DNA from: Basidiobolus meristosporus CBS 931.73
Lineage: Eukaryota; Fungi; Basidiobolomycota
DNA: 49,984 bases
Assembly: GCA_002104905.1 (NCBI GenBank)
Contig: MCFE01000647.1
Coordinates: forward strand, 1 to 49,984
Direction of reading: 5' to 3'
Shown here: piece after piece, positions 1 to 49,984 of the stretch
How the letters are laid out: each line of letters opens with the position of its first letter
Position numbering within the stretch: position 1 is the stretch's first letter
The notes under the pieces: model-generated
Told to the model about the DNA's origin: nothing
The model's input: the letters and a program-made list of their open reading frames with translations, nothing else
The model's database searches: none
Translations under genes and position numbers: made by a program

Positions 1-471
1 TGCGGGCTTTGTGACTGCTTCAACAACATTATCTATATATATCCATATAAATATCCATGCCTGGTTATTGAAGTTTCTTATTACCAGATTGTAAATTTAT
101 TTGGGATTTCCTCATATGCTATTCCCATAGGTGTTGAGAACATGGACTTCAAATGCCTCTAAAATCTTCTACAAGCAAACTTGGTCAATGAGATATACAC
201 TTACTAGCCATAACCTCCTGGTCTCTCCAATTTAGTTGGTATTGATGTTGCCAAGATATCATGGGGATGATGGCATATTTACATACACTTCTTTGTTGGA
301 GGTGATGATAGGAGCTGAGTGCTGATTTGGAGTACATAGACAAGAGTTTACTGAGCCGTAAATGGCCTATAACTCAGATTGGGGTTTTGTGACGGTGTGT
401 AAACTGAATATTCTTAAAAACATCTCCGAGAGCTTATTTTAGCATGAGAAAATGAATCTCCATTAAATTGC

Positions 472-834
472 TCAAAATCTTTTATAAATATTGCAAACTA
501 ATGGTGTGGAAATTTGCATATCATCCCTCTGAAAAGTATCCAGTTTGCATTTCACATGGTAGTATGTTGATAATTTATGTTGAAAGAGTTCCAAAGATGT
601 TGGCAATTTGTCTTTGACATTAAGGCAAATGCAGTTAAAGGCACTTTGTTCTTTCTTCTGATACTTTAAGGATTCCTCTCCCATATTTCTAGGAGGGCAT
701 TCTTCTCCCATGACAATATCCCAAGGGCCTCTTTCTTGTAGCAGCATCCTCATCTTCACCTTCCACACTTGCTAGTTAGAACCATCCAACTTTTCAGCAG
801 AGGGGAAAATTCCAGTAATAGCAGTAGTAGACAT
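472..834 (-). pseudogene. Degenerate Ty1/copia gag N-terminus; the element continues, decayed, toward and past the left edge
   Basis: ATG at 834 reads MSTTAITGIFPSAEKLDGSN*QVWKVKMRMLLQERGPWDIV, the copia gag KLDGSNY-x-WK-x-KM motif, with an in-frame TAG at 774-772 where Tyr is expected. It lies directly downstream of an LTR and PBS. Confidence 0.85.
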
Positions 835-852
835 TGCAGAGAGTGACAGCTT

Positions 853-865
853 GGGGCTCATAACC
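853..865 (-). other. Primer-binding site complementary to the anticodon stem-loop of initiator tRNA-Met (half-tRNA priming)
   Basis: The minus strand reads GGTTATGAGCCCC immediately after the LTR end at 866. The + strand GGGCTCATAACC (854-865) is the anticodon arm of yeast tRNAiMet, as used by Ty5/copia-type elements. Confidence 0.85.
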
Positions 866-1170
866 TATTGTAAGAGTCTTGGAGATATTGGAAATGATTG
901 AGAGAGCAAGTAGATTATATAGGTTTTCCTCAATGATTTGTTGAATGTAAAAGTAGTATTTATTCTTTTACATGGTCTTAGAGAAATAAACACATATTAT
1001 ATGTCTAGGAAGGTCCCAAGAGCATGTGTTCAAGGCTTGGGGCTGTTTGGGCAACTTATCAAAATCTCATGTTCTGGGTACCTGATACTTTGGTGAAAAT
1101 ATTCTAAGTAAATCCCAACAAGGAATTTGGTCAAAACTCATATTTAGGTGTAATTACAACAGTTTCAACA
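866..1170 (-). mobile_element. Older 5' LTR of the left copia element
   Basis: Aligns along its length with LTRs 1463-1794 and 48213-48545 (roughly 80% by eye). It has a G>A change in the terminal TGTTG, a ~16-bp insertion and a ~45-bp deletion. The right boundary is approximate. Confidence 0.85.
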
Positions 1171-1420
1171 GCTTGCTGCTATATCTCTGGTATTCTGTTG
1201 GTATTTTTTAGTCTAACATATCAAATGTATATATCTTGAAAGTCAGTGAGCTGGCAGGTAGCATATTTGGTATGAAGATCACTCAATCACAACACATTCT
1301 AAGACATATGTCTTCAAGAAGGCTGGAGCTCCAGCTTTTGAAAGTTATAACTGTAAGTAGACTTGGATTTTTGCTGCTATTCAGCTGGCATTCAGCTTGC
1401 CTTTAATGAATTTTTTTCAC
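1171..1420. repeat. Degenerate dispersed repeat with GCTGGTATTC-like subunits, related to 4340-4620
   Basis: CTGGTATTCTGTTGGTATTTTTTAGTCTAACATATCAAATGTA (~1187-1229) resembles CTGGTATTCAGCTGGTGTTTTTGGTTTAAAATCTCAGATGCA (~4401-4442). ACTTGGA...TTCAGCTG motifs are also shared. Confidence 0.45.
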
Positions 1421-1462
1421 AAGTGTTGTTATGTGTCAGTGGGCCTGTAGTCTATTTGGGAT

Positions 1463-1794
1463 TGTTGTAAGAGTCTTCGAGATATTGGAAGTGATTGGGA
1501 GGACAAGTAGATTATGTGGTTTTCACTTAATGATTTAATGAATGTAAAAGTAGTATTTATACTTTTACATGGTCTTGACATTACAAACACGTAGAATAGG
1601 TTAAGGAAGGTCCCAAGCACATGTGTGCAAAGTTTGGGGCTGTTTGGACAACTTATCTAATTTTCATGTTCTGGGTAAATATTTCAAGTAAATCCCGAGA
1701 AGGAATTTGGTCAGTATCCTCTAGGATTTGAAGGTAATGATCTAAGTGACTAAGTTAGGTGAATATTTAGGTGGAATTCCGAATTTTTACAACA
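1463..1794 (-). mobile_element. Solo LTR (332 bp) of the copia family with 5-bp target-site duplication
   Basis: TGTTGTAA...TTACAACA termini; GGGAT on both sides (1458-1462 and 1795-1799); about 21 differences (~94% identity, hand count) from LTR 48213-48545; no PBS or PPT adjacent. Confidence 0.95.
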
Positions 1795-2256
1795 GGGATT
1801 ACATCAGGATTTTGCGATGTAATCTGAGTCCCTTGGAAACATTCATACACCAGCTAGTTTCCTTATTAATGGATCTTGTGATACAAATAAAAGTGCTACT
1901 GAACTCATAGTGCTTCAATGCATATTCAAAGTTGGGTATAGCTCATACATCCATTGTTTGGACCTTAGCTTGATGGCAGTATTTTCGAAAGTCCTCACAC
2001 CCCATCTAACCTGTGTCTCAGCCATAGTACTAGAGCAGAGTGTTTAAAATAAATATTCATTACTTGGGTTAGAGTTGGTACAGTGTGGTCAACGTGCACA
2101 ATCAACCAAACAAAAGAGACTTGTCAAGGTGGAAGTAGAATTTACAACGTTTTCAACTATAAGTTACAGGATAACACCAAAAGTGGTAAAGATAGTGGAC
2201 AAAAATATACTATAGATAGGAGATTCCAGGTTAATAGAGTATTAAACAAAAAGGTA

Positions 2257-3132
2257 TTAATTGGATTCGCCTTGGCTATGCTCAAGCGGCATGAAGATGA
2301 TCTTGGTGCCTGAATTCTTGCTCATCGTGCTCAATGTCTCAAGATAACGGATCTGCATTGCAGCAGGAGTATTGAGGATCTCGGCTGCTTCGCGCATCAA
2401 CTTGGCCGAGTCTACTTCGGCTTGAGCAGAAATCACTTTGGACTCTCCAATCCTCTTTTGGGTCGCAGCACTCGACAAAGACTCCTGTAGTTCCTTAGAG
2501 AACTCAAGGTCTTTGATCAGTATTGACTCGACGGTAATTCCCCACTCTCTAGCAGGAATATCAATCATCTCACGAATATCGTCGGCAATTGTTTCTCGAT
2601 TCTCGATACAGTCCTGGAGCACACGAGTGCCAAGAACTCCTCGCAAGGTGGTCTGGGTGCGTTCAATGAGAGCCTGTCGAACGTTGATTACACCGAACAA
2701 CGCCTGGTATGGATCGATTACATGGTAATAGACAACAGAATCAATTTTGATGTTGACATTATCCTTGGTCATGATACGGATGTTTTCAATCAAGGCAAGT
2801 TGAACTTTGATGTCCACGTGATGAAGTTTCTCGGTGAAGACATTTACCGTGGTCAACCCCGGGTCGACACATTTGTAAACACGCCCGAATTGCGACACTA
2901 AGCCTACGTATCCTTGATCCACCTCTTTGTTAGGATTGGGACAGCAGAAGCAGCCAGGAATTGAGCCAAGAGCTCCGAAAAGATTCCCTAGAGCTTGTAA
3001 TGCTACTCCATAGAAACCGGAGACGGGCTCCGCGGGGATTTCTCTAGCAAAGGATTTGGACATCACATGATTGGATGGTTGAGCAGTTAAGACTCCACGC
3101 ACCTCAGAATCTGTAGGTTGCTTGTTAGTCAT
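2257..3132 (-). CDS. Stomatin-family SPFH/band-7 membrane protein (291 aa, intronless)
   Basis: SPFH motifs MTKDNVNIKIDSVVYY, TQTTLRGVLG, WGITVESILIKD and AAMQIRYLETL; Cys-rich GCFCC membrane-proximal segment. Confidence 0.93.
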   Translation of the reverse strand: MTNKQPTDSEVRGVLTAQPSNHVMSKSFAREIPAEPVSGFYGVALQALGNLFGALGSIPGCFCCPNPNKEVDQGYVGLVSQFGRVYKCVDPGLTTVNVFTEKLHHVDIKVQLALIENIRIMTKDNVNIKIDSVVYYHVIDPYQALFGVINVRQALIERTQTTLRGVLGTRVLQDCIENRETIADDIREMIDIPAREWGITVESILIKDLEFSKELQESLSSAATQKRIGESKVISAQAEVDSAKLMREAAEILNTPAAMQIRYLETLSTMSKNSGTKIIFMPLEHSQGESN

Positions 3133-3458
3133 TTAAGTGGTTTGGTTGTATTGGCAAGGATTAGGAGGGCCTCATCTGTCTTTTTATTGTGATGACGGGC
3201 ATGGGGGATTTCTTCTACGCACGGGTGAAACATGAGCCCAATCACATGTGTATAAATGGAAGGTCTGTCTGTGCTACACCCATCCATTGAGGTAAGTGTC
3301 CAGTTACTCCAAATATTTTGCCAACAGGAATTGACTCACATAAAGAAGTTTAGCGCTTGGCATGTCGGCATGCATTCATTCAGAATAGAACCCCTAGCAG
3401 CCTGGGGGAGCATGGCACTTTAACGAATCCCATTTTGTGACCAGTACTCGATAAAATA

Positions 3459-3980
3459 TTACCTTCGATTGACTTTATTTAGAAACGCTTGGGATGTAAA
3501 CATACAAGCAGACATCTGGGATGCTCTTTGATGGGACTGACCTTCCCAGTCACCCATGGTATTAGGAAACCTGCAGTAAGATCCATCAGGAAAGACAAAC
3601 GAAGAAATCTGCGAAAGACTTATATAAATGTCGTTAACATCCTTTTTGCTTTCTTCTTCATAATACTCTAATTGGTGGCCGGTCATGGTGACAGAAATCA
3701 TATTTTGGATGGCTTGGTTACCATGATAAACTTGGCGAGGTTTTTGGGTAACAGTAGTATTGTAAGATATGATGCCAGAAAGAAGAGAGTTGGGAATATC
3801 TTTGGTTTGGAAATTTAGTCGCATATGTTTGGGACAGGAATAATTTGTTGAACGGTATCTGTCATAGGTGTACCAGTAGCAAGAATAATTTTGGTATTTT
3901 TTGTAAGATCCGTAATTTTAATCGAACAGGATCGACCTGTCTTGGTATTTTTCAAGTGGATTTTGACGAGTGATCACCCG
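3459..3980 (-). pseudogene. Frameshifted fragment of an SF2 helicase of the poxvirus D6/D11 (VETF-S/NPH-I)-like group
   Basis: Frame A reads (decayed DExH) KIHLKNTKTG...KIILATGTPMTDTVQQI, with TGTPM at 3877-3863 and a stop at 3817-3815. Frame B continues LLSGIISYNTTVTQKPRQVYHGNQAIQNMISVTMTGHQLEYY...SQISSFVFPDGSY. No intron signals explain the shift. Confidence 0.6.
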
Positions 3981-4339
3981 GGCTTTTTCCTAAAGTGAAT
4001 GGTGTGAACTGGCAATACAGTTAGCACTATCACACAATCTACCATTCTGCCTGTTCTACCTCAATGAGCCTCAAGGTGACGTCCAAACTAATTCCCTCAT
4101 ACGATCCTCGGTGGTTTTCTCCACGGGTAGTGACTAGCAAGCAATAGTGAAGAATCCTGGTTTGCATAGAACATAGCCCAAAAATTTAGCTGTTGATTGG
4201 CTGCATCATTTATACTGCCTGTCATCTAATCTATTCATCAAGTGGCACTCCAAGAAATGGTTTATAAGTAAAAAATCAACATTTTTACAATGAAGATGGC
4301 CAAATATGGAGTTTATAGATGTTATCCCTATGAAAAATC

Positions 4340-4620
4340 TCAAACTTGGAATTCATCTGATTCTTAGCTGGTATTCTGCTGGTATTCTAATGGTATTTTG
4401 CTGGTATTCAGCTGGTGTTTTTGGTTTAAAATCTCAGATGCAATTTTTGATGGAAGTAATGGGCAGCTAATTACCAAATATGGCATGGATGCTAGTTGGC
4501 CTAGTCTCCTCCTGGAGAATTTGTTTGCTCGCATGCACATCAGCTAACAACAGAGATAGTGAGAGTTGTCAATTTTGAGAAACTTGGAATTCAGCTGATA
4601 TTATGATGATATTTTGCTGG
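4340..4620. repeat. Degenerate repeat with tandem ~10-11 bp GCTGGTATT(C/T) units
   Basis: gctggtattctgctggtattctaatggtattttgctggtattcagctggtgttt at ~4367-4420; AAACTTGGAATTCA-x-CTGAT occurs at ~4344 and again at ~4580. Confidence 0.5.
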
Positions 4621-5468
4621 CCTTTTCTTAATTTTTTTTCTTAGGGTTATATGAATAGAACCCACACATACACACACATATATATATATAGGTACTAGTC
4701 ATATACACAATTTCAAGCCAGACCCCCAAGTTGCATGGGACAGGAGGATGAGAAGAAAGAGATACGAATGCAACAGAAATACGAAGCCCAGATTTTGTCA
4801 TTACAACTATTTTTTCACAGCTGAGGATCAGCTTTCGCTCCAGTCGGGTAATAATTGTGGTGCGTGAATAGACGGCCTTCGAGATACCGCTGTAGTATGG
4901 TTCATTGTTGGAACATCTCATCACGACAGCTTAGACCTATGCCCACTTCCCGCCAATGTGTATTCCAGTATTTCTGAGGCACCGTTGTCCTCATAAGCAT
5001 ATAGGATCTAATTGAAGGTATATCTTCACCTGCTTCCTAGTGCCACTTTTAGTTGCTTTGACATCCAACCTTTCAATCCATGACGCAATAGGTTTCCCCG
5101 CTACTTCGCCCTGGAGTACTTCAACTCGATTTCCTTAATGAATCACAAATGCTTCTAGCGTCAGCACTGTTTGGCAGCTACCTTCCCCACTGCAGCCATA
5201 GCATGAGCTAACCAATGGATCACTTCGTGGAGCAACTCCTCAGGCATATTACATTCAGCATTTTCGTCAAAGCCAAAACTTCCATCTGCCCAACAACAAT
5301 CGTTTATACATCCGGTTGAACGGGAATTATTAAATAGATTTATCAATAGCAACCTAGCAGGGAATGCCTAACAAAAAGGATACTACAAAATGATTACAAA
5401 GTTCGATGTTATGGTCATGGCTGTAGAGTGCGTATACAGCCATCGTCATATATTAATCTGAGGGTTGG

Positions 5469-8060
5469 TTAGGCCTCAATGTTGGATATCACTGTTAGCG
5501 CACCGAATCCACGCAACGATATGACGGTCCAATCGGGCATACTATCTCGGAAGCTGTCGAGGGTAGGGAGATGTTTCTTGTAGTCGTCGAAGTAACAGTA
5601 TATGGAGATAGGATATTTCTCCATCCTGGCGGTTTTGACGCTGAGCGTGGTGTTCTTTTCGAACTCCCGCTTGAAGACAAAGATCCTTCTGCCATCGATG
5701 CTGCCTTTGATCGGGTTCCCATCAACCGAGTATTCCTCGGCCGGACTGTAGGGAACCAGGAAGCTGCATGTTCTTGTCTCCGGCGCGTAGATTGATAGCT
5801 GGATTTCTCGCCCGCCTCCTACCAAGGCGGTGCTGGTTATCTGGGATGTTATAGGCTGTATCTCTTGGCGGGCAAAGGCTGGTTTCGCGGTCGAATTCCA
5901 AACGCACTCGTGTACTCCGGCATCCCGGAAGCACCTTGTGTCGGCATTAGGATCCAGGGATTTTAGAAGCTTGGGCAGATCGCAGACGGATCGAAACACA
6001 GTCCAGTCATTACCAGTCGCTTGCTCATGGTACACATTGTGGAACACGCGAATTGGCGCTTGGGCATTATATGGGAACAGAACACCAGTCAAGATTACCA
6101 TGAGCACCACCCAGAGCGTCAGTAAGCCTACCAAGCAGGGGAACGAGTCGCCTTTCTGGAACCAGGGGATGATGCAGATTAAACATGTAACGAATGCAAC
6201 AGAGAACAGCACATAAACCATGAAGGGTGGCGTGCCGTCCGCCACGGTCTGGGATGTCGCATCGGATAGGATATTAACGACGTCGATGACCACGAAGAGT
6301 GGAGGCAGGCAGCTAATTGTCATTCGGATTGGCCAAACCCATTTTGGGATGGAGGTGGTCTGGCTCCAGACGCACCACCGGAACTCAATTCCCTCTAGAA
6401 CCAAGGCACCAACAAAGTGAGCCAGGGTGAACCATAGTATGTAATAGAAAATCCCCAGCTTGGAAGCCCCCGTAACGACAGCAATCAGGGTGGCGAACCA
6501 CCAGATTTGCATCATCCCGTGATAGGCCAAGCGGTCCCGGTTGATGTTGGACTTGAACACAAACGTGCTCCCGGAAAATCGGTTTTCGAGCCATCTGGAA
6601 GCCCATTGCGCCATTGCATACGCCCAGACAGTAGTGGAGCAGAAGGCGATTATCACCAGGGTGGGTCGGCCATAGACAACATTCCCGTTCACCTTGGATA
6701 GGTAGAAAGCGAACAGAACGCTGAACAGTATCGCGAAGATGATGGTCAACACTGTGGTAAGTAGCGACCTCAGCAGAGGGAGCACGAACTCCCGCACCTT
6801 GATCCCTTGCGGCTTTTCTCCCGAGTGTCGTCTCATCAGGAAATACCCCAGCGCGTAGAAGAGCGGGATGATGACCAGCAGGGCAATGTTAATCCCGATA
6901 TACCACTTGAAACTGTAGATGGCGGTGGTTTTGCCCAGCAGGTCGTAATGGATGGCGTAGCGAATGGGGAAATTGGTGCCCTGATACAGGTAATCCGACT
7001 TGGCCAATGCTCTGGTGGTTGCGAGGGTCACCCCTCCCATCTGCTGGACTGATTTGGGCGAGGTAGAATTGATGCTGTCTAGTAGCGTATGGTAGTGAGA
7101 TCTGCGTTGATAGAACGCAATATCCAAGCCGGGCAAGCTGTGCTGGTATGCATACACCTCGAAGTCCGTGCTTGACTTGATCAAGCCCAACTTGAAGACG
7201 TCATTGGCGATGACCGACGTGTGTGGGTAAGGGGCGTGGGAATAGAAACGATTCAACGGCTCATCGGACGAGCGAAATACCATGGACCTCCCGCCTGCAC
7301 CTGCGCCCTCCAAATTGATGAATGCCCGAACATCCTTGGACCAGGGGTGGTTCATGAAACCCTCACTCCCAAGCAGGCCTATCTCCTCGCAGTTGTTGAT
7401 GTTGAGGATCACTGTGTCTGCGATGGGGTTTTCAATGATACTACGAGCAATCTCTAGCGCAACCACCACGCCAACCCCATCATCCGTAGCCCCATAACTA
7501 AAGGGGACGCTGTCATAATGAGCGGAAATCAGCAAGGCCTCCGGACGATTCTTGGTTCCCACAACGCGCAGGAGTAGATTGGTGGATTCAAGATAGCGCC
7601 AGCCAGAATATGGTCCCCCACCCAAGCTAAATCCGGTATAGGTGGAGTTGTCATTGGTGACCAGGTCCACCGTTCGATTTAGAGCCTTTCCCCTGGCGGA
7701 GAGCTCGTTCATGACCCCAACTATGTATTCCTGGGTTTTCAGGTTGGCCTCTGAGTTGAAAGGGTGCGGGGCAGATGCAATGGTTTGGAGGTGTCCCCAT
7801 GCCTTGTCTGCGGAAAACGCATCGTTCTCGGTTGCAGGTAGGGGGTCGGGCAGCTGCTTCCGCACTGGTAAAACGATGGCAAAGGCGATGGCGTATACAA
7901 CAATCAGTAGCGAATACACAATGAGCGAATTCTTGGTGGGGAGGAAGCGCGACATCCCCTTTTTTTTCTCATCGTACTCCATCTCAGCCGACAACTTCAT
8001 CTTGTGCTGCACAGGCGAGGACGCAATGTATGCTGATGCAACGACAGGGCCATAGCCCAT
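5469..8060 (-). CDS. M28 family membrane metallopeptidase (ERMP1/Fxna, vacuolar Pff1-like), intronless
   Basis: SAHYDSV, GATDDGVGV, NNCEEIGLLGS, FINLEGAGAGG, STDFEVY, GLDIAFY..RSHYHT; N-terminal TM helix and multi-TM C-half. The track start at 8114 is TTG; candidate ATGs are 8060, 8000 and 7982. Confidence 0.92.
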   Translation of the reverse strand: MGYGPVVASAYIASSPVQHKMKLSAEMEYDEKKKGMSRFLPTKNSLIVYSLLIVVYAIAFAIVLPVRKQLPDPLPATENDAFSADKAWGHLQTIASAPHPFNSEANLKTQEYIVGVMNELSARGKALNRTVDLVTNDNSTYTGFSLGGGPYSGWRYLESTNLLLRVVGTKNRPEALLISAHYDSVPFSYGATDDGVGVVVALEIARSIIENPIADTVILNINNCEEIGLLGSEGFMNHPWSKDVRAFINLEGAGAGGRSMVFRSSDEPLNRFYSHAPYPHTSVIANDVFKLGLIKSSTDFEVYAYQHSLPGLDIAFYQRRSHYHTLLDSINSTSPKSVQQMGGVTLATTRALAKSDYLYQGTNFPIRYAIHYDLLGKTTAIYSFKWYIGINIALLVIIPLFYALGYFLMRRHSGEKPQGIKVREFVLPLLRSLLTTVLTIIFAILFSVLFAFYLSKVNGNVVYGRPTLVIIAFCSTTVWAYAMAQWASRWLENRFSGSTFVFKSNINRDRLAYHGMMQIWWFATLIAVVTGASKLGIFYYILWFTLAHFVGALVLEGIEFRWCVWSQTTSIPKWVWPIRMTISCLPPLFVVIDVVNILSDATSQTVADGTPPFMVYVLFSVAFVTCLICIIPWFQKGDSFPCLVGLLTLWVVLMVILTGVLFPYNAQAPIRVFHNVYHEQATGNDWTVFRSVCDLPKLLKSLDPNADTRCFRDAGVHECVWNSTAKPAFARQEIQPITSQITSTALVGGGREIQLSIYAPETRTCSFLVPYSPAEEYSVDGNPIKGSIDGRRIFVFKREFEKNTTLSVKTARMEKYPISIYCYFDDYKKHLPTLDSFRDSMPDWTVISLRGFGALTVISNIEA

Positions 8061-9925
8061 TTTATAGTAGTCGTCCAAGATTTCAGTCGTCTCTGTTGTA
8101 CTACGTAACTGCAATTCCCATCCTGCAGTTACACCAGAGACAACGTATCCGGATGATACTAGTGGCGGGTAGATGAATGCAAATCCACCGCCCCTATCAT
8201 GGACCTGAAATTGGCATTTAATGTGGATAGAAATAGACTGCTCGGTCGAAGAATGCGCTAACTGGTTATGTATGATACAACCAACTGGAAGTATGACAAC
8301 TACTCCTGTTAAATTTCCGCCATCAATGGAAGCCCAGCCATTTGCACATAGTCACCCTAAAGTGTCAGAACACACCACAGCAAAATCCAGTAGAGAACAC
8401 GAACACCCATTGATATGAAGCCATACCGGAATGGTGTTTCACCTGTAGCACATGACCCTCTTTTGGGTCGATACGATCATTTCGGGTTTAGATAAGCTGA
8501 AACACCCCGGCTGTTCTGGTTACCAATAGAGTGGGCAGTGCTCTTTCCCGCGCTCTACCCTGCAGTAATCACAAGCTTTTGCAACGCACAACAGGCCTCA
8601 GCAAGCTGGGTAACAGCAAGAGATGCAAGCAATGCTACACGGGGAAGCACTACTGGTTGCGTGTATAGATGTGGTAAGGCTATCTGCTTTTTTCTGAGGC
8701 GTAATGTTGATTCGAGCGCCAGTGTGCTTGATCGCAATAACCATGGATTTCCATTATTATCCACAGACACCAACCGCTGAACCGCTCCGCATTGCGGCCT
8801 TCAGACCAACAACATCTAGGGAAATCGAGTTTATGTGAATCGAGCTTTCCGCGTCTGTGATTGGTGTTGGTATGCTCGAGTGAGTGAACATGATCAGGAA
8901 GCCGTCGTTGAATGGTGGGGAGATTAAGCCAGTGTCTGGACCCGAACCTCAGGGTGGGCAGCGGCGATATTCCATGTGCACCTCAAACAAAATTTGATCA
9001 AGGAACACCACACAGAGTCGGTGGGTAGTCGTAGGCGGCACGTCATTGGGTCCATCGGCTTGATTCTTTGTTGTGACCCTATAGCCATAACGAGAGCGCC
9101 ATGCTGTTTTCGTTGAGGTGGTCGGTAGCGGGAGCGACCTCATTCGCGTTTCTCTCCGGCTTGCAAGGAGCTTCAAGCCTGGATCTTCAGATCACAGATT
9201 GCGAATCAATCTATCTCGTCGGTTCCTCACAAAACCTTGGTTATTGTAACATGCCTCCCATTGGCCAGTAGCCAGCAATCCACCCAACCTTCTGATTTGC
9301 AAGACACTTGTGCCACGCTAACACTGAATCACCGAGCCTATTTAACCTTAATAATCTCCGTAGCTATAGCTCATGTAGCATCGACCCATTGCTGGTGCGC
9401 TTCCGTGTAATGTCATCCGTAACCTCGCATTTGGGTTGTGTTGGTGGCGATGTGCCGAACTGTCCTTTTTGGACTTGACTCCGGTCCAATTGCTACGTTT
9501 CGCCTCCTTGAAATGAGGTCGCAGAGGATCAACAGTATGTTCCAGAATTTAATCTTGGGAAACAGTACATGTACGACATTGCCAGACATGGTTGTTCCTT
9601 GAACCAAAACTCAAAATTTACGTGCAATGAATGGAGAAAATAAATACATGAATAGGCGAGAAAAATCATGAACATAGCAAGCAAAACTATTTTGGGACAC
9701 TTAAGGGCAGAGAGATGAAGTCCCAGCAAGCCACAATCCCCTCGAGTGGGATGTCCGGGTGAGGGAAATGCGCCGGCTGCGACTGACAAGGGTTTGACGG
9801 TCTATGACTAATGAAGTGGGAATTTGCTGAGGTAGTTGAATATCCGGTATGTATACTGTTGTGGTAACGATGGATTTGCGAGGTGCTCGGAATGTCTTCA
9901 AATTGGGCCTAATTGCGATCATAGA

Positions 9926-12900
9926 TTATGGTGATATCTGGGCTATATCGGTGGGAAGCGGCTGTAATTGTAAAAGCTGGAGTTGTTGGATGGGCTGCGA
10001 CTTTCGTTGACTGGAGATTTTGTGTTGCATTTGGAAGGCGTTGATTACGGTATGGTCTTGACAAGGGCGGCATAGTGGGTTGTCTCGTATATGGGAATTG
10101 GTGGTGTGAAGGGCTCCGCTTGGGGTCTGCGAAAAAACCGGAATCGGTGGGGTCGAAGCACTACTGTTGCCCTGGGGCCAATCCAGGGGAATCTCCTTGA
10201 TGGAGCTCGGGTTATTTTCGGATGCTGCGCATAAGGTTGCGAGCATATCGGTGCCATCCCTGGCGGGCGAGCTTAACAAAGTGGGTTTGGCGCTGATTCT
10301 TTGAGAGCTTAACTCTGTGGATGTGTAAGGTGGTGGCCCAGTACCGGCTCCATGTGTAATCGCTACATCAGCGATTGGTAGCACCTTCGTATCATATGGG
10401 ATGGTGGTCTCCAGTGTCTTGGCATCCCTTGATGTATGGGAACGACGATAGACATCACACGTTGAGGGGTGATCATGAGGTAACCCACCATTACTACTGA
10501 TGTTATCTAAAGGAGGGTTGCTATAGTTTCCGCCGGGTTGATTTGGCGTGTAACTGTACACGTCATGTAGCTCTGTTGTCTGAGGAACATTGGACAGCAG
10601 CATGGGTGTTATGTTCCCAGCGCCATTTTCTAAATCAGTTCTCGCCAGCTCTGTACTGGGGGGCGACACTTCCGTTGGAGCATTGACAGGTGCATTGGCC
10701 TCTTGACTAAATGCTGCCTGTACGAGCAACTCTAGGAAGTTCTCTTGGGGTGCTTGGAACGCAGCGGTGTTCATCGGAGGCAAAGGACTGGCGCTAATAG
10801 CTAATGGAAGCAGATTCAAAGGATTGTTGATAATATCCAAATTGGTGGCCACTTTCTCGTGATGTGATTCCTCCACGCTCGGAGAAGTGTATTGGCTTAT
10901 CAACTCACCATTAGAATCGCCAGATTTGGATGGCTCTATTGGTGAAGGCGAGGCAGGTACATCAATGTTGGAAGCCAAATCCTCAGGGCTATCTGGGTTA
11001 TCTGGGGTCGAGGAGAGCATATCCCCTGAGTAGCTAGAGTTGTCCACAGGCGAACCTACGTCAACAGATGAGCTCTTCGTGTTGTCGGTATCGGTTTTTT
11101 CTGAAGCCCTTCGCTTTGATTTGGTCTGCTTTCGCTTGGATTTGCTTGTCTCCAAAGAGGAAGGCTGCTTGTCCTCCACTCTCTCGGGCTGCGGAGCCTC
11201 GTTAGAGAGCAATGGTGCCTTTGAATCAACGCTCTTCTCAGACACCATTTCTAACGGCGCTTCCAAAGCGCTGACGCCGTACTTTCTACGGAAATTGTAA
11301 TAGAAGTTACGACATTGTTCATCCGTTTTGCTGCCAACGGCTTTGGAGACCGAGCAAAAGTCTTGACCATATTTTTTGTATGCCTCCAGTGCGATCCGTC
11401 GATCTTCCTCACTCCATCGGGCAGTAGTGGCAGGTGGCTGTACACTACTCTTGGCCTCATCTTCTTCCTCATCCCCAGACAATACTTTGGGGCGATACTT
11501 GGATCTTGGTTTTTTGCGGATTTTCTGAGGTGTAGGTGGGGTTTGCTCCACCTCATTATCCTTGGGGGACTTTTCTTCCGAGGATACTTGCACACTGCCG
11601 GTATTTTTGGATATTTGCGCCAACCTTTCCGCCTCGTCAATATCCTCAAGCAAAGCGCTACACTTCTTCCTGCGCCTACCAGCTCGCTTACCAGCCCCTT
11701 TCCGTGCCAACTGGCGTTTCTTTTTCTCATGGCCGGTCAGCAACGCTTTGAAGTTGATGGATTTCTTCTCTCGGTAATAAAACAAAACGCACTGTCTCGC
11801 GTTCTTGGTTTTAAAGAACGACGCAATCTTCCCGAATTGCTTTGGAAACTGAAGGTATTTCTTGATGAAAAGCTCCCTTTCTTCTCTGGTCCATTCATCG
11901 ACCCATTCATTTAGGTGGTAATAAGCACAAGGGTCCTCAACCAAGTTGTTTCGATTGTCGTACTTGGCTAGATCTCTCTTTTGTGGGTCCAAAATCATGG
12001 ACGGTATCTTAGCAGCAGTACGCATGGATCGAACATCCGGGTTGCGTAGATCCTCATACTCAAGGTACTGGATTATCTCCATAAGCTCTGCTTCGCTTCT
12101 CACAGTGTCGGCATTATAAAAACCGCCCCGCCGTTGTGCACGAGCAGAGATGCTGTTGGGATTCGAGGCAAGAAGCTCATCCCCTGTGTATCGTTTGCTT
12201 TTCTTCTCTCGCCTTTTGTCGAGCTTCACCACACGAATACGCCAATTCTCAAGGTGCTCTTTGTATTCTTCCCGGAGTCGGATCTCTTTCTTTTCCAGGA
12301 AACTGGACTTGTGTCGTAGATGAGTAAATATCAAACCTCGCATTTTCTTGTGTGATTCGATATTCTCCAGGTAGAAGGGGTAATCCTCCAGGCTTTTGTA
12401 TACTGGCTCAGGAATTGCGTTTGTATTGGCTTTAACAAGTGACTGATTTTCCGCATAAATCTGCTGATAAAGCGAAGGCTTGTGGGGTTTGACCGAACGT
12501 TCACTTGCTCTGGATAGCCCTATTGTGCTGAATTCAGATTTGATCGCAACCTTACTTTGCAGCAGATTTGATGATGGTTCAGACATCCCGACCTTTTCAT
12601 CCGAGCCATCAGGTAGATCGGCAGAGCTCCGCATTTCTAACGAACATGATTCCTTGTTCTTCCTTACTTCCTCAAGCAGCCCTTCATATCGCCCGATCTC
12701 TGAGTCGATATGATCAATCATAGTGAATATCTCATCTTGCGTCAATGAGCTTTTCGCCTCAGCGGGGGCTTTCTCAGTAGAGACCTCGATCTCCTCAGTA
12801 GAAGGTTCAACGCTCACACCAGCCCCATCTCTCTCCGGCTTGGGGCTCTTCAAGGGCGATGTCTTCACGATATTCTCAGAGCAATGTGGATTCGAATCGT

Positions 12901-14971
12901 CGGATATTGACATCGCACTGTCGCTTTCAGAGGCAGGGGGAGCTTTGAGCTCTGGAGCGCTTTCGGCCACGATGTTGCCCTTGGGGGCGATAGCTTCGGT
13001 TTCTAGATCCGGTTCGCACCAGTTTTTTGCCCTCGCTTCTGTGTCAAGCACCTCTGGTTGTTGATTGCTTGATAATGAGACAACATCCTCCGGTGAGTAA
13101 GTCAGCTCGCCATTGTTTAATATCTGGGGTGATACAACAGCTTCACTTGCGGCATCTATTGGTTCATCCAGCTTCTCTATATCAATATGCACCCATGACT
13201 CTGATTTATCCGACGTTGACTGCGTACTGCTTTCCTTGGTGGGACAGCCACCGTTTTCCCATGGCTTGACCAAGCTGGTCTCCGAAGAAATATCACCCTC
13301 GGCTACGCATTCACGCACTTGAACCTTTCTGTGAGGGGCCTCTCCTTGTCCATCGGCCTCCAATGAAACAGACTCGGAAGGTGAGGCGCCAGAGTCTGGG
13401 TGTGGGGATTTTCGTTTTTGAGAGGATTTGCCAACCTCGTCCGCCTCTTGAGCATGAGAATATGATTTCGATTCGTAGGTTTCGTCAGCTCTAGCATCAC
13501 GATGTGTAGATTCATCCCTCGATCTCCCTTCTTCGGAGGCCCTGTACCTTTCTTGATATCTGATAGACTCAACACTGCTGCTTCGTCGTTCTGGAGTGAA
13601 GGAGCCACGTGAATGGAAGTAGTATCCGTGGGTATCTCTGTTAGTAGGCTCCCGTCGAAAGCTGCCGTAAGTCTCCCGCCGATAAAAGTATCTATCGAAA
13701 TGTTCTCGGCCTCTATCCTCGGCACGGTAACTATTCGATTCAAATCTGAGAAATGTTTCAACTGAGTCAACCATTGCATTAGCTCGGCATAAATACAATT
13801 TACTAACCGGTCATATCTCAAGTCAAAATCTCTGCTCTTCTCATGCATCCTTTCCGAATCCCACCGTCCATGACCTCGAATTCTCCGATAGTCCCGTCCT
13901 ACATCCCTGTCTCTGTCCCATCTACCGCGGTCTCGGCTCCGTTCTCGGTCCCAGTGTCTGTCATGAAAGTGAGAGGAGCTCATTCCTCTAGCAGAGTGGT
14001 CTCTCAGGCTTCTGTAGTTTCGATAGCTGTCTCTTTCCGCCTCCCGTTCACGTCCCGATAGACTAGAGTCTGATCTTCTCCCTTTATCGAAGGGATCAGC
14101 CCGATATCTTCGGTCTCTTGAGTACCCGAAATCCTCACTGGGCCTGGATCGTCGCTGGAGAAACTATGGTTATTGGAGGTCACAGAATGGAGCCAGGCCA
14201 CAACCCAGAACGACAGCGTGCAGATTTACATACCTCTTTGCTTCCCAGATGAGAAAACATAGGATCTAGCGGCGCAAACCCGGAGCCTTCATTATGGATG
14301 AATGAGTCGCCGGCGGTGGCATCGCGACCAACAACCTTCGGTAAATGCTCACTACTCTCGCTACGCTGATGGCTTTCCGCTGCAAAGGAGGTCGACACGC
14401 CTGGGGCTTCATCGTACTTCTTCAGTTCAGCGCCAGCGCAACGATTGTGATGGTGATAGGAGGCATCAAATGGGTAGCCTGCATTTGTAGAGGAAGGATA
14501 ATCATCTCGCAGTGGTTCTCTGATTTACCAAACACCAACGGAGCAGAATAGAAGACGAGAAATTAACAGACGTCGCTGGGTTGAAAATTTTTCACCACCG
14601 GGCTTACCTATTAGTTCTATGGTGAAAATGCTCTTCGGCTCTTCTTCTATCGTCAGGACCCCTGGAAGTCGTGTTTATATAGAGGGTTAATATATGTGTG
14701 TGGACAGGTGAGGTGTGTATTCCAAGAGGTTTCCATGCACGTACCTTGAATCCCGGTAAGATCTATAACGTTCTCGTCCTTGTTCATAAGAAACACCGGC
14801 GTGCTTCTTGAACTTTGGGTCTGATTGCTCGTTGGACGAGAGAATTTCGGAGTTTAAACGAGGATATTTATCATCGCTTAGTAAAAGGCGTTCCTCAACG
14901 CTGCCGCCTCCACTAGCTTCATCGGGTATTGGATTTGTAGAGCGGGTCTGTAGCGGGCGACTCGTCTCCAT
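9926..14971 (-). CDS. SNT1: Snt1/NCoR-like two-SANT-domain HDAC corepressor subunit (~1580 aa, 5 exons)
   Basis: SANT1 WTREERELFIKKYLQFPKQFGKIAS and SANT2 WSEEDRRIALEAYKKYGQDF, plus an NCoR-type coiled coil (LYQQIYAENQ...YKEHLENWR). Frame-consistent exons: 14971-14745, 14661-14608, 14519-14234, 14163-13808, 13745-9926. The extreme 5' and 3' ends are less certain. Confidence 0.85.
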
Positions 14972-15881
14972 TATGTAGCACCTGCTTCGTTTATGTAGAA
15001 GATTTCTACTCACCTCCCCTCTGGATACAAGCTGGACTTAAAAAAGAAAGGAAAAGGCCGTGTCAAAAGCGTCAATCGAAGTATAAAGCGTTTCCACTGA
15101 ACAGGAAGAGCTAGCACTCCTTGATTTGGTTTTCTAGCGTGTTGACACGAATTTCAATATTTAGACCGTATAGTCGGCACGATCGGCGAGTTGATTATTG
15201 TGGGTGTACTGTGTCGTATGTCTTGAAAGAAAGCGCGGAGACCAAACCACGTAAATATTGCGCACCTTAATTCCTTGGTGAATTTACTCACTGCAGTAAC
15301 TTCGAACAACCCTTCAGAGGTAAAGCGGAAGAGTAACAAAAATAACGCGAGTCAACAAAAATCATGACTTATTGAGAATAGTTCCAAAAGATATGACATG
15401 GGATCTTGACTATCTAAACAGTGTGGAAAAAAATATCCTATCTCTGGTAAATTATCGGGATGCTCGAGAATCTCCATCATTCTAGAGACTCCTCGGTCCA
15501 CTGGATTGTCTTGAAAAACAATAGGGCAAATAATGCACGAATTCATTGTCAGATGGCGAAGAATTCGACGAAGGTACGTTAACTTAATCACTTGCCAATA
15601 CCGTTTGCGGTTCAATTCGGGATTCGACGAGCCCTCACCCAATGTCATGACTCACAGATATCACGTCCTTTGGTAGTTTCCCATTGGTGGTCGGGCTTAC
15701 ACCGAGCCCAAATGCAAAACCACCTACACCATTATTGACAAATTAAACTTATAGGATTTGCATGAATTTATTACGAGCTTCAAGAAAAACACATCAAAAA
15801 CATGGCTGAATAGCAACGCCGTGAACGAGGGAAAGTTTGAAGGATTCATTTCGGGAGCTTATGCCGCATGAGTAGTACTGT

Positions 15882-16640
15882 TTATACGGGGAGCTTGAAC
15901 TTTTTGCCGCGCAGAACCTTAGTGATGTAGATGTAGAAGAAATCTAGGTATAAAATGGTTTGAATAACACCGGTAAACACGGGAATAAAGACGAAATGGT
16001 TCTCGAAAAGATAGCGGTAAATCCAGTTAAGAAGGTACATCGCACGATACCCTCCAAGGGCGCCTAGATAATGGGTTGTGATGGTCTCAGCCTCCCCGGT
16101 GGTGGAAAGCATATACAACTGAGGGAGAATGGCCACCGCCTCAAGCGCCAAAGAGAAGGTCCACATGATCTGTACTTGAACGTTAGACCATTTTCACAAG
16201 TAAAATAAACATCCTTGAACTCACCTCCATGGTGGTATATTTGGCGGCGAAGAGTAAGGCGAAAAGAGCGGAGGGGCCGATAAAGTATTCGAGACGCAGC
16301 TTGTCCTTCTCAGCGGAATAAGTGGTAGGATACTTCTTGCGGATCAAATAAAGGATATAGAACGAAGAACCCAAGAAGAAAATCTTCATCAGGGTGTTGT
16401 AGGCAGAGTAGGTGAAGTGGGTGAAGAGATCCAGATAACGAGTCGTGAATACGATGGCATACAAAAGCTGGGTTTTGAAAGAGATGCCTAAAGTCAATAT
16501 TTGATTAGTGCTACCATACTGGACCAGTGTGTCGGAAAGTGCGCAATACCAGCAACAGATTTGGTGGTGTGCATCTTCAACAAAAGGATCAAGATCGATG
16601 CCAAATGCAACAGATCACCAGTGATTCTAAAGATATTCAT
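15882..16640 (-). CDS. ERD2: ER lumen protein-retaining (HDEL/KDEL) receptor, 213 aa, 3 exons
   Basis: [22 protein letters not shown] / [22 protein letters not shown] / [16 protein letters not shown]; introns 16549-16488 and 16224-16170. Confidence 0.97.
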
Positions 16641-17284
16641 TTCTAAGGAAATTCAAGGCAGTCAACTGCAAGTATGGCTTGTTACTAGATGGGGGTTTGT
16701 TTGAAGTTAAAAGGTGTTCGGTGGGTGAATTCCTTGGAGAGGGACTAAAACGCAACTTGAGAAGCGAGAGGTAGTTTTAGCATACCAAGGGTCGAATGGG
16801 GCACTCGTCAATTTCAAGTAATCATGCCATACGCTTGTAAATATCTGATTGAATAGTAACTAATAACAACCGATTGATAGGTCGAAATCTCGAAAGTGCA
16901 CGAAATTTTTTGTGGATGAATAGGATTTCAGTGCGTGTCCGTCAGCAATTAGGGAGAATAGGATGGCTATATATAGAGCACGATGACTACAAAACAATCT
17001 ATTTAATTGACTATGTGCTGGTTGATGTGGTCATGACCCGTCATGGCGAGATATGTCAAGCACGCTGGCTCGTGGCCATGAGTCAAATGGATGAAGTGGG
17101 TGGCAATGACCTAGGCGTAGTCATGGTATTTTTGGAGCAGAGTTGATTTTGGTTTATGTATGAAGCTTGTTTACTGACGAAACATAAAACTGGTACATCA
17201 GGAAACCTAATCACGCCCAAAATGGACATGTGGACAATCCTGTAATGATTAAAGATGTAAACAAATGCTAGCCTAATTTTAACC

Positions 17285-18544
17285 TCAACCGTTCATCGAA
17301 ATGGTGTAATCGTAGTCGATGGTCGGTAACACACTGGAAATAAACTTCAGAAAGATAACCATATACTGATCTACGCGTAGTTCTTCGCGGCCGGATTCGC
17401 TCAGTCGTTCCAGAATCTTCTTCATCACATTGGCATGACGGCACGGGTGAATTGACGCGAGCTGGAGGTTTTCATGAGGATGGGTCTCAATGGTTACCGT
17501 TTTTTTGGCATGGTCCTGAGAGATATCTTCGAAGACTTGGTCGGTGGTTAAAGGGTTACGGTTCTACACAGGGGCTCTGTTAGCGCGAGCTTTGGTGGGG
17601 TGCTTACGATACGTACCTCGTCATAGCCGAATAACCATACTCTGGGTGTTTGATAATACTTGTCATAGGTTATACTTAGATCGTATGTCCGGGTCTTTAA
17701 AATGTTGTCATTGTTGTCGTCAGCTGCTTGGTTGTAGGTAGCCTGCAAGAAATGGGATTAGTCAAGTGGTTGCAGAAGAGGGCGAGATGCCTATTTACAG
17801 GGTCTTCGTCCTCCACGATCTCCTCGAAATCATCGTCCATATCGGGGATTTCGTCTAGATTGTCAGGCAGAGTGTTCTCCTCTTGCTCCTGGAGTGCCAA
17901 TTCAGCAGTTCGTTGAATGATATCCTCTTCCTCTTCAATATCCTCTCCCTCGATCTCCTGTATCTCTTCTTCTTTGTTGCCAACTACAGCACGATATTAG
18001 CAACCAAATTGGTCTAGTGGATACTGGAAACTAATACCTCGGTTACTGTGCGTTGCTACCCAGCCATCCTCACCATCTGCCTCTATCTCCTCATTGCCTT
18101 CTTCCGAATATTCCATTTGTTTGACACGTTTCAAACAAGGCACTGCGGATCTAGCAGGTTACTTTTTGCTACAATCATTACATGGAATCCTGATATACAT
18201 ACCATTGCGTGTAACGAGATACTGCTTGTCCGCAGGTAGGTATTCTCTGCGCTTGCTGGGAATTCCTGCCGCCCTTTTTGAAAAGTAAGTTGGTGGTTTA
18301 AACTTTTTGTAGAAAGAGGGAGCCTTACCAGGACCAAGTGGGGCACTTATAGACCAAGAAATCACCAGCTGCCACGAACTTTGTGGATAGGAATGTGTTA
18401 GCAATTGGATGTATGGTGTCTGGTAATGATGGTGTGACGTGCCTCTTCAGGAGTTAATACACCCGTCTCCTTGAATTTGGAGTTTTTGAGCACTGGGTTC
18501 AGGTACTCGCGAAGATCAAAAAATAGACTTTGTACAGAATGCAT
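17285..18544 (-). CDS. ATG3: Autophagy E2-like enzyme Atg3, 7 exons
   Basis: [61 protein letters not shown], catalytic ASIHPCRHA, and C-terminal [21 protein letters not shown]. Confidence 0.97.
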
Positions 18545-19958
18545 GAAGGGGCTTCACTTGAAATAGGATTTACAAAGATGGTAACCGAGGTGAGTTGCAA
18601 ATAATCGACGGGATGAGGTTAGCGTTGGCTATGTGACGAGTGGTTTTCTACTGTAAGGTCGTTTTTAGTTCACCTAGGTTATAACAAACGAGCCTCAATG
18701 AGCTGCGGTATGATATCCAATCATGTTGGTTGAATATCCATGGCAATGCATACCTAAATTGGAAATGGAATCGCTGATTCAAGAGGGCAATTGACTTTGC
18801 GATATTTAACCCATAACTTTTCGTATGCAACTTCATGACCCTTGAATGGACCCAAGTCACAAGATACCTATTAGGCATACGTTGCTGACCATGTGACTCT
18901 TTGTACAAATTCTCAGCGACTCCAATGCATTAATGTTACCAGCTACTGAAAAACATGGGCAATACATGCTTGGTGCTGCTAACCTTCGCCAGTGGTGAGA
19001 TTTGTTGGGTCCAATACAAGGGACGTGTCTGTGGTGACCAATCAAGTTTACGTACTGTGCAGTTCTACCAATTAATCTGGGCAGTCTGAGTCTTTTTTGA
19101 TTACAATCGATGTTTAATACGAACATCACCAGCAACTACACAGGCTGACGCGAAGTAATTTACCATTTAAGCTCGATGCATTGGCTGCTGATTTACGGAT
19201 AGGTTGCTGGGTTAGAAATCTGTTGGCAGTTGTATTTGGATCCAGGTGTCCTGGGAATATAACGCATTCCAGAGAGGGTACAGAGGGTGGCTAACTACAT
19301 TGAATATATATTTTGTACTGCTCGATCGTTACGGCTAAATTTTGGTTTCGGGAAGTTGTAGACGGTTGTGTAATTGTCATTTCTGGAACAATACCGCGGA
19401 ATAAGCATCGCTGCTACTTGGGTAGATGGACTCTGAAGCAGGCCCATTATGGGACAAAGCATTGATGTTTGCTCGTTTTACTTGAAAACGGATTGGGTGG
19501 AAACTAGAAGGGGACCGTATCTCTCTGAGCCGCTTTCAGCGGGACCGCGGAGCGGCTGAGCTTGAAGTGCGCATTCATCTACACTGACGCACATCACCAG
19601 GTCCTATGGATTCTATTTACATTCGTACAAACACCGATGCTGCTCCGAAGTGGCATATGCTACCACCTAGATCAATTGGGATGTGGAAAAATCGATTCCA
19701 CCACAGATCATGTAGAGTTCATGACGATGTTCAACCGGTTTTGGCTTACGTTGTAAAAAGGGGGAGGTACAGGCACTGCTGATACTGCTGATTACCCTAT
19801 TTCTCAGCAAGAGCTGAGCCGCCCTGTAGAGCCAATAGTATCGATTCCACAAACCGGTCAAATGACATTTTTCCTGATTTAAAGGAGTCAGGCCTAGGAA
19901 TCCTGCAGTCTAAGCCCCCATCTCCGCTTTCTCAACGTAGCATCTTCACATCAGCAGA

Positions 19959-20904
19959 ATGTCATCCCTTCGAGTACTTGTTGGTTGTAAACGTGTAGTT
20001 GATTATGCGGTCAAAGTTCGTGTCAACTCTTCCAAGACGGCCGTCGAGACTGCCGGTGTCAAGCACTCCATGAATCCTTTTGACGAAATTGCCGTGGAAG
20101 AGGCGGTTCGCATGAAAGAAAAGCTAGGGAAAAAGATTTCCGAGGTCGTGGCGGTATCATGCGGCACTTCCAAATGCCAAGAAACCCTTCGGACTGCCCT
20201 TGCTATGGGTGCGGATAGGGCCATCCATGTGGACGTCAAAGACGACGCTAGCTTGGAGCCACTAAATGTCGCCAAGTTGTTCAAAGCTATCGTGGAAAAG
20301 GAGAAAATCGACCTGGTTATTGTGGGCAAGCAGGCGATTGATGATGATTCCAACCAGACTGGTCAGATGCTGGCTGGCCTTTTAAATTGGCCCCAGGTAA
20401 GTGGTTTGCTCTGACTATACTAGATGCCAACGCTAACTATATTCGGCTCTTAGGCGACTTTCATATCCAAGATTGATATCAATGACAACAATTCTATAAC
20501 AGCAGACAGAGAGATTGATGGCGGCATGGAAACGATCAGTTTCAAGGCGCCTGCCGTATTATCCACTGATTTGAGGTATCCTTTGGTGCATTAGGGCCCA
20601 CCGGTTGTCTGGTATTAACAGTGATACTTTAGATTGAACGAGCCACGTTACGCCTCTCTTCCCAACATCATGGTAAGCTACCTATGACAGGATTGGCGTA
20701 GTAACAACCTTGCTCACTAAACTTCTAAAGAAAGCGAAGAAGAAGCCCTTGACCAAAGTAACCCCGGAGGAGCTAGCTGTGGATATTAAGCCCCATCTTC
20801 AGGTCCTTGAGGTCACTGAGCCACCGAAAAGATCTGGCGGTAAGGTAGTGGAGAGTGTAGATGCACTGGTAGATAAATTGAAGAATGAGGCGGGTGTACT
20901 ATAG
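19959..20904 (+). CDS. ETFB: Electron transfer flavoprotein beta subunit (257 aa, 4 exons)
   Basis: [63 protein letters not shown]; introns 20397-20453, 20576-20632 and 20673-20730. Confidence 0.97.
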
Positions 20905-21661
20905 GCAGGGAGATTCTGTGCATCATCGTGAACACCAACATGGACAGCGTCTGCTAGCAGCCTATATGCTAATATGATTTTACATTATAATAAAAATTGG
21001 AACTTGTCATGTGCTTGGTTGTATGCGAGCCTAGTATGATTCACAAACCAGGATGGGCTGGAGAGTCGTCTCAGTGGTAGCATTAGGCTAGATACTATCC
21101 GCATGAGCGTTCCGACCCCCACTACCAGTCCTGCTAGCGGCAAAACAGCCAAATGACCGATTACCTCCGAATGCCCTAATGCAGTGCATGTTGACTGGTG
21201 CGCCAGTCTCACGAGGTAAATTGTTCCAGCATTCCACCAGGAGAAAATGTGTAGTCCACGACCAGGGCCAGGGTGGGGAGATCGCATACTTCGTGGCACC
21301 AAGTTGCACAACTGGATATCTGCCAGACTCTTGCAACTCCGGCCAGACTTTCTAGATCCACAATGACTACTGTCGCAATGAAAATACCAGCTTCTCTCTT
21401 CATGATCGGCATTTGCATATTCATCCGGATATTTCCCCCTGAAACTATCCAATTGGCGAGCAATCATCAATATCGATTATTTGACGTCCCCAACAATCGC
21501 GAACCACATGGATTAGCCAACAGCATGATGATCCCCCCAAAGTTTGATTTCCTGGTTAAGGAAAAAGTGATTGAGCGGTTATTTTTCTCGAGAACCTCTG
21601 TGAATCAAAGGGGAAAGTCTGTATTTCCCAGCTCAGCTAAGCTTCCCGGACTCGCATATCC

Positions 21662-22036
21662 ATGTCGCAACCCTCAAACTTCGCTTTTGGGTTTACCGGG
21701 GGCGTCATTGGATGTATGACCTACCAGTATGCTTTACTTAAGGAGTTGGAGGATGAGGCGGTTGGGCTTAGAAAGGATTTCATCGCGCTGAGAAGAAAGC
21801 TAGAGCTTGCGGTTCCACTTTTGGTCCGTGACGATGTACGTTTCCCTGCCCGTTCGGTTTCTTGCTAACCCCAACTAATCCCTTCTTCTCAGGATTTTTT
21901 GAAGAAGACCCACCGAAGAAATTTTGGCCTAAGAAAACCACCAACGATGATGGACAAGATCCAGGATCGTATGAAACATGCTTGGAATAGAGGACTCATT
22001 GAATTTGTCCGTATGTGCAATGATGTTGGGAAGTGA
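21662..22036 (+). CDS. Small mitochondrial inner-membrane protein, MICOS Mic12/Aim5-like (105 aa, 2 exons)
   Basis: N-terminal GFTGGVIG TM segment, a coiled coil, and C-terminal PTMMDKIQDRMKHAWNRGLIEFV; GT-AG intron 21836-21892 with CTAAC/CTAAT branch sites keeps the frame. Confidence 0.6.
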
Positions 22037-23009
22037 GTCTTTGCTCCGGCTGGCCCACTTTGGGCCTCTTGTCTAGTTGAGGCCTCCCTGGCTATTTAGC
22101 TACTTGACCTTTAGCTAGGTTGGGAAGATTTCTGAGCCAGGTCGAGTCCTGCTATTTCCGTTATCTGCACTTCTCTGCGTTGAGTTATTCACCCTTAGGG
22201 TTGATTACTATGTCTCAACAGAACATCACTGCCCTTTTCGAAGACCTCCTCTGCATCGCTTCTCTTCTTCATTTAATGTACATATTTACCCCGTTCATAT
22301 GGATGGACCGGGTTCCTTTTACATACACCTAAACGGTTCTTGTTCCCGATAAAATGAAGGACATAACAATAAACATCGCTCATTCCGAACCTTGAGGTCA
22401 GTGTTGTTAAATATTCCATATATTCCTTGCTTACAAGACAGGTTGTACTCTTCTAAGCCATGAACTCAACTGCTCAGATACTGGACATAATGGTTAGAAA
22501 CAAGGTAGAGCATGAAATATTCTGTTGTAGGAGAGCCGTTGTGAATATACCTTGGAATCTGGGATATCCTGAGCAGGTGTATGCGATCAAGCTGCAGCCA
22601 AGCAAACAACTGGACTGTAGAATTGTTGTGTATAGGAATCAGAAAGCTCCATGACCAATGGAGATGTTGGTGTTGCTAGGAATGAATCACATTATACTTC
22701 AAAGCCCAAGCGAGCCATACTAGGTCTAATCATCAAGCGCTATCGGGTATTAGGTGAATGTGAGATATTCGGTCTTATGGAGATCAGATTCACATACTAG
22801 ATACATCTTAAGTGAGTATTGGTTCCATCGATTGATGCATGCAATACAATCGAGTCGCTTCACAAGCCAGGGTGGTCTACAAATCCTCGAGATCGCCGCA
22901 AATAAGGTGGATTTTTTTCGATTTCCACGATGCTCATTAAATTATGGATGTACTTCTGAGCGGGGCCGCTTTTTCTCCCTCTTTATTCCACCACCAGTAC
23001 TTGATAACG

Positions 23010-23542
23010 ATGGACCTAGAGCCTACGATGGCCAAGAAAACACCGGCGTTCCAAAGACTCGCCATATCCACCTCGCAATGGCAGTACCTGAAAATCCAAG
23101 TGTGAGTTAACACTAGATACCCTTTCTCGTTTCTGTTGAATTTTTGTTGACCCTATATATTGTAGTGCTTTCGAGGATATTCAAGGCGCTAGCAGCCATT
23201 CAGTAGATGAGCTTCTGTTCCGCTCGTTCATAGTGCAGGCTTTAACCAGTCTTCACGGGTTGGTCGGTTCCGCCATGCAGGTGGATGTACTGTCGTTGGA
23301 CGGATTGGTGGGCGTCATAAAGGTCGCAAATGAGTAAGTACTTTTGGGTTTCACTGAGCTGCTCCTATCGTTTCGACTAACCTCCTATTCTCTTACTCCT
23401 ACAAAGGGATCTGCCCGCGCTTTGGAGTGCACTTACCCTCTATCAAGGGATCCACCAAGGCAATGAGTTTCAATTTCGAGTCTTGTCCGTTTCTGCCTAC
23501 CTCCTAGGTTTGGCCAGTAATAGCCGCGCTTGGGATATCTAG
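23010..23542 (+). CDS. RNase P/MRP subunit, Pop8/Rpp14-like (~131 aa, 3 exons)
   Basis: The spliced product reads WQYLKIQV...FRSFIVQALTSLHGLVGSAMQVDVL...DLPALWSALTL...FRVLSVSAYLLGL; introns 23102-23165 and 23334-23406 are canonical and frame-consistent. Confidence 0.75.
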
Positions 23543-24099
23543 TTGGGACAGACTCTACCTGAGGATTCATTCCGGGATCCTGTTTTTCCTTCCTCCATGT
23601 AAATATATTTGATAGAGACGCTTGTCTCCTAGAAGAAACCAACCTCAATAAATCTCCCAGACGCCAATCTTTGTTGGTTCAGTCCTGTCATGATGCCGGT
23701 GCTCCTCCGATCTTGGTCTCGAAGGGGTTGCTAAACAATGGTTTGATTTTATTGTAGTTTCTACTGGAAAAAGAAGCCGTATATATTAAGGGTCAAGATA
23801 CACAAGTAATTCGTGCTAGTATACATAGTAATATACAGACAGAAGATTCCCGCTGGCCTTCTCTCCCTCTCAAGAAAAAGGGGAACATGGTTTCTGGTAG
23901 ATACTACAAAATGATAAGAGTTGAATGTTGAATAAATAGTTCTTGGTGATCTTCCCATAACCAGGAATATGCATGTGGTGGAGAGATGAACGAGATTGGA
24001 GGAAGACGAAAACTAGTAGGCTGTATTGGTGGGGGGGGGCCAAGTCTAAGTTGTGACCTTCTGAGGAGATGAGCGAAATGGGCATAACCTGATCCTGGC

Positions 24100-27000
24100 T
24101 CAGCCTCGGTTTCGCTGTCGATTTGGTGACCAGGAGCAATACTGCTTGAGAGTAGGCTCGATCTTCTCTTTGGTAACAATCTTGCTCAGAACGACATTGA
24201 ACAGGCCGGCTTGGGGAACATTTCGTTCGTAAGCAGTGACTGCTATAATCGGGGTGTCCTGGTTGAGGTTCTTCGTCGACTTGATCATTCGGGCTGCAGT
24301 GAAGCCGTCAACTAGTATGCAGCACTGTTAGCTGTATTCATTCGTGGACTCGTTGAATATTACTTACTTATCGGCATTTTGATATCCATGAAGATTATGT
24401 CGAATTTGACTTTACCCATACAGCATCGAATAGCTTCAGCACCGTTGTAGCATACAACAGAATTGCAGTGAAGCTTTTCCAGAATTCTTTCCAACAGCTT
24501 TGCGCTTATAGCATTGTCATCAACAATGAGGCAATTAAGGCTGGTGCGATTCTCGTTATTGCCATTTCTTGTCGTAGAGGCGTAGGTATTTTTATAGCTC
24601 GGGAAGCCGAGTCTACTAGAGGACGCCAAAGATGCGGTTCGGGGCCGGGATAAACTAAGCTGTCGTTTTGTGGACTCCCCAGGGATCTCCGATGGATTGC
24701 CCAGCTTTCCACACCAAGACATTCGAGAATTCGGAAGCGAGGAAGACATGGTGGCGTTAAAGGTTTTCATTAGTGAGGAGTTCAGCGCGCAAGGGACAGA
24801 AATGTTTCGCGAGCGTGTAGGGGGGATAGCCAGATTTTGCTCATCAGAGTCGGATCGTAAGTGAATCATACTATGCCGCTTGGCGGATCCAGCGATCGAA
24901 GGGTCGGATTTCAGTCTTCTAATAACATCATCGTTTGCTTTTGCCAATACCTCGAGGTTTTTGTACGAAAAATTCCCGAAGTCAACATTGTTGGGATCAG
25001 CTACATCAGACGGCAACGTGTGCACTACTGCACCACTTGTTTGATTGTGATGGGTTGGGTGCTGGCCATGATCTGGGCCTGTATCCGTGCTGAGTTCAGG
25101 ATGTTCGTCCGCGTCGAAATGGGCCATTAGTGCGCCCCTACCATCGAAGTAGTCGGTGTCTTCGATGCTCTCAGGCTGAGGAATAAACGCTGGTCGTTCA
25201 GTCAACAGTGTTTCCCAATCAATGCCTGCAAAAAATGGGTGACTCTTGACTTCGTCTACGCCGTTTGCTCCAAGTCTCTTCTCCACATCGGTGGACATTA
25301 ATCTCTCCATCAGGTCTCGCGCCTCAGGAGAAATATGTACTTGTCCTTCATACCAATCAATGCTTCGCGAAAGAATGTTCTCAAACACTTCCTCTGGTGA
25401 ATCAGCATTAAACGGCGGGATTCCGTAAAGAAACTCATACAGAATCACACCTAGCGCCCACTTGAAGAGATCGTTAGCGACTTGTGGAAGAAGAAGAGAT
25501 CGACTACTTACCCAATCCACCATGGCATCTTGCCCAGTTCCTAGAATACTTTCGGGTGCCAAGTAGTCCGGTGTACCGATGCAACTCTTAGGTACCTCCT
25601 CCTCCTTGATATTTTGGATGGCTTCATCAGTCAATAACAAGTTTCCCAGCGGGGTGCCCGGCGTCCCCGGAATGCTGATTCCACCAGATATACTGTCCGA
25701 GGTATTGCTTGTAATGGAGTTTCTGCGGCTTTCCAGGAAGGTTTGAACATGAAACTGATGCTGTGTTTGCGAAACCGTATTAGATGAATCAGAGCCTGAG
25801 GGATAGTCAAGGTAAGGAGACGATGGTCCATAAGAGTCGCGCTTTCCTCCATGGGTATTGACCTTCAGCGAGGTGGATTGATTGCGTGCACGTCTGTTTA
25901 AAAACCCAATTCTGGATAAGCCAAAGTCTGTAAGCTTGAGGTGGCCATTTTGATCGATAAGTAAGTTATCAGGTTTGAGATCCCTGTGCAATCTCGAAGT
26001 TAGTGACCTTAATCGGAGAGATCAAAAGCATATATTACTCACCGATGAACAATCCCTTTACCGTGAAGGTATTCTAGGCCAAGAACGACCTCGGCCAAAT
26101 AATTCCGCGCCCATTCTTCAGGTAGTTCCCCCATACCCTTGATCAACGCCGCACAATCCCCACCATTTAAATACTCCATAACAAGGTAAAGGTAATCCTT
26201 ACTTTGAAAAGTAAAATAAAGCTTCACGACAAATGGGGAATCTGTTTGCATGATCAATGCTTTTCGTTCGGCCTTCACATTCATAACTTGGTTTTTAGCA
26301 ATCATGTCGGACTTCTTCAAAACCTTGATGGCAAAGTATTCTCCGGTGGTCCGTTTCTTGGCGAGAAACACGGATCCAAATGCACCTTTGCTTATTGGCT
26401 TGATTATTTCAAAGTCCTTGATACTTATTTGGGCTGGACGAGGGCCGGGAGTAGAAGGGCCAAGAGTCGGGGAGTATGACATGCTGCTGGATAGACTATC
26501 TTGCCATAGTTTGGATGATTTCGGTGAGCCAAGAGGGGATTGAATACTATCCATCTCTTTCAGAGTTAGCCTTGGTCGTCTTGATGTTGTTCTGCCATGC
26601 TTGGGCAAGTTTGTTTCTACCGTCGACAGAGCATCACTTTTTACTTCAATGGATTGGTCGAGATTGAATTCCTCAATGTTTTGTTCATCGATTAGACCTC
26701 CATCCCATTCGAGCTTCATCTTGGCTTCCCACTGAGCTTCTGCTTTCTCTCCTTTTCGGATGACAGTGAGCATCTCCTGGGTTGCTTCTAGTTTTGCTTT
26801 GATAGAGGCTTGAATGTTCAGTAATAGCTGTTGAGTCCCAGGATCTTCAGTAGAAGGGGACCAGGCAGAGATCTCTTTCCAATTTTGCGCATCCTCTAAT
26901 GGTACGTCATTCTGGTAATCCATTGGCTTGATTGCTATCGTAAGGTCGAGAATATGCTTGGTAGATTTAAGGATCTCCAATGTGTTGTTTTCACTATCGA

Positions 27001-30000
27001 GGGTTCCTTGGATAGCGTTGCAGATTTCAAAGATTTCCGCGCGTGTCTCCTGAAGAGAGTCATCGCAAGTCTGCAATTTTCTTTCAACCTGATGTACCTC
27101 GGTACAGAGTTCAGAGTGAGCCTCAAAAAATAATGGAGAAACCATACGTTCACAAATATGACACAGAACATGCGGAGGAAGCGGTTGAAGCGGCATTGGA
27201 GATCCACTTTGTGAGCCACTTTCAGAGATGTATTCTAAATTCTTGAATTTTTCGTCTCTAGTCAAGTGGTCCCTTTCTACGTTAGGCGACCCGTCATTCT
27301 CGGGAGTGTCCATATCGTCAAAATCCTCACTCCCAATGTGACTCAACTCTGAATCCTTCCAAGTGTCTTCTTCGTGTTCGCTAACCGGCTGAATGACCCA
27401 AAGTGTATGCGAAGGCTCACCATTAATGTGATCAGAATACCCAAGGATCCCTTTTGCTTCCATTGTAGCCCAGCGCTGCGATTCCCTATCGCCATCTTTG
27501 TTTTTTTGCAGCAAAGAAAATCGAACCTCAATTGTCTGGGTGTCGTCGAATAAAAGTTGAGAGGTCGCGATCGAAAAGATGTTTGCATCACTCTCGGGCA
27601 GAAATTCCGCTATTGAGTGCCCTAGAAGTACGTAAGGATCTGACCTATTTATACGCAAGCAAATGATAAGTCTGACTTTCCGAACCAAATAGAAATACCT
27701 GAATACACTATACCCCATGAGGTCCTTCCAAGCCGGACTTAAATAGCGAAGTTGAGCATCATTGAGTGTTAGCTCCATAACAATGCTCACACCTTGGCCT
27801 TCTTCCACCACTTTTCGAAGCTCATTAATATCATTCTTGGTTTTGTTCGTGTCAGATCTAGTGTTCTTTGCCCGCCGCCGCTTCTGCTTTGGCTTTGTGT
27901 CCTTTAGGGAACTCTTCGATTTTTCCACTGTGGCCTCTTTTGCCTTGTCGACGAGACTCCCATCCGGTTTAGCATACTCCTTTTCCAGTTTCTCTGCCTC
28001 TCGGAGTTGAATGCTAATATTCAAGTATCCCATGAGAGTCAGCAATCGAGAGAACATCTCTTTATGAGGCCAGTTATTCTTGAACCACTGAATCTGGATT
28101 TTGGTCATGATATTGATATAATTCTCCATTTTCCCTTTGGTCAATTTCGATTGATCTATGTCGTGGATGTCTTGGCCGATTGAAATGAAATCCATTGCCT
28201 TCTGCAAAAACGGAGTTGGGCAAAAAGAGTCCTCTGCGATTGGAACGACAACCGAACTGCGTCGCTGTAGTGGGAATGGCGCAAGATTATCGTGAGTAAA
28301 TCGATTCTCGGAGTTTGACGGCCAAAGCTGAGCTGGATGAACTGACGCATTACTAATTAGGCATCAAAACCAATGCAGTGATACAAACTCACCATTATCG
28401 GATGCAAGGCTGCCCCGAGGATGTAACAAAGTGTCAATCTCAGTGTCATGGGGTTTATCTTCTGTAATCCCAAGTGTTTCCATAGCTATAGACCTCGAAT
28501 GAGACGCTATCCGAGACTCATATTCCATTGATGAGGTTTCCTTGGGAGATGTGGATAAAATACGTAAACCAGCTTTCTCGTCGTCATCAGCGTGCACAGA
28601 TATGGTCGGGGTTGAAGCAAAAGAGCGTGCCTCTCTCCCACTCAAATTGCCATCACTCTCAACATCGTTTAAACCTTCTGAAGCTTGGATATAATTTACG
28701 AGTTGATCGTCATAACTGTCATTTGATAGAGCATCGGCGTCATCTTCCTCCTCAACATAATTCAATGTTCCTTCAACAAACTGATTCAGAATCTCAATAA
28801 TCTCCCTGATCAATTGATCGCATTGTTTTTTGCGATATCGAATATCCTTCTCAAGGTTTCGCTTGGTCACCTCCGAAGGGAGCGAGGAAAGCTTGAAGAC
28901 TTTCCCGCTCCCAGTAGACGAACATCCTGAATACGAAACGGCCCGGGACATAGGCACAAGCTCAGGCAAGTGATCAAAAACATGCCGCTTCTTAGAATTG
29001 CCTCTCTGATGGGTCTTCTTTGTAGTGGAAGTCAGCGGAATTGGGTGAAGATGTAATCGCTTGTTGCGCTGAAACTCCTCGTACGTTGCAGGAAGATCGA
29101 AATTCATTGGCGTTTCCAAAAGCTCGTAGCATATATCAACAACTTGATTCCACCATATCAAATACTCTCTATTTCTCTTGTAAGTATCCAAAGGGCGATC
29201 ATAGCCATCAGCTAAAGGCGGATTATATATCCAATTGAACCAATGTGTCTCTGCAGAAGGTCTATGTTTCGACCAGTCTTTTGCTTTCGCAACTCTTGAT
29301 CGATACAACTTACTAGCATATGAATATGCAGTTGATTGAAATAATGAGGATGATGTGTGATATTCTTCAGGATAGTGATGCTTGGTGTCGCTTGTAGGGG
29401 AGCTCGGCTCCGATGTCGTGTAGGCATAGGTAGATGGTGGGTATATCGGCTGCACCACGTTAATAAGCTCTGGCTTTGATGGATGGTTGTCTCTCACTTT
29501 CTGGCCCTCAGTACCTATCCTCTTTATGGTATTGATATTTTCGATTCCAAGTGCGTTTTTACCCCACGATTTTGTGATGTTGTCAGTGAATGCCTTTGTT
29601 GGTTGAAAACGGTTGAATTTCACATTGCTAACGGATAACACCCGACGATGTCTTGTTTTTGGAAGCTCCAGGGGAGGTGATCTTACGCTAGGGAGCCTCA
29701 TGTTCCCTTGTGACATGTAGCTATCATCAGCGAAGTTGGCATCGATGAGTGAGGCGCGTTTAGACTTGACTAAGTATCTTCCACTAAAAGCTGAGGAGGA
29801 GCTTGCTGAATTGGTCGATGTCAGTGCTAGAGGGGATGTAGGGACACTTCCCCATTCGCTGGGAGAGCCTTCTCCGTTGTATGACGCAGTACGAGTTCTT
29901 CTCCATGAGAAATCAGAGTCATTTGAGCCAAGACCTGCATCTTGCGGCTTACGTACATTCTCGGTATATTTATTGACATTCATAACAGTATCTATTAAAG

Positions 30001-31378
30001 AGGATCTTCGAGATCGGGTCCATCCCCTTCCATTAGCTAGAGGGTTGAATACTTTTGACGATAAGCGATTCGAGCCGTGGTCCTCCTCGAAATAATTCCC
30101 GTCAGTCACGATAGAAGTAGGCCGCGAAGATGTGGATAGGCGATTGGGAGTAGCCAATGGTGACCCGTGAGATCTTGGAGAGTTTGTCTTTTCCGTAAAG
30201 CTGAACTCTCCAGAGCCAGCAGACGACGAGGAACGACTAAGAGGACGGACGAGCAAAGGCTCAGGTATTGGGACGCACCTGATTTTAGCGCTGTCTGGTA
30301 CAGGTGTTAGTGAGAGTTTGGGTGAAGATGAGAGCGAGTCTGTAGCATCAGCTCTATCACTTTCTGGCTTCCTCCCTATTCTCGAATGACTATCAGCAGC
30401 CCTCTTTAAAGATTCTATACTTACTGGTGCTGACGGCAATGTTGAATCAGACAACCAGGGAAAATATTCTCCATGATGAACCTTTGTTGGGTCCCCAGAC
30501 TTTTCTGGCATGCTCTTAGCATTTGAGGTGGGTTTTCCGTTAAAAGGAGAGGATTCAGCCTGAGTGTCTGATTGCCCTTTGAGTATGTCTGAATGCTCAT
30601 AAGGACGAGTAGGAAAATATTCATGATCTGACAAGGGATCAGGTGCCAACTCGTTCTTGCCAGGAGTGTCATTGAACCTGCTACTTCCAGCTAGAAAAGA
30701 AAGGGAATCGACAATCTGCTTGGTATCTCCAGCGTGCATGCTAGGAACTGATGTAGTTGTCATCGAGGTGGTGGGCTGCGCTACCAGAATATCATTCTGC
30801 TTGTCAATGAGCTTGGGCTTTTTGAAGTCCTCATAATTATCAGAAGGTAAAGGTCCGGGGGACGGTAGAGGTGACAATTCTTGACCGCTCTGCTCCTCTT
30901 CATCGAGACTTAGCTTCGACCCGAGAAATGACATACTGGCTTTGTCTGTCAAGTGAGTTTCCGATTTGGAGATTCCAACTGGATTCAATAAAGTGGGCTG
31001 TAAGCTATTGTCTTCAATATCGTCGCTCTGCTTTCCAGTGGAAACATTTCTGCTGGAATAGGAGCCAGATTTGAAGAAATTCTGTAAGCCAGTAACTAGG
31101 CCGCTTTTTTTGGGACTGCTAAGTTTCTTTGGATCTATCTCTTTCTCTTTGTCAGCCTTGCTGAATTGCTTGGAGCCCAATTTTCCCAAGAAGCCGGTGG
31201 AAGATTTTGGTTTACTCTTTTTGGGTGACTTTGAGGGAGCCGAATCATGTGTGGGGTCGTTGGCTTGTGAGTTGGGTGCCCATATTGCATCAGGTTTTGC
31301 CGCCAATAGGTCCGGGGTTGATTTGCTCTTGGTTTCAAGATTGGCAGGAGTGTCAAATGGTGGCTCAGGAGATGACAT
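24100..31378 (-). CDS. RIM15: Rim15/Cek1-like AGC kinase with PAS, C2HC zinc finger, split kinase domain and C-terminal receiver (~2330 aa, 6 exons)
   Basis: ISKGAFGSVF, YFAIKVL, HR/DLKPDN, DFGLS, a long insert, GTPDYLAPE, DW/WALG; CHICE...H..C finger; REC IVDDN...FMDIKMP. Introns 28392-28342, 27713-27645, 26042-25984, 25511-25461 and 24367-24312 join four track ORFs in frame. Confidence 0.9.
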
Positions 31379-34300
31379 TATAATCAATATAGATATATGC
31401 AAAGGTTCGAGTTTGATAGGATACAGTAGTAGAGTAGGAGGCAGCTCTTAAAGCACAGAAAGAATATGGGAACCACAGTAGGTGATGTAGATGTATTGGA
31501 ATAAACCAGGTTTATAGGAGAATAGCAAGGGACATCTTTCTTTGGGAACTTCGCTGTCTACCTCTTGGAAGGCCTCGAAGAGTTGAGTTCAACCAATCAA
31601 AAGAATACGTGATTACCAACGCCAGAAATAACTTGCAAAGTAGACTAAGTAGCAGAAGATATACCTTTGAGGATACCAAGAGAAAATCGAATATAAGGGA
31701 CTTGACAACACTGAATAATAGGCAAGCGAAGGCTCTGAAATAAAACGAACCCTAAGGGGAGGTCACCTAGCAATCAATTGATTGATAGAATAGAGCCAGG
31801 GAGCAGGCCTACAGAAATATCGAGGATGACCAAGCATGTCAGCGGGCATTTAACATGAGCAAAACATAGATCTATCGAATGATTTCCATATTTGGCCGGA
31901 ACATAGGATATTATGAAATATATTAGATAGTTGTGTTCATCAAGAAACCGTTTGACATCGACAGTATTATTCTTCAATTTCAATTTCCTGTGAAATCAAA
32001 TATCTACAATTGCACCAGCATATCTATACAGCCCTGGCCATCATATCCTCATTATCTAAGGCTGCACCCAGCCTTCATGACGAGCCTGGACGAAGGTCGA
32101 AGCAGGCGAACTGGATTACTGGGACGCCATGGCGCACCACAACAAACGTACATTTGGGGAGAGTTGATGGTTGCGTGACTGGTTCCTCCCGGTGCAGCAA
32201 TCCATCTGGGTTACGTTGTAGTGAGGACTCTGCGCAAGAATCGGGGCTGTGTACATGTTGCCACTGATATTTGCAAGAATAGGAGAAACAAATAGGGAGA
32301 TTAGATCAAGGTGACTGGAATCTGACCGGATCTTGGTCATGGGAAATCAGAGCAGCCGGTAGTTAGCTGACGAAACTCATGGCCAGTTGTTTGAGTCATA
32401 CGCTTCCTCTTGACACGATTGATTCAAAAACAATTGAAGTTGATTAGTTAAATTAGGAACATTCTACTGGATCAGTCGGCCTATTTGCTAGTAAACTGAG
32501 GCTTGACACTACTGCGTTGATAGGGCTGAGATTCCCAACCTTTCCCCCACTCAACTATTACATGAATGCTGCACTCTGTAGTAAATATCCGCACCATAGT
32601 GGATACATACAGCAATCTCATCGATACACTTGAGAGCAATTGCCCATGTTTTTACTGGGTCAGGGTCGTTACAGATGCCCTGGATATGCAGGTCATTGGT
32701 GTGCGCTGATATGTACTACGCATTGTGACTTTTGGGGAGAATCAATACACTGATGCACTGTGCCCGGGGTATATGCCATCCAGCGGGATCGTAATCCCCA
32801 AATCATCGAGTACTCAGTTGAGGATCATGCTAATGTTGAATCCGACCTAACCAGCTGTGTTTGCACAACTCATTCTGACGCAGCCAAGCTTGTTTTTCTG
32901 CTACATGATGGGCAAATCTTCCCACGTCCAACGGTTAACTTACCAGCCATAGGGTATACGCGACAGACTGACTCCCGCCATTAGGGAGGCTATCTCTTTT
33001 TGTGGCCAGTTACGATCAAGATTGTTCAGGAATTGGGCAATGCTGAGATCCCAGGATCAGCCGACCCAGGGTGTAGCAAAGAGCATTGTTGATCGTCCAG
33101 AATCCACCATATTCTCCCAAAATATCCATACCCTTTGGGAGGCTGGCGACAAGTTGGTTATTATTGTGGTCTCCGGGGCCATTGCCATTTCAATCTAATC
33201 CTCCTTCTACGTGAACTTTGCATTCCTGTTCTAATTTCCCAAGATTCAACCAAAAGATTCCTGATCTCCCAGCATGTTGGGTGATACGATTCATGGGCAA
33301 TGGATTCAGAATCCTCTCTTTGGGTTGAAATAATTAAACTACTGTCATTTCCAAAATAAGCATGATTGTTGTATTGATTTGGTATTGAAATTGGCAGTCC
33401 CATTTACAGAGACATTTTCTCCATTATAATTGGACAGAATATTGCTTTAATGTTCCTGACAAAACTATTGTAGCTCTATTACACTCCATCAAACTTGGCA
33501 TTTGTCGCGGTGGCTGTACTTGGGTTTTTACGGATCTATTCAGAAATAGGGACATTTTGTTGCGTATCGGGTATTCCGACACTTGAAATTGCTTGCCGCA
33601 CGTGAGATCAGCAAGAAGGATTTGAGGCAATGTTCTCTACCTCCTATTTTCGCATCAGGACTAATGTTAGTTCCTTCACTTGACAACAGTTTGCTGCAAG
33701 ATAACAGACTAACGACCATTAATGTATACATTGGAGCCTGGAATAGTGTTGTTTTCGTGGCTTATGTAATGATAGATTTGTACATTCTATTTTATTCCTA
33801 TTAATCCAGAATCGATTCTACACTGGGGAGGGGGACGGCGATAGGGCCCCGGATTGCCCACTGATTTGCTCGTTACTGGCCGCAGATGGTGATGAACATT
33901 TGGAGAGACGAGGAGTTGATTTGCCTTGGCAGTTTAAATATGTAAAACCCCCAATCTTGCCTAGTGATAGTTCAGCGGTGATTTTTTCTGCTCTGAAATC
34001 TCATAATATCGATACCTCACGTGTTAATCTGCTACATCCATACCATGTGTGTTGGTTCGAGGATTGAGTCTGTATCACCTATGGACAACACATGAGTACA
34101 TCCTGGGCATAATGCAATGGTGGAATGCCTCAAAAGATGTAGATGTGATATCTGGCCTCATGACTATACAATGAGGAAGGGTGACTCATTTGTCTTAAGC
34201 TAACGATGACACAAAGAGGTTACCAATTGTTAACAAAAATCACTATGAATGACTAACACCTGGCCTTATTGATTGGTATCATCTTCGAGTAAGGTGGGCT

Positions 34301-34707
34301 TGAGTTCTAGCACTGGTATCGAGATCGGCATTTTTCTTGTTGGCGCTACTTCGGGCATTGGTGCACACTGTGGTTGCTTCACATGATGCTTCGAGTTCTT
34401 ATCTATCCATCAATCAATAGATTCCCATACTTCATTTTTATGAGCATTTTATTCATGTTCGTCTTCAGGGGATATTCATCTATATTATAGTGTCGATTCT
34501 TTAAAATTGAATCTTAGTACTATTTGCTTGCCATTCACATGAATTGATCAGAATTAATAGTATATCTATCAATCCAAAGCGTTGTTCTATTCTTGTACAA
34601 TATACTCAGTTTGCTTCTTTTTGGCGAGGCTCTTCCGGTTATTTAGCTCAGTCATTGCTAACAAGGTATAAGCACTACAGTTCCCAAAGCGCTTAACCCA
34701 GAACATC

Positions 34708-36051
34708 ATGAACCTTATTCATCACACTATCTTTACTACTTCAAGACAGATACGAAATCCTGTAATTGCTCTATTACTGCATCAATTTTGACAGACAGAA
34801 CTAACGCGCCCTTTGCATATTTACAAATAGCAGACAAATTTCGGAAACCTCAGGAGATATTACAATAATGCAACGAATCAGGCCCATTTCTACAACAACA
34901 GAGTTCTCGATAAGTACCTTGTGCAACCCACAAGAAAGCTAACTCTACGGCAATTGGTGTTCTATGGACGTCACTTAACGGAAGATCGAGTTATTAACAG
35001 CGGTAACTATGTTAGAACCGAATTGCCTGTGAGAATAGCACACAGAATAAGGGATATGCAGAATCTCCCATTTATCACTGCTACCAATCCTCACTTGGAG
35101 ACCGTGTACAACCTATATTGGCACGCATTTGATAAATTTCGTAAAGTTCCCAAGATACAAAATATGAACGAAAACCGTCAATTCTGCGAGCTTCTAAAGT
35201 CCCTTTTAGAAGAGCATTTATCAGTAATTCCAAAGTTGGCAATGTTCTGTTCTGAAAGCTCTCAATATTTGGCACAGCAGCAATTGGATCAATTTATGAA
35301 TGAAATCCTTCGTTCGCGTATCTCCCGCCGTGTTCTTGCAGAGCAGCATATAGCTATATCGGATGCTCTGGAAAACCAAGACTTTGCCTTCCAAGACGAT
35401 CATATAGGGATTGTGAGTCCTCGCTGCGCAGCCAGCGAAATTGTTAAAAAATGCGCGGACTTGGCCAGATCAGAGCTTCAGAAAGCGCATGGCACCGTTC
35501 CGAGAGTGCGCATTGATGGCCATGTCGACACCATATTCCCCTATATTCCTGACCATGTTGAATACATTGTGCATGAGCTTCTCAAGAACTCCATCGCTGC
35601 GGTCATTAAGAAGCACGGTTTCAGCAAGACGCTCCCCGATATAGTGGTCACCATCTGTGAAGGGGAAAAAGATGTAATCTTCCGTGTGTCTGACGAGGGC
35701 GGCGGCATTAATCAAGAAGAGCTGCCAAAGATATGGTCGTACGGGAGCAACAAGCACAAAGCCGCCAATTTTGAGAAGGTCCCGAAAATGGCAGCCAAGA
35801 TGACGGAAAGTAGCAGGACTGTCCCACCTCTTCTGCAGCTTGGTATTGGCTTACCTATGTCGAAAGTATATGCTAACTATTGGGGTGGGGATCTGGAGAT
35901 GAGCACCATGGAAGGGTTTGGTACAGACGCCTATCTTCATCTTTGTAAGTTGGGTAATCTGCCCGAAAACATAGACTTCGATCCAGTTGAGGGCTCCACA
36001 ACCGCCCACAAATCCAAACGAAAGGCAATGGCAATACCTGCATATAGATGA
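34708..36051 (+). CDS. Mitochondrial alpha-ketoacid dehydrogenase kinase (PDK/BCKDK family), ~424 aa, 2 exons
   Basis: ELPVRIAHR, HELLKNS (N box), RVSDEGGGI (G1), GIGLPMS..YA.YWGG and EGFGTDAY (G2). Upstream exon 34708-34761 plus intron 34762-34830 adds an Arg/Thr-rich presequence-like N-terminus. Confidence 0.92.
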
Positions 36052-36652
36052 AAGTCCAGTCGCCAGGCCAAAGCTTCAACGACTATAGAGATGAGTTTTG
36101 AAGATGATCCATGCGCAGCAATCGCCTGTACGATATCAAGATTGAATGCTTCTCACTACGCTCATCCTATACGTGCATTTTTGTACTTTTATTCTGAATA
36201 TTGCAACCAGCGGATTGCCGATATATGCTTCAGCCGTCTTGATAACATCATCGACCTACTCACCTTTAATAAAGTCGCGTGCTCGTTTGGTGTGAGCCAA
36301 AGGAAACATGTCTGTAGCAATGACAAAGGATTAGATCCAGTGATGCGAGCATTGAATAGCACTTTGATAAAGCAAATCGTCGACTTGTCTTAAAATATAG
36401 TACAATATGCTGGCTGGAAAACATACTACGTACATCTCATCATATTGGTATCTACTGCGCTCTTATTTGAGCGTAGCTTGGGTACACTGCAACGTCAGGG
36501 CTCTAGTGACGTATCAACAGGTAATCCTGTCTGGTTGATACGTAATATTGCTGCAACAAGGCGGAGATGCAGCCAATCATCGAGTACAGGCTACCAGCTC
36601 GGCAGCTATATATATCATGATGGTGCACCCGCAAAGAGTGTAGGAAATTGCG

Positions 36653-37662
36653 ATGAGTTTTAAGCGCGCCACTTCATTCGATTATTCTTTCAGAAGACAT
36701 TTGGATGTATTCACATACAGAGGAACGGCAATACCCAAGATCATAGCAAATGTCTGTGTCTTTACTACATATACTATGCTTTTGGCAACCAGCATAACGC
36801 CGCGTAACTACTGGAGCTTAATGAGCACCAGTATAATATCTGTATTATCCATGGTAACAGGGCTTCTTTTGGCCTTCCGGTTGAATAATGCCTATGAGAG
36901 ATATGCTAGTGGTAGGCCAAGCTGACAACAACATTTGCATACACGTAGTGCTAACCTCCCCGCTTGTTAGGCCGTATCCAATGGAGCACACTCACTACTA
37001 CTATCAGGAACTTTACACGCATGATCTGGTTTTTCACTCCTCAAGGCGCACCTACCCCTGTAGATTCCACCATAAAATCAACGCTCATGCGGATGCTGGT
37101 TGGATTCGCGGTGGCAGTCAAGCATCACCTTCGCCAGGAATCCGGACTGGATCACCCAGATCTGCAAAGCCTGTTGCCAAGCTCGGCCACTAGCATTAAA
37201 AAATCACACTCCACTCGCGCCAACCAAAACGCACCTCTGGAAGTGAGCTATATGATCACCATTTATCTTCGCCAGCTCCATCAGCAGAACCAGATTGACA
37301 ATGGACAACTGGCCAGCATGAATGGCTTTCTTAATTCGATGGTGTCCAATTTAGGTGAAATGGAGAGAATCTTAACCACACCGATTCCGCGCTCATACTA
37401 CCTGCATTTAAAGCAAATCCTAACTCTATATTGCTTGGCCCTACCACCCACCCTGGTCCTTCAGCTGGGCTTCTGGGCTGTGCCGGTGATGGCCATTGCG
37501 TCATTTACTTTCTTTGGCATAGAGAAAATTAGCTCTGAAATAGAAAATCCCTTTGGCCACGACCCCAACGACTTGCCGTTAGACCATCTCTGTGCCGAAC
37601 TTAAGATGGAGCTTGAAAATTTAATCTCTAAGGATTCTGTCGACTCCATTCAATGGAATTAG
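36653..37662 (+). CDS. Bestrophin-family (YneE/UPF0187-like) anion channel, 316 aa, 2 exons
   Basis: GLLLAFRLNNAYERY, ERILTTPIP, GIEKISSEIENPFGHDPNDLPLD; intron 36912-36970. Confidence 0.92.
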
Positions 37663-38432
37663 GTTGGCTCTCCACGGGGGACACAAATGAATCACTCTAT
37701 ACACGTATGCCAAACTGGAGAAAGTTACTAATAAATCATACATTTGCACATTGTGAATGTCGCTGGTGTGGATGTCAGCGGTGACAGCCATAGATAGAGT
37801 ATAGGCTGGGAACTTCGGGGAATACAAAAACGAGTGCAGGCCTGATGGTAGTACGTTGGCCAGTGATTCCTTGTGATACTAAATCGCCGAGCGCTACGCT
37901 TTTGGACGATAGCTCCAATGGTGTTCCAGCCCACCCGTCCAAAGACCCGTTGGCATTCCTATCTTGGGCTATGGTGCAATCCTGGCCAGGAAGTGGTCAA
38001 ACCTACTTTTGATGGATTAGAATGGGGCCATAGAAAACAATCAACGTGGAGGATTGATGGGCCCTGTCACAGGAACACCATCGAGGGTTCCTACTATGGT
38101 ATGTCTCAGTACTTTGTGGCATCAAGGCTGCCAATTTAGCAGACCGAGTAAACAACTAGTGTGGATTGGAGTTAGCATAGATAACAACCACGAAGAATTC
38201 TAAGCCAATCAGTCATACTGGTGGTGCAGCATACATATGTCAAGGTAACCATTATGCCTCACCCGCCAATCACCCGATACATCGTGGCCTGCATGAAGTG
38301 GTGGATCAAGTGGAAGAGGGAGCTCCACAGTAATTTGTGCCCAAGAGATGATAAAATAGCAAATCTACTTTATATGATATTAAATTATACATGGCTTCGG
38401 GTTGAGGTTTGGGAGGGGGAGAGCATGTGAAA

Positions 38433-39891
38433 TTAGTCCTGTTTCTTATTCAACTTCCTTGCTGCCTTGGAGACTTGGTCCAAACGGTTGACAACCTCCA
38501 TTGTACCATCTACAAATCCGGTGCAATGATAGTCAATACCATATTTCTCACACAGCTTCTGAACGGATGGCTGGACTTTGTGGAAGCTGTGACGAGGTAG
38601 TGCTGGGAAGAGGTGATGCTCGATTTGATAGTTCAAGCCACCAGTGAACCATGTCACAATCCAATTGGGCTTGACATCGCGGCCAGTAATGATTTGCATC
38701 GAGTAGAAGTCCATTTTCTCTGCCTCATCCCCAGTAATCACAGGCATGCCGTTGTGGTTGAGGACGAAGACAAGAGCGAGGAGCAGGCCACAGCCACCTT
38801 GGGAGATGATCAGGTAGAGGGCAATTCGGAGCGGAGTCTTGGCAAAAAGGAAGAGGATGCCAAGATACCAGGTCCAATGAAGGCCAATGGACAACTGTTC
38901 TAGAATCCCTACTGGAACTCGGGCATTTCTGGGGAGTCCCTTCTGGCCATTGGGCAAGATGAAAAGGATACTCTGCAATGCCCAGGACAGCTTGGCAAAA
39001 ATCATGACCGGGAAGATCAAGAACGATTGGTTACCGATCATGAATTTGCCCATGGCAACCGCAAGCTCATCATCAGGGACATCAGCAAAGAACTCCAAAG
39101 CGTGGTTGGACCAAGCGAGAATGGGAACTGTGTCGATGTCAGGATCTTCACCATGAACGTTGGGGGCGGCATGGTGTGTGTTGTGCTTGTTCTTCCACCA
39201 CGCAGGTGAGAACCCTAAGCAAGCGCCACCGATAAAATCGCCCATCATGTCATTGAACGATCTGTTCTGGAAAACTTGGTGATGAAGGAAGTCATGAGCC
39301 AACCATCCACACTGTTGCCAGAACACCGCCATGAGCATGGCTGATCCGATCTGGGCAGCCAGGAGACTTCCATGCTGGACTAACAAGTACATTGACAAGC
39401 CCCACAGAGCAATGGTGGAGCCGACCTTGAAAGAGTAATAAAGCTTGTCAGACTCGAAGTAGCCCAACTTCTCAAACTGTCTTTTGAGCTCACGGATCTC
39501 ACTGATGAACGCGTCTAGACAAACAACAGGTTGAGTCAGAGGAAAAGAGCACGCCTTGCACATGAGGCAATACCTTCATTTTGATCCAGGAATTCTTCAG
39601 GAGCAAGATCGCCCACATAGTAATTAGAAAGGATCTCTTGGGAGGATTCCGGGTGGAAAGAATAGAAGGCGTCGGTGCCGTCTTTTCCAACGTGTGTCAT
39701 GATGACTGCACCACCAGGGTGATCGGGAATAAACTCGCTGATGTCGTATACCTTGTTATCGATAATGGTGTAGAGAGGCCCACCACTCTGAGACCCCTTC
39801 ACTTCGGCGCGAGTAAATGTGCGAAGACCTACAGCAGCGTTAGCAAAGAGCGGAAGAGTCAAAGAGAACAAGAAGTCTAACCTGTAGCCAT
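38433..39891 (-). CDS. Front-end (Delta6) fatty acid desaturase with N-terminal cytochrome b5, 448 aa, 3 exons
   Basis: HPGG heme motif; histidine boxes HDFLH, HNTHH and QIEHH; LRTFTRAEV N-terminus like Mortierella Delta6. Exons 39891-39882, 39828-39574 and 39514-38433. Confidence 0.93.
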
Positions 39892-40722
39892 TTTGGTAGT
39901 CAAGGTCCCAAAATTGTGCCTGGATGAAAGAGGAGTGTGGTGGGAGCAAGGGTTTTATACAATTCCCATAGACATGGTTGACCCATCCAGCAAATGTCCT
40001 CATTAGTGTACAACCTCAACGGCCCAACTCGATCATACATTGGTCCGTTGTATTATCAAGAAACCACCTGCTCTTAATTTAGATTTGTCTGTGAAGTGGA
40101 AAGCTAAAAAAACCGAGATCGACCAATATGGAAGGTCGAACTAAGGTTCCGTACGCTGTTTTAAATTGATCTGGTCTCGGGGGTCTATTTGCAGAGGTAT
40201 CTGATCTTAATGTCTCTGAGAGATAAGGGCCATTGGAGATTGGATGCCTTTTGGGAATGGAGACTTCTTTCAATAGTTAGAATTCGCAGCATGTGAACAA
40301 CACCCTTTTGGACCACCGCTCTCCATCTGGATAAATACTGGTCCACCAGGGCCAATGGAGCAAATCGGCTAGCCTACCACGGTTACTAGATTGGCTGGCC
40401 CGTAGGTTGATGGGGAAGTATTCTTTTGGAATAAAAAATTGCACCCGATCTGGGGCAGAGTGGCAAGCCTGTATGGAAGATAACACCTGGGGACAGGTTG
40501 ATTGCAGATTAGATATGTGGATTGACTGTAGGATTAGTTTATTTGCATTGTGGTTTGAATCATATTGCGAAAGGGTCTGGAATCATGATTGATTCCGACT
40601 GCAAATGTAGGCACTAGAGGGGTTCATCAGAAGGTGTACTTATTAAATTAAGAGCTAAGGATTGGTCGGTGGCTAATATCAACTTCTAGTGTCACTGCAG
40701 GGAAAAATATTGCACTTGGCAC

Positions 40723-41265
40723 TTAAGGATGTGCACAAACCCAACCTCCACAGTAATACCGCATATTCCAAAAACGCCTGAGAATACCTTTCGAAGGCGT
40801 TTTCTCGGTCTTTTTGCCTGGTGTGATGGCATCCCTTCCCACTCTTGGATGCGTTAGAGCCTGCTCTTGCATAGAGTTTTTACTAGGGGTGGGTGCGCAT
40901 GTCCCACCATCGCAGCGTCTGCCCTTGTTCCAAAGCCCTTCGAACATTTCTATGAAATACTGGGCAACTCTGACGGTGTAAGATTCTTTTTGAACAAGGC
41001 TCTCTGGTTCGAGAATAGGTGTGGGCTGTATTTTGTGCCTCCCAGATAATGGGCAAACGACCCCGTGACAGTGTTGCTGCTTGTTCCATAAGAGCTTAAC
41101 TGGTCGGGAATTCGACGCCGTGGTATGTGGATCTGGGTGGATTTGACCTGTGCGGTATGACACCAAATCCGTCGGTTGTTCATAGTAGGGAATGGGAGAT
41201 GAATCCACTTTATACATCAGGCTGAAGACAAAAACTGTTACTGGCACGAACATAACCACTCTCAT
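40723..41265 (-). CDS. Orphan secreted peptide precursor (180 aa) with three WN-x4-C-x-G-x2-C modules
   Basis: ATG at 41265 gives the signal-peptide-like MRVVMFVPVTVFVFSLMYKVDS-SP. Modules lie at 41088-41050, 40932-40891 and 40770-40726, with RR dibasic sites. TATAAGTA lies ~50 bp upstream (41321-41314). Confidence 0.7.
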   Translation of the reverse strand: MRVVMFVPVTVFVFSLMYKVDSSPIPYYEQPTDLVSYRTGQIHPDPHTTASNSRPVKLLWNKQQHCHGVVCPLSGRHKIQPTPILEPESLVQKESYTVRVAQYFIEMFEGLWNKGRRCDGGTCAPTPSKNSMQEQALTHPRVGRDAITPGKKTEKTPSKGILRRFWNMRYYCGGWVCAHP

Positions 41266-42751
41266 TGTTCTTGGTAACCGTTGGCTATGGCTGCCCAACT
41301 TTCCTATATTGTGTACTTATACGGCATTGCAGTGTATTCGGAATCCATTGTTTCAGGTGTATGAATGGCCTTCCGAGAAGTTTTTCAAAGGTGGCTTGGT
41401 GAACAAAGGATAAACTGTTGTAGTAGCAATAGGAGATAAATTCCGTTTAGAATATTCGATTCTTTATTCTGCAAGAGGCAGATTTTACGTGCCAGCATGG
41501 CCCATGTAACAGTTACTATTTAGGCTATCAAAGTGGAATAGAATCAATTGCCAGTCATTTCGACGTAGAAACCAGTTCATATGCATGTGACTGGGGAGTA
41601 AGTAGTTGGGTTATCATCTGAGGATGGGTTCTCAGAATCGGCTTAGTATTTTGTGCCCATGTTTACTAATCGAGTATTCGGCCAAACACCAACTTAATGG
41701 TTTCTAGTCAATGCTGTGACTCTGACTGTACTGAAGGTCCCCTTTTGTCCCCTATACCATAGTGGCACAAAGCTTCAGTGAAATTTCCAGTGCAGTACAC
41801 TGTCTGGACTTGGCTGAGTCCATAAGATCATATCTCAGAAGCCCATACGATCGTTTTCAACACAAAGCATTAATTTGCCTATAGTAGAACCATCTTCGAT
41901 GAGGCACCTCCCTAGAATTAAGGACTGTGTTCACAGTGCCCGGTGCTTCCTGGATAACCCGATTATCTATGAACGGTATTCTCGGAAGCAAAGATACCCA
42001 GCATCCCCCTTCATCTGCCATTTCTGCAGGTGTTGGTGTATATGAAGTTGATAAGGTTTGGTTACAGTCGATATCCGTTTGGTTACTAGCTAATCCATAT
42101 CGGTCGCAACATGCTGGAGAATTCATATGGAATGAGAGTGATGGGAGGTTCACACCCACCATGTTCTCATGGTTGTTGTACCATAGGGGTATACAAATAT
42201 ATGTATATACATGCGCTTGTTTGCCGATCGTTATTTACTCATCAACTTGGTTTACGTTAGGTTTCCGATTTCCTTTTATATCGGGGATATGGGAGACATC
42301 CCTTTGTTACACAACCTTATGTGTATCTGCAGGTGGAAATTGTCCGTCAGTTTGGGAGATAAGCTTCCCCCATCGCAGCCCTAACGGGTAGTGGTAACGG
42401 AACCTGTGAAAAAAGTTGGGTATTCTGTTTAAACTCTGATTAAAGTTTTCGGCGTATGGCCGGAATTCACGTGTCATGATTACTGCACTAGCAACCCCTA
42501 ATCACCCGCCCTCCAGGGCCTTCAGGGACTGCTGTTTTGATTGAAAGCAATAATTGGGCTTCAGGCAAATTCCAGGTAAATTTCGCCAGTGCAGTGTAGT
42601 AGGTGGTGAAAAAAAAAGATTGTAAAAAAGGAATTTTTTTGTTTGCTGGTTTGGTTTGATGGCAGCACTAATTGTTATCAATTTTTGCCAGTTTCTGATT
42701 GAGCTTTAGTCACACATCCAGGTTCTCTGTGGTCTAGGATTCCAAGGTACT

Positions 42752-42940
42752 ATGTCCCGTCAAGCCCATCCCATGCGTATCGAAGTGGTGTCCACCAAAC
42801 CACTTTCCACCCATAGTGCTTCCAAGAGAATGAAGAAGTTTTTGGCCGAGAATACTGCCGTGCATACTCTGCCTAATTCCGTGGTATATCAACTGAACGA
42901 AATCAATCGCTCTATCAAGAAGCCCTCAAAGAAGGACTAG
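42752..42940 (+). CDS. Small basic protein, possibly RNA polymerase I subunit A14-like (62 aa)
   Basis: The pattern P..I....KPLS...A...MKKFL......LP.SVVYQL..I.R resembles the two-helix Rpa14 core; clean ATG-stop ORF in otherwise AT-rich DNA. Confidence 0.5.
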   Translation: MSRQAHPMRIEVVSTKPLSTHSASKRMKKFLAENTAVHTLPNSVVYQLNEINRSIKKPSKKD

Positions 42941-43972
42941 GCTTGATACAGGCTGTTCTGCACGGCTATTCCTAGATTGAACCCCTTCGTCGATTGCCCA
43001 TTACTCTATCTACGAAGAGCGGCTCTGTATAAAGATTTAATAAACTTCTGCCAGAATGATTCTGGTTATTATATTACCTCTCTAACTACCCCTACAACGT
43101 TATCATTTAATTGATGGCAGTAATAGTCGATTCTTGATGTCGGGTTTGAACATCTATAGGATTAACTTGTGTAAAGAACATAGGGTTTATGTCGGCATAC
43201 TAGCAGATCGATTCCCTAGTAAGTTGAAATGGACTTCTACTAATTGACTACCAACCAATCCTAAACCGAGTAAACTCAATGAGTGAGTATGTGTTGTTAG
43301 CAATTGGCAATAAAAAAAGGCGCGATCGTGGTTGATGGTTTCTAATACGTTTGTGCTCGGTCTGCAATAGGTAAAATTGAACGATGTTTGGTGTGCAAGG
43401 GTGAGCAAATTTATATATTTACTCAACTAACGAATGGTGACGGAATAGAGTCGACATGTTACTTGGGTGCTTTTCACAAAATTGAAGTTGCATATCAATT
43501 CAGTGCCCAGAGCATCCTATGATCGCCAGTTACCGTTTCTGGCCCTTTGCAGGTGATAATAATGTCCGCCAAAATGTCTAGCCAGATATTCTATGTCTTG
43601 ACGTGCTTATGACCTAATGTTCCATGTCGGATTGTTTTTTGATGGGTGAGCATTTGGTTGAGTGGCCATCTACTTTTTGCGGTGATGGTGCTCTTGACAT
43701 CCGAGTTGCCTGTTGCTGTAATGCATCGAGCGATTCTCCAATCTGGTGCGCAACATTGTACCTATCTAGTGATTATTTTGCTCGATTTTGTTTTGAAGAG
43801 TGGTCAGTTTATTGGGTATTTTGCGTTAATTTAGGCGAATATGGCGGGAAGTAGGAGAGAGAAAAGGGGAATGTGAGGTAGCGAAGGGTGATATTCCTTC
43901 GATGAAAAATGAAAACTTAATGATCTAGTAAGATGTAATATAGTCGTGATTATTTCTCCGACTTCTATTTCT

Positions 43973-46411
43973 CTAAAATTTGTACGTCCATCCCTCACCG
44001 CTACCTTCATCCTCTCGTGAATCGTTGCCGCCGTATTCCCCACTTGAGCCTCCGCCGTTTCCGCCATAATTACCTCCGGAGCCGCCGCCACTACCACCAT
44101 AGTTGCTAACAGAGCCACTACCGTTACCGCCATATCCACCGGAGCTGCCACCGTTACCACCATAATCACCTCCTGAGCCGCCACCATTGCCCCCATATCC
44201 ACCAGAAGAGCCACCACCATTACCACCATATCCACTAGAGCCACCACCGTTACCGCTATATCCACTGGAGCCACCACCGTTGCCGCCATATCCACCACCG
44301 CTACTATACTTGGTCTCAGAGCCACTACCGTTACCACTGTATCCACCGGAGCCACCACTGTTGCCTCCATATTCACCTGAGCCACCGCTGCTACCACCGT
44401 AACCACCAGAGGAGCCACCACCACTGCCTCCATATCCACCGGAAGAGCCACCACCGCTACCTCCATATCCACCGGAAGAGCCACCACCACTGTTATACTT
44501 CGCCCCAGAGCCACCGCCGTTACCACCATATCCACCGAAGCCACCACCATTACCTCCATATCTACCAGAGCCACCACCGCTACCACCATATCCACTGGAA
44601 CCACCACCATTGCCTCCGTATCCACCAGAAGAGCCGCCACCATTGCCTCCATATCCACCGGAAGAGCCGCTACCACTACCTCCATATCCACCAGAGCCAC
44701 CACCATTGCCTCCATATCCACCAGAAGAGCCACCACCACTACCTCCATATCCACCGGAGCCACCACCATTGCCTCCATATCCACCGGAAGAGCCACCACC
44801 GCTACCTGCATATCCACCGGAAGAGCCACCACCGCTACCTCCATATCCACCAGAGCCACCACCATTGCCTCCATATCCACCAGAGCCACCACCGCTACCT
44901 CCATATCCACCAGAAGAGCCACCACCACTACCTCCATATCCACCAGAAGAGCCACCACCATTGCCTCCATATCCACCAGAAGAGCCACCACCGCTACCTG
45001 CATATCCACCGGAAGAGCCACCACCGCTACCTGCATATCCACCGGAAGAGCCACCGCCGCTACCTCCATATCCACCGGAAGAGCCACCGCCGCTACCTCC
45101 ATATCCACCAGAAGAGCCACCACCATTGCCTCCATATCCACCGGAAGAGCCACCACCGCTACCTGCATATCCACCGGAAGAGCCACCGCCGCTACCTCCA
45201 TATCCACCGGAAGAGCCACCGCCGCTACCTCCATATCCACCAGAAGAGCCACCACCATTGCCTCCATATCCACCAGAAGAGCCACTACCACTGCCTTCAT
45301 ATCCACCGGAACCACCACCATTGCCTCCGTATCCACCAGAAGAGCCACCACCATTGCCTCCATATCCACCAGAAGAGCCACCACCGCTACCTGCATATCC
45401 ACCGGAAGAGCCACCGCCACTACCTCCATATCCACCGGAAGAGCCACCACCGCTACCTCCATATCCACCAGAAGAGCCACCACCATTGCCTCCATATCCA
45501 CCAGAAGAGCCACTACCACTGCCTTCATATCCACCGGAACCACCACCATTGCCTCCGTATCCACCAGAGCTGCCGCCGCTACCTCCATATCTACCGAAAC
45601 CACCGCCGTTACTGCCATAATACCCTCCTGAGCCACCACCACTGCTGTACTTGGTCCCAGAGCCACCGCCATTACCACTATATCCACCAGAGCCACCACC
45701 GTTGCCTCCATACTCTCCTCCTGAGCCACCACTACCACTGTAGCTATTTCCTGAACCACCTCCACCGCCGTATGTGGCGCCAGAGCCTCCCCCATTTCCA
45801 CGATAGTCACCACCAGAGCCATCTCCTTCACCACTGTATTCAGCAGAGCCTCCACCGTTGCCGCCATATTCACTACTGCCACCAGAACCACTGCTTCCAC
45901 CATACTTAGCTCCAGAGCCTCCGCCGTTACCATCACCGTTACCTCCATACCCACTAGAGCCATCACTATTGCCGCCAAATCCACCGGAGCCACCACCATT
46001 ACCACCGTATCCGCCAGAGCCGCCACTGCTTCCTCCATAGTAGCCACCTGAATCATCACTGTTTCTTCCGTATTCATCGCCAGAACCATTATCATTCAAA
46101 TCGTCATCTTCGCCTGAGCCGTTACCACCATAATTAGCACCAGAGCCTGCTCCATTGCCACTGTAGTCCTCTCCGGAGTCGCTGCCGCCATATTTAGCTC
46201 CAGAGCCACTACCATTTCCTCCATGGTCAACACCAGAGCCACTTCCGTTACCACCGTATTCAGTTCCAGATTCACCATTACCAGCGTTATCCACAGCCTT
46301 ATCATCATCAACCCCCGAGTAATCCTCTAGGTTGTAATCACGTCTTATTACAGCCGCATTGGTAATTGCGAGGACAGTCAAAGCAAACAATACGTTGGAT
46401 GTGAATTTCAT
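43973..46411 (-). CDS. Secreted glycine/serine/tyrosine-rich repeat protein (812 aa)
   Basis: Signal peptide MKFTSNVLFALTVLAITNA, a Kex2-like RR, an acidic leader, then GGY(G/A/E)G(S/N)GGGS(S) repeats, ending in GWTYKF with no GPI-type hydrophobic tail. Confidence 0.9.
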   Translation of the reverse strand: MKFTSNVLFALTVLAITNAAVIRRDYNLEDYSGVDDDKAVDNAGNGESGTEYGGNGSGSGVDHGGNGSGSGAKYGGSDSGEDYSGNGAGSGANYGGNGSGEDDDLNDNGSGDEYGRNSDDSGGYYGGSSGGSGGYGGNGGGSGGFGGNSDGSSGYGGNGDGNGGGSGAKYGGSSGSGGSSEYGGNGGGSAEYSGEGDGSGGDYRGNGGGSGATYGGGGGSGNSYSGSGGSGGEYGGNGGGSGGYSGNGGGSGTKYSSGGGSGGYYGSNGGGFGRYGGSGGSSGGYGGNGGGSGGYEGSGSGSSGGYGGNGGGSSGGYGGSGGGSSGGYGGSGGGSSGGYAGSGGGSSGGYGGNGGGSSGGYGGNGGGSGGYEGSGSGSSGGYGGNGGGSSGGYGGSGGGSSGGYGGSGGGSSGGYAGSGGGSSGGYGGNGGGSSGGYGGSGGGSSGGYGGSGGGSSGGYAGSGGGSSGGYAGSGGGSSGGYGGNGGGSSGGYGGSGGGSSGGYGGSGGGSGGYGGNGGGSGGYGGSGGGSSGGYAGSGGGSSGGYGGNGGGSGGYGGSGGGSSGGYGGNGGGSGGYGGSGSGSSGGYGGNGGGSSGGYGGNGGGSSGYGGSGGGSGRYGGNGGGFGGYGGNGGGSGAKYNSGGGSSGGYGGSGGGSSGGYGGSGGGSSGGYGGSSGGSGEYGGNSGGSGGYSGNGSGSETKYSSGGGYGGNGGGSSGYSGNGGGSSGYGGNGGGSSGGYGGNGGGSGGDYGGNGGSSGGYGGNGSGSVSNYGGSGGGSGGNYGGNGGGSSGEYGGNDSREDEGSGEGWTYKF
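44600..45570 (-). repeat. Coding minisatellite: about 30 near-perfect 30/33-bp units
   Basis: + strand units such as CCACCGGAAGAGCCACCACCGCTACCTCCATAT; includes a 228-bp higher-order duplication (matching landmarks at 45281 and 45509). Confidence 0.95.
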
Positions 46412-48054
46412 GTTTCCTACAAAATGAATGCTCTTTTCCTCTCTCATTGTCGTCTTTTATACAATGTGCCTAGAGGATCTCCAGGGGAAAGTTCACGTGG
46501 TAGACGAGAAATGGTTCCTATGCAATCCGGCTCCTTCCCAGATTCTCTGGACAGTCCATTGAATAAGAAATGTGAATCTCCTAAAGTAGCCCACCCAATA
46601 GCAATATCTTGCCAGCAGAGAGATCCGGATGACAGGTATTGAAGGACTCCCGGATTTACATAGATTTGTCTAAATCTGATTGATCTGCTGTAGTACATGC
46701 ATATGATCTCATCAAGCGCCAGGAAGGATTGTGTGTTTAAAATCCCCTAATTTCATCATACAGCACGATGCTTAGCTCAAGCCGGATGCATTGGATTGGC
46801 CAAGTCGAGCCAAGGATCACCCACCTTTTCACACCTCTAGCCAACACTCGTTAGATGAGAGCAGTTTCCTACAATGTTACAACATACATCAGATCTCCAA
46901 CAACGATGTCCAATAGCAGCAGCGCTACACACTTGGTGGAAGTTGAGCATCACCAGCTGGGGAAAGGATACTTCGGCCTGATCAGATCTGAACATTCAAT
47001 ACGCTGATGAGACAGCAGGTGGCCGGGATGAAAGGTTCCAATGGAAATATGCATCTCATACTTCGAGGCTGATCAACAGCAAGCACCATGTCAAAAAGAA
47101 TGTCCGATTCCCCGGGGGTCAGGGTTGCTTTTGCTTACTACGCTTACGCCCTGTCAACCCGTGCTACCTTGGTCTTGAATACAGACGCTCAGGAATCCTC
47201 GTATCATAGCCGCGGCAGGGCTCTGAAGACCAGACGCTCAACAATTTTTGATCAACACTGACCATACTTGCGCTGCTGGGGCGGGCAATTCTATACCTAG
47301 GAATCTCTTCCACACACGCCTAGTTGTTGTGTTGCCATAGATTTCAACCTTATGGAAGGTCCACGTGATTTGGGAAGGTTTTGCCATTCGGTTGGTACCT
47401 AGAGCAGAAGGGAAGTTACGTTTGCTCGCTTGCAGAAATTTGGATCGCTGTTTACTGAGGTGTTGGCATCATGCACCGGCGTTTGGTTAGATACGTATTA
47501 GGGCGGCTTTGTCCTATAGGCTGGAATGTTTGGTGTCACGCTATCCAAAAGATCTGGACGGGCCCGCTTCTCATTCATGTTCGTGCATCCCTTCACCCTG
47601 TAGCAATGCTGCCTATATCGCACAATCAATTAGAATCCCCCACGGGCTTGTTGCTGGAAATTTCGCAGGGGGATGTGCAGACATTGTTGTATCTTCTTGT
47701 GCCGTCTGGAGCCGCCCCTACTTTTTCGGCGATGCCTTGACGAATACACCCCTCTATGAACTTGATCTGATATTTTCTGGCATCTACCTTGTGATCATGG
47801 CCTGTACCAGGTGAACTTTGTATTAATGTGGACATACATGTTTTGAGAACGGTCCTAAAAAGCCAGGTGCTCAAGGTCGCTTTGTAACTTTCAGGGTCAC
47901 TACTATTCCAAAGAACTAGGCAGTATCACACTGCTAATACTTTATATACTGGTGCAATTCCCCAGGTGGTATATCCCAATACACAAATACACTCTTGCCA
48001 GATTTTCTTTTGCTATTGTTGTGGGCTTCAGCACTTCAGTTTCATGTGCGGTGC

Positions 48055-48140
48055 AGAGTTAGGGGATATTAGAATTGAATGGAAGGGTTAGTAGATTGCT
48101 TGAGGGTTCACACGATGGCTTCATGAATATAAAAGCTGTA
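48055..48140 (-). mobile_element. Old, highly diverged fragment of the same LTR family
   Basis: AGAGTTAGGGGATATTAGAATTGAATGGAAGGGTTAGTAGATT...ATGAATATAAAAGCTGTA aligns colinearly (roughly two-thirds identity) with the first ~90 bp of the young LTR. Confidence 0.65.
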
Positions 48141-48171
48141 CTGGTATTCTTGTTGGAATATAGCAAGATAG

Positions 48172-48212
48172 TGTGGTAAGTGCCTTGGAGATAATGGAAG
48201 TGATTAGGAGAA
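48172..48212 (-). mobile_element. 41-bp end of an intermediate-age LTR, interrupted by the young element
   Basis: TGTGGTAAGTGCCTTGGAGATAATGGAAGTGATTAGGAGAA matches 48213-48253 at 36/41 positions. Confidence 0.8.
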
Positions 48213-48545
48213 TGTTGTAAGAGTCTTGGAGATATTGGAAGTGATTGGGAGAACAAGTAGATTATGTGGTTTTCACTTAATGATTTATTGAATGTAAAAG
48301 TAGTATTTATACTTTTACATGGTCTTGGCATTACAAACACGTAGAATAGGCTAAGGAAGGTCCCAAGAACATGTGTGCAAAGTTTGGGGCTGTTTGGACA
48401 ACTTTGAGAATTTTCATGTTCTGGGTAAATATTCTAAGTAAATCCCGACAAGGAATTTGGTCAGTATTCTCCTGGATTTGAAGGTGATGATCTAAGTGAC
48501 TAAGTTAGGTGAATATTTAGGTGGAAAATACGAATTTTTACAACA
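48213..48545 (-). mobile_element. 3' LTR (333 bp) of a young Ty1/copia element
   Basis: TGTTGTAA...TTACAACA inverted termini; preceded on the minus strand by a PPT and the RNase H stop codon. Confidence 0.97.
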
Positions 48546-48555
48546 CTCCCACTCA
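48546..48555 (-). other. Polypurine tract
   Basis: Minus-strand TGAGTGGGAG abuts the LTR TG and follows the pol stop codon at 48559-48557. Confidence 0.85.
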
Positions 48556-48556
48556 G

Positions 48557-49984
48557 CTAAATGTTCATACTGACTAGTCCTAATTTTGACCTAAAATATT
48601 CAAACTTGTCTCTAGCTAATGGTTTGGTAAATATGTCTGCAATCATTTCATCTGTAGGACAGTAAACTAAGCTAACTAAGTTATTCTCTATAGCTTCACG
48701 TATGAAATGATGTCTAATATCTATGTGCTTGGTTCTAGCATGAAAAGTTGGATTTCTACCTAATTGTATACATCCTTGATTATCTTGAAATAAAGTAATA
48801 GGCGTTTTTTGACATAGGCCTAAATCTGTAAAGAGCTTTCTTAACCACATTGCTTCTTTTGTAGCTTCACAGGCTGCCATATACTCTGCCTCTGTAGTAG
48901 AAAGTGCTACGGCTGGTTGCTTTCTTGAATTCCATGAAATGGCTCCTTTACAGTAAAGAAAGGTGTATCCTGTGGTGGATCTTCTGTCTTCTAAATTTTG
49001 TCCCCAATCAGCATCAGAGTATCCCACAAGATCCTGTTCTGAATCCTTATAAGTGTATCTTAAGCAGATATCAGCAGTTCCTTTTAGGTATCTAAAAATC
49101 CGCTTAACTGCTGCAATATGATCAGATCCATAATTCTGATTATGTTGGCTGACAACTCCCACTGAATATGAGATATCTGGACGTGTTCCAAGCATGATAT
49201 ACATCAGACTGCCGACCATAGATTGATAAGGAAAGTCAGGGCTTTCAGATGGCACCAAGCTCTCTTGATTTGGTTGAGTTTTGACCAAGTTAAGGTTTGT
49301 CTCCATTGGGGTAGCTGCCGGTTTACAGTCTTCCATTTTGTACTTCTTTAGTATATCTTGAATATACTTGGATTGGCTTAGGGTAATAGTCTGGGTACTT
49401 CTGTCTATGGAGAACTTAATCCCTAAGTAGTAACTGAGTTCTCCTAGATCGGACATCTTGAACTCCTTAGATAGGCTGGATTTAGTCTCTTCCAATGTTT
49501 CTAGGTTATTGGTGGCTATAATAAGATCATCCACATATAGAGCTAATAGAACTGGATTTGCTCTATCTGGCTTATAGTATATACTATAGTCAGCATTACT
49601 CCTTTTGAAACTCAAAGATTCCAAATAAGAATCTATCTTGCAATTCCAGGCTCTCGGTGATTGTTTGAGACCATATAGTGACTTTTTAAGCTTGCAGACC
49701 AAATGGGGGTTATCTTGGTCAACAAACCCATCAGGCTGGTCCATATACACGTCCTCATCAAGTTCTCCATTCAAAAATGCAGTTTTTACATCCATTTGAT
49801 GAATAAAAAACTTATATTTGGCTGCAATAGCCAATATTAATCTGATGGAATTAAACTTGGCTACCGGTGCAAAGGTCTCAGTATAGTCAAGTCCTTTTGT
49901 TTGAGAGTATCCTTTAGCTACAAGTCTTGCTTTGTATCTTTCAATTGTACCATCAGCCTTGTACTTTGTCTTGAAGACCCATCT
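48557..49984 (-). mobile_element. Ty1/copia pol (reverse transcriptase + RNase H); open to the window edge, 5' part outside the window
   Basis: Uninterrupted frame: RWVFKTK, RYKARLVAKGYSQ, QMDVKTAFLNG, LYGLKQSPRAW, YVDDL, GYSDADW, EAEYMA, HIDIRHHF, ADIFTKPL. Confidence 0.98.

What the first reader, a model, noticed from the sequence alone, without database searches (positions are those of the whole stretch)
3459..3980. Relic of a poxvirus D6/D11-like helicase: possible endogenised giant-virus or linear-plasmid DNA
Seen: two frames join into an SF2 helicase segment with a decayed motif II (...KIH), motif III ATGTPM, then LLSGIISY...P...YHG...V.M..HQ..YY and FVFPDGSY. It is intronless and more AT-rich than neighbouring genes. 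Established, from recall: vaccinia D6 has a similarly spaced LLKGRISYY...P...YHG...MS..Q..Y segment. D6/D11-type helicases are typical of Nucleocytoviricota and of yeast cytoplasmic linear plasmids (pGKL2-type), not of fungal nuclear genes. Inference: an old viral or plasmid insertion beside a retrotransposon cluster.
Basis: partly seen in the sequence, partly recalled or inferred. Interest (0 to 1): 0.75.

Follow-up and report, generated by a model that had tools for sequence, protein, structure and literature searches.

The report
Viral helicase scrap in Basidiobolus fungus
A broken 350-base piece of a giant-virus-type transcription helicase gene sits between two ordinary genes of a Basidiobolus fungus; it belongs to an already reported family of fungal viral fossils, whose intact relatives likely persist as small, coat-less, high-copy DNA elements.

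Summary
The relic is real but smaller and younger than proposed. About 352 bp (3577-3928, minus strand) match residues 210-335 of an intact 956-aa helicase at 81-86% identity; a 16-nt deletion splits the frame. The 'decayed motif II' lies outside the homology. The host is a Basidiobolus. The helicase family is D6 (VETF-small)-like, and its neighbours are PolB, D5, capping enzyme, Rpb2, Rpb5 and split Rpb1. This is the 'fundsalphavirus' group of Gong et al. 2020, already reported in Basidiobolus. It is not a poxvirus, pGKL-type plasmid or cellular SNF2 gene. Two side results bear on a question left open since 2014. First, one closed 51.7-kb relative has no detectable capsid or packaging gene. 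Second, a sample with the same species label holds the gene on multi-kb contigs about 245 times deeper than a host contig. Both fit a capsid-less, high-copy replicon that sheds scraps into the nucleus, but they rest on one record and one sample. The scan noted this family on other DNA before (25 notes), including both readings. Verdict: new member of a known kind.

The parts
3577..3928 (-). Captured fragment of a fundsalphavirus D6/VETF-small-like SF2 helicase gene (about aa 211-335 of 956: motif III and the inter-domain region); the left edge may extend to 3571
3837..3928 (-). First frame piece, with SF2 motif III (ATGTPM)
3833..3834 (.). Site of a 16-nt deletion relative to the other copies: the frameshift between the two pieces
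   Evidence: table 4; the deep contig has 163 letters where the window has 141 (table 5), equal to 16 + 6
3697..3698 (.). Site of an in-frame 6-nt deletion (two residues missing against P0003)
3577..3833 (-). Second frame piece (GIISY ... HQ..YY ... FVFPDGSY)
2257..3132 (-). Host SPFH/Band-7 gene; its start codon lies about 445 bp from the scrap (context only)
5469..7970 (-). Host M28 peptidase gene, 70% identical to a Basidiobolus ranarum protein (context; names the host genus)

Best explanation
The 352-bp stretch is a truncated, frameshifted piece of a fundsalphavirus D6-like helicase gene lying in intergenic DNA of a Basidiobolus chromosome, likely captured recently and by accident, as mitochondrial scraps are, from an element that would replicate and transcribe itself in the fungal cytoplasm. 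Shown: homology, family, breaks, both junctions with host DNA, depth equal to the flanking genes, and a second, less damaged copy in the same sample. Inferred: capture by double-strand-break repair (no target-site duplication seen by eye, no integrase among the relatives scanned) and no function of the scrap (no motif I, II or C-terminal lobe). Also inferred, from the vaccinia match: the intact protein is the ATPase subunit of an early transcription factor that, with a DUF5757 partner, loads the element's own RNA polymerase on AATTGA-type promoters.
For: P0003 match of 81-86%. P0003 and the 32-sequence profile hit only vaccinia VETF-s/D6 (E 4.8e-28) and NPH-I/D11 (1e-20) in the PDB. In the tree, relic + P0003 have SH-aLRT 99, inside a 25-row family clade (100) that holds P0079. 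P0079 is a Linnemannia (Mortierella) elongata AG-77 protein on a 16,401-bp contig, the length of fundsalphavirus contig KV442190.1 in PMC7017919. In 22 relatives' loci the capping enzyme cluster occurs in 18, PolB in 10, Rpb5 in 7, Rpb1-N in 6, Rpb1-C, Rpb2 and D5 in 5 each. Contigs of X1/X2 bridge both junctions with no difference at depth 95-106, against 99-107 for flanking genes. AATTGA stands in 63 of 212 upstream regions, against a shuffle mean of 16.3 and maximum of 28, peaking 40-60 nt before ATG.
Against: The link to the published family rests on organism, contig length and gene set, not on a sequence comparison with the paper's alignments. The tree used a quick LG+G4 search, the relic fills only 16% of columns, and no named pithovirus, iridovirus or pGKL2 sequence was available. 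X1/X2 may be the source of the assembly, so the junction support is not independent. Seven of 12 window-only substitutions are synonymous, more than the 16-32% expected under neutral decay; this suggests divergence within working viral genes before capture, so age cannot be read directly from identity. No empty site could be examined.
Confidence: 0.88

Rival explanations
1. The scrap is the eroded remnant of a much larger integrated viral genome at this site, not a small capture.
For: Larger endogenous fundsalphavirus regions exist in Basidiobolus (PMC7017919 supplement). High-copy repeats lie nearby.
Against: The helicase profile finds nothing else in the 50-kb window (next best 2.3 bits). 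Both edges are sharp, and inside identity is high. Host genes flank it at 0.45 and 1.5 kb. Other viral genes were not searched with profiles in the window.
Confidence: 0.07
2. It derives from a pGKL2-type protein-primed cytoplasmic linear plasmid.
For: Such plasmids also encode a D6/D11-like helicase, capping enzyme and RNA polymerase (recalled). One relative, L002, has 127-nt inverted ends.
Against: The three PolBs scanned hit PF00136 at E 1e-81 to 2e-89, and no protein-primed PolB family was listed. D5, Rpb5 and TFIIS are present. The one closed record has a direct, not inverted, end overlap. 127 nt equals a common assembly k-mer (recalled).
Confidence: 0.02
3. The join is an assembly chimera or a contaminant's DNA.
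For: The only runs that hold the window's version come from one sample that may be its source.
Against: Independent contig sets of two runs bridge both junctions at host depth. The copy carries private deletions. Related low-depth copies occur in a second sample.
Confidence: 0.03

Closest known systems
Fundsalphaviruses, endogenous NCLDV-like elements of early-diverging fungi (Gong, Zhang and Han 2020, PMC7017919)
   Same: Same host genus (B. meristosporus and B. heterosporus are listed). Same helicase family. Same shared gene set in relatives: DNAP, D5, D6/D11-like helicase, methyltransferase/capping enzyme, RPB2, RPB5, split RPB1; MutS, HET, B-lectin, UDG and TFIIS neighbours also recur.
   Different: That study probed with DNAP only and treated the elements as fossils. 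This locus is a helicase-only scrap. A closed capsid-less relative and a very deep copy in a culture are not described in the parts I read.
Physcomitrella patens NCLDV-like regions (Maumus et al. 2014, PMC4083422)
   Same: Same core set (D5, DNAP, FLAP, UDG, SSB, capping, SNF2-like helicase, RP1n, RP1c, RPB2, RPB5, TFIIS). The paper notes that capsid protein and packaging ATPase are absent.
   Different: Moss, decayed, about 13 kb reconstructed. The paper leaves open whether the donor was a tiny helper-dependent virus or pieces of a larger one.
Vaccinia D6 (VETF small subunit, PDB 7amv_W) and D11 (NPH-I, 6rfl_Y)
   Same: Only solved-structure matches; D6 scores higher with the profile. The likely biochemical model.
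   Different: 631-637 aa against about 800-990 aa; distant; not the donor.
Mycodnaviridae (PMC13533422) and the Rhizophagus asfarvirus-like GEVE/fundsbetavirus (PMC10640383)
   Same: Nucleocytoviricota associated with fungi; active high-coverage infection is reported in Allomyces.
   Different: Mycodnaviridae carry MCP, A32 and VLTF3 and are near Algavirales/Imitervirales. The Rhizophagus element is asfarvirus-like and lacks SFII helicase and D5.

Membership tests
Fundsalphavirus | Endogenous in an early-diverging fungus | tested here: met
   Flanking M28 peptidase is 70% identical to B. ranarum, next genus 34%; junction-bridging contigs
Fundsalphavirus | D6/D11-like helicase groups with the published members | tested here: met
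   Clade with P0079 at SH-aLRT 100; P0079 matched to KV442190.1 by organism and 16,401-bp length only
Fundsalphavirus | Linked DNAP, D5, methyltransferase, RPB2, RPB5, split RPB1 | tested here: met
   Met in relatives' loci; the window itself shows only the helicase scrap
Fundsalphavirus | DNAP sister to Pithovirus | not testable with these tools
   No named reference polymerases on hand; the donor's own PolB was not obtained
Poxviridae D6/D11 | Nearest relatives are poxvirus proteins | tested here: not met
   Listed family members score E 1e-139 or better against P0003, vaccinia D6/D11 about 5e-13
pGKL2-type linear plasmid | Protein-primed family B polymerase | tested here: not met
   PF00136-type PolB plus D5 in relatives
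pGKL2-type linear plasmid | Terminal inverted repeats | tested here: inconclusive
   Direct 151-nt overlap in the 51.7-kb record; 127-nt inverted ends in L002, possibly an assembly artefact
Cellular SNF2/Rad54 | Best matches are cellular remodellers | tested here: not met
   2 PDB hits at E<=0.01, both vaccinia; 8 of 9 Atlas rows viral, 1 without taxa
Mycodnaviridae | Major capsid protein and A32 ATPase | tested here: not met
   None by Pfam or local profiles in relatives; the donor genome itself was not available

The most novel reading that the evidence does not exclude
Fundsalphaviruses are not only fossils but living, capsid-less, plasmid-like descendants of giant viruses. They would be closed replicons of about 50-90 kb that keep DNA replication and poxvirus-like early transcription, have lost virion and late genes, carry variable cargo, and run at hundreds of copies per genome in some Basidiobolus strains. 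Strains without the free element, like this one, keep only nuclear scraps.
Probability: 0.55. Interest if true: 0.75.

Novelty: new member of a known kind. Interest (0 to 1): 0.38.

Why it matters
The scrap alone adds one more locus to a family already reported in this genus. Its value is as a pointer. It records recent transfer from an element that seems still abundant in a related culture, and that gives a culturable system in which to settle the question raised for moss in 2014 (PMC4083422): are these Nucleocytoviricota-like gene sets pieces of a big virus or the whole genome of a small capsid-less replicon? A yes would be a giant-virus-to-plasmid transition in fungi, independent of the protein-primed yeast killer plasmids.

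Tried and rejected
No whole genome is held, so no genome-wide scan for other viral fragments and no empty-site test were possible. Pfam on the two relic frames: 0 families. phmmer of the fragment alone against the PDB: only chance-level hits, best E 0.017. P0003 alone in viral contigs: 1 candidate, not confirmed. PLSDB plasmids: no match, but that collection is bacterial. No RNA holder was listed. X3 shows no cover at the locus or over most of the window, which is uninformative. Capsid family search by handle reached 1 of 3 records (17 kb, no match). The first tree (56 rows, mixture model) did not finish and was replaced by 41 rows under LG+G4; 15 rows were dropped for time. The DUF5757 alignment and the primase-like alignment found no PDB sequence match. 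The Atlas gave no usable hit for the conserved 166-aa protein. The fold search for the 226-aa conserved protein had no match at E<=0.001; its top rows were SWIB/MDM2-like. Inverted repeats around the insert lie on different diagonals and look like chance. Egoviruses (10.1101/2024.03.23.586382, passages) were rejected: they encode a capsid protein and the text does not mention fungi. A search for Nucleocytoviricota with Basidiobolus gave 0 papers.

Full report
Setting. The window is fungal nuclear DNA with introns. An SPFH gene (2257-3132), an M28 peptidase gene (from 5469) and a SANT/Myb gene lie around the finding, all on the minus strand. The peptidase is 70% identical to a Basidiobolus ranarum protein, and the next genus scores 34%, so the host is a Basidiobolus; the species was not determined. 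No whole genome is held.

The observation. Pfam and the PDB find nothing with the pieces alone. A search among longer proteins gave 14 hits among 69 candidates, led by P0003 (956 aa, 83%, E 1e-40). The exhaustive search gave 10 hits at E<=0.001; nine are of this family and one (P0129) is an unrelated repeat protein. tblastn of P0003 places aa 210-245 at 3931-3824 (86%) and aa 244-341 at 3845-3558 (81%). A 32-sequence profile scores the pieces 35.2 and 71.9 bits; the next best stretch of the window scores 2.3 and 20 shuffled windows at most 6.6. The insert has 35.5% GC.

Extent and damage. Contigs of related copies part from the window at 3577 or 3571 and at 3928 or 3923, so the insert is about 352 bp. 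Against those copies the window lacks 6 nt after 3697 and 16 nt after 3833; the second deletion is the frameshift. The 'KIH' read as motif II is outside the insert. The part of P0003 with DEAH scores 18 there (419 of 500 random stretches do as well), while a control inside scores 174 (0 of 500). The scrap has motif III and the inter-domain region only, so it cannot encode a working ATPase (inference). I saw no target-site duplication at the junctions printed.

Family. P0003 has 195 relatives at E<=1e-10 among 7998 candidates scored; the 120 listed are 734-993 aa and include Linnemannia and Mortierella proteins. In the PDB the profile hits only vaccinia D6/VETF-s (4.8e-28) and D11/NPH-I (1e-20). 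Eight of 9 Atlas rows are viral clusters, one named early transcription factor 70-kDa subunit. Three of 80 kept IMG/VR loci and 19 of 24 metagenome loci are family members. Their neighbours are PolB of the PF00136 type, capping enzyme, D5, split Rpb1, Rpb2, Rpb5, TFIIS, UDG, DUF5757, an A18-like helicase and MutS, plus fungal-type cargo such as HET domains. One search scanned 25 of 29 recurrent clusters and 27 of 29 singletons of 150 aa or more (the others were); shorter singletons outside L001-L003 were not scanned in Pfam. In a 41-row tree the relic pairs with P0003 (SH-aLRT 99) inside a family clade (100) apart from 16 other NCLDV-type helicases (quick search, relic fills 16% of columns).

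Prior description. Gong, Zhang and Han 2020 (PMC7017919; main text parts 1-2 of 3, supplement parts 1-2 of 7 and passages) name this group fundsalphavirus. They list the same shared genes and hosts that include B. meristosporus, B. heterosporus and Mortierella elongata. Maumus et al. 2014 (PMC4083422; passages and Discussion) describe the moss members, note that capsid protein and packaging ATPase are missing, and leave the nature of the donor open. The word fundsalphavirus occurs in 1 paper of the library. Searches for a capsid-less or active form showed none in their listings; most subscription journals are not in the library. PMC13533422, PMC10640383, PMC13524828 and PMC12142844 were seen as passages only.

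Other copies. In the window's own sample (X1, X2) contigs bridge both junctions without difference at depth 95-106, like the flanking genes at 99-107. A second copy at depth 85-91 differs at 21 of 244 positions, keeps the deleted bases and continues into more helicase sequence. No deep contig is seen there. In a second sample with the same species label (X4-X6, one sample, one study) the gene lies on contigs of 3962, 4404 and 5560 nt at depths 4914, 4709 and 2044. Beside them are low-depth copies (3.6-15.9), one differing from the window at 16 of 291 positions. A 39.9-kb host contig in X4 has depth 20, a ratio near 245. That host differs from the window at 449 positions over 3.3 kb, so it is a distinct strain or species. 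The deep copy differs from the window at 29 of 211 aligned positions. A nuclear tandem array or a co-cultured organism is not excluded, but a single multi-kb contig at such depth is what a free clonal replicon gives (inference). Of 34 listed differences, 12 are private to the window, 7 synonymous and 5 not: too few to date the capture, and hinting that the captures came from different viral variants.

A closed relative. IMG/VR record 3300038443_002148 (51,666 bp) was read in five overlapping loci. Its ends share a direct overlap, 150 of 151 nt, as in a circular assembly. Of 38 ORFs of 70 aa or more, 19 recur in other family records. Fifteen of these are replication, repair or transcription genes by Pfam or BLAST. 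Of the other four, one folds like T7 gp2.5/ASFV CP312R single-strand binding protein (pLDDT 87.9, E 2.6e-5). One is weakly SWIB-like, one shows primase-like motifs by recall, and one of 166 aa is unexplained. Profiles from 6 capsid and 13 A32 proteins of other fetched NCLDV loci found nothing in six frames of 451,239 bases of 28 overlapping family loci (best E 0.76 and 0.37). Sister profiles did find D5, helicase, Rpb1, Rpb2, Rpb5, TFIIS and PolB. Against this: it is one closed record of unknown host, 19 record-specific ORFs were not folded, and pithoviruses make virions with a divergent capsid gene and no A32 (recalled), so particles are not excluded.

Mechanism. The most likely reading is a cytoplasmic replicon with its own PolB/D5/SSB replication and VETF-like early transcription (AATTGA enriched upstream of genes; its likeness to the mimivirus early promoter and the DUF5757-VETF-large link are recalled). 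It would leak DNA that is ligated into chromosomal breaks. The window holds one such leak, since damaged by two deletions. Retrotransposons are near but not shown to be involved: a copia gag relic at 475-771, a repeat at 1460-1794 that is 94% identical to DNA beside a copia pol at the window's far end, and a high-copy repeat in 4201-4800.

Verdict. I reached the capsid-less and high-copy readings before seeing earlier scan notes that say the same for other genomes; those notes are unchecked and add no independent support.

Noticed in passing
L001, L185, L265, L266, L267 (IMG/VR record of 51,666 bp): Closed fundsalphavirus-type record without detectable capsid, A32 or late transcription factor genes. 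Record-specific cargo includes a phage-type lysozyme with a peptidoglycan-binding domain, a GNAT acetyltransferase, a C1 domain and a B-lectin protein.
   Followed up: yes
L001:6744-8459, L265:14186-15613, L265:15638-16540, L267:8799-10277: Cargo ORFs that by eye and recall resemble a beta-propeller lectin and pore-forming or Cyt-like defence proteins; Pfam gave no firm match. Could be host-benefit cargo, as in yeast killer plasmids.
   Followed up: no
family loci L001-L003, L081-L099, L105, L185, L186, L265-L267: AATTGA in 63 of 212 upstream regions (reverse strand 29; shuffle mean 16.3), peaking 40-60 nt before the start codon: candidate early promoter.
   Followed up: partly
L085-L089, L091: HET-domain genes (9 copies in 6 loci) next to the helicase in the Mortierellaceae-like branch.
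   Followed up: no
L002:1-127 and its other end: Exact 127-nt inverted ends on a 17-kb record that IMG/VR classes as ITR; the length equals a common k-mer, so possibly an artefact.
   Followed up: partly
window 603-1133, 1460-1794, 48210-48545: Very high-copy repeat family (summed contig depth 1e5-1e6 in the window's sample); one copy abuts a copia pol at 48557-49984, perhaps its LTR.
   Followed up: partly
window 43973-46456 (-): 827-aa Gly/Ser/Tyr-rich repeat protein with a signal-peptide-like start; likely a secreted structural protein.
   Followed up: no
window 2279-3072: The SPFH gene has a paralogue about 80% identical on a 32.6-kb contig at half depth (52) in the same sample.
   Followed up: no

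Follow-up and report, generated by a model that had tools for sequence, protein, structure and literature searches.

Kex2-processed repeat proteins (KEPs) are an established class of fungal proteins (Le Marquer et al., 2019, PMC6339444; Umemura, 2020, PMC7329392) consisting of an ER signal peptide and repeated short cores bounded by KR or RR, with no other domain, and they constitute an architectural class, not a homology family. Among 1461 surveyed fungi, Basidiobolus meristosporus CBS 931.73 was the richest in such proteins, with 43 KEPs (PMC7329392). Ascomycete alpha-type pheromone precursors (MF-alpha, Ppg1/Ccg-4) are likewise secreted precursors from which several near-identical peptides of 10-16 residues are excised at KR, and ustiloxin-type RiPP precursors (UstA and other dikaritins) also combine a signal peptide with Kex2-bounded repeated Tyr-containing cores. 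In animals, C-x4-C ring peptides are derived from the prohormones of oxytocin/vasopressin and urotensin II. Basidiobolus is a deep-branching fungus that is associated with the gut of amphibians and reptiles and is occasionally pathogenic to humans and animals; to our knowledge, nothing is known of peptide signalling or peptide weapons in this genus.

The DNA analysed here (the window) is the whole 49,984-bp scaffold MCFE01000647.1 of B. meristosporus CBS 931.73 (assembly GCA_002104905.1). The ORF at 40723-41265 corresponds to an annotated gene, whose 180-aa product (P0001) was found on record in NCBI, UniRef, and EukProt by exact-protein look-ups, which returned genome contigs only. P0001 is probably an exported precursor, of which the last 16 residues, FWNMRYYCGGWVCAHP, would be the released product.

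The precursor gene and its relatives in Basidiobolus ranarum

The ORF codes for a secreted-type protein with three WN-x4-C-x-G-x2-C modules that contain all its cysteines (Cys66, 71, 118, 123, 172, and 177), as described in a first-pass annotation of this DNA; translation, motif counts, and shuffles agreed on this point. The back-translated motif occurred exactly three times in the window, always in the frame of P0001, and did not appear in any of 100 dinucleotide shuffles. A six-frame regular-expression scan of the window again detected three occurrences in the same frame. The conserved residues of modules 1/2/3 are encoded by AAC/AAC/AAT, TGT/TGC/TGT, GGG/GGT/GGT, and TGC/TGC/TGT. Since synonymous codons differ among the three modules, the repeat has been kept at the protein level and does not reflect a recent DNA duplication.

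The signal-like N-terminus noted in that annotation was also borne out by simple criteria: it contains one basic residue followed by a 12-residue hydrophobic stretch (Kyte-Doolittle mean 2.77), and the predicted cut after residue 22 has small residues, V/S, at -3/-1, with no transmembrane-like segment downstream. The features of the precursor are collected in Table 1.

Table 1. Positions of the precursor, its predicted parts, and the adjoining 62-aa gene. Positions refer to the window unless a B. ranarum locus is given (L001, on JASJQH010007427.1; L002, on JASJQH010000004.1).
Feature	Residues of P0001	Position	Strand	Basis
Single-exon CDS, prepropeptide P0001	180 codons + stop	40723..41265	-	translation
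Predicted ER signal peptide MRVVMFVPVTVFVFSLMYKVDS	1-22	41200..41265	-	heuristic
Module 1, diverged ring unit LWNKQQHCHGVVCP	59-72 (W60-C71)	41050..41091	-	motif scans, alignment
Module 2, diverged ring unit LWNKGRRCDGGTCAP	111-125 (W112-C123)	40891..40935	-	motif scans, alignment
Predicted kexin (Kex2) cleavage site, Ile at P4	RR163-164	40774..40779	-	aligned with KR of P0002, P0004
Canonical C-terminal 16-mer FWNMRYYCGGWVCAHP	165-180	40726..40773	-	translation and conservation
62-aa gene, window		42752-42940	+	
62-aa gene, L001		4497-4685	-	
62-aa gene, L002		2104-2292	-	

An exhaustive phmmer/HMMER search of 1.84 billion representatives with P0001 as query revealed two real relatives and no others: P0002 (209 aa, E 1.7e-21; KAK9709205.1) and P0004 (169 aa, E 1.1e-6; KAK9768829.1), both hypothetical proteins of B. 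ranarum. A further match, the repeat protein P0003 (1608 aa, E 1.8e-7), was discarded, because its score adds up from seven weak and identical stretches of 27 residues in which neither cysteines nor motif were conserved. The gene had been regarded as an orphan, a view that the finding of two syntenic homologues overturned. The start Met of P0001 lines up with the starts of both homologues in the alignment. These show the same signal layout and cut position, with T/A (P0002) and S/A (P0004) at -3/-1, and the hydrophobic cores of the three proteins lie at residues 3-14 with KD(12) values of 2.3-3.1, each accompanied by one basic residue and none followed by a transmembrane-like segment; the signal peptides of P0001, P0002, and P0004 were judged solely by heuristics.

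P0002 contains three units, EKR-FWNMRYYCGGFVCGHS-KR, FKR-FWNMRFYCGGWACIHA-KR, and FKR-FWNMRYYCGGWVCAHT-R-stop, of the pattern FWNMR[YF]YCGG[WF][VA]C.H., in which KR (positions 69, 87, 123, 141, and 191) precedes all three units and follows the first two. Its three 16-mers are near-identical and differ at positions 6, 11, 12, and 14 and at the last residue. P0004 contains a degenerate unit, FKG-LRDTYYHCNGLVCSHI, and then a canonical C-terminal one, FKR-FWNMRYYCGGWVCMHA-stop, with four cysteines in total. C-x-G-x2-C is kept in every module (8/8) of P0001, P0002, and P0004.

No further members of the family were found. A word-index search with P0001 alone returned only P0001, a word search with the three-protein alignment added nothing to these three proteins, and a search with 60-aa module fragments, reaching proteins of 33-105 aa, had no match. 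That annotation had recognised no family for the gene, and this still holds for Pfam, a PDB profile search, and the literature: Pfam gave nothing for P0001 even at E values as high as 10, P0002 and P0004 had nothing above cut-off at E up to 1, the PDB profile search with the family gave no match, and the peptide string of the core was found in none of the papers searched. An Anti-LPS-SCYG match of P0002 scored 16.3 bits against a cut-off of 25 bits and had no counterpart in P0001 or P0004; it was attributed to chance. Feature matches in the ESM Atlas were all below 0.8, with TM of 0.26 or less, and the Atlas model of P0002 had a pLDDT of 0.44. A metagenome DNA scan with the family-specific back-translated core gave 0 matches; five matches to a looser ring pattern had stop codons beside the motif, showed neither KR nor a signal sequence around it, and were set aside as chance. 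In the searches made, the core FWNMRYYCGGWVC.H. was found only in Basidiobolus proteins, with no counterpart in Pfam or in the literature. P0001, P0002, and P0004 are likely to form a small family of KEP-type prepropeptides, so far restricted to the genus; the family is new, within the known KEP class.

Comparison with known precursor classes

P0002 fits the KEP description fully, with near-identical cores and all the expected separators. P0001 has the repeats in degenerate form, its modules sharing only the W-N-C-G-C skeleton, and of the separators (KR, RR, or KK) present throughout P0002 it has only the one ahead of module 3. With degenerate repeats and no separators, P0001 probably fails the screen of Umemura, and the B. 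ranarum assembly (GCA_040143965.1), judging from its later accession number, fell outside that survey of October 2019. With modules 1 and 2 devoid of dibasic separators, P0001 would not pass a strict KEP screen, which counts against the reading of this protein as the precursor of a released 16-mer, as do its spacers of 36-50 aa, which are long for a KEP. By homology, P0001 can be assigned to a KEP family, although it is itself a degenerate KEP.

The peptides of alpha-type pheromone precursors share with those predicted for Basidiobolus a composition rich in Trp and aromatic residues, two cysteines around a Gly-containing loop, no further modification, and no DUF3328 neighbour. The pheromone peptides of Sordariomycetes and Dothideomycetes have two conserved cysteines and a Trp, like the Basidiobolus core (PMC6339444). 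Their cysteine spacing is longer than the C-x4-C of Basidiobolus, however, and Pfam searches gave no match to MF_alpha or MF_alpha_N (P0001 at E up to 10, P0002 and P0004 at E up to 1). No Ppg1/Ccg-4-type precursor was present among the HMMER matches, and no STE13 XA/XP dipeptides follow the Kex2 site, all five canonical units beginning with F-W. No Basidiobolus peptide pheromone, no connection with a mating locus or a receptor, and no paper tying Zoopagomycota to Ste2 or to a pheromone receptor was found in the literature. From its sequences, the Basidiobolus family thus lies outside the known alpha-pheromone families, though it is built like them. With oxytocin/vasopressin and urotensin II the analogy would extend to the signal peptide, the dibasic excision, the six-residue disulfide ring, and a short aromatic-rich peptide; the ring sequence differs and no homology was detected. 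Arthropod multi-copy neuropeptide precursors were among the weak look-alikes in the ESM Atlas, at 0.75-0.77, where values below 0.8 correspond to chance level.

The KEP architecture, together with a core containing Tyr-Tyr and Trp, could also be explained by a precursor of the ustiloxin/dikaritin type, in which the Tyr/Trp-rich core would be cross-linked or modified by dedicated enzymes after the Kex2 cut. Tyr-containing cores have been linked with DUF3328 cyclisation factors (Umemura, 2020, PMC7329392). Dikaritin cores are of the 4-residue YxIG type, whereas those of Basidiobolus have 16 residues with a Cys pair, in a host outside Dikarya. DUF3328 (UstYa) was absent from the Pfam matches of the window's ten largest ORFs besides the precursor and of the called genes within 10 kb of the three loci, and no tyrosinase, methyltransferase, or other tailoring gene was found among the large window ORFs or those called genes. 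The neighbours are housekeeping genes, and a disulfide requires no dedicated enzyme. With no tailoring gene among the ORFs and called genes covered, we consider a RiPP of this type very unlikely.

Conserved neighbourhood and selection

On the strand of P0001, the gene order is: a Gly/Ser/Tyr repeat protein gene, the 62-aa gene (which runs the other way), the precursor gene, a Cyt-b5 fatty-acid desaturase gene 831 bp beyond it, and then bestrophin and a BCDH-kinase-like gene on the opposite strand. All three precursor genes are located between the conserved 62-aa gene and the Cyt-b5 desaturase gene, with bestrophin/BCDHK genes beyond. The 62-aa proteins of B. ranarum are 85-87% identical to the window copy; this conserved, very basic protein (MSRQ.HP.R.EVVS...KKPSKK[DE]), without Pfam match above cut-off, is always encoded next to the precursor. 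The same neighbourhood in three loci indicates that these are orthologous or paralogous loci and not chance look-alikes. The long ORFs at 24360-31402 (-) in the window code for protein-kinase domains and for receiver domains of response regulators, and a homologous gene for a 2306-aa protein near the precursor gene of L002 extends the synteny beyond the segment described above.

B. ranarum has the whole segment, made up of RNR-alpha, the 62-aa gene, the precursor, and the Cyt-b5 desaturase, in two diverged copies, one of which has a serpin gene inserted before the precursor gene. The saturation of synonymous sites between these copies is in keeping with a duplication, segmental or of the whole genome, that took place long ago.

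Other features of the window were also recorded. The ORF at 43973-46447 (-), annotated as a CDS at 43973-46411, codes for a protein of 812-824 aa with a signal-like N-terminus, MKFTSNVLFALTVLAITNAAV, and about 37 copies of an 11-residue GGYGG[NS]GGGSS unit (33-nt period). This protein matched no Pfam model and is possibly secreted, with a structural or adhesive role and a composition rich in Gly and Tyr. At the end of the scaffold, 48557-49834 (-) codes for a reverse transcriptase of the Copia type (RVT_2, E 5e-57); a Band_7 ORF lies at 2257-3132 and an M28 peptidase ORF at 5469-8114.

Among the three loci, pS was 0.73-0.87 and pN 0.10-0.13 for the neighbouring desaturase gene, and 0.60-0.89 and 0.02-0.08, respectively, for the 62-aa gene. 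These neighbour-gene pS values of 0.60-0.89 indicate that synonymous sites between the loci are saturated or nearly so. Within the precursor gene, the C-terminal 17 codons showed pN of 0.02-0.08, pS of 0.44-0.94, and amino-acid identity of 88-94%, and the middle region (40-85 gap columns) showed pN of 0.48-0.54, pS of 0.70-0.81, and identity of 23-30%. Each of the three genes ends in a module with the identical 13-residue core FWNMRYYCGGWVC, with 3-6 synonymous codon differences between them. The C-terminal module is thus under strong purifying selection and the remainder of the precursor is almost neutral. An invariant core in a drifting scaffold indicates that selection acts on the short peptide and hardly on the scaffold, and such peptide-focused selection is the signature of a propeptide that serves to deliver an excised peptide.

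These data also bear on the origin of the ORF. A chance ORF or a decayed sequence picked up by annotation pipelines could account for its weakly positive codon-usage score (0.02 vs 0.07-0.15 for clear genes), and we estimate that an ORF of 190 codons would arise about 0.3 times per 50-kb window at 44% G+C. Intact ORFs in all three syntenic loci of two species with saturated synonymous sites, pN far below pS in the C-terminal module, and three motif occurrences against none expected leave this explanation hardly any probability; it is effectively refuted by homologues, synteny, and selection. The ORF represents a genuine and conserved B. meristosporus gene.

Predicted processing and possible roles of the 16-mer

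The KEX2 site of fungi is KR or RR (PMC6339444). All five canonical units of the family are preceded by [IL]-x-[KR]-R (LEKR, LFKR, IFKR, IFKR, and ILRR) and then begin with F. Kex2 prefers an aliphatic residue at P4, as in LDKR of the yeast alpha-factor, and the I/L at P4 of the canonical sites fits this specificity; RR is less favoured by kexin than KR. P0001 contains three dibasic sites: RR116-117, inside module 2; KK151-152; and RR163-164, directly before module 3. Thus, of the three modules only module 3 has a dibasic flank. In the alignment, module 1 falls on the first unit of P0002, which is canonical and flanked by KR, but lacks a dibasic flank of its own: at the places where KR precedes the first two units of P0002, P0001 has K-L-L and E-G-L, and the degenerate unit of P0004 has K-G-L. 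In module 2, with EG in place of the KR of the relatives, the internal RR is located between WN and the ring, with Lys at P4, and is not conserved in the relatives. Both inner modules keep W, N, C, G, and C and have changed at other positions. They resemble canonical units that have diverged and lost their dibasic flanks, and their retained W-N-C-G-C points to a residual constraint beyond a single-product model.

From these features, the following route can be proposed. The signal peptide, cut after about residue 22, would bring P0001 into the ER, where the two cysteines of each C-x4-C module could oxidise to a six-residue ring; in the last module, Cys172 and Cys177 are predicted to close it. 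A late-Golgi kexin would then cut after RR163-164. Since the unit is located at the extreme C-terminus, its sequence ending directly at the stop codon, one cut would be sufficient to release the secreted 16-mer. In B. ranarum, the three 16-mers of P0002 would be released by KR cuts on both sides and Kex1-type trimming. The inner modules of P0001 would most likely remain in the fast-evolving pro-fragment. The predicted products are all 16-mers of 1.93-2.02 kDa, with a net charge of about +0.8 and 31% aromatic residues. Secretion, ring formation, cleavage, and release of the 16-mer are all inferred here from the encoded proteins. The earlier proposal of a secreted precursor of small two-Cys peptides of the Kex2-processed kind agrees with the clean KR-unit-KR form seen in P0002. 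The two peptides that it expected to be released at RR sites fared differently: FWNMRYYCGGWVCAHP is supported by selection and by RR163-164, and CDGGTCAPTPSK was not sustained, its release depending on a cut inside a module and on a monobasic cut, at sites that are not conserved.

The same annotation had proposed that all three modules are released as different disulfide-loop peptides, diversified within P0001. All modules do keep W-N-x4-C-x-G-x2-C with synonymous codon differences, the same five positions would be kept in both inner modules by chance with a probability of about 0.005 (our estimate from alignment identities), and module 2 does contain an RR. The flanks argue against it, since neither module 1 nor module 2 has a dibasic site before or after it, KL-L and EG-L standing where P0002 has KR; furthermore, the RR of module 2 separates WN from the ring, and freeing CDGGTCAPTPSK would require an additional monobasic cut. 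We consider this proposal unlikely. Since only the last module keeps its dibasic site and the inner ones have diverged, the precursor probably yields a single canonical 16-mer and not three peptides.

A signal-like N-terminus, six cysteines, no known domain, and a C-x-G-x2-C skeleton present in all modules of the three proteins would also be compatible with an uncleaved, effector-like small secreted cysteine protein, with a mature chain of about 158 aa and its cysteines in structural, possibly inter-module, disulfides. For such a protein, the middle region is unexpectedly close to neutral and rich in indels, and P0004 has only four cysteines. P0001 was predicted to be mostly disordered by AlphaFold2 from the single sequence (mean pLDDT 44), in line with the low pLDDT of P0002 in the Atlas; this is as expected for a propeptide scaffold and counts against a folded cysteine-knot effector. 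In addition, the conserved [IL]-x-[KR]-R ahead of each canonical unit and the KR behind each internal one point to excision. An uncleaved protein is therefore quite improbable, and release of the 16-mer remains the preferred reading.

Regarding the role of the 16-mer, its extreme sequence constancy and the absence of tailoring genes lead us to lean, tentatively, towards a receptor-directed signalling peptide, pheromone- or hormone-like. An agent aimed at competitors or hosts seems a weaker candidate, and a part in metal-binding or redox chemistry an improbable one; the remaining probability falls to roles of other kinds. A peptide unchanged across two species with saturated silent sites, while its precursor drifts, is what would be expected of a ligand or of another sequence-specific bioactive peptide.

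Another peptide proposed for the same genome, the 14-mer DLHDFCGGWFCGHV, has six of eight ring-and-tail residues identical to CGGWVCAH of the window peptide and six of eight to CGGFVCGH of P0002. The strings of both peptides fit the pattern aromatic-CGG[WF][FV]C-[GA]-H-x-end; DLHDFCGGWFCGHV starts with Asp-Leu-His, against FWNMRYY in the window core, and no 5-residue word is shared. Kinship between DLHDFCGGWFCGHV and the P0001 family seems reasonably likely, as judged from the peptide strings. If real, kinship with what would be an amplified gene family would shift the balance towards a bulk secreted agent over a signal. A more specific hypothesis, which we put forward as doubtful, is that the FWNMRYYCGGWVC.H. 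16-mer is an endogenous peptide signal, secreted by Basidiobolus and sensed by a receptor (a pheromone or a developmental/quorum hormone) and forms with the DLHDFCGGWFCGHV genes a genus-specific CGGW-ring superfamily.

As a single 16-residue ring peptide, the predicted product is a sharply defined and cheaply testable candidate. The family also shows how such a precursor evolves, with three cleavable copies in one species versus one cleavable and two diverged copies in the other. If the signalling hypothesis is true, early-diverging (non-Dikarya) fungi would have in the 16-mer their first defined ribosomal peptide signal, and if the link to DLHDFCGGWFCGHV holds, the CGGW ring would represent a major class of secreted products of Basidiobolus.
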